Below are positions 1-64,000 of a stretch of 64,000 nt of DNA, piece by piece. Source of the stretch: Azolla caroliniana. Lineage: Eukaryota; Plantae; Polypodiophyta. Both the position numbers and the translations under genes were made by a program. Below the pieces are notes generated by a model that saw only the letters and a list, made by a program, of their open reading frames with translations, was not told the origin of the DNA and did not search any database. Where the stretch lies: assembly GCA_043228905.1 (NCBI GenBank), contig JBHGNT010000011.1, forward strand, positions 9,114,001-9,178,000. The letters run 5' to 3'. Positions within the stretch are counted from its first letter, which is position 1. Each line of letters begins with the position of its first letter.

Positions 1-1623
1 GATCGGCACCGTTCTTTCTCTCTCTCTCTCCTTTCTATCTATCTATCTATATTCTATCCTTATCTAATGCTTACATTAGTACATGTCTCTAATAGTTGGT
101 TTCAGAGCCTATGTTCTAATGTTTCTTTTGTTGTCTTTTGTTTTGTTGATTGATGGTGATCGATCGATGTGCGGTCAGCCTTGATCCAGACAACGATCAA
201 GAAAGGAACTTCGGTAACTCTTTCCTTATTTTTTTTTTCTCTATTTTTTCTTCTCCCATCTAATCATCTATATAGTCTATATGTAATTTTTTTCATTAAT
301 TCAATGATGTTGTAGTGATAATTAATTGGTTGTATGAAACGTTTACATATGTGTATGAGGTCAATACCTCATTTGACATATATTGAATATGTGATTAGTG
401 TCGTATGCGCACGCGATTAATACCTCAATTGTGTATTACGCTCACATACATATGTTACGTATGCGTATGAGGTCAATACCTCGATTTCGTTGTAAATGAT
501 ATGCGTAAGAGGTCAATACCTCAATTGCGTATCATGATGAACCCTTATTTTTAGATGTTTCGTGTGTGTAGAGGGTTTATGCCTCGATTACGTATCTCAA
601 TTATATCATTTATGGCTATTTGATGTAACGATTTGTTTAATGTACGCATAAGTGGTCACATGTATACGTATTTGATCGTATATATGTGATAAGTAAACAT
701 ATGTGTATATTTTATATTACGTGATTTCTATCGAATGTTGTCCTTTCCGGGAAAAGGATTTTGGTGGGCGTCCTCACATTTTTGTGAGAATGGCATTGTC
801 ACCATCCTCCTTTTTTTCAACAATTTTTTATTGTTGACATCCCCGTTGGTGAATTCGATTTTATTACGTAAAGAAATGCCTATAGCCACAATGATGTTGA
901 GAATGTAGCCACAATGATGTTGAGAATGATGATTTTATTACGAGACTTGAGGTTAGGTAACGTACCAACATATTTTGTAGTAAACGAGGGGGAAATAAGG
1001 ACTCTTGACATATATGTTTCTTTTAAAAAAACATATATGGGCAAATGCCTCGCATATCTCTTATACGCATGAAATATTAAACATTCACAAAGAGTAACCT
1101 ACTTGGTTGGCTCAACTATTTAATGTATTTGTTCTCGAGGTCTCGAGTTCAAATATGACCAAGACCATACAACATCGTTGATACATATGACTATAACACA
1201 TGTTTAGACTTGAGGTCTAAGTGCACTTCGGGGTCCTCGTAATAGGACTTAAAGAGCTGAAACCACATATGTGGGCACCGAAACGTAGTTTATTGTTAAC
1301 ATTTTTTTTCGTGTATAAACTATTCATGACGCGAACATACATGGTTGAGCCTCGGGGAGCCGCCATGAAAAAAATCGATATAGAGATCAGGGAAAGAAAT
1401 TTATTCGTCACCCCCATGGTTTTTAAAACACCTTTGTGTTACCATAGTAACCTGATCTTGAACCTCATCTCATTCGTCTAGAGGGGTATTGACGTGAGAT
1501 CATGATATCGATTAATGTTTGCCCATGATATGTTTACATCACGACATGATGTTATGACTATTTGTCTGACCTTATCCTATTTCTTTGCCAGAAATAATCA
1601 TTTAATGGCTCAAAATAACGACC

Positions 1624-2544
1624 TGACGAGAACTCAAGGCTCCTTATGCACAACGCTCAGCCACAACCGAGCTTAGGATCATACACAGAAAACGGGAAAC
1701 AAATGCACGCGACACAAAGGAGAGAAAAGGTACACAGAATGTTTACGTGGAAAACCCAAAGAGGGAAAAACCACGGCAGCCCACAGGCTGCAAACTATCA
1801 CTATGTTGGAATGTACAAAACAGTGAGTTCACAGAGGCAACGACCTCGTGCTCACGATCTTCGCCACATGCGGCGGTTACAACAGAGGCAACGACCTCTT
1901 TCTCTCTCTCTCTCTCTGTACACTGTTACGTGCTCTCTTCTTCTTGCACCAACAAGAAAATGACAACGAAAAACACACACAACACATATTTGCCCTAAGT
2001 CATATTTATACTAATATGACTTTTCGGCTATTTACAAATATAGCCTCGATGGGCTCTCAGAAACATATTTACGAATATGTCTCTTCCTCCGGTTCTCACC
2101 GAGTTTGCGTCATCCTGCTCTCCGTAGCCGGGTGCTGCTCATCCGGTTCTCACCGGGTCTGCACCATCCGGCCCTCCGTAGCCGGGTACTCCTCATCCGG
2201 TTCTCACCGGGCCTGCACCATCCGGCTCTCCGTAGCCAGGTACTCCTCATCCGGTTCTCACCGGGTCTGCACCATCCGGCTCTCCGTAGCCGGGTACTCC
2301 TCATCCGGTTCTCACCAGGCCTGCACCATCCGGCTCTCCGTAGCCCGGTACTCCTCATCCGGTTCTCACCGGGCCTGCACCATCCGGCTCTCTGTAGCCG
2401 GGTACTCCTCATCCGGTTCACACTGGGTCTACACCATCCGGCTCTCCGTAGCCGGGTACTCCTCATCTGGTTTCGGCCTCGGCCGAGATTGTTCGTCGGC
2501 ACTGTTCTTCTCCCTTCCCATCCGGAGGGACCTGTCTCCCAACA
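1624..2544 (-). mobile_element. Solo LTR (family A, Copia-associated) with TSD CGACC
   Basis: TG...CA termini; CGACC at 1619-1623 and 2545-2549. Homologous to 38155-38764, 54439-55101 and 57527-57775 (the three long copies share ACGTGGAAAACC..GGAAAAACCACG; all four share the terminal segment). Confidence 0.92.
2085..2462. repeat. 7 x 54-bp tandem repeat inside the solo LTR
   Basis: Unit TCATCCGGTTCTCACCGGGCCTGCACCATCCGGCTCTCCGTAGCCGGGTACTCC starting at 2085, 2139, 2193, 2247, 2301, 2355 and 2409. Confidence 0.97.
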
Positions 2545-5500
2545 CGACCTGATGTCATCCGCTCAAGCGGAAGGAACTCAAGGAAATCCTACTGGAAAAA
2601 TGTCCATTGAGATGTATTTTTCACAAATAACCCAATACCTTAGTTTCACCGCTCAACAGATGAACGAACTTCGGCAATCTCAAAGTGCTCTCGAGGCACA
2701 TGCCATTAGTTTATAACGTGAGACTAATAGACCTGACGAGCGACAGGGTGAGGCATCGTTTGTCGTTAAGCCATTTACGGGAGAAGAAAAGGAAAGAACC
2801 GAAGAAGCAATCTACACGTGGATGGGCCAATGGGAGTCTCATTTTGAGCTCTATCCCACACTAGATAGTACGAAGATTGCATATGTCGTCCGAGAACTAG
2901 GGGGTAAGGCCGCCGCCTGGTGGCGTGGGCTTCGAACTTTGGGGAAATTGCCCGATACCTAGACATATTTTGTCACAGTTTTTAAGGGCCAATTTCTGCA
3001 ACCTCCCTCTCGAACCGAGGTATCTCAAGCTTTAATGAACCTCTCTAGTAGGAAGTTTTCCTTGCTAGAAGACTATGTCCACCATGCTAGAACCCAAATC
3101 CAAAAGTCGGGTCTAGAAGGGGACAATTGGTTAATAACTTGTTTTGTCAATGGCATCCCCAATTCGGACTATCACTAGATAATGCACGATAAGGATCCAA
3201 AATTCTTCGAAGAGGCCGTTGAAATAGTTCTTCGCTATCAACGCACTTCGAAGGACCACAACAAACCCAACGAAGTGCCCGAGACTAAGCAGTTGCAATT
3301 TGTTGGGAAATGCAAGACACCCAACGAATTCATGGATCGCGATTGTAAGCGACAACATCCTTTTTGTGTATTCTACAAAAAGAAGGGTCATACAACAGAG
3401 CAATGTCAGAAGCTCCAACGGAAAGAGCACAACAACAAACCTAAAGTTGCAGACCATAAAGGTCAGATTCCTAATGTCCTTCAGGTCTATACACATCATT
3501 TAAGTAATTGTCAATGTTCTTTCCCTCACTATGTATTGGGTCCCAATGATTTACTACGTGCAAACGGGTATATCAATGGATCTCTCGTACAATTTTTGTT
3601 TGATTTGGGAAGCTCACACAACTTTGTGATGATCATTTGGTTCAGATATGGGGAATCCAACCCACCGTAAGTGATCACACCTATACGGTGCAGTTGGCTG
3701 ATGGAAGAGTACAATACATCAACGGGGCGATTCATTGATTAGGAATTTCTATTGATACTTATATAGAGGAAGTAGACTTCCATGTAATGAATCTTTGTAC
3801 CACTGATGTAATACTGGGTTATCCTTGGTTCTATAATAAAAGCTCTTCTTTATCTATTGATTGGGTTCATCATTCAATAACATTTGTACTGAACGATTGT
3901 ACTCATTTTATTCAATGTGTAAAAAAACAATCCCTCTCGATTGTTTCCTCTCCATCAATATCCGAGTTGTCTTGTTCTACTCTATTTTATTGTGTACTTG
4001 ATCCGGACATTCACGTTTACAATATCAGTAATGTCTCGGTTCAATTAATATATTTTGAACAACAACAACTTGATGAAATATTAAATGATTTTCGTGATGT
4101 TTTTCCGAGTGAACTACCTGATGGGTTACCTTGTAAACGTAATATAGACCATTGTATAGATATTGTACCTGGCGTTGCACCAATAAGTATACCTCCTTAT
4201 CTCTTAAGTCGATCCAAAGAGGATGAGGTATCTAAGCAACTCAAGGACTATTTACGAATGGGTTATATATGTTATAGTAAATCTCCATGGGGTGCGCCAG
4301 TTCTCTTGGTTAAAAAGAAAAAGGGCACATGGCGTATGTGTATTAATTATCGACACTTGAATAAAGTGACGATCAAGAATTCGTATCCATTGCCCTGGCT
4401 GACGATCTAATTGACCGTCTCCAGGGAGCTCGGTATTTTACGAAACTTGATCTCCGTACTAGCTACCATCAAATACGTATAAGTGAGGACGATGCTATAG
4501 GTGCTGTCTTATATCAAGATGGTAAACCAATAGCATTCAAGAGTAAGAAACTTGATTCTGCTCAATGTCGGTATACTGTTCAAGAAAAGGAATTATTTGC
4601 AGTTATACATGCGCTCAAAACATGGTGCCATTATCTTTATGGAAATCGCTTTGTGGTAACTACAGACCACGAGTCCTTGAAATATTTTTGTGACCAACAA
4701 GACCTGAAAGGTCGTAAGGCATGATGGGCTGATCTCATCTAGGACTTTGATGTTTCCATCGTAAAGGTTCCATGAACACTGTCGTTGATGCACTAAGTCG
4801 CATCCGTGAAGTTAACATGCTTAGCTTCACTGAAATAACATCAGATCTTTATAATCACCTTCGAGGAAAGTATCCCGAGGACAGTTATTTTGCAAAATAC
4901 TGGGCAAGAGTTGAGTCTGGAATAGACACCACCACATCCTTGAAGGAATGCTTCCACATTGCTAACGGTCTGCTCTATCGTAATGGGAAGGTTTGTGTTC
5001 CATATTTGCCTGAGGTAAAAAAGAGAATCCTTTTTGAATGCCATGATGCACCCTCAGTAGGGCACCCTGGAATACATCGTACACTCGCTCTCATCTCCAC
5101 TCAATTCTATTGGCCTAAGATGCGTCCTGACATACATAGTTATGTGACTAAATGTCACCAATGTCAGGTTAATAAAGCCGAGCGACTTAAAGCCGCAAGA
5201 CTTTTACATCCCATGGGCATTCCCAATAATAAGTGGGAAAGTATATCCATGGATTTTATTGTTAGCCTTCCTCTCACCCAAAAAGGTCATGATGCCATCT
5301 GGGTTGTGGTTGATAGACTAATTAAAATGGCAAGATTTATTGCTACTAAAACCACGGTAACAACTCATGAATTGGCTTACCAATTCGTTGACGAGTTATT
5401 TCGTTTTTATGGGTTACCGATGGATATCGTGAGTGATTGAGATCCAAAGTTTACTAGTGACTTCTGGACACAAGTCTTTAAGAAGTTAGAAATTACATTG

Positions 5501-6139
5501 AGCATGAGTTCCATGGATCATCCTCAATCCGATGGACAGATAGAACGAGTAAATCAAATTATTGAGGACATACTTCGAGCATACGTTGGTGCAAAACCAA
5601 CAAAATGGGAACGTTATCTCCCAATTTTGGAGTTTGCTTATAACAACTCCAAGCATACGTTGATGGGATATAGTCCTTTTATGTTGATGTATGGTTTTCA
5701 GCCATGAGCCCCGATTGATGTTAATATACATCATGATGAGTTGCGAAGTACGCAAAACTTTCTTCGGGATATGCAAGATATGTTGCATATTGCACAAGAT
5801 ACTATAAAAACGGCTCAAGATAGAGCGCGTTTTTATGTTGATCATCATAGGCAACCTCGTGTATTCAACCCTAGACAGAAGGTACTTTTACATGTACCTC
5901 ACAATTCTAAGACATTGTCTAAGGGTAAGTGCGCTAAGTTAGCTCCACGGTTTTGTGAACCTTTTGTAGTCCTCAAACGCATTGGGTCATCAGCCTATCG
6001 TTTCGCTCTTCCCGATGGTGTTGAAATTCATCCAGTTTTCCATGTGAGTCATCTAAAAGAACTTCTAGGTTCTGGCGACAATACAGTTACAACTGAAATC
6101 GTGCAAATATGCCTCGTCTAAAAGAACTTCTAGGTTCTA

Positions 6140-7340
6140 GGAGCTGTGCGACTCCCTTGGGTCGAACAATGTTAACATTGACGATGATGAAATTGTGCAA
6201 ATATGCCTCAGTGGCCTAACACCTCGGCTTGGCACAATAAGGTCAGTCATCCTCGCAAGGAAGAATACCCCCTCCTTTGATCTCCAGTCGATGCTACTAG
6301 TCGAAGAAAATCACGTTCGAACGAGGAACAATGTACAAGAAGGACACATGCTCTATTATAACTCGGATGTAGGAAGGGGACATGACCGTGGAAGAAGAGG
6401 ATGATTCGGCCAAGGCTGACACAACTACGGGTAATCCTATGAGAACAACCTCTACTACTGACAAGAGGTCTCGAACACGAGGGGAGGAGCCTTTGGTAGA
6501 AGGGGGAGCAATCATGCCAGACCAAGCTGACAAATCAACTGTGTCTAGTGGTAATACTGTGGCAAATTCGGCCACTACAAGGTCGAGTGTTTGAAGAAAA
6601 AAAGCGAGTCAACGTTCTCAAGCCCATAACTTATTAACTACGCCTCAAATTACGACTACGATGATCGTGGTGGAATGTTCATGATGTGGCATAGAGCGAA
6701 TTCGATGACGATATCTCGACCAACACCTCCAGTTCAGAAAAAGTATGGTTTGTCGACTCGGGTGCATCCAATCACATGACGTCTCATAAATTGCAAAAGC
6801 CCAAATGACCTGGCTATGTGGAAACATGGGAGGCCACAATTCACCCCATTCAACGTGTCGGTAATGTCCCCTTCGATGAAGAGGGAAATCAGACTTACAT
6901 CAAGAACATGTTGCATGTTCCAATTATGACGAAGAATCTGGTCTCAGTCGGCCAGATCTTGGAACAAGGCATGCAAGTCTGGTTCAATTACGGAGGTTAC
7001 TCCATCGAAAAGGAAGGCCGAATTATTTCTTATGGACAAAGAGAAGGTCAAATGTTCATCCTCGATTCTCACGATTTAAAATTGACAATGTTTGCCAAGG
7101 GCCATAAAGCCTATGCCAACATAGAGCTATGACACAAAAGAATCGGTCACAAAAATCTCCAGAAGCTTAAAGGAATGCAGTCGAAAGGAGTCGTAACCGG
7201 ACTCCTAACCTTTATTGAGAAGGAGATTGCAGGTGTAATCGAAGCCTGTCAATTTGGCAAACATCATCGACTATGGGGACTAGCCCAACTGGTAACATTC
7301 GGCAGATGCCGATATTATGTGATGTTCATCGGCGACTTCG
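6140..7340 (+). pseudogene. Ty1/Copia gag-protease-GAG-pre-integrase fragment
   Basis: SFDLQSMLLVEENH, zinc knuckle (YCGKFGH), WFVDSGASNHM, LHVP...KNLVSVGQI; same family as 30100-31966/37341-38059. Confidence 0.85.
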
Positions 7341-9404
7341 GTAGCCCTCGTTGGTTGGATGCACGTTCGTAACCACTATTCATCTAACTGGTTATGTATG
7401 TGGTATATAGAACATGTAAGGAAAACTCAACATAGATAACTCGACACAGGACACAGAAACAGAGTATTAGCAATCAGATTATATTAAAAAAGGGATCATG
7501 GGCGGTTACGAAGAGAGTGTGAATTGCCCCTACTAATAATAACTATTGCCATTTTAAGTTCAACTTTCTTTGCTGCTCACTCGGCCTCACCTGTCTTTAG
7601 TTCAGCCCATAACTGTTTCTTAGCCTTTTCACACTTGGTTGTTTGAACCGGCCAACAGACCAGATTGAGTGGAGCACAGGAGCCTCCAAGCGACCAAAGC
7701 ACGCCGCAACTGAGTCCAAAGATGGACAAAGGGAGCGATTCCAAAGGACAGTTTTATGTTTCTAGAGACATGGAAATTAATGTTATTGGTTAAGGGTTAA
7801 TGATTATGATAATGATGAAGATAGAAATGGTTAGCGACGATGGATTGATAAAGAATGTAGATGGTGATGGAGATGATGAGTGTTGCGGGGTAATAACATG
7901 TTTGCGATGTGCATTGAGAAGCATTGCAGGTGGGGGTGGCGCCTAGAATGGGTTCACCCCCATCCCAAGGAGGTTCAACGTGGGGGGGTGGGGGGGGGGG
8001 GGGGGAAAGAGAGAGAGAGAGAAATCTTTCTTATGTTTCATTCATTTCCTATAAGGGGGTTAAATAGTACAAAGAGGGGGGTAGATACATAGGGGTGCAA
8101 GCCCCCTTAGCCATCCACACTAATCACACACTCTCACCTCTTCTTATCTATCCACATGCACACACATGTGCATATGTTGACATATGCATCTACTCACACC
8201 CACAATTACACTTGTGGACATTTACACATACAAATCAACACTTTACTTTTTCACCGTCACTTGTCATTCTCAAATCTCTATACATCTTGTACAGTAACAC
8301 ATATGGCAATGCTCGTGGACAATGCATTGCACGTCGATTCTACATCGCTTGATCATCATCTCTATTCAATGGGAACTTCATCGGTCTTCTTTGCAATTGA
8401 CTCCCTCGATTGAAATGCTTGACCTGAACATATCATTTAGTCAGCAAATCTTCCCCGACATGAACATCTCGTTCTGTTGGCACACAAACTTTGGTATCAT
8501 CTTTCGGGTCTTTTAAAAAAACGTTGTGTGTATGTGTGTTCTTCCTTTAATTTTCTCTGAGTTGTCGTGAGTCGATCGCGTCCATTTCTTTAAGGTTGAT
8601 GAGTTTTCAAAATTTTGTCGATGCCCTTCAGTTTTTAAAATTCTATTATATACCCTCAAATTTTTTAAAATTTCTCCCAGTGCCCCTCATGTTTGTGAAA
8701 TTGTCAAATGGCCTTGACTCTCTCTTTTTTCTTTTTTCTTTTTTTTTCCTCTTTTTTTTTTTCTTCTTCTTGTCTTCCTTTCTGTTTCTGCATCTGCCGT
8801 TGATCTGACGTCATCTTCTTTCTCCTTCATTCTTCTTCTTGTCTACATTTCCTATGTTCCTTCTTCTTTTATGCATTTTTTGTTTCTCGCTTCACCTTGT
8901 TGTTTCCATCATCGGTTGTTTGTGCCCATGTTTGTGTCTGTATCTCCATCTCTGTCTTCGGCTTCGGTTTCGTCTCTGTGTTCGTTTCGGTCAGCTATCT
9001 ATCGGTTATCCGGCCATCACCGTTGGTTGGCCATTGTCCCAACCATTGTTCAGCCGCCATGATTGTCGTCCATTGTCCTTTCTTTCCACCATCATCCCCA
9101 TCTTTGGTTGGTTGTTTGTTTGGTCATCGTTTCTGTTCGGCTCGTCCGCCACTTTGCCTATTGTTGTCGACCACCCATTATTCAGTGTCTCCATCTCTAT
9201 TGCTATATGGCAGGCCGTTCCGTCATTCAGCAATGATGCAACAATTAGTTGCCAACAATGTTTGTCTCTTTTTGATGAGGCATAGGGCCGTTGTTGTTAT
9301 TTGGCCATTGGCCATTACTCCAACCGCTTTTTCCTTGTCGCACTTTTGAATCTTTGTTCGTAGTCTCTGATCATTTGGTTGTCCCCATCCTCGTCGTTCG
9401 TCGT

Positions 9405-9753
9405 TGTAATGAACATTGACTCGAATTCGAGCCTTAGGTCCTTGTATATATTTATATTTCTCCTAGACAAACTTTAGATTTTAAACCTTTGTATAAAGAG
9501 TAGTATGTAAGACTTGGCATGCAAGAATTAATATGCTTGATATTATAGTATGTAAGACTAAGTATGTATGACTTGGCATGACCAAACTTATCATGTGTCA
9601 TAAATGTATAAAAGGGTCATTCTCCCTTGTTAATATCAAGGAGATCAACACCAGTCATGGAATAGATATTCTCACTCATTGCCATCAACTTCCCCATCTC
9701 TCTATCTTGCCAACTTCCCCATCTCCTTCTCTTCCAACTGTTCATCCGTGATA
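9405..9753 (+). mobile_element. Gypsy-type LTR (family F), inverted relative to the copy at 11445-11813
   Basis: Reverse-complement similarity along its whole length to 11445-11813; TATAAAAG at ~9607. Confidence 0.85.
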
Positions 9754-10123
9754 GATTGATCTCCTTTGGGGAGCTAAAATCTATGGCGAGAGTTGAAGAT
9801 GAAGGGGAGGATGACATGGGAGGGGGGGGGGGGGGGGGGGGGGGGGTGTCAACCACGATTGGTGACTTCGCGTATCGGCTGGCCAAGGTGCATGGATCTG
9901 GTAAGGATGTTGGACATCTTGCTGGAACTCAAGGAGATGGTTGTCATAGCGTTGTCGCCGTATTCCGCATGGATGCGTAGAAATGGGGCAAGACCACCGG
10001 GGTCTCGGACCAAGGAGCCGGTAAGTGAGAAAGGTAGTCTGGATTGATCCCGGATAGCTTTTCCGTATTGGTTCTCGGACGCGTATCCGATCTGGAAATG
10101 ATTCCTTGATGACGGGCAACAAC

Positions 10124-10769
10124 TATGAGCTCACGGCCTCATAGACTCAGACGCACATAAGCAACAAAAAGGAACAACACGGAAACACCCGAACACAAGA
10201 ACAGACTTAGCAAAATAGTAATGATTAACAAAGGACCAGAAAGAGGACAACCGGGCGCGGCTGGCAACAGAGCTTCGAGCTCCACACACCCACCTACACA
10301 CATAGAATGATGAAACTCTGGTGGGGAGCTCTCGGGCTTCTTGCGCGAGGAAAGACTTCACCTTCTTCCTCGAATCAACACAAAGCACAAGACAGAGGGA
10401 GGGAGAGAGCTTCAACGCTCAAAATGATCGCACTTCGTCCTCCAAATCGTAGCCCCACTTTTGTCTTCTCTCTCTCCTTTTATAGCCCAAGGAGCGAGAG
10501 AAGCCGTTACATCAGGCTATTAAGACACTTGCTTCCCGTTAGAGATCCTCCCTCGATCTCCTCCCCCTTTCAATCTACTTTATTCCCCTTATACGTGTGG
10601 GACATTAAAGTACCCATTCATCTCAAGTTGCCTAGTATTCCTCGGTCACTCAACTAATACTATGTTTATTTACACATGATTATACATGAAGACATTTTGA
10701 GTGCATTGATGCACACCCCCGTTCACGTGCTCTCTGAGCCTTTTCTCCTAGCAGCTGGAATTCCTCATG
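10124..10769. mobile_element. Probable solo LTR with TSD ACAAC
   Basis: ACAAC at 10119-10123 and 10770-10774; short terminal inverted repeat TATGAG...CTCATG (decayed TG...CA). Confidence 0.55.
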
Positions 10770-11039
10770 ACAACACACAGGTTGGGAAATAGCCCCATTC
10801 AAAGATGTGGGTTCAAGAAAGTTAAGCAATAGATTTTTTTATCTCACCTCATAATCCTCGATGGAATTGATCAAGGAGGGGTTGTCCGTCCCATTCGATA
10901 TTACACTCAAGCTAACAAAATTCAGATGCATAGATTGATGCCGCACGTTCTCCTTGTTGTAATGCATATAGTTTGTTGAGTGCGGCTTGTTGTTTGTTGG
11001 TCTCGCCGAAAGTTGCTTCAAATTCGGTAACAAATGCTT

Positions 11040-11813
11040 GGAAGTCGGTCAACAGGGGTGAAGAGGTCTCCACTAGAGGGGCAACCAAAGCTTCGGTTTA
11101 TCCTATCAAGAACGTGCCGATGAGCCTAGCTCGTCAAAAGTCATAAGAATAACGCCGGGGCTGAAGGTGAATAATAAGGCGGATCTGGTTGATGAAACCT
11201 CTTAACTGTGACCTTGTTCCATCGAATTTATCTGGCAAGTTGATATTGGGCTCTATGGCAAAAGGGTCAATAATTGGGTAAGCTATGATAGTTGTGGTCG
11301 CCTGAAGTTCTTGGATAGAGTTTTGCAAGTTCTCATTCTCATGTTGGAGTTGTTACAAGGCCGCCAAATTTTGGTCAAGGTTACAAGATGATTTTGAGAT
11401 AATAGGGTATTGAGAAAGAAGAAAAAGAAGGAAGGAGATCAATTTGTCACGAATGATTAGTTGGAAGATAGGGAGATGGGAAGTTCACAAGATAGAGAGA
11501 TGCGGAAGTTGATGACAATGAATGAGAATATCTATTCCATGACTAGTGTTGATCTCCTTGATGTTAAGAAGGGAGATAAACCCTTTTTATACATGTAGTG
11601 ATGCATGATAAGCATGCGAGTCATGCCAAGTCATGCACACTTAGTCTTACATATTATAACATCACGCATACTAATTCTTACATGTCAAGTCTTACATACT
11701 ACTCTTTATACAAAGGTTTAAAGTCTAAAGTTTGTCTAGGATATATATATAGATATATATATATCTATATATACAAGAACCTAATCTACGAATTCCAGTC
11801 GATGTTCATGACA
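11040..11813 (-). mobile_element. 5' LTR (11445-11813, family F) plus chromovirus gag fragment
   Basis: gag EPNINLPDKFDGTRSQLRGFINQIRL is homologous to the gag at 45020-45439 and ~53410-53870. Confidence 0.85.
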
Positions 11814-14800
11814 ATCGTCGGTCTCTGTTCAGCCCTTTAGGCCTCGTTCGGCTGCTTCTCTGCCCATTGTTCGGCCATTGGCTGTTGTTCGTCGCTATCT
11901 GGCTTGTTATTCCGATTGTCGACAATTGGCTGCCTATGTTTGCCTCTTGCATAGTCATTCTTTGAGAGCCGCCACCTCTCTTCATCCAACCTCCGTTCGG
12001 CCCCTGTTTGGCCATTCCAACCCCTACTCTGTTTGTTCTAGCCATCGATTTTTGGTTGTGTTTATCGGTTGATTTTCGGTTACTGTTGCCAATTGTCTAC
12101 TACTCGGCTGCCGTCGCCGGTTGTCCAGGCCGACCGCCATTTTGATTGTTGTTGCTCTTTGTCTAGTTGCTTTCATTCGTTCCGGCCATTCTTCGATCAA
12201 TGTCTGGTCAATCCGACCGCTCCTTGGCCACTCCGGTCGCTCGTTGTTCGGCTCTCGCCATTGTTCATTTTTTTTCCCTTCTCTGTTGCCATCATAACCG
12301 GCTCTGTTCATGTTTTCCATTGGATTCATCGTTTCGGCATCAACTCTGTTTGTTTTTTTTTCTTCTTCGCCATCATCACCAGCTCCGTTTGTTGTTGATG
12401 TTGCCATCTTCATTTTCCGCCTTCGTCCCCATCTCCACCGTCCTCCTATCCGTTTTGGTCGTCTCTTGCATTACACTTTCCCACCACACACACATTGTCG
12501 TTAATCGTACACTCACACATACGTCATTGCCATTCTCGAACATTTCTGCCATTTCTTGCACTTTTTCTTCATGTCTTGCACATCATCATTATTTCTCGTT
12601 GTTCTCGAACATTAGTTGTCATTGTGCATCCTTCTTCGACTTTTTCTCCAAGTGGGGTAGGCCGTAGGGCATGCCAAAATAGTGTTATTGGTTTAGGGTT
12701 AATGATTATGATAGTGATGAAGATAGAAATGGTTAGCGACAATGGATTGATGACGAATGTAAATGATGATGGAGATGATGAATGTAACGAGGTAATAGCA
12801 TGATTGCGATGTGCATTGGGAAGAATTGTGGGGTGGGGGGTGGCGCCTAGAATGGCTCCACCCCCCTCCCAAGGGGGTTCAACGTGAGGCAGGAGAGAGA
12901 GAGAGAGAGACATGACAAGAGAGAGAAGTTGAGAGACAGAAATCCTTCCTTACGTTTCATTCATTTCCTATAAGGGGGTTAAATAGTACAAAGAGGGAGG
13001 GTAGATACATAGGGGTGCAAGCCCCCTTAGCCATCCACACTAATCAGTCACTCACACCTCTTCTTATCTGTCTAAATGCACACATGTGTGCATATGTTGA
13101 CATACGCATCTACTCACACCCACAATTATACTTGTGCACATTTATACATACACATAAACACTTTACTCTTTCATCTTCACTTGTCATTCTCAAATCTCCA
13201 TACATCTCGTATGGTAACAATTAATTCATGAAGGGGGTAAAAGAGAACAAGTGGGAAAGGTGGAGAGTAAGAGAGAACAAAATAAATGATAATGAATATA
13301 GAAAATAGGATATTTGTAAAAAAACAATTATATGTTATAGGGCAATGCTTAGCACCATATAGTGCTAGATTTTTTAAGCGATGCTAATGGTCACAAAAAT
13401 TATAACATTGAAACCAATGTTCAAACATACAAGAACATTGAATTTCACATTATAGTATATGTCAAGTTTTCATGATGCTAAGCTCTTTTATGTAATCGTT
13501 ATGAACTATGTTACCCACATGGTGAATGCGATGAATACGGTGTTATGAGATTGCATCTTGAGCATTATTATGTCATTCCTTGACAACATTCCCATGATAG
13601 GTTCCCTTGATGAGTGTAAGGAGAAGACTAAAGATAGAATGAATTGCTAAAATGTTGTATCAAATCATATATCCGATCATGAGAAGATGTTCATTAGATT
13701 TGGAGCACCACATTTAACTTTATTAGAGAGCTTTGTTGTGGCTCGCACAACAAATGCGATGAATACAATGTTATGGGATTGCATTTTGATCATTATTGGT
13801 GCCAAGATTCCATGATGTTGGGCTCTTTTATGTATTGGTTGGGCATTATTATATCGTTCCTCAACAATATCCCCATGAAAGGTTTTGTGGATAAGGATAA
13901 GGACAAGACAAGAGATCAAACCATTTTCTAACATTTTGTATGAAATCACATATCCAATTATGAGAAGATATTCATTAGATTTAGATGACCACACCTAAAC
14001 CTAACCACTTAAACCTCTTAAGTGGTAATTTTGAGTTTTAGAACCAAACCAAACCATTTAATAATAATTGAACAAAACAAAATCTTTTAATTATATTGGA
14101 ACCAATCAATTGTTAAACCATGGCTTAACAATGCAGTTCGGTTTGAGCTGAAACCACACCCACTACATACTCCAATGCACAATTTTCACTCGCGTCAAGC
14201 TATTGATTTAGACCTTGATAAGTGAGTGCATATACCATATCTTTATGAGACATGAGCAATAATTGAACCACTCACGAATATTTAATATGCACACTTCATT
14301 GTCATTGCCCCTTGATTGATCCATCTTCCACTACCAGTACACCAAAGTTACATACATCCCATGCTCAGTCACCCTTAGCTCATTTCTACAATAGTGTTTC
14401 TTCCCATGCTGCAAAAATGTTATCATATAGCTAGGACAATTGGACAGTATAGTTGATTCCTTGCTGGTATTATTCTACTTCGTGGGCACCAGAACATTGT
14501 ATACCAATGAGACACTTAAATCAATATATTCTGACAATTTCACTTGGAAGAGAATACAAAGCACAGATATAGCTTAGTACAGCAAGATAATTGCAAAACT
14601 GAAGATCATTGAAAACGTAAATTATTTTACACAAACCTCATGATGAGGAAACTCTTTATGGTACAGAATATAATGAAGAGAAATACTCAACCTACAGATA
14701 ATTATTATCTAAACAGGAATGATGAGAATCATCATTCCCATTTGCACATTAAAAAATTAAGAGGATCTATTGTTGGCCAAGTTCATGCATGTTATACATT

Positions 14801-15117
14801 GAGAAAATTTAGCATATACGAAGATTGCAACCCTATTATGACATCCTTAAATGTATGACAATGGGTGCAAGATATGAAGGGCACAACTAACGTAGTGCAC
14901 CCCTACTAAAAATGGTGGGATATGAATAGCATTAGGACTATGGTCTTTATCTTTGTTACTACGGTCTTTGACCAAAATAAAGGAAGAAATGCTGAGATAT
15001 TATATATCTGTTATTAATTTGCATATATTTTACATCCAGAAGAAGATTGTGGAGAGAAAGGAATATGAGTTGAAGGGTGGTGGTCGGTTTATTCATTATC
15101 ATGGCCAAAAAACAATG

Positions 15118-15304
15118 CTAGGCTGATTTTGTTTTCTCTATGTTTGCACCCAGCATTCTCAACTTCTTATCGAACCCCTCATAGCCTCTATCCACATGCT
15201 CTGCACCTTCAATAGTTGTTATCCCCTCTGCAGCCAACCCTGCAAGTACAAGAGCTGCACCTGCCCTAAGGTCCTTTGCCTTCACACGTGTACCTGACAA
15301 GAAA
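15118..15304 (-). CDS. murA: murA coding exon 6 (C-terminus, TAG stop)
   Basis: Pyrimidine tract then TTGCAG|T acceptor; reads [27 protein letters not shown]...[24 protein letters not shown]. Confidence 0.95.
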
Positions 15305-18300
15305 CTGCAAAGAAAAAGCATAAAATACCTAGTCTATATGATTGCTGGCATGAAATGCTAGAGGCCAAAATGACCTATAAGACCAACAAAAGATTACATT
15401 GTAAGTGTTACTAGGTAAACGAAAAAATAAATAAGATGAAACGTGACTGAAGAATCTTGTTACCTATACATATAAGATTCTCACGTCAAATATATTGCAA
15501 TTTTCACCTTCAAAAAACCTCTAGCATAGGTAGATTTAGAATGGAGAGGTCTCCAAAGCGAGGGAAGCACCTGCAATGCCGGGAGATAATGGACTTTGTC
15601 GGCGATGACAAGGGATCATGGTTCATGAGGCCGAGGCATATGTGCATGGAAAATTGCTATTGCCTGATCTATTCTAGGCCCTTTGCTATCTCCTTGTTGG
15701 GAGCCCATTTGTGTAGCCTGTCCGTGATTGACTTGTATATGAGGAGTGATGGAGCTAAAGAAAATTGTGTGGTCATGCTATTGTCCTTCAATAATTTTTC
15801 CCTGTGACTCGTAAGTTCTAGCGAGAAAAACCCCAAGCATTGTCGGTCCTTGTATTCCATTACCTTGCATAGTGAGCGAAAGCCTTGCTTAAAAAGGCAA
15901 TGGTATCTCCCTCTTATTTCATAAAAAACACTACAATTTCCTAAACAATTGGCAAATTCTTCCTTCTAGAGGCATTCGTGCATATCTCCCTATCTCAATC
16001 TCTAACTGATGTGATGAAGCTACAGCAGACCTATGCAATTGTGCAACTCATGGAAAGACATACGTCCATATAAGAGGGCCTATTGATGAATCCATCCTCT
16101 GATGCATATAGAAAGTGTGTACTCACATTGTCCTACCAAGTTATATTTTGGAGCTGCTCCATGTTATCTTGATTTCCAAGTTAATAACATTAGTTCAAAT
16201 CACTCTATTATTTTCAATTTTGGTCATGTTTAGATGGGACCAATCCAAGGTATATTGGAACGGTTGTAGTGCATTTACGCTTATGCCATGTGACTCGAAC
16301 TATTGCTGCATTTTTAACTTATCAGCAATGAATGTCTCCATGTTCCGAAAGTTGCTTTTAAGAACTTAGTGCTAACCTTGAGTACCTTTGTTTAGGGATC
16401 TCCCAAAGTTGTTGGATACGAGACATTGCTTGGAATAATGTCTCAATGATTATAGGAACTACTCTCATCTTTGATTGGACTATATCATCGGGCCAATGCT
16501 TTGCTCTTTATCATACAACCAATCACGCACAACTAAAGGTCTCTTTAAAAATCTTTGCAGTTATTTGCATTGTTAAGACTCAGACCCCACGTTTCTATTC
16601 CATAGAGAAGAGTGGGTATCACAAGTGTATCGAATAGCCATAGTTTAGTTCATGGCACTTAGACCTAGAAATGTGCACATTGCCTTTCAATAGCACCAAG
16701 GGCTTCATATCCACGAGAAAGTTAAGCACAAGCAACCTCCTGTAAAGAGAATCTGGGCCCTATGCATGTTATTCCTAGTTATTTGTAGGAGTGTGTATGC
16801 CACCTTTTCCTCTCCCAAGAAGAAAATACTTGATCTTCTTACCCATGCTTTAGTGGTGTTAAACACCATCACTATAGCTTTATTCATGTTTATTGAAAAA
16901 CCTTTGTCCATAGAAAATACTTTTACGGTGTTTAGATCTCTTTGAAGTCCCCCCCCGGAGAGTCCGCGATCAGCAGAATATCATAATCATACGTTAATAT
17001 TTGTATGGTTATACCCATTAGGCATGCTCCTGAACCCCCAAATCTCTCTATGTGACCAAAGACAATGGTTAATAGTAGCTATCCTTCGTTTACTCCAATT
17101 GTGCAAGCCACAACCTCCAACAAACCATTGGGAGACTGCACTTTTCTTGACAGAAATTCATACAGTGCATAGATTCCCCATAGATATCTATAGGGACACC
17201 GAGGGCTTCTAGCCATTGCATAAGCCGAGCATGCGGCACATTGTCGAAGACTTTTCCGAAATCCACAAAGCAGCAATAAATCCTTTTCTTATAGGCTCTG
17301 CCCTCTTTGATAAGGGCTCAAAGGGTCAATATGTGATCAAGGTTGTGAAATCATTCTACAAGCCTGATTGTCCAGCTGAATGACAGCTATTTCACTTTGC
17401 CCATATACACAATTCTGACTCTAGGATCGAGCCAAATAGTTCAGTCAAGTAATGGCCAATCATGATTGTCCTATAGTTGTGTGGCATCAGGGGTCTCCAC
17501 TCTTGAGGATTGGCACCATGGTATGTTCTGTCGAGTAGGGAAACCTTCAAACATAGTTTTGTTAAAGATGTACGCTAGCAATGGGAGCAAGACATCATGG
17601 GCCTACCAATGTATCATATCCTAGGTCTTCCCAAATTGGAACCAATCAATGGCATTTATTGCATTTTGTGGCGTAAAAAATGTGGATTCATGTGAGCGCT
17701 AGCCATGCAGGTAGGGGAGTGGGACTGCCTAGGGATATCATATAGTGCCTCTGTGTATTCGTGCCATTTGTGTGGTAGGTTGCCTTTCATTAAACATTTT
17801 CCATCTTGTCCTAGGAGCAAGCACTACACATTCTCTTCAAATTTAGCTAAATACAGTCTTTGTTCCGACATTCTTGGCATCTTTTTGTGGACTTCCTTTT
17901 TCAGCCCAACCAACCATTAATACATGTAATGCACAAATTTTCCTTATGGCTTGTTCCTCTAATGTAGCGTCCATCATTTTCATCTTATTCACTAATGCTC
18001 TTTTTCGCTTTATCACTACCTCCATCCAAGCAATGTTTGCATTAATTTCTTTAAGCACATGCTCAGCTTGAGCTTTGGCATCTTCAGCCATCTCTGCCCA
18101 TGTTTGAATTTCCCTTACTATTTCTGTTTCTCTATGCCATTTTGCAATTCCTCTCTTAATGCTCTTTCTATATCATCTCTGATACGATTGCGCAATCAAA
18201 TGGCATAATAGATCATGTTTCCCTTTTCCAACATCAAATGGAACTTGCATTTTCGGTGCCTTGTGTGCCCTTCTAGCACTATCCGAGATGCTTACATTCT

Positions 18301-21300
18301 ATCCTTTTCTTCTACGGTATCTTCTTGGGGTCTTGATGAGATCCATACTTCATTTTCTGTCCATTCAGAATCCATGGTGTCCTGTAGTTAGGACAGTACG
18401 TACAAGGTATAGTCGGAGAAATCCAGACAGCGAAGGGCAAAGGGAACATTGTAGAAATCAAGAATGTGGAGATTAGCCAAAGAGGAGACAGAGATTAGTC
18501 AGACATTACAAAAAACGCAGAGGACGATGAGATTACGCAAACATTTCAGATAACTAGAGGATACAATAATTAGGCAGCACTGCAGAAAATGCAGAATAAA
18601 CAAAACCATTTTCATCGGATTACTGCAGGAGATATTCTAGTGACAGAAAACTCAGATTTGTTATCTAAATTTATAATTAGCAATGCAAATATTATCATTT
18701 TAAGAGAAAACTGAAGAATGGCATTGATACCTTCCCATATCTCTGCCATTAATGATGGCTTCATTCCTCAACAGACATATTTTTGCGCCAAGCCTTTGAA
18801 GCTCCTTGGCTAAACATGTACGAAACGTTCATAGAAGTAGTAAGTATCAGCCCTGGATATTTTGCATACATGAAATGCATGTGACATAACAAAAAAAAAT
18901 GAGCGTATATGCTACCATGACTCATTCGGTTCTCAAATACCATCTCCTTTATTGAGCTCTCTCCATGGCACATTATCATCAATGACATAAGCTGAGGTTG
19001 CAAATCAGTTGGAAAACCAGGATACGGACCTGTAATCATCTTTACACCTCGAAGACTTGAAGAAGGGATAATCTGGAGAATCACAGATGAGTCAAAACAT
19101 GTGAAAAGAATTGACGTATATTACATTTTCTAAAGTTCTACCTGCAAAATTCCATCATCATGCTCCTTAAAATGGCAGCCAATTCTTGTCAATTTTTCCA
19201 CAACTGCCGTCAAGTGATTCGGTATGACAGGAGACAAGGATATACTTGACTGCATGATTGCTGCTGCAATTAGGAAAGTACCTGCCTCAATACGGTCAGG
19301 GATAACAGAGTAAACTGTACCATGTAGTTTCTTTACACCCTTTATAATGAGTTTGTTTGTCCCAGCACCCTCAATGTTTGCACCACACGCTATGAGAAAC
19401 CTAGCAAGATCCACCACTTCTGGTTCCTAAATATGTTTCAAGTAATTAGGTTGTGTTACAAAGGTTTATTTGCAGAAAAATAGGAGTTCCACATGAACAT
19501 TCTAACACCATTAAGAGCAAGCCATAAAACATTTTCCAGTGAAATCATAAAACACAAAATTGGTGAACAACCTAGAAAACATAACAAGATATAGGGAGAG
19601 CTGATTTTTATGATTAAATATTGCATGATTATGCATCTGATCACCATTATCATTCTCTTGAAAGATGGTAGGTTCATAATATAGTGCTGTATTTCAGAGT
19701 TTAAGAAGACTTTTGATTCTACTATAAGGTGAACATATGGGCCCCGAATCAAGATGAATTTGTTTTTCTACTTTTACTGCAGGCCGCCATGGCCATGGAT
19801 GCCTTGGAAACAATCATGCATGTTCCATTGAGGGTATTGGCACAGTGCATTTTTCTACAAATGGTACTAATGAGCTGGTTTTGCATGATGTATATTATGT
19901 ACCAAGATCAAGAAGAGCTTGCTTTTGTGGGTCAAATGGATATGCATGGTTATAGCATTCTCTTTGAGAGAGGATCATGGAAAATGAGAAAAGGTTCAAG
20001 GCTGATTGTGAAAGGCACAAAGAAGGGAACTCTATATTGCTTACAAGGAAATGCTTTATCAAGCAAGTTTATTGCTTTGGCTGAAGTTCACTCCCATATG
20101 GATTTGTGGCATAAGAGACTTGGCCATATGAGCCAAAAGTGTCTCACTAGGCTTTGTAATCTAAAGAAGCTTGATGCAAAAGATAAAAAGCTTGATTTTT
20201 GTAATGAATGTCAATATGGAAAGCAAGTGAAGTGTTCCTTTTACTCTAGAGTGGCTTGTAAGTCTTGTATACTTTATCTTGTTTATTCTTATGTGTGTAG
20301 CATGCCCACCAAATCTACAGAGGGTGGGTGCTTTGTATTTTATTTCATTTGTTAATGATTTCTCTAGAAAAATTTGGGTTCAATTGCTTAAATCTAAGGA
20401 TGAACCCTTTCCTACATTTAACCATTTTCATGATTTGTGACCACCCAAACAGGTAGAAATCTGAAATGTTTGCGTACAAACAATGGTGGTGAGTATAAAA
20501 GTGCTAAATTCAAGAAATTTTGGGAAATTTTGGGTTTAGGGTTTAGGTTATTGTTCCATACAGCCCCTCTTCTAATAGAACACTTTCTGAGAGGGTGAGA
20601 TGCATGCTGTCCACCACTAATCTCACTCATAGATTTTGGGGAGACACACTCAAAACTGCAATACATGTATGCAATAGATCCCCTTACATGTCTTTAAAAT
20701 GTGACATCCCTGAATAGGTTTGGTCTAGCAAACCTGCTTCATATGATCACTTACGTGTCTTTGGCTACGAGGCTTTTGTACATATTAGGCCTTACCTGAG
20801 AAACAAACTTGATGCCAAGTCCATTAAAGGCCTCTTCATGGAATATGGTGAAGAAGACGAAATGGCTTACAAGATTTGGATACCCTAACTCAAGAAGGTT
20901 GTACACAGCCGGGATGTTGTTTTCAATAAGGCAAGGCTGCTTCAAAACAATTGTGTCTCAAATGATGACCATAAAAGAGTTAGATTTCAGCATGATCAGC
21001 CACCTGTTAGACCCAGCTTTGACCCTCGGGATGCACCACAAAGGACTAAAAATATTGATGATCCAGTGGTTTTGGAGCCAGAAGACGTTGGACAGCAAGA
21101 GGAGGATCCTGAGGGGAATATGCAAGCAAATAATAATGTTGAAAATGGTGCTGAAAATAATGGACAGTGGCCTAATAATGATGATTTAGACATACCACCT
21201 GATGCAGACCTATTGTCTAACAATGTGGACCATTGGGTGAGACGTTGTCGTGAAGTTGAGGTTTCACGATATAGAAACAATCATAAAAATCTTTACAAGT

Positions 21301-24300
21301 AAATTTTCCTTCTAGAGCTTGAGACAAGGAGCATATACAATTTTTCGGTTCATAGATTGGAGTTCGGAAGCCAAAATATACAGCCTTCGGAAGGATCAAT
21401 GCTACTTGAGACAAAAATATAATTATATCAAAAAGGGGGATTCAAAATTAGATGACAATGATTTTGTAATTTCTTGAATGTAAAATAAAAAAATAAGAAG
21501 AAACAATTGCCCATGCATGAGGCGGTTTGTCAACCACCTCAAGGAGGGTGGTAGGGTGGTTGACCCCCTATAAAAGTCACTCCCATGGTAGCCGAAGAGG
21601 GGAGAGGGGAAGCGAGGAAGAAGAAAAGAAAGTGAGTGAAGAAGCTCACGAGGGTGAAGGATGCAAAGGTCGCGCAAGAAGATGGTGGCCTGCTAAACAC
21701 AAGACAAAAACTAAACAAAAGAAAGGCAAAGCAAGAAAACGAAGAAGTTGAAGTGGTCTATCTCAAATGCCTCTTCGCAAATAGAGGTGAGTTTGAGTGA
21801 GTCCTCCCAAAACAACTTCTTTTAATAAACAAGTTTTTTAAGATAAAACTAGTAAATATAAAGAGAAAGAAAGTTAAATTAATAGAGAAAGAGAAGAGTT
21901 GAAGTGGTTGATTGTTCAAGGGTGCCAACTCCAAACCTGCACTCTCTTTCATCATTATTATCTCTTTTTTTCATTTACTCTTCCTAGATTCTTCTCTCTC
22001 TAGAATCTGCACCTCTTTAAATGCCATCTCTCTCTAGAATCTACAACGCTTTAAATGTCTTCTTTCTCTTCCACTTTTTCCAAGATATTCCCTTTTATTC
22101 CTAGTTTATTGTAGCTATTTGGTAGTACAATAATCTCTTAACTACCAAACAACCATTCCCAATTTTGTATAAATAGGCTATACCAGCCTCTTTTGTAAGA
22201 TGATCATTTTCTGTTGCTACTTAAAAACAAGCTCTATTCTTTGGTTGTGTCTCTACTCTTTGCAACCATTTTTTCTACAGCTGTCTAACAGCCTTCTCAC
22301 AGCTTGGTTGTGTCTAATTTGTTCTAACAATTGGTCTGCTGCTGCTATTAATAGCATTTCTCACATGGTATCAGAGCAGTGAGGTCTCTATATCCTCAGC
22401 CTGATTTTTTTTTTCCAAATTGCACAGACCTATCTTCTTTTATCCCTCCCTCCCAACCCTATAGAGGAGGTTCTCTTGGCAGCCACCCTCCCAACCTACA
22501 GAGGAGGTTCTTCTTTTTGTCTTTTCCCCTCATCCAAGCCTCACCTAGCATCTAGGGAGAAGTAGAAAGACCCTGAGCATCTACTTACAGCTGCTGCAAA
22601 TTGTCCAATTGTAGCTCAAGAGGAGGATATTCATGGCCTCACATGCCACCATCATCATCAACCATTCCCCAACTCCCCAAAGAGTCCATCTTGGATGGGA
22701 ACAATTACTTGGATTTGGAACTGCAAATAAAGACCTTGCTACAGTACCATTGTCTATGGAATGTAGTCAATGGTAGTGACAAGAAACCACCGATAACTTC
22801 ATCTTCTTCAACCAAATCAGTTGCTGGCTCATCTAACGCTGAGATTGAAGCTTGGCTAGATAAGGATTCTCGTGCTCATGCTTTCCTCATGTTTAATATT
22901 AAACCGAGCATCGCTCGTCAATTTCAAAATACAGATGAAGAGATAGCCAACGAACTATGGGCAGCCATCAAAAAGAGGTATCATCGAGCTAATCATGCTC
23001 AAATGATAGCTATTGAGAGCCAAATAGCAAATCTCAAGATTCATGACACTCCCAACATCATGGATCAAATAACGCAATTTGTTACGCTCCAAAAAGAACT
23101 AGTTTCTTTGGGAAGCAAGTCAACTGAAGTTGAGTTTGTGCATCGTCTAATGATAAATTTGCCTGAGTCATTCTCAGGTTTTTGTGACACAATTTCTCTT
23201 CTTCCCACGCACCTGACATGAATACATTTCTTGGCATGCTACAAGACAGGGCAACAAGGAAGAAAAGTGCTCAAACTTCCAATGAGACACTTCTACATGC
23301 GAAAAGTAACGGCAAGTGGAAGCCAAATGGTAACTCCTACAACAAACCCAATCCAAGACCACCAAACAACCCAGCCTACAAAGAGCTCACTTGTCATTAT
23401 TGTGGCTACAAAGGTCACATTCAGCCCGATTGTCAGAAAAAGAAAAGGGACAATGCTAAGAAACACTGAAATCCAACTCGGCCCACTCAGCCAAAGAAAC
23501 AGTTTTCCTTGGCATTGAGGAACATACTTCACACTTGGGTGGACCAACTACCTCAACCATTGATGAGTGGTTAGTAGATAGTGGTGCCACTTCACACATG
23601 ACCTATGGCAAATCCATTTTGCATGATGTGAAGCCTAGCTCCTCCCAAATCTCCATAGGAGACGCCTCAAGCATTGAGGCTTCATGTGTGGGTAATATGC
23701 TTCTTAACAATTCTTCAAATGAAGAACCTGTCGTTCTTCAAGATGTGCTACATGTGCCTCGCATCTCTGCCAACCTACTTTCGGTCTACCAAATCACTAA
23801 GCAAGGTTATGGAGTCTACTTTGATAGCTCAGTTTTGGAAGTCATTGACCCCAATAGCCTACAAATTGTAGCTAGTGGCACACAAGAAGGGGGTTTATAC
23901 CACCTGAAAAGTTCCCACGGCCCCTTGGAAAAATCCAAATCTCATCTTCTTCAAGGCTCTCATGCCTTGGTGGCACAAGAAGATCCCACGTTGTGGCATG
24001 CTAGGTTTGGTCATCTCAACTATGATTCTCTTCAAAAGCTCTCCTCTTCCCAACTAGTTGAGCGTCTTTCTATTTTCAAAACTCCCAATACCTCATGTGT
24101 TGCTTGTTTTCATGGCAAGCAACATCGAGAGCCTTTCCCACATGAGGCCACTCACCATTGCAACACCTATCTTGGAGTTAGTGCACATGGATCTTTGTGG
24201 TCCCATGAAAACCACTACTCTTGGTGGTGCACGCTACTTCATGCTTATAATTGATGGCTCCCACAAGGTTTGGGTTTATTTTCTTGTAGAAAAATCTCAA

Positions 24301-27300
24301 GCCTTCACTAAATTTTAGGAATGGGAATCTCTTGTGGAGAACGAGACATCAAAGAAAGTTCGAAAGATCAGGTCCGACAATGGTGGAGAGTTTATCTCTC
24401 AAGGTTTCCACCATTTTTGCTCTCAATGAGGCATTGCTCGCCAATTTTCTACACCCAATACTCAACAAAATGGTGTTGTGGAGAGGAAGAACCGGACAGT
24501 CCAAGAGATGGCTTGTATGATGCTATCTCAATCTGATCTTCCTCTCTTGTTTTGGGGTGAAGCTGTCAACACAGCAGTCCACATCATCAACTGTTGCCCA
24601 ACAAAAGCAATTGTTGCAATGGCCCCTGCAGAAGCATTTACAGGTGTAAAGCCCTCAATATCTCATTTTAAAGTCTTTGGTTGTGATGCTTATGTTCACA
24701 TTTCAGATCATAAAAGGACTAAATTTGAGTCCAAAACCAAGAAATGCAAATTTCTTGGTTACAGCACACAATCTAAAGCATGCAGGTTATGGGATTTAGA
24801 ATCAAAGTCCTAGTCATCTCTAGGGATGTTCATTTTGTGGAGTCTAAGCCAGACGACTCTAAGATTTCATCTGAGTTCACGGTTGGAATCCCAGCTGCTC
24901 CGGAATCTCCTATTTTAGACAAAGATGTCTCACCTTCAAGACCCCCATCTCCTTCTGCTCAATCTCTAACTTCGCCAACAACTCAAACCTCGCCCTCAAC
25001 TCCAGTTGTTTCCCCTCCCTCTACAAACCAGCTTCCACCACTTCCCAAGTGGTTTCAAGCCACCATTCGTGATTCTCATCTCTCCGAAGCTGAACTTCAT
25101 GAGTATACACATGGTTCTTTGACCAACATGAAAAGAACACGTAGGTCACAACAGCCTCTTCACTCATGCAACTTTGCCTTACTATGCACGGTTGTGCAAT
25201 CACAAGAACCCACAACAGCAAAAGAGGCCCTTGTTCTTCCAAAGTGCAAAGCAGCAATGGAAGTTGAACTTGATTACATTGAGCGGAATCATACATGGGA
25301 GTAGGTCTCACGGCCTACTCACAAGTCATCAAAGTTGTCAACTTGGCATATTGTCCTACTCAAGAAAATGTGGCTGATTTATTTACTAAGCCACTTACAA
25401 AGCAAGCCATTGATCAACTCCTTGGTCGACTCAATGTTGGATTGCCGTTTTGGAGCTGAGAGGAGGTGTTGGAGGGTGCCAGCTCTAGACCTGCACTCTC
25501 TTTCATCATTATTATCACTTTTCTTCATTTACTCTTCCTAGATTCTTCTCTCTCTAGAATCTGCACCTCTTTAAATGCCTTCTCTCTCTAGAATCTACAA
25601 CGCTTTAAATGCCTTCTTTCTCTCCCACTTTTTTAAAGATATTCCCATATGATAAAATCTCTAAAGAATATTGTTCTAAGATACAAGAAGCAATCAATGA
25701 CCTGCAAGGTGTACCTTATGCTTTAGCTTGTGGTTCACTTATGTATGCGATGTTTGCTACTAGACCTGATATTGCCTATGCAATGGGGGTTGTAAGCCGA
25801 TTCATGGCTAATCCAAGCAAAGCATATTGGAATGCAAAAAAGTCCATTATGAGGTATTTAAAAGGGACTAAAAATAAATGTGTCTGTTATGGAAAAGACC
25901 CATTAGAGCTGAAGGGTTCCTTTGACTCTAACATGGCAGGTGACGTGGATTCACAGAAATCCACAAGTGGCTATGTATCCACACTTGCAGGTGATGTTGT
26001 ATCACGGTGCAATAGGCTGCAAAAGGTTGTTGCTTTGTCCACTACCAATGCTGAATATATTTCAGCCACTGAGGCTTCCAAGGAAGCAATATTGTTAGCA
26101 CGTCTTTGTAGTGAGTTTGTTTGGCAAAGAATGCTATATTGATAAAGGTTCACACATCATAGAACCCTACAGATGTACTCACCAAGTGTTTTCTCAAAGC
26201 ACAACATCATATATGTATACAGATAGTGGGAGTTACGTAGCTTAAAGGCATCATCTATGCCTTTAAGTGGGAGGTTGTTGGGGTAAAGGCCCTAAATGGC
26301 CCCCTTTTAATGTATACATGTCTATAGGCCTACTTATAAAGGCCAAAAATCACTTATCACTTATTCTTTATTTTTGGGCCAAGATCAATGTGAACTTGGC
26401 CAACCCTAAATGGATCATATAAAACATAAGTTTAGAACTTTTACATCTCACTTCAAAAAAAAAAGTGAGCTCCTCCAATTGTTGCGCTCTCTATCTTTTC
26501 AGCCATCACTCTACTGTTGCACCTAAAGCGCCCATACTTGGGTGACTCTTGAGTATTCCTCAGCCCTATTGACATCATTTCTGACCCTTTCACAAATGCT
26601 CGCAAATAGGAACTTCAAAAGGTGTACAACATATAGTACAATAGGGCATGGTTGATGACATTCACATGAATTAGGGAATGGTCAATGTCTAATGTTTAAT
26701 CATGGGCTATGATTCTGTCTAGTACCAAACAAGCTCCATCCATGCAATATGTGAGCTCCCTATATAAGAGAGGCCTTAGCCACCCCTTAGGTCATTAATA
26801 GATTGGGGCCAAAGAATATAACCTATTATTATGCCAAAAGAACCAAATTCATGAAATGTTGAAGCATTCTCCATGGCATCAGTACTAAATTGATGTGAAT
26901 CTCTGGAAGCCTCCTTCAGACAATTCCTTATAACAAAACAAAGGCTCTTATTTTTCTTCTTTGGTAGTTCCCTCTTTAAATCTAGGAATTTTACGAAGAA
27001 CCATAAAAATACATACCCGAGCTACATTTGATAAGACTGACTCCCCATCAGCCAAGCAAGCAGCCATCATAAGTGTCTCTGTGGCGCCAACACTTGGAAA
27101 ATCGAAATGGAAGTTGCCTCCGGTAAGTCTCCTACCATTTTTTGCATAGGCATGTACTTTTCCTTGCCTGTAAAGACACACAAGCACATCTTTCACAAAG
27201 GAAGCAAAGCATGCAAAACAATTGGATTATGAAGCTTCAACAATTACCCTGGACCCACTTAGTGCTTTAGTGTGAAAATTACAGCATGTGTAAGTAGCAT

Positions 27301-27982
27301 AAAGTTATAATGTAATTTTATATTACCTGACCTCGATTTTAGCACCGAGGGCCTCCAATCCTCGCAAATGGATATCAATGGGTCTTGAACCTATGCAACA
27401 ACCACCTGGAAGGGCTAGTATTGCTTCTCCATGTCGTGCAACAAGAGCTCCGATCACAAAGAAACCGGCCCTAATCTTCTGAATGGCATTCACACATGGT
27501 TCAGCAGATGCAAGACCTCTTGCATTGATATATACATCAGATCCACATTGCCGAGCATGAACTCCCAATGACCTTAGCACTTGGAGCATCATTTTAACAT
27601 CAAGTAAGTCAGGAACCAACCTCAAACATACCTCTTCCGAGGAGCATAATGATCCCGCTAAAACTGCCAATGCAGAGTTTTTTGCACCACTGATGTTCAC
27701 ATGGCCTGAAAGCTTATTTCCACCGATAACACTGAAACTATCCAGCTGAAGCGAAGGTCCTTGACAAGGAGGTGGTGCCACCACTGAAAGACTCATGTCG
27801 AATTCAGTTGGAATGGCTAAGGTAGCTTGAATGGGTATGGAGGTATAGAGAGCTCTTGGGTATATACCATCCATAGACACAAAAAGATGTTGCCTTTTCC
27901 TCATGTTTCTTCTGGAGAACGACATGTGGGAAGATTTAAGCAAACATGGGTTCCATCCATATCTACAAACCAGGGCATCCAT
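15118..27982 (-). CDS. murA: UDP-N-acetylglucosamine 1-carboxyvinyltransferase (MurA), spliced, 6 coding exons, ~504 aa, probable plastid transit peptide
   Basis: Exons 27982-27327, 27167-27017, 19426-19142, 19072-18916, 18809-18731 and 15304-15118 join in frame (1515 nt) across five GT-AG introns (phases 2,0,0,1,2). MurA motifs appear in order: [88 protein letters not shown]. The start ATG at 27982 is the first in-frame ATG and is less certain than the rest. Confidence 0.95.
15361..18480 (-). mobile_element. Decayed LINE filling murA intron 5 (same orientation as the gene)
   Basis: The minus strand reads [17 protein letters not shown] (~17450-17520) and [23 protein letters not shown] (~15950-16020). 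The 3' terminus at 15400-15361 matches the 3' end of the LINE at 52906-52944. The 5' boundary is approximate. Confidence 0.8.
18731..18809 (-). CDS. murA: murA coding exon 5
   Basis: Acceptor TTTAG|CC, donor AG|GTATCA; reads (A)[25 protein letters not shown] and restores the frame between exons 4 and 6. It does not appear as its own ORF in the ORF track. Confidence 0.9.
18916..19072 (-). CDS. murA: murA coding exon 4
   Basis: Acceptor CTCCAG|ATT, donor G|GTAGCA; contains [14 protein letters not shown] and VFENRMSH. Confidence 0.95.
19142..19426 (-). CDS. murA: murA coding exon 3
   Basis: Acceptor TTTAG|GAA, donor CAG|GTAGAA; reads [11 protein letters not shown]...[15 protein letters not shown]...GILQ. 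Confidence 0.95.
19790..26631 (+). mobile_element. Decayed outer Ty1/Copia in murA intron 2, interrupted by a second Copia
   Basis: [12 protein letters not shown] and integrase remnants at 20100-20930. RT-end/RNase H ([34 protein letters not shown]) at 25700-26140. Polypurine tract (PPT) AAGTGGGAG, then a probable 3' LTR TGTTG..CAACA at 26276-26631. Boundaries are approximate. Confidence 0.75.
21913..25648 (+). mobile_element. Inner Ty1/Copia, RT-deleted, 5' LTR 21913-22365, truncated 3' LTR from 25467
   Basis: PBS TGGTATCAGAGC at 22366-22377. Motifs: gag, [59 protein letters not shown]. The LTR similarity is directly visible. Confidence 0.92.
27017..27167 (-). CDS. murA: murA coding exon 2
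   Basis: Acceptor TTTACAG|G, donor CGG|GTATGT; reads [50 protein letters not shown]. Confidence 0.95.
27327..27982 (-). CDS. murA: murA coding exon 1 (N-terminal extension plus N-terminal MurA region with the Lys22 and Cys115 equivalents)
   Basis: Reads MDALVCRY...[18 protein letters not shown]...[28 protein letters not shown]; donor AG|GTAATA at 27327/27326. Confidence 0.92.
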
Positions 27983-30900
27983 TTGTTTGCAAGCCCTAAC
28001 TAGATAATAAAGCAATGTAGTATGGCACAAAGACCCTTTCACAAAAGATGCAACAAACCCTAGAATACCATTGCTCAAGAAGAAGATGATGATGAGGGGG
28101 AGGAGTTAACCTTGTAATTGCAAGAAAAAACTAGGTCTTCTACATAATCAGCAGACCCAATATGAATGCATGGTGCACATTAATTCTCGTGGTGGAGAAA
28201 AACAATCTAAGCCTATCCTCCTTCTCCCTCCGCTTCCCTGGTTGTCAGTCTCTTTTCCGGACCACTTCGTTTGGGTTATCCCATTATCAGTTCAAATAAC
28301 ATTTTCTTCTCTCTGCTCCTTCTCATTCCATCTCTGATTTGGAGAGGCCGTCGTCAAAACCCAGACCACTTTTGCCGTACCACACCAAACTCGTTCTCCA
28401 CTTTAATTATTTTTGCTATTGCAGCTAATCAACACACATTTCTTACATGATTTCAAAGTTGAAACAAAGCATTTTGGGTCCTTCATGGTTTAGCACTCAA
28501 AGGATGATGCTAGCTCAAGGGTGTCACCAAAATACATGTGTGTGCACTGAAACGTGAGTGAGACCACCAGGGACTTGAATCATAGAGGATGGACTGGACT
28601 CGATTTGTGACCTTTGGTCCTTGGATTTTCTTATATTCTTTTCGTACACTTGTGTAGATATGGATAAACTTAATTGGAAAATTAATTAGAAGAAAGAGAT
28701 ATAAGATTTGTGGATACTTATACAATTGACGAATAGAGCTTTGATGGGATGTTCCTCAAGTTTCGGTTCAAAGGACCAACAAGACTATTTCCTTGCCTAT
28801 TGTTATCAATGATCTTGAACATCCTCTTGATTTGCTCCCCTAAGCCCGTTTCGAAATTCCAACAATTGAAGCGCCTTGATCCAAAATCCAACCCCTTGAC
28901 CATGAGCTCTCCTCCTCCCGTTTTAGGCCTCCAAAACTCCTCCAACTTATAAAAACAATCTCTCTTTTTAGCATGCACTCATTTTCCTCGAACACATACT
29001 CTAAGAAAATTGTTAATCTTCATATCCATCATCGTACATCTCTTAATTCAAACAAGACTTCAACCTTTGACATTTCATTTATATTGTGTGCTCTTGATTA
29101 TTGAGCTAAGCTTTTTTGTTATCTTTGATTTTATCTCATTTCATGTTCTTCTTGTTATATCTGTTGGAAAAAGATCCTAACAATATCCCCTTTCTTTCTC
29201 AAGCATAACCCATCATAGGATATCATAGGGCATAAAGGTGCCTCTCATAACGCGTGTCCATCTTTTCTTGTTTCCCATTTTTATTCATTCTACATGAGTC
29301 ACATAATTTGGTATGCTAAGCTTGAGCTTGACCCCACAACTTCCTTTTTCTCTCGATGCTCCCCTGTCACAAGCATCCTCTTTCGTTTCAACTCTCTCCA
29401 TTCCATTAAAAAAGGTCTTGATCTTTGAGACTTCAATCATAGTGACACGCGATGGGTTGTCAATCTTCCTTTCCTTGTCAAAACTACGTGAGGTCGAGCA
29501 AACATCGATGGAGAAAACTATAGGAATACCACTGGATGGATATACAAATTAGCATTATGATCACATTAGGGCCTTCAAGAAAAAGAGTGCAAGCGAGGTG
29601 CATGCTAAAAAGAGAGAACTATTTGGTGGGACATCGTGTACTTTGTTGATAATTGGATCCATTCATTGGAAACATGATGAACTATAGGCACCAATTTCAA
29701 TCGTGGAGGAATGTGTTGGAGTTTGGGACCGTCAGTGCGGAAACATGAACAACACCTTTGCTAAGAAGATCACCAAGTTAGCATAGTAAAGCAAGATCAA
29801 GGAGACAGATAGACAGGCACACAATGTGTAACTTTATTATTCAAAACTCAACGTTACAACAGAAATGGATGCAACAACCCTTTGGGCTAGGTTACAAAGC
29901 CAGTTATATACTAACTGGACTAGGGCAACTGGCCTTTGACATATTTACAGAATTGTCCTAAACCTAGATTGTCCAATGGACAATGTGAATACGGCCATTA
30001 TACACCCGTATTTGACACTTCCCCGTAATGGGCGTATAGACTATGGAGAAACCTATAATATAGAACAAGATGTACATGTTATACAAAGAGATTCTTGAGT
30101 GGATAGGGAGTCGGATTCGCTCCGATCCGACTCGGCTCAGTCGGTGTCGTACTCCGACATCTTCATCTTCCCTTTCTCTTTCCGTGTGAACCGTCTCCTC
30201 GGTTCCTTGCGTGGGGAGAGCACATTTGAGTCTTCACTGCTTGTTGGCTCTTCATCTGACTGGTCATTCCAACTTAGTCGCTCGTTCGGCCCAAACAGCC
30301 GAAATGAGATCGAACTCTCATCTAAAGTCCAGAAATCTTCTTCATCTACGTGGACCTCTTCGACCTCACTAGCCTCATCTTCCGGAATTGGGTTGGAATC
30401 GGGAGTTGGGGTCGATAGAGAGTACCAAGATGCCGACTCATCAAATTTGACATCGTGACTTACTCGAACTTGCTTAGTTCGGGGCTTATAACATTTGTAC
30501 CCCTTCTTCTCATGGGAGTAGCCAACCAATATGCACTTCTCTGACTTCGGGTCTAACTTCCTACGTCTCTCATATGGCACATGCACATTGTCTATGCTAC
30601 CAAATATCCTAAGGTGTCTTCAATTCGGTTTCCACCTGAAATACAGCTTGCGCGTTGACACATTATCCCCGATCCGGTTCTGAATGTAGACGGCCATCCA
30701 AACCACCTCTACCCAGTAGAACTTGAGCATGCTTTTCTCCTCAAGCATCGCCCTTGCTGCGTTGACAATCAACCGGTCCTTCCGCTCGGCAATGCCGTTT
30801 TGTTCTAGCATGTACCTGCAACTGAATTCCTTCTTGTTGTAGATACCGGTTGAATTGGCTGGAAAAGTACTAATTTCCACCATCCGACCGTAGACACTTG

Positions 30901-31966
30901 ATCTTCCTTCCCATTTCCCATTCAACTAAGCTCTAGAAATTCCGGAAACACTCGAAGACTTTGCTTTCCCTCTCAATCAAATAGATCCATGTGTGCCTGC
31001 TGAAGTCATTGATGAAGGAAACAAAATATCGACTCCCACCAAGTCTGCCATTTTGTGTCAGTCCCCATACATTTGAATGTATAAAGTTGAGCTTGTTACG
31101 GGTCCGATTTCTTTTTTGTGTGGAATGGAAACCGGTGTTGTTTCTCGAGTTGGTAGGCTTCACAAATTTGGGCCTTCCGGCCACTGAATTTTGGCAACCT
31201 GAGAACAAATTATCTCGATTACAAGTCTTGACGCCTCCTATAGTTGTCGTGGCCAATTCGCTTGTACCACAGATCGATATCTGATTCGATCTTCTGTCCT
31301 TTGGCAAACAAGGCGGCGTTGGTGTTGTTGGTATTGAGGATGAACATCCTCCCATCCCAGCGGCCTTGTGCAATTATCCGGCCTTCGTCCTCAATGAAAC
31401 ACTCGAGATTCATAAATCGTACCTGCATCCCTTGGTCGACGATCTGGCTAACCGATACCAGGTTCTTTATAATTGTCAGAATGTGCAACACGTTCATGAG
31501 CTTCCCTCTTTGTTGGGCATGGTTGAGGGGAACTTCTCAGACATGTTTGATCGGGTGAGGAGTGTCGTATCCGGTTTCGACAACTCCTGGTTGCTCCGAT
31601 TTCTCCAAGTATGAGAACCATTCTGCATGGCTCAACATGTGATTTGATGCTCTAGAGTCAACGTACCATACTTCCTCTACTCCAGAAGTGGTCTTCTTCA
31701 TCAAGTGTGCCTTGTGCTTCATCACAAAGGCTAGCCCCTTTTTGGTTTTTCCGGTTCCGGATCCTTCTTATCCTCCCATGTAGTGCGACCTTTATCAACT
31801 TCCTTGTCTACCCTTGCCGGATCTGGATTTGTCTATATCGGCACGCTTCTTCCAAAACTCGCTCTCCCGATGGTCTTTCTTGCGACAATACCATCATTCC
31901 GTGTCGGCCTTTGATTGGCAGTTCCCAGCACCGCCTTGACACCTCCTACTTGTGGAGGGTCCAGAA

Positions 31967-34900
31967 TGTTGGGGACAAGGTCGTCAGTGTGAAAGAACAA
32001 ACAACATCTGTGATGTTTAAGGACCTGTATATGAGAATGAACAAGATACATAGAGAGAGAGAGAGAGAGATAGGCACAAAGAAATGTTTTATTTCTTAAT
32101 AAACAGTTACAAATGACAACCAACAACTTCTCTCACTAAAGGTTACATAGTCACTTTATATAGTGACTATCCTAGGGCAACTACCCTTTATGCTATTTAC
32201 AGAAATAGCCCAACCTTGGGTTGTCCAAAGGGACAGTGTGAATACGGCCATTATACACTCGTATTCGACACTCCCCCGTAATGGGCATATACATGGGTTA
32301 TCTAAAATTACAGGTATATACAAGGTTTATCGGACAGATCGGTTTTATTCGAGTCGGCAAGATCTGAAGACAGAAGACCGAACCAGTCGGGTCGGAAGAG
32401 CTAAAGCCGATCCTCAAAGAACCGATGTCGGTTGTTCGAAACCATCCTGTGTTGTGTGTCCGACTTTAACCAGACCGATTTTTCGTTATGCCCATCTGGT
32501 GCCGAAGGGACCGGAAGCGATCCGCCGAAAGACACTTGGTCATTCCATCTGCGACATTATCGGTTGTGGATATCTTCTCGAGACCGATTTTCCCTGAAAT
32601 GATGCAGTCCCGAACAAAGTGATATCGAACGTTGATATGCTTGGAGGTGTTGTGGTGAACCGGATTTTTTGACAAAGCAATAGCACCCTGACTGTCGTTG
32701 TAGACAACTAGAGCCAAGTCAAAGTCGACTTGTTGAAACGTGTGCGCCAACCGACCGAGCCATAAAGCTTCTTTTGCCACGTTGGACACAACTACATATT
32801 CCGCTTCGGTTGTTGAGGTGGTTGTGCACTCCTGAAGTTTCGACTTCCATGAGATTGCTCCATTGCCGAATTTGAAACAATATCCGGTTGTTGATTTCCG
32901 ACTGTCCACACAGCCGGCAAAGTCCGAGTCGGTGTAACCGACTATGCTTGAGGTTGAGTACAGGCCAAAAAGAATGTTGTGATCTTTTGTGCTAGCTAGA
33001 TATTTGAACACATGCTTGATTGCGTTCCAGTGCGATCGGCCTAGGTTGTGCATGAATCTGCTGACGACTCCTACGACGTGAGAAATATCAGGCTGTGTCG
33101 CGACCATCGCGTACATAGGGGAGCCGACTACCGGTCCATATGGTACTGACTTCATATCTTCCCCCTCCGGATCGGATGTCGAGTAGTCTAGCTGAGACAA
33201 CCGAAGGTTAATGGGGAGCGGGGTCAAAGCAGACTTGGCCGAGTGCATGTTGAAGCGTTCCAAGACACGTCCGATATAGTCGGTTTGAGACAAGAAAAGT
33301 TGTCGTTTATCGCGATGCCGACTAATCTTCATACCAAGTATGTGTCTTGCCGGACCGAGGTTCTTCATGGCAAACTTCAACCGCAGTTTTCGAACGAGTT
33401 CGGTGAGCTCTCTGGCATGTCGGCGGGAGAGTAGCATGTCATCCACGTAAATGATGAGGAAGACGGGAGACCCGTATTGAGTTGTTTTGGTGAAGATACA
33501 GTGGTCCTCATCGCTCTTGGAGAAGCCGACCGACTGGATGAAGTCGTCGAACTTCTTGTACCACTGTCAGGGTGCCTGTTTCAGGCCGTATAAACTCTTC
33601 CCGAGTCAGCAGACTAGATGTTCCTGACTGGATGCCACAAAGCCTTTCGGCTGCTCCATATAGATTTCCTTCTGTAGTTCACCATGGAGGAATGCCGTTT
33701 TTGCATCTAGCTGAATCAACTCCAAGTTGTTGACGGCCATGACGTCGAGCATGAAACAAAGGATTGTCATTTTCACCACCGGTGAAAAGATTTCGTCGAA
33801 GTCGACGCCATGTTCTTGTCGAAATCCCTTCGCAACTAATCTGGCCTTGTACTTTGGGTTGGTCGAGTCAGACGTCTCTTTTAGTTGATAGACCCACTTA
33901 CATGGAAGAGCACTTTGATTCTTCGGTAATTCGACCAAGTCCCAAGTCTTGTTTGCGCGAATTGAGTGCATTTCCGACTCCATCGCTAGATGCCAGGTGG
34001 CTGAGTCGGTAGATGCCGATGCTTCTTCGTAAGACATCGGTTCGCCAGCGTCGGTAAAGAAAATTCCGGGAGAGTACCTTTCTAGAGTTTGCGACAGTCT
34101 CTCGGATCTTCGAGGTATGACTGAACTGGTCGCACCGGGTATAGGTGTCGGATGGTCGGAAGTCGAGCCACTCAACTATGCTAAATCGGTGGATTCAGGA
34201 TGGGAGGTGTTGGTTACCCGTGAAACCGATCTCGTGTTGTGGGTTGGGCCTTCATGAAGGGTTAACACTTCGGAAATATATTACCCTTCGAACTTCAATA
34301 GGCCTCTCAGCTGTTTTATGCAAAGCCGACTCGTTGAACACGACATCCGAACTTCGGATGATTTGTCTATGCTCGGGGTCCCAGAGTCGGTATCCGATCT
34401 CGCCGTCAGGTCCATATCCAAGGAAAACGCATTTCCTTGATCTTGGTTCGAGTTTCCGGCGGTCGTCTTTCGGTATGAGGGCTTACGCCTCGCAGCCGAA
34501 GATCCTCAGCTTGTCATAATTCGGCTTACTGATGGTCCATGTTTCCTAAGGTATTTTAAGTCCTAGAGGTCTACTTGGCGACATATTGATTATGTGTACT
34601 GTCGTAAGTAGAGCCTCAGCCCAGAAGCCATCCGACAATCCGGAGTGTTGGAGCATGGATACTATGCATTCTTGAATCGTCTGATTCATGCGTTCAACAA
34701 TTCCGTTTTGCTCCAGACTATAGGGTGCCATATATTCACATCGAATGCCGCGTTCCCGGCAAAATTTGACGAATTCGTCAGACTTGAATTCTCATCCATT
34801 ATCGGTTCGGAGACATTTTAGTTTCCGACCGGTCTGGTTTTGGACTATTGCAAGCCATTCGGAGAAGATCGAGAACACCTGATCTTTGGTTCTAATGGGG

Positions 34901-37090
34901 TAAGCCCACGCCTTCTGAGTCGAGTCGTTAATAAAACTGACGAAGTACGAAGCACCACCGAGTGATTGATGTGGCATTGAGCCACATACGTCCAAGTGGA
35001 CCAAATCGAGGGGACTCGATTCTCTTGGTGCTTGATGTCGGGTGTGATGCGGTTACCTATTTGGCATACTGGCAATGCTCGCAGAATTGGTGATCCGAGA
35101 AGGAAATCTTGGGGATGTAACCGGCTCTGGATAGGTGCGTTATGCCGGCCTTGTTGAGGTGTCCAAGTCGTCTGTGCCATAACGATGACATGGGGATATC
35201 AACCAAAAATAAGTTACCCTCTTTGAGTGTGACATATAAAGGGTACAAAGAGTGTACCTTTGGTCCTCGAGCAAGCAGGAGGTTCCCTTTGTGGAGTGTC
35301 CACACTCCTGATGAGAACCCGCCACGGATGCCGGGTTCGTCAAGTTTTTCGACTGAGATCAAGGGTCTTGAAAGCTCAGGAACGTGTCGGACGTTGTGTA
35401 TTACGAGTGTAGAGCCACCCAGAAGGTTGAGCTCTATGGTGCCGATTCCCATTATGGCACAGTGTTGCGAGTTCCCGACTCGAACTGAGTCGGAGTGACG
35501 GTCCGAGTATTGCCGAAACTGAGATCGTTGAGGTGTCACATGATACGATGCGCCCGAGTCCAGGAGCCATGTGCTCGATTCCTCAGTTGTAAGTAGAACT
35601 TTTGATTCGACTAGGTTCTCTATGGATAGTATGTTCGGGTCGGTCGTCAAAATTTTGGCTGAATAGCCGACGTAGTTGACCTCCTCATGCCGGCTACTCT
35701 TCTGATCCGCTCTCTGAGCTTTGTCGGTTTTTGCTTTGAGTGCCCGATAGTCGGCTTTGATGTGTCCCGGTTTCTTGCAGTAGTTGCAGATTCGGTTGTC
35801 CCGGGACTTGCTCTGGCTTCGCTGATTGTTCGGCAGTCGGGAAGAACTTCTTCCCTAGTTGTTCGATCGGTCGGTCGAACCTTGCACTACGTAAGCTTCA
35901 TCTACTGAATCTTTGGCAAAAGACTTTCTCCGAGTTGTTTCAGTCAGGATTGTGCTCGTGATTTCGGAGTACTTAATGGCAGTTGTTGAAGCATTGCACA
36001 TGGTTGTGACGAAAGTTTCCGAAGAGGAGAGGAGACTACTCATGAGTATCATTGCTCTGAGTTCATCCTCTATTGTCGTCCCCTGAGACGATATTTGGGA
36101 GCTTAGGCTTTCGTACTCGTTGAGGTGTGCCTGAACCGAATCAGATTCTTTCATCCACAAGTTGTAGAGGCGCCGGATCAGATACATCTTCATCACGACG
36201 ACCTTCTTTTCATAAGTTTCTGACAATGTTTTCCAAAGTTCAAAAGCTGTCGTGCATGATTGCATTGTGAAGTACACTGACTCCGACAAGTGCATCCGAA
36301 TCGTGGCACGGATGATTTTGTCCAGCTTTAGCCACTCTTTTGCCTTGTATGCTTCTAGAGGATTTTCATTCTCAATCGGGTCTATTTGACCCTTGACTAT
36401 GAGATAGTCCTGCATTTGTTCCTTCCAAAAGTTGAAGTTCGAACCGTCGAACCTCATTAGACTCATCTCCGATGAGCCGGATGTTGATGCCATCTGATTC
36501 GGTTTCGGTTGGTAAGACTCTGTTCGGAGTTGACTAGGAACCTTAGTGGGGTGCAGCCGGTCGGCTCACCCGATATCGTTCTAGTCGGTCTTGAACCCGA
36601 GTCGGTTTGGTTTTAGATACTTGTTCGTTGAACCTTCTTGGAGTGATTCTGGTTAGCTTTCAATTGTATGCCAAATACCGATGACAAGAAACCGATTGTT
36701 TAGGTTGATTCTGCTTTGAATGACTACAACGATGAGAGGGACAGATCCAATTGATCCTCCTGAATGTCGATAAGCCGAATGAAGCATGAATTTGGTTGTT
36801 CCTTGGAGACCAATCTCAGGTGGTTACAATCACAGGAAATGAGTATGGCCGACTAGCTTACTCTAATTAGTGATTTAACACAGTGAGATGCAGACTTCTT
36901 GTTTGTCTTCTGTCTTCTCTGTTCTTCAAGAAAAAACAGAAACAAAATGTTGTGTGGTGTACTATGACGGCCGACAGCGGGTTGAAGAACCTCCAACGCT
37001 CTGATACCAAATGTTGGGGACAAGGTCGTCAGTGCGGAAGAACAAACAACATCTGTGATGTTGAAGGACCTGTGTATGAGAATGAACAAG

Positions 37091-37136
<46 letters not shown>

Positions 37137-37335
37137 GCACAAATAAACATTTTATTTCTTAATAGCAACAGTTACAAATGACAACCAACAACTTCTCTCA
37201 CTAAAGGTTACAAAATCACTTTATATAGTGACTATCCTAGGGCAACTGCCCTTTATGCTATTTACAGAAATAGACCAACCTTGGGTTGTCCAAAGGGACA
37301 GTGTGAATATGGCCATTATACACTCGTATTCGACA
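31967..37335 (-). mobile_element. Full-length Ty1/Copia (family B), LTRs 31967-32270 and 37012-37335, TSD CAGAA
   Basis: CAGAA at 31962-31966 and 37336-37340; PBS TGGTATCAGAGC at 37009-36998; PPT next to 32271. Domain order: gag (35855-36493), WLLDSGASYH, integrase, RT KYKARLVAKGF / YVDDMLL, RNase H YTDSDFAG..KHINVRYHFVRD. The LTRs look roughly 95% identical by eye. Confidence 0.96.
32466..36493 (-). pseudogene. Copia gag-pol polyprotein with several stops and frameshifts
   Basis: ORF pieces 35855-36493, 35057-35650, 34792-35004, 34546-34731, 33606-34175 and 32466-33446 lie in canonical Copia domain order. Confidence 0.93.
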
Positions 37336-39099
37336 CAGAACTGTTGTCGGCATTGTCTCTGTGCCGTTGGTTCTGCTCTTGCCGGCCACCACTGTAGTGC
37401 GCCGACCCACCTCGTCCACCACGTCCACGGGGCCGATCTGCCTCCTTGTACTATATTCGACTATCCGATTGAGTGGTCTTTGATCCACTTGCATGGTTTT
37501 CCTCGACCATCAACATTGACTGTAGGTCGAAGAAGGACGATGGTTTATCCCGGGTGCAAATCGTTGTCCGGATTCGCCCATACCATTGTGTTAGACTACT
37601 AAGGCAGATCAGAACCATCTCGTCTTCGCCCACTATCATGTTGATGGAACCCACTACATCGCAGATCTCCTTGATCTTAGTGGTGTAGTCGGTAATTGAC
37701 ATGTCCCTCTGCTAGACGTTGTTGAGCTCTTCTCGAAGCTGCAATTTTCGGGCCGTGGTGCTCATGGCGAAAATCTTCTTCAGGTTTTCCCAAGCTTCTT
37801 TCAGCGACTTCGCATCTATGATGTAGCCAAGCATGTGGTCGTGCATACAGGACGTGAGACAATATAACACTTGGCTTGTTCCTTGTTCCCAAGTTGGGAA
37901 GTCCTTGTGTGCTGAATCTGGTATTGCTACATTTGCTCCTTCCACATAGCTCCAGTATCCGTGCCCTAACAAGTATTGGTGCATTTTATATGACCAAGAC
38001 AAATAGTTGCTCTGGTCGAGCTTTTTTGTAGGAAGCGAGCTCACCATGCTCCTGTCCATACCTTCTTTCTTTTGTTCTTTACCGGTGATTAGGGTTTGTC
38101 TGTTTCGAGCAGTTGTCGGTAGTAGAGGTTCTCAACCCTAGCGCTCTAATACCATGTAAAGGCTAACACGCGGAAGCTTTGACAAACCGGCTAAGCTTGA
38201 TAATAGTAGAACAAGGAGACGAAGGTGTTGAGAATCGATCGACCACAACTAGTTGCACGTTTACGTATTTGGGTGCAAAGAAACGACAATAACAGTGCAC
38301 AGACGAAAAACGAAGAACATGAAACTAAAATGCAAGAGACACATATATTTTAACGTGGAAAACCAAATTGGGAAAAACCACGTGGAGTCCACAAACTCCA
38401 AAACTGATCACTTTGACAAGAAGGGGAAGTACAACGAGAAACTTTGAGGCAACAACCTCGAGATCTCCTTCGTCAACAGACGGTTGTAGAGTTACTCACT
38501 CTTCACTCTCACACTCTTTCCCTCTCTCACTCTTAGTTACAGAGGCAATGACCTGCTCTAACTATGTGACTAATAATGATATGCACTAATGATTCTTACT
38601 TACATAAGGTTTGCCCTAGTTGTATTTATACACATACAACTTTCGACTATTTACAAATATAGTCCCCCGAGTTGGCTATATACTTGATTTTGGTTTTGGC
38701 CTCGGCCGAGTTACTCATCAACTCAACTCATTTCTTCCCATCAAGAGGAACCTATTTCCTAATAGAAGGTTTAATGGAAACCTTAACACAGAGTATGCGG
38801 GAGAGATAGAGAGAGTAGAACAGTAAAATTTCATTCAAAAGTTAATCAACACTCTGTACATACAACATGCTCAATAACACTATTTATACAAGTCCTTTAA
38901 GGACTGACCGAAGTACTGACCAGTTCTTCAATGCTCGTACTGAGCTACTGACTCTAGCTACGAGGACCATAAATACTTAGTAGTCTAGAAGCATAGGCCA
39001 CTAACGGCTTACTGGTTCACACGTGGGTCCGGCTCTCTGAATACCGATCTGGCTCTAGCTTATTCAGCCGATTTGGATCTTGTTGAGCTTGCCCACTAA

Positions 39100-40035
39100 A
39101 CAAGGAGTTTATCGATGAGCGAGGAATTCGGCAAGAAGAATTCTGATTCCATTGCGATAACAAAAGTGCCATCCACCTTGCAAAGAATGCCGCCTACCAC
39201 TCGAGGACCAAGCACATCCAGAGGAGATATCATTGGCTCCGAGAGCGAGTAGAAGAAAAAGAGTTTGCTCTAGCAAAGGTGCACACAACGAAGAAAGGGC
39301 CGGACATGCTTACGAAGGTTCCGTCAGACGAAAAGCTGAACGAGTGCCGGAAAAGGATAAGATTGGTGAACTACCCCATGCCGGAGTGAAGGGGGAGTTT
39401 GCTGGGAAAACAAGTCCCCCCGGATGGGAAGAAGAGAACGAACTAAATCGAAGACACATGGCTAATTCAGTCGAGGCCGAAATCGAAATCGTTTACATAT
39501 AACCGATTCAGGAGTGTTGAGAGATCAAGCTCAACTTAGTTTAGTTAGTTAGTCAACAATGTAACTTCGTAGTTACCTAGATAGAATCTAGTTAGAAGTG
39601 TTGACTATAACGCCTTAAATAGGACCTTGTACTTAAGTGGGATATTCTAGATCCTCCACTCCTAAGTACATTTAATATAGGACTTACACATTAGTATCTA
39701 TATTCTACTCACACATGTGCACCTTTGCACATGAGATGTATATATACCTCATTGTGGGTATTTTTGTATTTGACGATGATAATGCCAATTTAATATACTT
39801 ACTCATCCCCCATCTTGTGTTGTATCTCTCTCTCTCTCTCTCTCTTCCTCTCTCACACATACACACACATATCACTTAATCTTCCGCTTATCAACTAATC
39901 ATATAATTAGGTACTAATTAATCCTTGCTTAATTACTTACCTAATTCTTAACAAGGAGACTATATTTGTAAATAGTCTGCTATGTATATGAGTATATATA
40001 GACTTAGGGCAAGTAGTTAGAAATATGAATGTGAT
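39100..40035 (+). mobile_element. Copia RNase H end, PPT and partial 3' LTR
   Basis: HCDNKSAIHLAKNAAYHSRTKHIQRRYHWLRE; GAAGGGGGAG PPT at ~39388; the LTR is interrupted by the solo LTR at 39515-39953. Confidence 0.8.
39515..39953 (+). mobile_element. Solo LTR (family C) with TSD AGGAG
   Basis: TGTT...AACA termini; AGGAG at 39510-39514 and 39954-39958; homologues at 40036-40415 (inverted) and 63221-63644. Confidence 0.92.
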
Positions 40036-40138
40036 TGTTAAGAATTAGGTAAGTAATTAAGCAAGGATTAATTAGTGCCTAATTATGTGATTAAGTTAAG
40101 CGGAAGATTAAGTGATATGTGTGTGTATGTGTGTGAGA

Positions 40139-40184
<46 letters not shown>

Positions 40185-40415
40185 CACTTATAAACAACAC
40201 AAGATGGGGGATGAGTAAGTATATTAAATTAGTATTATCGTGATCAAATCCGAAAATACCCACAATGAGGTATATATAGATCTCATGTGCAAGGGTGCAC
40301 ATGTGTGAGTATAATATAGGTACAAAAGTGTAAGTCCTATATTAAATGTACTTAGGAGTGGAGGATCAAGAATATCCCACTTAAGTACAAGGTCCTATTT
40401 AAGGCATTATAGTCG
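40036..40415 (-). mobile_element. Truncated family C LTR, inverted
   Basis: Reverse complement of ~39603-39953. Confidence 0.9.
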
Positions 40416-41240
40416 ATCTTGGCTGTTGACTTTTGTCGATCTTGCGCATTAACGAGCTCAAGAGTTATATCTTGGTGGATTTCTTTTAGATGAAATTCCC
40501 GCTCTTTAACCAAGGGGTTTACTAAACCGGAGGGAAGGTATATGCTGAATTGAGGTTGGAAACCAACGTTGGCAAAGAATGGAGAGGTTCCAATGGATGA
40601 ATAAAGGGTGTTATTATAAGGGAATTCAGCCAATGGGAGGAACGTTGTCCAATCGTCTTGTTGGTAACTCACCACACATCGGAGATATTGCTCAAGTACT
40701 TGATTTATTGCCCTCGATAAATTGGTGGTGGTACAAAGAATATGGAAGAGACGTTTCCAAAAATGGGAAATAAATGGGGCACCATATTTGGAAACGATAT
40801 CATTAGGTAACCCATGGAGGCGCACACCATTCGCTCAGATTAAATTCACTATCTTTGGGCTTGAGATGGCTTTGGAACATGCTATAAAATGTGCCATTTT
40901 GGTAAATTAGTTCATGACTACCAAGATGGAGTCATGCCTCTCAGATGGTTGCAAGCCGGTGATGAAATCCATCGATATGGATGACTACGACCAATCTGGG
41001 AGTGGAAGAGGTTGAAGCAGTCCATACAGGCGATGATGTGTTGTTTTGGATTGAGCAAAGATGTCACAAGTCTTGATGAAGTTTTTGATTAGCTTCCATT
41101 GTTGGGGCCACTAATATGTCCGAGAGATCATTTCCAAAGTTTTGGCGACCCCAAAGTGGCCTGCGAGCGAACCGTCTTGGCATTCAATTATGATGCAAAC
41201 TCGTCATGGCGCTTTTGGGACGTTGACTAGATTGTTCCTC
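40416..41240 (-). pseudogene. Gypsy integrase fragment
   Basis: RLHGLPNDIVS, NQVLEQYLRC..YQQDDW..FLPLAEF.YNN, GHFGVAKTL. Confidence 0.85.
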
Positions 41241-41740
41241 AGTAGCCAACACAACTGACAAAGAGAACTAGCACAAAGACAAGGCTTCATCTTCCAAAGA
41301 AGAGCGGACCACAACATGGACAAAGGAATGGTAGCTCGCTTCCGATGGAAAAGCTCGACATGAGCAACTACATGTCTTGGTTGTACAAGATGCATTAGTA
41401 CCTACTCGAACATGGGTACTGGAGCTATGTCAAAGGTGTCACGGACAAGTATAATAGAGCAAAGCGAAGACAAGACTAGAAAACAAGAGAGAGGAAAAGA
41501 ACAAGAACTTAACTTAAAGAATCCGTAATTGGTGTTGGTCACCTTGATTAGAATCAAGGTGCACCTGAGTATTTATACAAGAAGGTAGGGCTATGTAAGC
41601 CAACTAGAAATAGAGTATGCATGAGGATGCATGCAATAGAGAATGCATGAGAATGTGTGCAAGCTAGAAATGAGGATGCATGCAAGCTAGGAACTTCCAA
41701 TGTTCAATCTACACTATGAAGTTGGATTTGGTACAAGGAT

Positions 41741-41810
41741 GCATATGTAGCTCAATTGGTAGGGTTGCCCAATAGAGACCACGAGGTCTTGGGTTCAATC
41801 CCTATCTTCC
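41741..41810 (+). promoter_or_regulatory. tRNA-derived Pol III A-box/B-box cassette inside the family D LTR (copies at 45930-45999 and 59358-59428)
   Basis: A-box TAGCTCAATTGG at 41748-41759, variable-loop-like GAGGTC, B-box GGTTCAATCCC at 41792-41802. The T8-to-T54 spacing is 46 nt, as in a tRNA; no convincing anticodon arm. Confidence 0.7.
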
Positions 41811-43133
41811 TCCGTGGCATATGTCTATGACACTATCCTCCCTCTAAGGCCGCCTCCTAACACCCATGGCCGGTTTATGAGGGTATTGTTGATGAAAAGC
41901 ACGAATTGCCTCTAGTGCATTTTGTAAATGAGTAATTGGTTCCCATGTGGCATCCGAAAGAGGGTAACCTTTCCATAAGACCATGTATTGAAGTCTTCGT
42001 CGACACAAGCAGGAGTTGAGGATCCGGTCAACCTCGTACTCCTCACTTGTCGATAATTCCACGGTCGGCAGCGGAGGAGGTTGTCATCCCGGAATGCGAG
42101 AAGGATGGCAGAGTTCGAGGAGAGAGACGCGGAAAACATTGTGAAACCGAAATGTGGGAGGAAGTGCTAACCAGAAGGTGACTGGGTTAACGCATTCGAC
42201 GATACGGAAGGGGCCTAGGTTTTTGTAGTCGAGCTTCACGCAGGGAGTGGTGACGTAGCAGCCAAACCATGTTACTGCGAAGGTCGGCACGGCCAAGCGA
42301 TGTCGGTCTGCGTGAGCTTTATACTGTTTTCCAGCGGCATGGAGCTCGAGGGAGAGGTCACGATGGACATCTTGTAAGGTGTGGGCACGCCTCTCGGCCG
42401 ACGGATTGACGGAAATCTCTGGAATGGAAATGCTGAAACCAGGGTGGAAACCATAGTTTAGAAAGAATGGGGAAACCTTAGTTGAGGCATGGATACTATT
42501 ATTGTAGGCAAATTCCGCCATGGCAAGGAAGTCCACCCGATCGTCTTGTTGGTAGCTGATTGGACACTTGAGGTATTGTTCGAGGATTTGGTTGACTCTT
42601 TCGGTTTGGCCATCAGTTTGAGGGTGGTGCATGGTTGACAAGTTCACAAAAGTCTCGAGTGTTTGTAGAAGTCGGTGCTAGAAGTGGGGGATAAATTGAG
42701 GACCTCGATTAGAAGGGACATCCTCAGGGAAGCCGTGTAATCTGACGACATTTTTCAAAAAAAGGTCAGCCGTCTCCTCCCCCGAAATGGTTTTCGAACA
42801 TGGGACAAAGTGAGCCATCTTCGAAAACCAATCGACGACCACTAGCACCGCGTCATTGTCACTGACCCGAGGAAGGTCGGTGATAAAGTCCACGGAGAGA
42901 GATGCCCAAGGTCGATTGGGAATTAGAAGTGGGTGTAGAAGGTCGTAGGGACGATGGTGAGCCACTTTGGAGCGAGCACAAACGTCACAAGTTTTGGTAA
43001 ATTCTTTGACCAATTTCCAGGATTGGGGCCACCAAAAGCCCTGAGACAGCAACGACAACGTTTTCGCGACCCCAAAGTGTCCAACAAGAGGATCATCGTG
43101 GCAAGTTTGTAGGACTCGGATACGACATGTGAC

Positions 43134-43555
43134 TGTCACGGACACACCAACGCTAGACTACGACAAAGCACAGATGACAAGGCTACGATTGATAAGGTTA
43201 GGAACGTGGAACTCGACGTGATGAGGCTAGAAACTCGGGAAGTTGGGAGCGATGAGATGAGGAACTTAAGATGGTACTAACAAATACAAGAGCATAAAGA
43301 CAAAGATGTAAATCAAGGAGAGAAGATGGGGCTAAACAAGAATACTAGATTGATGTGTCAATGATTGGTGTTGAATCCCTTGAAAGGGATGAAGGAGGTT
43401 ACAAGTATTTATACTTTGAGTCGAAGTACATGCATTAGAATATTCTGGAGATTATTCAGGAGAATATTCTAGAACCCTCTAGAACCATCTGGTTCTAGAA
43501 CTTTCTAAAAACTCCTAGGAGTTGAAATCGATAATCTACTAAGATATATATAACA
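43134..43555. mobile_element. LTR fragment at the RT/RH deletion junction of the family D element
   Basis: Begins TGTCACGGACA and is non-coding; no TSD found. Confidence 0.6.
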
Positions 43556-46302
43556 TGATCATATATTTGGCCGAATGGCATCACTTTGTACTCGAAATGT
43601 CCATAGCGCATCCGAAAAGCCGTTTTCCACTCATCACCAAGCTTGATGCGCACCAAATTGTAGGCGCCCTAAAGGTCGATTTTGTAGAAGATATGCCTAG
43701 TTCGGACTCGATTGAGGATTGTTGGAATTAAGAGTAGGGGGTAAGGATTACACACCGTAACTTTGTTGAGACCCCGATAATCCACACATAAGCGTAAGGA
43801 GCCATCCTTCTTTTGACAAATAAGATTGGTGCCCCAACCGGTGATTTGGAGGGTTGAATGAAACCCTTTGCGAGATTCTCAGCCAGATATGTGCGGAGAG
43901 CCTCAAGTTCGGGTTCAGATAACCCATATATAGGATTGAATGGGGGATGCTCGCCAGCTTGGAGTTCGATTGGGCAATCGTAGGGACGATGATCTGGTAA
44001 CCGATTGACATTCCGCTTTTCGAAGATGTCGGAAAAGTTGCTATATCGGACAGGTAAATTGTTGACAGGAACGGTGACGTCCCCCGACACAACGGCCAGT
44101 CCAACGACCAAACCGGACTCGACCGCAACGGAATCAAGAGAGTGTCGTGACCTAGTAGGAATTGGGCTTATTGGAAAAGTGATGGAGCGGTTACACCAAT
44201 CCACGTCGGATTGTGTGTCTCCAACCAAGATAGCCCCAACACAATTGGATGTCGGGGGGTTGCGATGAGGTAGAACATGAGTACCTCCTAATGCGGCCTG
44301 ACTTGAAGTACCAATGGGATAGTGGCTTCGGTAACCGCCCCCGAAGAGAGAACCCGATCGTCGATCGCCTCAATAGATATGGGTTTTGATGTGTGGACGG
44401 TGGGGATATTATGTGCGCGGACAAAGGATTTATCGATAAAGCAAGTGGATGATCCGGAGTCGAGCAAGGCATGAGAATGCATTGAAGTCGAACCAAAACA
44501 AAGACTTACTAATGGAGGAACGGACTTGTAGGAGCATGGAGAAGGTGAGTAACGGGAAGCGTCCAGTGGCATGACTCCCACTACAACCGGACTTGGTCAT
44601 TTTCCTGTTGTCGAGGAACCTCCCCAAGACGTGGATGATGGAATTGGTGCCATGGGCCCCGCACCAGGCAGTGGCGGATGACATGGTCGGGGTTGCCACA
44701 ATAGAGACAAAGTCCATTGTCCCGACGATGTTGGCATTGGGCTTCAGTTAGTGGTTGGAACCAAGTGTGGCCGATCTCCATCGGGGTATGGAAATAGACC
44801 TTCGTCGTGGTATGGGTATCACTGGGTGATGGTAAGGTTGGAGTGGGAGACAAGGAGGGCTTGGCGATTGATGCGTTTCGGGAAGAAGCCTGAGACCCGC
44901 GAGTCTTGACGAAGTTTGAAGAGACGATTGTCACACTAGATAGCTTGGGAGGTTACTTGAGACAATGATGTGGGCTCCGGGAAGTTTAAGAGTAGAGTCT
45001 TGATGTTGTTTCGGAGACCTCAACGGAAATGGTTGTATAGGGCTTGGTCATCCCAACTGACATCGTAGGCAATCTCACGGAACTCTGAGGCGTAGACTGA
45101 GGCTAGACGTGAGGCTTGTTGGAAAGAATAAAGCTTTGTGAGTGTCGTTGGTCGCCAGTCTGTCTCGTCAAATGTCACTTCGAGCTCCTCAATGAAAGTG
45201 GTGAAGTTTTCTAAGAGAGGGGATGAGGTCTCGATCAATGGTGCAAGCCACGCTTGCGCCGGCTTGGAGAGAAGCATGCCGACAAGCCCAACCCAAGAAA
45301 AGTCGCTAGCATACCGTTGGGGCTGTAACCAGATGTTAAGTCGAATTTGGTTGATGAAGCCATGAAGATACGCCCTCGTACCGTTGAATTTGTCCGGTAG
45401 GTTGATGGTTGGTTCGAGGACATATGGATGGGAAGACAACGTGGTCGGGCTAGGTGCCGACAGTGGTTGTGACTCGGCGGGTGGTGGATTTCTTGAAGTG
45501 CCAGATTGAAACTCTCGTAATGATTCCCGAAGGATTTCATTCTCTAGCTAAAGTTGTTGCAAGACTGCCATGACTTGGTTTAGGTTGTCGACAGAGCCGG
45601 ACATGGTACCAAGAAGAGGGCAAGGTGAACAAACTGTCACGGACAAGTATAATAGAGTAGAGCGAAGACAAGACTAGAAAACAAGAGAGGAAAAGAACAA
45701 GAACTTAACTTATAGAATCTGTAACTAGTGTTGTTCACTTTTTTTAGAATCAAGGTGCACCTGAGTATTTATACAAGAAGGTAGGGGCTATGTAAGCCAA
45801 CTAGAAATAGAGTATGCATGTAATAGAGAATGCATGAGAATGTGTGCAAGCTAGAAATGAGGATGCATGCAATCTAGGAACTTCCAATGTTCAATCTACA
45901 CTACATGAAGTTAGATTTAGTATAAGGATACATATGTAGCTCAATTGGTAGGGTTACCCAATAGAGACCATGAGGTCTTGGGTTCAATCCCTACCTTCCT
46001 CCATGGCATATGTCTATGACAAACGGAGCTAATGATGTAGCACCAAAGTCAACGCACAAAGATTTCCCAACTTGGGAGCAAGCACCACGCCAAGTCTTGT
46101 ATTGCTTTGCCTTGTGTGTCCACAACCACATGCTAGGGTATAAAAGGGATGTGAAGTCACAGAAGGATGCTTGGGGGAACCTGAAGTGTGGACACATGCT
46201 AAGGTATAAAAGGGATGCGAAGTCACAAAAGGATGCTTGGGGGAACCTGAAGAAGGTCTTCCTTGCCAGCACCACAACCCAGAAGTTGCAACTCTGCCAA
46301 GA

Positions 46303-46610
46303 GCTCAACAATATCCAACAATGAGGTATGTTAGTCACTAACTGCACCACCAAGATCAAACAAATCCACGACTCAATGGGATCCATCAATGTTTCTGTAG
46401 ATGAAGATAAAAGGAGGGAATTCTGCTATCGGTTCACACTGAAGCAGAATGGTGTGGCTCAACAATATCCAACAATGAGGTATGTTAGTCACTAACTGCA
46501 CCACCAAGATCAAACAAATCCACGACTCAATGGGATCCATCAATGTTTCTGTAGATGAAGATAAAAGGAGGGAATTCTGCTATCGGTTCACACTGAAGCA
46601 GAATGGTGTG
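46303..46610. repeat. 154-bp tandem duplication
   Basis: 46303-46456 and 46457-46610 appear identical. Confidence 0.92.
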
Positions 46611-47205
46611 GCTGAGAGGATGAACCATCAATTGAAGAAACAACTAGGCCAATGTTAGAAGAGAAGAGCATGCCCAAGTTCTACTAGGCTCTAGCAGCCA
46701 GGACAATTGTGTACCTTCAGAATCAGACATTTGCAATTGAAGGTAAAGTGTCACCACACAAGTTGTACATCGAGAAGAAGTCGAACTTGGTGCACTTGAG
46801 GGTGTTTAGCAACATAGGTGTCGAAGGAGAAACAGAGAAAGTTGGATGTCAAAGCTGAGAAATGTATCTTGGTTGTATACTTGGACAAACAAAACGGTTA
46901 TATGTGCTTTAATCCCTGGACGAAACAGGTTCGAGTTAGTCGTGATGTCGTGTTTGATGAAACGACTTCATGGTACTAATATTCGACCAATCTGACCCCC
47001 ATGGACTCCATGCCGATTACTAAAGATGAGATCAATGAGGTTGATCCAATAGATGAGGAAGAAATCGGCACTCTAGAAGGGAGTCCGACCTCATTCAGAC
47101 TAGGTGGACCGATGGAGGAGCTAAGCCGGAACGACCAACCGTTTGACAAGCCGACGAGTGAGGAAGACTCGGTTGTGCACTCCCCACATACAAAGACGAA
47201 AACAT

Positions 47206-48052
47206 GACTAAATGCACATCGTATAGAAGACTTCCTAACTCATTGGCAAGCTCGAAAAAAGGGCAAGGGCCTTAACTTCTTCTTCAAAGTTCATCCCTTG
47301 GGAGGAGAGTTCAGACAACACCCGACTCTCTCATCTTCCTATTAAACAGTTGCCTGGTCAATATGGTTTTGACGAGGAAGATTCCTTCTTGTAAACGGCC
47401 TGAAGTTTGTTCCACAATGTGAAGGTCGTCATCTCCTTTGCCATGCTAAAATAGACTTTCTCATCCAAGTGCATCCGGGTGGTCGATCGTGATATTCCGT
47501 CCATCGATCGTCATTCTACTGTAGACATTGAAGTTGGTCGGGTGCTATGCCAAATGGCTTCGATCCATTGGTGGATGATTAAGACGTCTTGTATCATTTC
47601 TTTCTATAGGCGGAGTTCTTCCCGTCGAACTTCAAGATTTCCACACTTGTGCGAAATTGTGTCACCATCTTCTAAAGAAGAAATTTATGTTGGCCTAGTC
47701 TTTTCTTTTAGCTAGATAGCTCTTCTTTTGAGTTTTTTTTGTAGTTTGTTGTTGCCGAACAACAAGGTCGCTATGATACAAAGAATATGGAAGATGTTAT
47801 GTAGTGAAAGATGAGGACTTGTAGGTTAGTGTCAAGCAAACAACACAATAAACTAGATGAGTGGATGTGCATTGTTAGCAAAATCCAAAGATCAAGAAGC
47901 ACAAATAGTTGCACTCAGTTAAGCTTAAAGACAAACTTGCTTATTCCCTCCAAAAACCCCCCCTCTCTCATTACAATAACTTAGTTGGGCTTTAAATAGT
48001 TAAACCCTAATTAGTTCATGTGTTTACACTAGAGAGGCAAATGGGTAGAGTC
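47206..48052 (-). mobile_element. Old Copia gag fragment, PBS remnant and LTR (continues at 58926-~58980)
   Basis: The minus strand reads RMHLDEKVYFSMAKEMTTFTLWNKLQ; GCTATGATACA at ~47770 resembles a reversed Met PBS. Confidence 0.6.
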
Positions 48053-48348
48053 TATCATGATATGGCAAGACTCGAACCCATGACTTTATGTTAAATGGGT
48101 CGAGCTCTTGACCATTAGCCTATATGTTGTAATACAAAAGATATTATTTTCATTTAAGTTTTACTATAGAAATTTGATGTATATTCCAGATTTCTCTGAA
48201 ACATTCTAGAAACTTCAGGAGTACTCTTGAGAACACTATAAAAGGAGGCACAAGGCATTACTTCGAACCAAATCGGTTCAACGCCAATCTTAAGCCTCCT
48301 AGCTACTATTTTATATTCTCTTAACATAATATATATCTTTTGTTATCA

Positions 48349-48352
<4 letters not shown>

Positions 48353-48417
<65 letters not shown>
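48353..48417. repeat. (CT)n microsatellite at the LINE insertion site
   Basis: About 32 TC units; the uninterrupted 3' LTR has a shorter tract at ~58792-58824. Confidence 0.97.
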
Positions 48418-48420
<3 letters not shown>

Positions 48421-48667
48421 AAAGTTCTCTGTTAGTTCACTCCAGCCATCATTTCTACATTCTATAGCTTGTTGGAAAGCTCTTCGAGAGAGCTTTCTAA
48501 AGAATGTTCATTTACTGAATTCCGTTACTGTGGCGAGAAGTTATGAACATTTTCATCCGTAGCCATCTTTGAACGGAAGGTAGATTTTGAAGCCCTAAAT
48601 CGAGTGAAAGGTACATTCTCTCTCCTTCCCTCTCTGTCTCTCTCTTCTCGTAGGGTTTTTCCCTACA

Positions 48668-49537
48668 ATGGAAAATACTCGTAAAACCGCCGCAAAGTTC
48701 GGGGGTATGATTGATAATGAGCCAAGATCACCAACAAATCTCGATTCTAATGCAATGGACAAAATGCTTATGAGTCACTTGATTTCTCTTCAAGAAACCA
48801 TAAACAAGCAAGGTGAAGAGATTAGGACGTTAATGAAAGAGAATGCTAAGCTCCAAAGTGTTGTCATTGAGAATGAAAGTCTTAAACAAGTGGTAGCAAA
48901 ACTTCAAGAAGAGATTCAAGAATGTAAAAGAGCTTCTTTTGAAATAAATGAGTGCCTTAACAAGATTGAGTTAAAGGAAGCATTAAAAGAAGAAAAATTG
49001 GACACGATGAGGTGGGATGTAAATGAGATGAAAAATGTATGTACAACGAAGTCATGGGCCGATGTATGTGGTGGGGATGTGCTATCAAACTCATCTAATA
49101 TGCATGTGATGCATCAAGAGAAGAATATAGAAAGCATAGATGTCTGAGAATTGAATGAATGTGAACGACGATCAAAGAACATTGTCGTTTGTGGGATTAA
49201 AGAAGAGAGTATGGAAACACCCGCATCCCTTGGAAAGGCCATTGGTGAATTTTTTAGCATGCATTATGGGATGTCATATGTGAATGTATATGGGGCACAC
49301 TGAGTTGGGAAACATGGTGTTACTCGCTCCGGAGAAAGGCCTATTGTATGCACAATGACAGATGATACAAAACGACGGATCATACTCAAAAATAGTTGGG
49401 TATACCTCAAAGGTACACAATGCTTTGTGAGTGAAGATCGTACTATCTCACAACAAAATGCTCGCTGTAAAGCATATGAAGAAAGATTGAAAAATAAGGT
49501 TAAGGATGTGCCTAAAGATGGAAATGTAGGCAAATAG
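48668..49537 (+). pseudogene. LINE ORF1 (coiled-coil region plus RRM-like region), with in-frame stops
   Basis: Heptad-rich LQETINKQGEEIRTLMKENAKLQ..., then RRSKNIVV.G and FVSEDRT motifs typical of LINE ORF1. Confidence 0.75.
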
Positions 49538-49543
49538 GGACAT

Positions 49544-52500
49544 GTGATCTATGAGACTAACCCACGCCTTTTACGACTATGCTTTTGGAATTGCAATGGA
49601 TACCCATGGAATGCGGGATTTGGCATAGAGGAGTTCACCGATGACTTGGATATCACACTTCTTGTTGAAACATGGGAGTGTGATACTCAAAAGATTCAAG
49701 GTTTAGGAAACTATAATGTACACTCTTTGATATGGAAGAAAAATCCAAGACAAAGAAGAGGACAAGGAGGGGTGGCATGTTTGATTAAGAAGGAAATAGA
49801 GAAATATGTGTCAATCATAAAAAATGATGAAAATAAATGTTACATATGGCTCAAAATAGAAACACCTAATGATTTGCCCACTTTTGTAGTTGGATGTTAC
49901 ATTCCTCATCAAGATTCTAACTTTTATGCTTGTTTGGATAAAGATCAACCGTTTGCCAATCTAGAAGACAATATTGCTTATTTCAAATTCAAAGGGGAAG
50001 TTATTGTCTTTAGTGACATGAATGCTCGTACAAGAAGTTTCCAACTTGATTCACAAGAATCTTTCATGCCATATATCTCAAGGATGCAAGAGGATATGCA
50101 AATGTATAATCGCTCTTCTAGCGATGAAAAAGATCCGGACCAATTTGGAAAGTTACTGCTACAAATGTGCAATAGTACCGGATTGCTTATTGCAAATGGT
50201 ATTTCCTTATGGCCCAACACTAATGGTTTTACATATAGAAAACACAACAGAAATAGTGTGATTGATTATGTGCTACTTTCCGAAGGTATTTTGGATTGTA
50301 TACATAAATTCTCACTTGGTGAATGGACACCGGAATCCAATCATAGGCCTTTATGTATTGATCTCAAATGTATGCATAGGTTTGATTGTGAGAAGGCTAT
50401 TGAAGATAATAAACAACCGCACTTGAGCATGAACCTTAAGCGAGCACCCATGTATTCCAAGATGGTTGAGGATATGTTACAAATGACAAAGATACAACAT
50501 GGTGCCACACTAGAATGCAAATGGGAAGCTTTCAAGAAAGTCATTCTCTCTTGTACAAACAAATGTTTTCGACCAACCACACATCTTGGAAATGCACCAA
50601 GAAACTTAGGAAAAAATGGTTTGATAAAGAATGTCGTGAAGCTCGAAAGTGCCGTATGGTTTTGGATGTAGTTAAGGATAAAGAGAATTACCAAAAGCAT
50701 TTGCATGACTATAAAAGGCTTATTCAAATAAAGAGAAGAATATGGGAAGTTACTCAACAATTTATCCAAATGCAAGAGAAAGCACATGCATGTGCTAAAT
50801 TTTGGGGAAATCTAAAGGGGAAACGTTTTGAGAGTTATGGTGACTTAACTCTTCACGACTTGTCTATGCATTGTAAGAATTTATATGAGTTATCTCTTGC
50901 CAAAAAGATGATGTGTTATGGTTCTCTTTCACATATGCCTCCCTTCTTTACAATTGAAGATATATGCATAGGACTTACGAAATTGGCCTCTCGAAAGGCA
51001 AGCGGTCTTCAATGTATAAAGGCTGAAATGCTCAAATGGACGGGAAAGGAAGCACATATACGGATAAGTGATATGTTTAATGATGCATTGCAACATGGTA
51101 TGCCGTACGATTGGACTACAAATTAGATCAAACCTTTACATAAAGGTGGAGATATAAATAATGTAAACAACTATCGAACCATCATGGTTGGCTCATTAAT
51201 GGCAAAACTATTTGGATGTATAATGGAATCAAAGATAAGTGTATGGGCTGAAAAAAGTGGTAAGAGAGCTTATGGACAAGCTGGCTTTCTGAAACACCAT
51301 AGCACCATTGATCACCTTATCACCCTTCAAGTATTAATGGAGGAAAGTCTTCTTAAAGGTAAAGGTTTATATTGTTGCTTTGTAGACTTCAAGAAAGCTT
51401 TTGATATGGTACCTCGTGAGCATCTTTGGAGGCGAATGGAAGAACTTGAGGTGCCAAGTGAATATATGCTTGCAATTTCCCGAATTTATGAGAAGGTTAT
51501 ATGTTGTGTGCTCATGAGAGATAAACTTTCAGATTTTTTCAAAAGCACTATTGGTGTTAAGCAAGGATGCCCACTCTCACCAACACTATTTGGTCTATGC
51601 ATTGGTGAATTGGAAGAAATGGTTACCAAGTTTGCAAAGGAGGAATGTGTTGAAGAAGTTGCCATTGGGAATGTTGTGATTATGCTTTTGCTATATGCAG
51701 ATGATGTAGTGCTTTTTGCAAATACTTTAGGAGATGCACAAAAGCTTATGAAGGCATTGGAAAAAATTTGCATGCATACTAAATTAAGTGTCAATAGCTC
51801 TAAAACAAAGATTATGCTTGTGAAGAGCCAAAAAGAGATAAACCATGCATTATGTACAACAATGAGCCACTTGAATGTGTGGAAAGCTTCAAATATCTTA
51901 GCCTTGAAGTTCCTTCAAATCATAGATGGAATGAATGTGCTACACGCCGCTTAGAGGTGGGTAAGCGAGCATACTATGCATTTGAGAACACATGCAATCT
52001 TGGGGATATTAAGTGTTGGGTCCTCAAGAAATATCTTTTCGACACTTTGGTGACAATGGTTCTTCTCTATGGGGTGGAAGTATGGGGCGGTTGCATCCCT
52101 AAATCTATGTGGAAAGAGTTTGAAAATGTCCAAAAGCATTTTCTTACCAAGTTTTTACAAGTTAAGAAACAAATCCCCTACACCCTCCTCCTCCTTGAGA
52201 CGGGATCGCTTCCCATTGAGATCATGGCCATGGAAAGGGTTGTTGAATACATGCTTAAGGTTCAAAAAAGTCTCGCACATCAACTTCCTAGAATTGCGTG
52301 GGAAGCAAGCAAAAAGATCCAAAAGACGCATAAAAGCAAAATTTTGTGTTCCGTTTGGATGCAAGATATAGAAAAATAGTGTGGTAGATGGGATGCGAGA
52401 CACTTACTTCATGATGCATCATTAGATTCCTCTGTAAATGAGGCATTTTTGCAACGCCAATGTATCATGACATGGGACAAATGTGGAGGCTCACGCTTCA

Positions 52501-52905
52501 CACATTATACTACACATGTTGCACCTAACTACACATGCGGAATGGGAAAATCGTACACATCCATACATGTTAGAGCCCATACCGTTATCTGCCATTCGAA
52601 TCATTGCTTCCATGCGACTTAGCTCACATGCATTGCAATGTGAAACAGGGCATTGGGGCACAAGTGATGAGAGTGGTCGGCTATGCACACTTTGCCCTAA
52701 ACAAGTTCGCGAGTCAAAGTATCACACTTTGATACAATGCTCTACCTTTGATCATATTCGACCACGCTTTCCACATCTCTTCAATCAAGCCCAATCTTTG
52801 CATGAATTCCTCTCACAACCACAATGTGCACTCTCGATTGCAACATTCATTGGTAAAGTTCTTGAACATCGAGAGTCACTACTCACTTTCACATGTATCA
52901 TGTGA
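49544..52905 (+). pseudogene. LINE ORF2 (AP endonuclease, reverse transcriptase, C-terminal CCHC), frameshifted
   Basis: FWNCNG, LVETW, GCYIP, SDMNART, IDYVL, SNHRPL; NYRTIMVG, QAGF, FVDFKKAFD, GVKQGCPLSPTLF, LLYADDVV, FKYL; LSSHALQCETG..CTLC..H..IQC. Confidence 0.93.
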
Positions 52906-54438
52906 AATGTAATATTTTTGGTCTCATAGGTCATATTTGACCTCCGAAGACGATAATATAATCTATCTATCTATCTATCTATCTCCCCTCTTCTCTCGAG
53001 AGTTCTACACCTCCCTTAGTACTAATCCTCATCTTTTAGTATTAATTCCTTCTCTGTCTTAGTATTGTTCTTGACAGTTTGAACTGATTTCAGTCTCCTT
53101 CCTTCTCTTCCTTATCTTCTTACTTCTCGCTCCCTTCATACTAATCTCTTATTCCTCTTTTCTCTCATACTATGGTCACTGTTAGCGCTCAAGAATATAA
53201 ATCCGTTTTCTCGAAGTTGCAATGCTTGAAAGAGAAGTTTCTCGCATTGGAACAAGAAAATCAACGACTATTGGGGGAGCTTCAACAAATCTCCTTAAAG
53301 AAGCAGTAGATGCAACAACAACATGGGGAACTAGCGTTACGTGTGCAACAGCTCGAAGAAACCATAGTAGCGATGCAACAACAAGGACCCAGTACACAAG
53401 CGATTCATAAAGAACCCAAGATCGGCCTTCCCATGAAATTCGATGGAACGTGATCGCAGTTTAGATGATTCTTTAATCAAGTACAATTAGTCATTCAAAT
53501 GCATCCTTCCTGATATCCCACCGATGCATCACGAGTGGGTTTAGTAGGCACATTGTTAAGTGGTTCAACTTTGGCATGGTTCGCTCCACTGTTAGAAAAG
53601 GAATCTCCTTTACTAAACAATTTTGAAGAGTTTTTAAGTGAGTTTAAAGCCTGTTTTGGAGATATTGACAGCATAAAGACAACAATCAACAAAATCCGAC
53701 GGTTACATCAAGGTGATCGTCCGGCCTCCGCATACGCTGTAGATTTCCGCCTACTCGCCTTCGATATCCCCTGGCATGACCGAGCACTAATGGAGCAATT
53801 TCATTATGTTCTACGTAACGATGCCAAGGATTTACTCTTGACAATCCCCGAAGAACCAAAGTCATTGACATAAGCAATCAGTCGCGCGGTGAGATGCGAC
53901 AACCGTCTTTTCGAACGACGTTCGGAATGTCAGTTCTAGATGCCAAGGGCAAGATCAGAGCCCACCTACGCCTTTGTGGTAGCAAAACCTTTTCCAAGGG
54001 AGTCATATAATGCATCTCCAATGAATACTCCAACTCCGATGGAAATTGACGCTACACGTCGTCGCGGACCATTAACGGAAGAAGAAAAGCAGTGACGTCG
54101 AGCAAATCAAGTATGTCTTTATTGTGGTGGACCAGGGCATATTGCAATGAACTGTCCCCATAGGCCAAGAAGACAAGTAAACCAAATAGTTGCTAGTTCT
54201 AATTGTACTAAACCCGAAACTATTTCAGTAGGAATATCTGATAGTCCTAATAGTACTAATAGCCCAAATCTATCGAACAAATTTGATGTCCTTAATCAGT
54301 TAGAAGAAGAGTTAAATGACTAAGTCCAACCAAAATAGGAGCCATTTGGTTGGACAACCCTAGATCTGTGCAACCCATTAGCGGTTCTATTCCCTCTAAG
54401 CAAGTTAGCAATGTGTTCTTAGTCCAAGTAATAGTTAG

Positions 54439-55101
54439 TGACGTGAAATACATGGATTAATCTCCGGCACAACCGAAGCATAGATCACTTGATGACAATC
54501 AAAACACAGACGAAATGGGAATGGAGGTAAGTACACAAAACAGAAAGAGAATACACAGGATATTAACGTGGAAAACCCTGAGAGGGAAAAACCACGGGAG
54601 TCCACAAACTTCAAACTATCACTCTATAAAGTAATACAACAGGGAGGGTTTAGGGTTTAGGGTTTAGGGTTAACAATCTTCGCCTAGCGGCGGTTACAAT
54701 AGAGACATGCTCTATATCGTTCTCTTTGTCTCTCTCTCTGTACAGTCGTTATAGACAAACGACACACATAGAGTTTGTCCTAGGTCATATTTATACTAAT
54801 ATGACTTTCGGCTATTTACAAAATATAGCCCTAGTGGGCTCTCTGGAACATATTTACATATATGTCCCTTCATCCATTGAGAGGTTCTCATCGGGCCTGC
54901 AACATCCGGTTCTCACCGGGTCTTCCTTGCCGGGTACTCGTCATCCGGTTCTCACCGGGTCTTCCGTTGTCGGGTTCTCGTCATCCGGTTCTCATCGGGT
55001 CTTCCATTATCGGGTACTCCACATCCGGTTCCGGCCTCGGCCGAGTTGCTCATCAACACTGTTCTTCTCACTTCCCATCCGGAGGGACCTATTTCCTAAC
55101 A
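54439..55101 (-). mobile_element. Solo LTR (family A) with TSD GTTAG
   Basis: TG...CA termini; GTTAG at 54434-54438 and 55102-55106; inserted between gag and protease of the family E element. Confidence 0.93.
54645..54671 (+). repeat. Plant telomere-type repeat AGGG(TTTAGGG)3TT
   Basis: Read directly from the sequence. Confidence 0.9.
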
Positions 55102-57526
55102 GTTAGTACTAAAAGTACCTCTCCAGTACATGTCTCAACACTCCTAGATTCTGGAGCTAATTCTTGCTTCATGGATAGGAATTTTGCCCAAGCTCATTAG
55201 ATATCCCTAAGAAAACTCTTGTGTCCAGCCTCTGCAGTAGTCATTGATGACCGTCCCATTGCTTCCGGAAATATCATAGAAGAGTCAAAGCCCGTTAATA
55301 TTGTCCTAGATAATTTAGCGTGTGTAGTATCCTTTAATATAATTAGTATCCCAGAACATCCCATTGTTTTGGGATTACCATGGTTCGAATTACATAACCC
55401 AGACATAGATTTGAGAACAAGAGAAATCCGGTATCGACAAACCCGAGGATTTACTCATAAGATTGCAACCATTTCTACATTAGTTGCGTAAGGACGCAAG
55501 GAAGAAATGTTTCTCTTCGCAGTATCAGTAAAACCCTCCAACACCACTAAAGAGGATTCCACCATTCAACTTCCAGAGAAGTATCGTCATTATGCCGATG
55601 TGTTCGATAAAGTACAAGCCAATACACTTCCTCACCATCGACCGTATGATTGCCCCATCAATTTACAACCGGGAAAAGAGCCACCATGGGGACCAATCTA
55701 CAATTTGTCACCAACCGAGCTAGAAGTCCTTCGAGCCTATATAGAGGAGAATTTGGCAAATGGTTTCAGTCGAAATTCAAAATCTCCAACTGGCGCACCC
55801 ATTTTCTTCGTCAAGAAAAAGGATGGATCTCTTCGTCTCGTCGTAGATTACCGTGGCTTGAATAAGGTCACCATCAGGAATAGGTATGCACTTCCCCTTA
55901 TCTCAAGTCTTTTAGAACAGATCAACGGTGCAAGGTTCTTCACAAAGATCGACTTACTAGGAGCATATAACATTGTACGGATCTGATTGGGAGATGAATG
56001 GAAGACCGTGTTTCGCACCAGATATGGGCACTTCGAGTATACGGTCATGCCATTCGGCCTCACTAATGCGCCAACAATCTTCTAGCACAAGGCAAATGAT
56101 ATATTCCAAGATCTCTTGGATGTTTGTTTGATCATCTATTTGGATGATCTACTAGTTTATTTGAAGACCCAAGAATAGCATGATTCCCTTGTACTATTAG
56201 TAATAAAAGGACTTCGAGAACATGGTCTTTATGCAAAGCTGGAAAAATGTAGTTTCGAGTGCAACCAGGTAGAATTTCTGGGTTGTGTTATTTCCTCGGA
56301 AGGCATCTCCATGGATCCAGCTAAGGTCAAAATGATGGTAGATTGGTAGACTCCGTGTTCGTTGCAAGATGTGTAATGCTTTTTAAGCGTTGCCAATTTC
56401 TACCGCAAGTTTATAAAGGATTACTCAAAGCTGGTTCTGCTTGTCACACAACTTACCAAGAAGGGACAATCGCTCGTTAGGTCTGAAGAAACGGACATGG
56501 CTTTTGAGAGTATTAAGAAGGCATTTAATTCAACTTCTATTCTAGCTCATGTTGATTCGGAAAAACCATTCATCATCGAAGTAGACACGTCGGATTTCGC
56601 CTTGGGTAGCATTCTGTCACAACAAGGCGATGATGAAAAGCTACATCCTGTGGCTTTCCACTCATGCAAGTTTGACACCGCCGAAATCAACTATGAAATT
56701 CATGATAAGGAGCTATTAGCAATAGTGGAATCTTTTACGCAATGGAGGCATTTTCTAGAGGGATCTTCTCATCAAGTCACCGTATTTAGTGATCACAAAA
56801 ACCTTGCCTACTTTCAGAATGCTCGTGTGTTAAATCGACGTCAAGCTCGGTGGGCCCAATTCCTCAATCGTTTCAACTTCAAAATTACATATCGTCCGGG
56901 GAAGCAACAAGGGAAGGAAGATACATTATCATGACGCTCGTATCTAGCACAACGTCCTAGCGAGCCAACTTTCGATAACCAAAAGCAAGTAATCCTAGGA
57001 CCGGTATGATTGCAAGCAACGCACATCTTTGGTATGCCCTTGGATTCCCACATTATTGATACCATATGTGAGGACTTGAAGACAGATGCTTTCGCCCAAG
57101 GCATTCTAGCACAAATTTATCTCTCTCAAGCATCTTGTTCACAATCGCAACAACCAAGTACGAACTATAGACAATTCGAATTTCATGATGGATTACTATT
57201 CTTTAAGAAACTCTTGTATGTTCCTAATGGTTCTTGTCGCCTTCGAGTAGTCTAGAACTGTCATGACACATATACAACTTGGCATTTTGGTAGTACTAAA
57301 ACATTAGATTTAGTACAACGATCATTGCGGTGGCCCCATATGCGACTATTTGTCGAAGATTTTGTTCGGACTTGTGATACATGTTACAGAGCAAAAATGT
57401 CAAGGCATCATCCATATGGTTTATTAGAACCATTACCAATTCCAAGCAAGCCGTGGGAATCCATTGATCTAGATTTCATCACAGATCTTCCGGTCTCTAA
57501 GGGATTCAATGTGATCTTAGCAGTAG

Positions 57527-57775
57527 TGTTGGGAAATTGGTCTCTCTGGATGGGATCCGGTAATGAATAAAGAGGACCCAGTGAAAACCGAAAGAGAGCC
57601 GGTGAGAAGCGGAAGAGAATACATATCTGTAAATATGTTTTGAGTAAGCCTATTGAGGCTATATTTGTAAATAGACCTAAGTTCATATAAGTATAAATAT
57701 GACTTAGGGCAATCACTTTAGTGGGTTGTTGTTGATCGTCATTGTTGTTGTAACTGTTGTACAGAGACATATGTC
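57527..57775 (+). mobile_element. Family A LTR fragment at an integrase-core deletion
   Basis: TGTTGGGAAA..CTGGATGGGA..GTAAATA..ATAAATATGACTTAGGGCAA is the reverse complement of family A LTR segments. Confidence 0.75.
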
Positions 57776-58502
57776 CACTCATCGATAAAGGTTACATCAT
57801 TTTATGCTTATACGAGTTGTCACCCCCGGTGTTGTGTATTTGAAACCCCAGAGTAACCCACAAATCCTTGTGCAAAGGATCATTTGGAGTGGTTACGCAA
57901 GATACAAGCGGATTCATCTACTCATCTACAACAAGCTCAACAAACACACAAGGTTTACGTGGATCGTCATCGGCTTCCATCCATTTTTAACATTGGAGAT
58001 CGGGTATGGCTACTATGATGACACATCAAGACTACTTGCCCATGCAAGAAGTTGGATTATCGTCGATTAGGTCATTTCCGTATTATCGAAAAAATTAATG
58101 ATGTCGCTTTTCGTCTCAATCTACCTCCACAACTTCGAATACATCCGGTGTTTCATAGTTCTCTCCTCAAACCCTATTAAGATAGCATCATCCCAGGTTG
58201 TATTAAACAACCTCCACCCCTGATTGAACTTGAAGATGGACCTGAGTACGAGGTTGTTGTCATCCTCGATTACAAGCTCTACTATTTAGTAGATTGGCTA
58301 GGATATAGTCACAACGAATGTACTTGGGTACCAATAAAGAATGTGACCAATGCTCGTGCTCTTCTCTTCTTGAAGACTTCCATCATCAATATCCAGACAA
58401 ACCGGGTCCTCAATCCAAAACGATTCGTGACCCTCGTCGTTTTAAAAGGGAAATACGACTCGTGACCCTCGTCGTTTTAAAAGGGAAATAGTGTCATGAT
58501 AT

Positions 58503-58565
58503 GACAAGACTCGAACTCATGACCTTATGTTAAATGGGTCGAGATCTTGACCATTAGACTATATG
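58503..58565 (-). promoter_or_regulatory. tRNA-derived A-box/B-box cassette inside the family E LTR (second copy ~48063-48125)
   Basis: The minus strand reads TAGTCTAATGGTCAAGAT...AAGGTCATGAGTTCGAGTCTTGT. T8 (58561) to T54 (58515) is 46 nt; the D and T stems can pair. Confidence 0.7.
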
Positions 58566-58787
58566 TTGTAATATAAAAGATATTATTTTCATTTAAGTTT
58601 TACTATAGAAAATTGATGTATATTCCAGATTTCTCTGAAACATTCTAGAAACTTCAGGTGTACTACTGAGAACACTATAAAAGGAGGCACAAGGCATTAT
58701 TTCAAACCAAATCGGTTCAACACCAGTCTTAAGCCTCCTAGCTACTATTGTATATTCTCTTAACATAATATATATCTTTTGTTACCA

Positions 58788-58828
<41 letters not shown>

Positions 58829-59017
58829 TTCTCTCGAGAGTTCTACACCTCCCTTAGTATTAATTCCTTCTTTGTCTTAGTACTGTTCTTGATAGTACTT
58901 CTCTGTCTTAGTATTGTTCCTGACAGAGTCGGCCTTTTATGCAAAACCACCCCAACCAAACCGCACATCCTTCGTTATGTGCCAAGAATGGATACCTTAG
59001 GTTTGAAGAAGAAAGAG

Positions 59018-59450
59018 TGTCACGGACGAGTAGAATAGAGCACAACGAAGACGAGAGTAAGTACTAAGAGAGAGAATAGACAAGAGAAAAGAACAAGAAC
59101 TCAACTTATGTTTTGTAATTGGTGTTATTCACCTTTATTAGAATCAAGGTGCGGCTGAGTATTTATACAAGAAGGTAGAGGGATGCATGCAAGCTAGGAA
59201 TAGAGAATGCATGAGGATGCATGCAAGCAAGGATTAGAGAATGCATGAGGATGTATGCAAGCTAGGAATAGAGAATTCATGAGGATGCATGCAAGCTAGG
59301 AAACTTCCAATGTTCAATCTACAATACATAAAGTTGATTTCATAGAAGAATACATAAATGGATGTACCTTAGTTGGTAGGGTTTCCCAATGGAGACTAAA
59401 AGGCCATGGATTCAATCCCTACCTTCCATCGTGATGTAGCATCTAGTGAT
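59018..59450 (-). mobile_element. Solitary LTR related to family D, with ~35-bp internal tandem repeats
   Basis: TGTCACGGAC start and colinear similarity to 41437-41832; GCATGCAAGCTAGGAATAGAGAATGCATGAGGAT repeats at 59181-59300. The right end is uncertain. Confidence 0.8.
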
Positions 59451-59499
59451 GAGGAGGCACATATGTTTGAAGCTAGAGTTACGCTACAGTCTATAAGAG

Positions 59500-60450
59500 T
59501 CTTTATCTCAAAATGATAAAGAAAAGAGATAACCCCCTTCATGAAGGTAGTTGGCATTCTCATAGAGGCTTAAACCTTAGGCCGTTGTACGTTTCACATT
59601 TGATTTCTTTTTGTATAGAAAGTGGCCAAGTGATGAAACACTCTAAAGTTATCTCCCACCATATGATTGAGATAACTAAATCCTCACCCTTCATTCTTTA
59701 TCCATTAGCCCACAATTATGGGTAGGGTTATGCTTATAATATTGTCACATCATATGACTTGAATAATCACCTCAATAAGCAATTTAGGATCTTCATGAAA
59801 TGTGGTAACTAGACCTTTGACATCATTACAAAGTCCTCACCGAAATTGATCCATGAACTCCTCTTCGTCTAAATGGATGTTACATGCAACAAGGGAAAAA
59901 TCTATTATGTGGCTTGAAGCTACGCAATATTATACAACCTTTGAATCCTATAGACAACGGTTCTTACACTATTCATATCTCTAGAACAAGCTTGAAACTC
60001 TTTAATAAACTCATCAAAATAAAATTATCCAAAATAAGGGATCTTTCTTGAGTAATGGCACAAACCAAGCTAGCATTGTACAATTCCATAGAGTCTCAAC
60101 CAACCCTACTTGTGCTCAATCGACCAAATATTGAATGGGATGCCTTTCTAACACTAGAAGCATTTGGTTTAGAAATCCTTGAAATTATGCAAAAGTACCA
60201 TCAAACTTTGGTGAAAGATACATTCTTTTGGCAAAATCGTGCTCCTAAAACTTGTCATCACAAAGTTACTAGTGCAACTTTAAGTTGGCGAATCTCTAAG
60301 TTAATTCCTTATATTGCTGAGCTTTCTCAACATTCACTTTTTCTAAACCCTCGAGAAGCCTTTGATTCTCCTCCTACAAGGCCATGAACTTGGTTATATA
60401 TATTCTTGTTCAATTAAATACATATTGCTATGGTTACGAGAAGATGGAAT
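59500..60450 (-). pseudogene. Highly degenerate chromovirus gag relic
   Basis: The minus strand reads LAWFVPLLKKD and FDEFIKEFQAC near 59985-60075, matching gag LAWFAPLLEKES..FEEFLSEFKACF. Confidence 0.6.
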
Positions 60451-61935
60451 GAGAGGTTCCTCAAAAATCAAAGTGAAGCATAAGGATTTATTCTTGGTCA
60501 AATTGATAGGGTTGTAGTCAAGAATGAGATTGAGTTGAAGAAAATAATGAGAAGAGGAAAACGAGAGAGAAATAAGAAGAGATTGGAAATGAATTAATAA
60601 TAAGAATAATGATTACAAGAACATGTTGAAGACTAGCATTGAACTGGAATGGTTTATCAATGCTCAAACACATGCTTTTATAACGTGGTTTGGACACAAC
60701 CACACTTGCCTTCTCATAGGCATGCATGATTACCACATAACATTCATGCAAGTATGACAATTGATTATCATGATTAGCCTATATGAGATGGTGACGTTTC
60801 ATAATATCATAATATATTTTTAGTTTTTGAAGTTATAAAAACATGAGGTTTGATATGATCTATCTTAGTGGTTTAGGTTATGTATCTTTTTTTTAAATCA
60901 TGAGTTTTGATGCATGATCATAATAGAAAAGTTGGATAAGAAGTGACCTAATATCCACTTTTCTGCTCAAACTTAGAGAAACTATAAGAAAATCATTAAA
61001 AAATGATGAGAAAAAAAAACATCAGAGAAAGTTAAAGAAGAAGAAGGTAATGGAGAGGTGTCCCAACTACACTCTCTTGCCAAATCCCGAACCCTAATTT
61101 GAAGTTGCTCTCAAGAAGAAACCCAAATATAAACTCCTAAAAAATAATGAATCCTCAAAATAATTGAGCCTCATTTTTTCTCTTCCCTCTACTATTCTAA
61201 TTTCTAATGATGGGGGGATAGAGAAGCCCACCCATCATAATAAATGTCCACCTACCCGTGTCTCATCAAGTATAAAAAAAACATTGATTCCTCGCATTCA
61301 CTCTTGTGCCAATATTCAAAACCTTCACCTTCCCTATATAGCAATAACCTTAATCATTTGGCTATTAACATTTGATTTTTCTATCTACTTTTATTCTTAT
61401 ATTTACATATTTATACTATTTTCATATAAGACACTTTTTCTTCCTTTTCTACCCTTGGATTCACCATGTCAAGACGACACATAAGAAACAACATACAATT
61501 GTGATTCGTCAAGGATTCAAGAAGAAGTAAAGCCGCCAAGTCCACGAGAATATTTGCATGAAGTGAAATGACAAATAATGGACTTGCTAGTTACAAACCA
61601 AAAACATTTAAGGATCATGATGTCTCTTAGGGCAACAATACCCTAAAATGGATTGAGTGAGTGTGTAATCTTATATTATATACATATAACTAGAAGGTTA
61701 AACATATTGATTTCATGTGTTAATTCACTTACTCAATATCCCTATTTCTTTACTCGCTTTATTTATTTTCATGTTCATGCTCTTCAAACATATACAACAT
61801 AAGGAAGTCACTAGTAGATGTATGTTGCCATAGGAAGATCACTAATAAAAATGGAGATGGTACACACATTGGCATCAAGCTATGAATTTTCCATTTGAAT
61901 ACTCCATTTCACATGTTGCTATTGTGTATCCCACA

Positions 61936-62778
61936 CATGGTTGTTTACATACCCGTATTTAACGTTTAAATATGTATAGTACGGTCTCATCATTTGTATA
62001 GTACGTATTATACCTCAATGTTGTTCAGTCAAATATCATGTACATTTGTCCAATACGGTATTTAACGTATTTATAAAAAACCAAGTATAATACATATTTA
62101 TAAAGAAAATATAAGTAAAACCCTAACAAAAAACAAAAGAAAAAAAAAGATTTTAGTGAAAAAGAAGCCAAAGGAAGGAAGAAAGAAGAATATAAGAGAT
62201 GACGATTAAGAAGATGAACAAGAAGAAGAAGACGAGAGAAAAGAAGACATAAACCTGTCCTGAGTGTGATAATCACAGTAGATAGAAGAAGAAGAAGAAG
62301 AAGAAGAAGAAAACGAAGAAAAGAGATACCTATCATGAGTATGATAATCATAGACGATTACTCAATCTATGAAGGCATAATTGTAAATAACTACAATTTG
62401 AAGTAGAACATCGTGATACACACTTACACTGATTTATAGGATAAGGGAATGTTGACATCCATATTACTACAAGTATTTTAGGATGTGAAATGTTCAAATG
62501 TCTTATATGCATTTTAGGATATAGAACTATATTGTACATCACAAAATTGTGTAAACATAGATGTTTTTTACAATATTATAGATATTTTTTAGAAAGGTAA
62601 ATAATTTTCAAATTCTAGAAGTATTTAATGTACTATACGTAAAATACGTATTTTATAAGTACTTAACATATTAAGAAAACGTATTTAGCATATTTTTTAA
62701 TTGGGAGATACTATACGGGTATTAATACGTTAAATACGTATGGTATCCATACCGTACCTAACGTACCTAACAACCTTG
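61936..62778. mobile_element. Non-autonomous hAT-type DNA transposon (MITE) with 8-bp TSD ATCCCACA
   Basis: ATCCCACA at 61928-61935 and 62779-62786; imperfect terminal inverted repeats CATGGTTGTT / AACAACCTTG; many subterminal (T)ACGTA motifs. Confidence 0.88.
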
Positions 62779-63220
62779 ATCCCACATGCACAAAAAACTT
62801 TTATAAACATAAAGTATTGACATGATCAAATGGGCATGGGTTAAACTCAAAACAAACAAATATTTCTCTTTCTAATAGAGAATATATTGTGCTTCTCCCA
62901 CCTCTGTGCCCTAAACCGAACTTTTGGAGTTGGGGAAGGTTATCTATTATTACACAAATTTTCCTATCTTGCAAACTACACAAAAATTAAAGTTTCTATA
63001 ACTACATGTAGATTGATAGATTCAACTTGATCCTCGAGTCAAAATGTTAATAACCATGAGATGATTGTGACTAGTTGATTCCTTAATCATAAACAAAATG
63101 CCATGAAATAATCATGAGATCTTCTTTGGTGTTGGGAAAGGAACTATAGTCACATATATTCTTTGATTACTAAGATTGGGAGGAGTTTGAGATAGAAAAG
63201 ATCCTAGAGTGATTGGTCCC

Positions 63221-63644
63221 TGTTAAGAAATCAAGCTCAACTTAGTTTAGTTAGTTAGTCAACCATGTAACTTCGTAGTTACCTAGATAGAATCTAGTTA
63301 GAAGTGTTGACTATAACGCCTTAAATAGGACCTTGTACTTAAGTGGGATATTCTCGATCCTCCACTCCTAAGTACATTTAATATAGGACTTACACATTAG
63401 TACCTATATTCTACTCACACATGTGCACCTTTGCACATGAGATGTATATATACCTCATTGTGGGTATTTTTGTATTTGATGATGATAATGTTAATTTAAT
63501 ATACTTACTCATCCCTCATCTTGTGTTGTTCATAAGTGTATCTCTCTCTCTCTCTCTCTCTCTCTCTTCCTCTCACACACATACACACACATATCACATA
63601 AATCTTCCGCTTATCAACTAATCACATAATTAGGTACTAATTAA
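63221..63644 (+). mobile_element. Family C LTR, 3' end truncated
   Basis: Closely matches 39515-39921. Confidence 0.9.
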
Positions 63645-63807
63645 GAAGAATGAGGTAGAAAAGATCCTAGAATCTTGATGGTAGCTTCATTATCTAATGT
63701 TGTAGAAGGGTTTCTCATTGTCCAAAGACAACCAACTCTGTCGTCTGCTACATATAGTCTAAGATTTTCACCATTGTTATCCCTACAAATCTGATTATTC
63801 TAGAAGT

Positions 63808-64000
63808 TTCATGAACAATACTAAGACAGAGAAGGACTTAGTACTAAAAGAAGTATTAGTACTAAGAGAGGTGAAGAACTCTCGAGAGAAGGAAAGAGTG
63901 AGTGAGAGGGAGGGAGAGAGAGATCGAGAGAGAGAGAGAGTGATGATAAGAAAAGATATATATTATGTGAAGAAAATGTACAGTAACTAGGAGGCTTAAG
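63808..64000 (-). mobile_element. Family E LTR fragment running off the window
   Basis: Reverse complement of ~58728-58925 (CTTAAGCCTCCTAG...CTCTCGAGAGTTC...CTTAGTATTGTTC). Confidence 0.8.

Follow-up and report, generated by a model that had tools for sequence, protein, structure and literature searches.

Many families of protein-coding Ty3 retrotransposons in Azolla caroliniana carry a tRNA-derived cassette with an A box and a B box, a predicted type-2 RNA polymerase III (Pol III) promoter that is fixed in the U3 region of their long terminal repeats (LTRs) and lies antisense to the element. The earlier note had described this cassette in a single chromovirus family; it extends well beyond that family and occurs in most of the chromovirus families sampled in this genome.

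Cassettes and carrier elements in the window

The window, which is the whole stretch of 64,000 nucleotides that was analysed, contains a decayed 4.6-kb element of family D1 on the minus strand (41437-46021) with TG...CA LTRs. The 3' LTR occupies 41437..41832 with its U3 tip at 41832, the 5' LTR (45635..46021) is 91% identical to it, and the element is flanked by the target duplication AAAGG/AACGG, in which four of five positions match. The decayed internal region (41833..45634, minus strand) retains gag, protease, part of the reverse transcriptase (RT), integrase, SH3, and chromodomain. The polypurine tract (PPT; 41833..41846, minus strand) adjoins the 3' LTR, and the chromodomain (41877..42083, minus strand) matches Pfam Chromo with an E value of 4.7e-15. 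This copy is dead and is missing about 1.9 kb, comprising the end of RT and the RNase H (RH) region, when compared with a full-length D1 relative of 5.86 kb. The Ty3 order PR-RT-RH-INT with a C-terminal chromodomain is intact in the relatives F and E2, whereas the RH region is deleted in the window copy, and full copies of the carrier families measure 5.3-5.9 kb and have open pol frames. A tRNA primer-binding site (PBS) is absent from the Tcn1-type carriers; it is replaced in D1 by a self-priming site (45621..45634, minus strand) complementary to sequence 31-35 nt past the TATA box. The complement is an 8-nt exact match in the decayed window copy and reaches 11-12 nt, located 32-33 nt past the TATA box, in four of the five better-kept elements tested. 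Judged from its sequence, namely domain order, chromodomain, and self-priming, the D1 carrier appears to be a Tcn1-type chromovirus, and its earlier assignment to the chromoviruses is borne out by the Pfam integrase, SH3, and Chromo domains.

The cassette of the 3' LTR lies on the plus strand at 41741..41813 (tRNA-frame positions 1-73), antisense to the element. Its A box, TAGCTCAATTGG, spans 41748..41759 (T8 = 41748), the variable-loop motif AGGTC spans 41784..41788, and the B box, GGTTCAATCC, spans 41792..41802 (T54 = 41794), all on the plus strand. The cassette of the 5' LTR (45930..46002, plus strand; T8 45937, T54 45983) has the same A box, AGGTC, and B box, and T8 and T54 are separated by 46 nt in both. 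The LTR end is 39 nt from T54, with the cassette on the plus strand and the element on the minus strand. The boxes in both LTRs, the variable loop, the tRNA-like spacing, and the outward direction near the LTR end are thus as the earlier note had reported; likewise, its scrambled anticodon arm was recovered, with none of five stem pairs formed in the one window copy tested. The strict A+B pattern occurs at two places in the window versus 0.03 expected from 30 Markov shuffles. A CpG-bearing D-type pattern gave no matches. A TATA box at 41570..41577 (minus strand), part of a putative LTR Pol II promoter, is separated from T8 by about 170 nt and stands back-to-back with the cassette. Because the self-priming complement places the transcript start, the cassette can be assigned to U3, beyond the TATA box. 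It is directed away from the genomic RNA and therefore cannot be the promoter of that RNA.

The diverged relative named in the earlier note was also recovered, with equal spacing and altered boxes. It is a D2-type LTR copy (59018..59433, minus strand; outer end ill-defined) that is 75-77% identical to D1 and represents a second subfamily with the same layout, its cassette having T8 at 59365 on the plus strand. In addition, the window holds a second chromovirus family, E, which the earlier note had overlooked. This plus-strand element has a different cassette of its own in the same place and orientation as in D, at the tip of its 5' LTR (48053..48129, minus strand; T8 48122, T54 48076) and of its 3' LTR (58492..58568, minus strand; T8 58561, T54 58515).

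Several other features of the window were recorded. The TC microsatellite in the 5' LTR of family E contains a LINE (about 48420-52960) with an endonuclease (49538-50671) and an RT (51127-51954). A lone A/B-box-like stretch at 1100-1170 lies inside a repeat shared with two other loci (L202, L205). An LTR-like repeat at 39515-40414 and 63221-63644, with a long inverted pair around 39900-40090, had no detectable cassette. A match to EPSP synthase (27323-28105, minus strand; Pfam E 6e-26) stands among the retrotransposons and is either a gene exon or a captured piece.

Distribution among Ty3 families

The genome-wide search covered the element's own genome (523 Mb) and returned 1035 first-look candidates for the D LTR. 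When loci were fetched with a cassette-free LTR query and scored by alignment, the cassette was present at 25 of 30 D loci; the remaining five were truncated, interrupted, or partly deleted, and there were no clean empty sites. The family E LTR gave 3339 candidates, and its cassette was visible by eye at all 30 loci fetched by a cassette-free query.

A chromodomain-anchored sample was drawn from 30 loci and 80 regions, mostly among the 150 matches listed, together with loci from other searches, and it yielded 140 distinct 3' ends, the tip being located in 132. Across these tips, which are non-independent copies of about 10 families, antisense A and B boxes occurred together at 112 of 132 (0.3% in shuffles), and an antisense B box stood within 80 nt of the tip at 128 of 132. 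No sense cassette was present at any of the 132 tips, and no A+B cassette was present in the next 130 nt of LTR beyond them. The loci of the cassette census were chosen by other searches, and its counts come from a mismatch pattern, since a PWM scan under-counted GAGTTCGA boxes. Both boxes were found in nine of ten Tcn1 families (in family J through a copy in L282), and family G has a degenerate remnant. The integrase ends of the chromodomain families are 53-71% identical to that of family F. One family F copy has 100% identical LTRs, an open 1208-aa frame, and a perfect B box 14 nt from the tip with 53-nt spacing; U3 tips as short as 14 nt from T54, including that of family F, still have the B box. 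T54 lies 14-51 nt from the integrase-processed end in Tcn1 families, and a near-tRNA T8-T54 spacing of 44-47 nt is held in most families.

Metagenome contigs that share families with this genome provided 43 loci, of which eight were too short or tipless. The cassette was present at 25 of the 35 located tips, none of the 35 had a sense cassette, and further families were added. In a Tcn1 clade from another host (37 loci, three dropped), the cassette was absent at 34 of 34 tips; the integrase tree, a quick search with midpoint root in which 58 of 60 rows were kept, all of them from this genome or the metagenomes, does not separate gain from loss for this cassette-free clade. Cassette types do not match the tree exactly, as F resembles H and m373, while its sister m321 resembles m323, and this mismatch suggests LTR exchange between Tcn1 families.

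Cassettes are also present in elements that are not chromoviruses. Family K is a Phygy-like Ty3 family that lacks chromodomain and SH3 and has 1-kb LTRs and a tRNA PBS, TGGTGAACC..., which we take to be that of tRNA-Trp. Its antisense cassette is located 186 nt from the TATA box and 575 nt from the tip. Several Phygy-like non-chromovirus families have a cassette in the same orientation as the Tcn1 families, 118-575 nt from the LTR tip. An NCGN target duplication was seen at one related element and at one family K flank. One Phygy-like family (L406, L165, L207, L264) has two different antisense cassettes in tandem in U3. In a position-ordered sample of Trp-primed loci, an antisense cassette occurred at 3 of 30, each in a different family; the other 27, including the dominant Trp-primed group, had none. 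The own LTR of Met-primed loci, mostly of one family, was without a cassette in 30 of 30, and of two outlying cassette matches among these loci, one belongs to a neighbouring E LTR. Since the cassette is absent from the Trp-primed majority, the Met-primed elements, and the Tcn1 clade of the other host and is degenerate in family G, it is dispensable for success. Over all representatives, T8 lies 118-276 nt from a TATA-like site in 16 of 19 (those in which a site was found), whereas the LTR tip may be as near as 14 nt or as far as 575 nt.

Descent and conservation of the cassette

Scanning with tRNA models, as the earlier note had proposed, gave a divided outcome. ARAGORN called no tRNA for the window cassette, and an Rfam search of 41400-41900 gave no tRNA match, whereas the tRNA model aligns over its whole length with a related D3 copy that has a perfect 7-bp acceptor stem, the score of 25.4 bits falling short of the cut-off of 29. 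Descent from a tRNA is supported because the D3 copy matches the whole model. Among 37 host tRNA sequences, a set without many isotypes, the best parent scores were tied between Ile, Asn, and Asp. The cassette had no match to 5S rRNA, and its boxes are of type 2. A functional tRNA gene was ruled out by the missing ARAGORN and Rfam calls, the lost anticodon arm, and stem pairing at chance level.

No target duplication or tail of its own was found for the cassette, which, together with the lack of a clean empty site, rules out an independent SINE insertion in single LTR copies. To that extent the earlier note was right that the cassette is not a SINE insertion; the statement needs qualification in that a free SINE-like repeat exists, here called repeat X, whose cassette is 86-89% identical to the D-type cassettes. 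Repeat X is about 205 bp long, has 2250 first-look candidates with 95% pairwise identity, and lies inside GA tracts with unrelated flanks. It starts about 13 nt before T8, near the expected start of a Pol III transcript, and at each of its ends stands a tRNA-like head that faces inward, one of the two being of D type (L269-L293, for example G000:C11:12160539-12160748). Its second head was found alone with a TC tail in L437. From this arrangement, repeat X may be a SINE with a captured LTR tip or a two-headed SINE. Its D-like cassette shows that sequence has passed between LTRs and a SINE-like element, one way or the other. Biased loci totalling 1.77 Mb, with 206 cassettes, yielded no free donor for the E, F, H, I, and K cassettes. 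The cassettes likely originated by capture of one or more tRNA or SINE heads, followed by LTR exchange between families. The end of a LINE similar to that in the window abuts a GA tract in L273, which suggests microsatellite targeting and a possible partner for repeat X. Tandem arrays of tRNA-like heads were noticed in L260 (1600-2200) and in L124 near 3132, and a genome-wide scan with the tRNA model returned 58,716 rough first-look candidates; copies of tRNA-Lys and tRNA-Ile occur in clusters (L061-L080). In genomes of this kind, LTR cassettes may be counted as tRNA pseudogenes and raise their number.

Between families, the boxes and the variable loop are better kept than the anticodon arm and the flanks. 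Among nine deep-branch Tcn1 representatives, identity reached 0.78 for the B box, 0.70 for the variable loop, and 0.51 for the A box, compared with 0.28 in the anticodon arm and 0.33 in the flanks, the box values being partly circular as boxes were located by pattern. The Phygy-like cassettes have the same pattern of box versus arm identity. All 21 of the 21 cassette representatives have G46-T47, which lies outside the search pattern, compared with 24 of 34 host tRNA genes. The B-box consensus G53 T54 T55 C56 R57 A58 C61 is present in 17 of 17 representatives, partly by selection of the sample. In contrast, stem pairing is at chance (acceptor 2.95 of 7, anticodon 1.57 of 5), and the cassette has no conserved RNA fold. 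Boxes kept while the cloverleaf is lost are the signature of a DNA promoter that has outlived its RNA product, and the pattern points to selection on such a promoter; that selection acts on the cassette at the level of the element is, in our judgement, highly probable.

Within families, the boxes decay at the background rate, contrary to the expectation that they would be better conserved than the rest of U3 among copies; read literally, a refuting condition named in the earlier note therefore applies. In D1, decay was 0.076 in the boxes and 0.091 in the rest of the LTR (P = 0.28), and no protection was found in D2, E, F, or K (P = 0.76, 0.80, 0.48, and 0.09, respectively). B-box CpG decay was 5/36, 5/91, and 1/16 versus 138/613, 280/2909, and 45/777 elsewhere, with no significant difference, so that a methylation shield is not visible. 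The within-family test mostly tracks neutral decay after insertion, and therefore the comparison between families is the informative one. The idea of a type-2 Pol III promoter is accordingly upheld in part: the cassette is tRNA-derived, fixed in U3, antisense, and kept between families in a promoter-like pattern, but box protection within families did not emerge.

Predicted role and relation to known systems

Where small-RNA promoters are known in LTRs, the elements are short, non-autonomous TRIMs, which are thought to use these promoters for their own transcription. The cassette described here faces away from coding elements with a normal TATA layout, and its retention therefore needs another reason. 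In the available text on Helenus, or TRIMp3 (Kojima 2024, PMC10886601), tRNA-like A and B boxes are described in both LTRs, with no functional tRNA and a probable SINE origin. These elements are non-autonomous, 311-1263 bp long, and have a tRNA PBS; one plant case, Selaginella, is given. The same text states that "not a few" Repbase LTRs have tRNA-like sequence, limits its analysis to TRIMs under about 1 kb, and expects Pol II promoters in autonomous partners. The present cassettes resemble Helenus in having A and B boxes fixed in both LTRs. However, the tRNA-like part of Helenus is, according to its supplement entries, sense and is proposed as the element promoter, whereas the cassette here is antisense in U3, and the carriers here are gag-pol elements of 5-7 kb with a TATA box and either self-priming (Tcn1) or a tRNA PBS (Phygy-like). 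Membership in Helenus/TRIMp3 was ruled out by the protein-coding carriers and the antisense cassette. Cassandra TRIMs likewise keep an internal Pol III promoter inside their LTRs across lineages, as far as the accessible parts of PMC7215508 and PMC10886601 describe them; theirs is a 5S type-1 promoter with terminators that transcribes a non-autonomous element, whereas here a type-2 promoter lies antisense in a terminator-free LTR.

The carriers share with the Tcn1 chromoviruses of non-seed plants an aromatic-residue chromodomain, no tRNA PBS, self-priming, and short LTRs, as given in the available text of PMC6317226 and PMC2864245. In that text no Pol III element is mentioned, and "polymerase III" has no occurrence in PMC6317226, supplements aside. 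The earlier note had suggested that the arrangement might be undescribed. This does not hold for tRNA promoters in LTRs as such, which the accessible part of PMC10886601 reports for TRIMs. It stands for the antisense form in autonomous elements, of which we found no description in the literature searched, with Repbase reports, most subscription papers, and the supplements of PMC6317226, PMC2864245, and PMC6786969 lying outside the search.

We favor, at close to an even chance, a reading in which the cassette is a putative site for the docking of TFIIIC and TFIIIB that faces away from the adjoining LTR Pol II promoter and acts as a local barrier. According to the available text of PMC12409998, the B box is the main TFIIIC site, and in yeast and human, tRNA genes and ETC sites occupied by TFIIIC serve as barriers to heterochromatin. 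From the B-box match, we infer that TFIIIC would bind the cassette. TFIIIB would then assemble between the cassette and the TATA box, and the docked factors would prevent closure of the adjacent LTR promoter and restrain silencing that comes from the flank. The benefit would be a barrier or the exclusion of nucleosomes and would be greatest where elements insert in chromatin rich in repeats. Each new copy would have the site outside its promoter, since the U3 of the new 5' LTR derives from that of the 3' LTR. tRNA-gene and ETC barriers and the boundaries at B2 and MIR SINEs are similar in that B-box sites are proposed to recruit TFIIIC and limit heterochromatin (PMC12409998 and PMC8136502, accessible parts). 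They differ in being host loci or SINEs that serve the host, whereas here the putative site is in the promoter of an autonomous element. In the available text of a review of plant barriers (PMC9540200), TFIIIC barriers are cited for yeast and animals only.

Other roles for the cassette, or none, have to be weighed against such a barrier. The cassette could be kept for an antisense Pol III RNA of 75-190 nt, running from the 3' LTR across the U3 tip and the PPT into the chromodomain region and serving siRNA seeding, interference, or packaging. The A box and the 44-47-nt spacing kept in most families go beyond what TFIIIC binding alone needs, the upstream DNA is A+T-rich (0.63-0.88) in 20 of 20 LTR cassettes, and the start of repeat X relative to T8 fits such a transcript. 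We nevertheless consider this explanation unlikely, as no terminator lies within the LTR, the first T4 being 73-192 nt past T8 at 3' LTRs and 149-1981 nt past it at 5' or solo LTRs, a conserved RNA fold is absent, and the transcript of family K would cross 575 nt of U3 instead. The position of T54 close to the integrase-processed end in Tcn1 families raises the further idea of a B-box function on the cDNA or during integration, with TFIIIC near the LTR end tethering the integration complex to Pol III/TFIIIC sites or marking LTRs as targets. Ty3 targeting itself runs through TFIIIB. However, the cassettes of Phygy-like elements are 118 nt or more from the tip, no tRNA genes were noticed on (uncounted) inspection of the flanks of D, E, and F copies, and Tcn1 carriers already have a chromodomain, which makes a role at integration very improbable.

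Finally, the cassettes might be neutral relics of SINE heads that entered U3 in one or several captures and were then copied along, in which case the conservation of their boxes would mirror the SINE donors. Decay at the background rate within families is what this would predict, and the young free repeat X with its D-like cassette offers a route for repeated refreshing without any LTR function. The deviation of cassette types from the integrase tree, the existence of whole lineages without a cassette, and the SINE-insertion origin that Kojima proposes for TRIMp3 (PMC10886601, available text) point in the same direction. Yet place and orientation are equal in nine of ten Tcn1 families, orientation is equal in the Phygy-like families, and sense cassettes are missing from both tip samples. 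Moreover, the spacer is saturated while the boxes are invariant, repeat X targets GA tracts and not U3 tips, and the biased loci offered no free donor for the E, F, H, I, and K types. Taken with this evidence, we hold neutrality to be rather unlikely.

On the barrier reading, autonomous elements of two unrelated Ty3 lineages within one plant lineage would each have equipped U3 with a predicted host Pol III pre-initiation site. This would be a barrier against silencing that acts in cis and accompanies each new copy, and it would have spread thousands of TFIIIC sites over the genome, a conclusion we put forward tentatively and at somewhat less than an even chance. The young intact families E2, F, and K and the cassette-free lineages stand in the same genome and provide built-in controls. 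If the cassettes are neutral, they nonetheless supply a large amount of unannotated tRNA-like sequence and are a source of SINE-LTR exchange. If they are barriers, they would reveal a new means by which retrotransposons remain active within silenced chromatin and would offer a ready test of TFIIIC insulation in plants.
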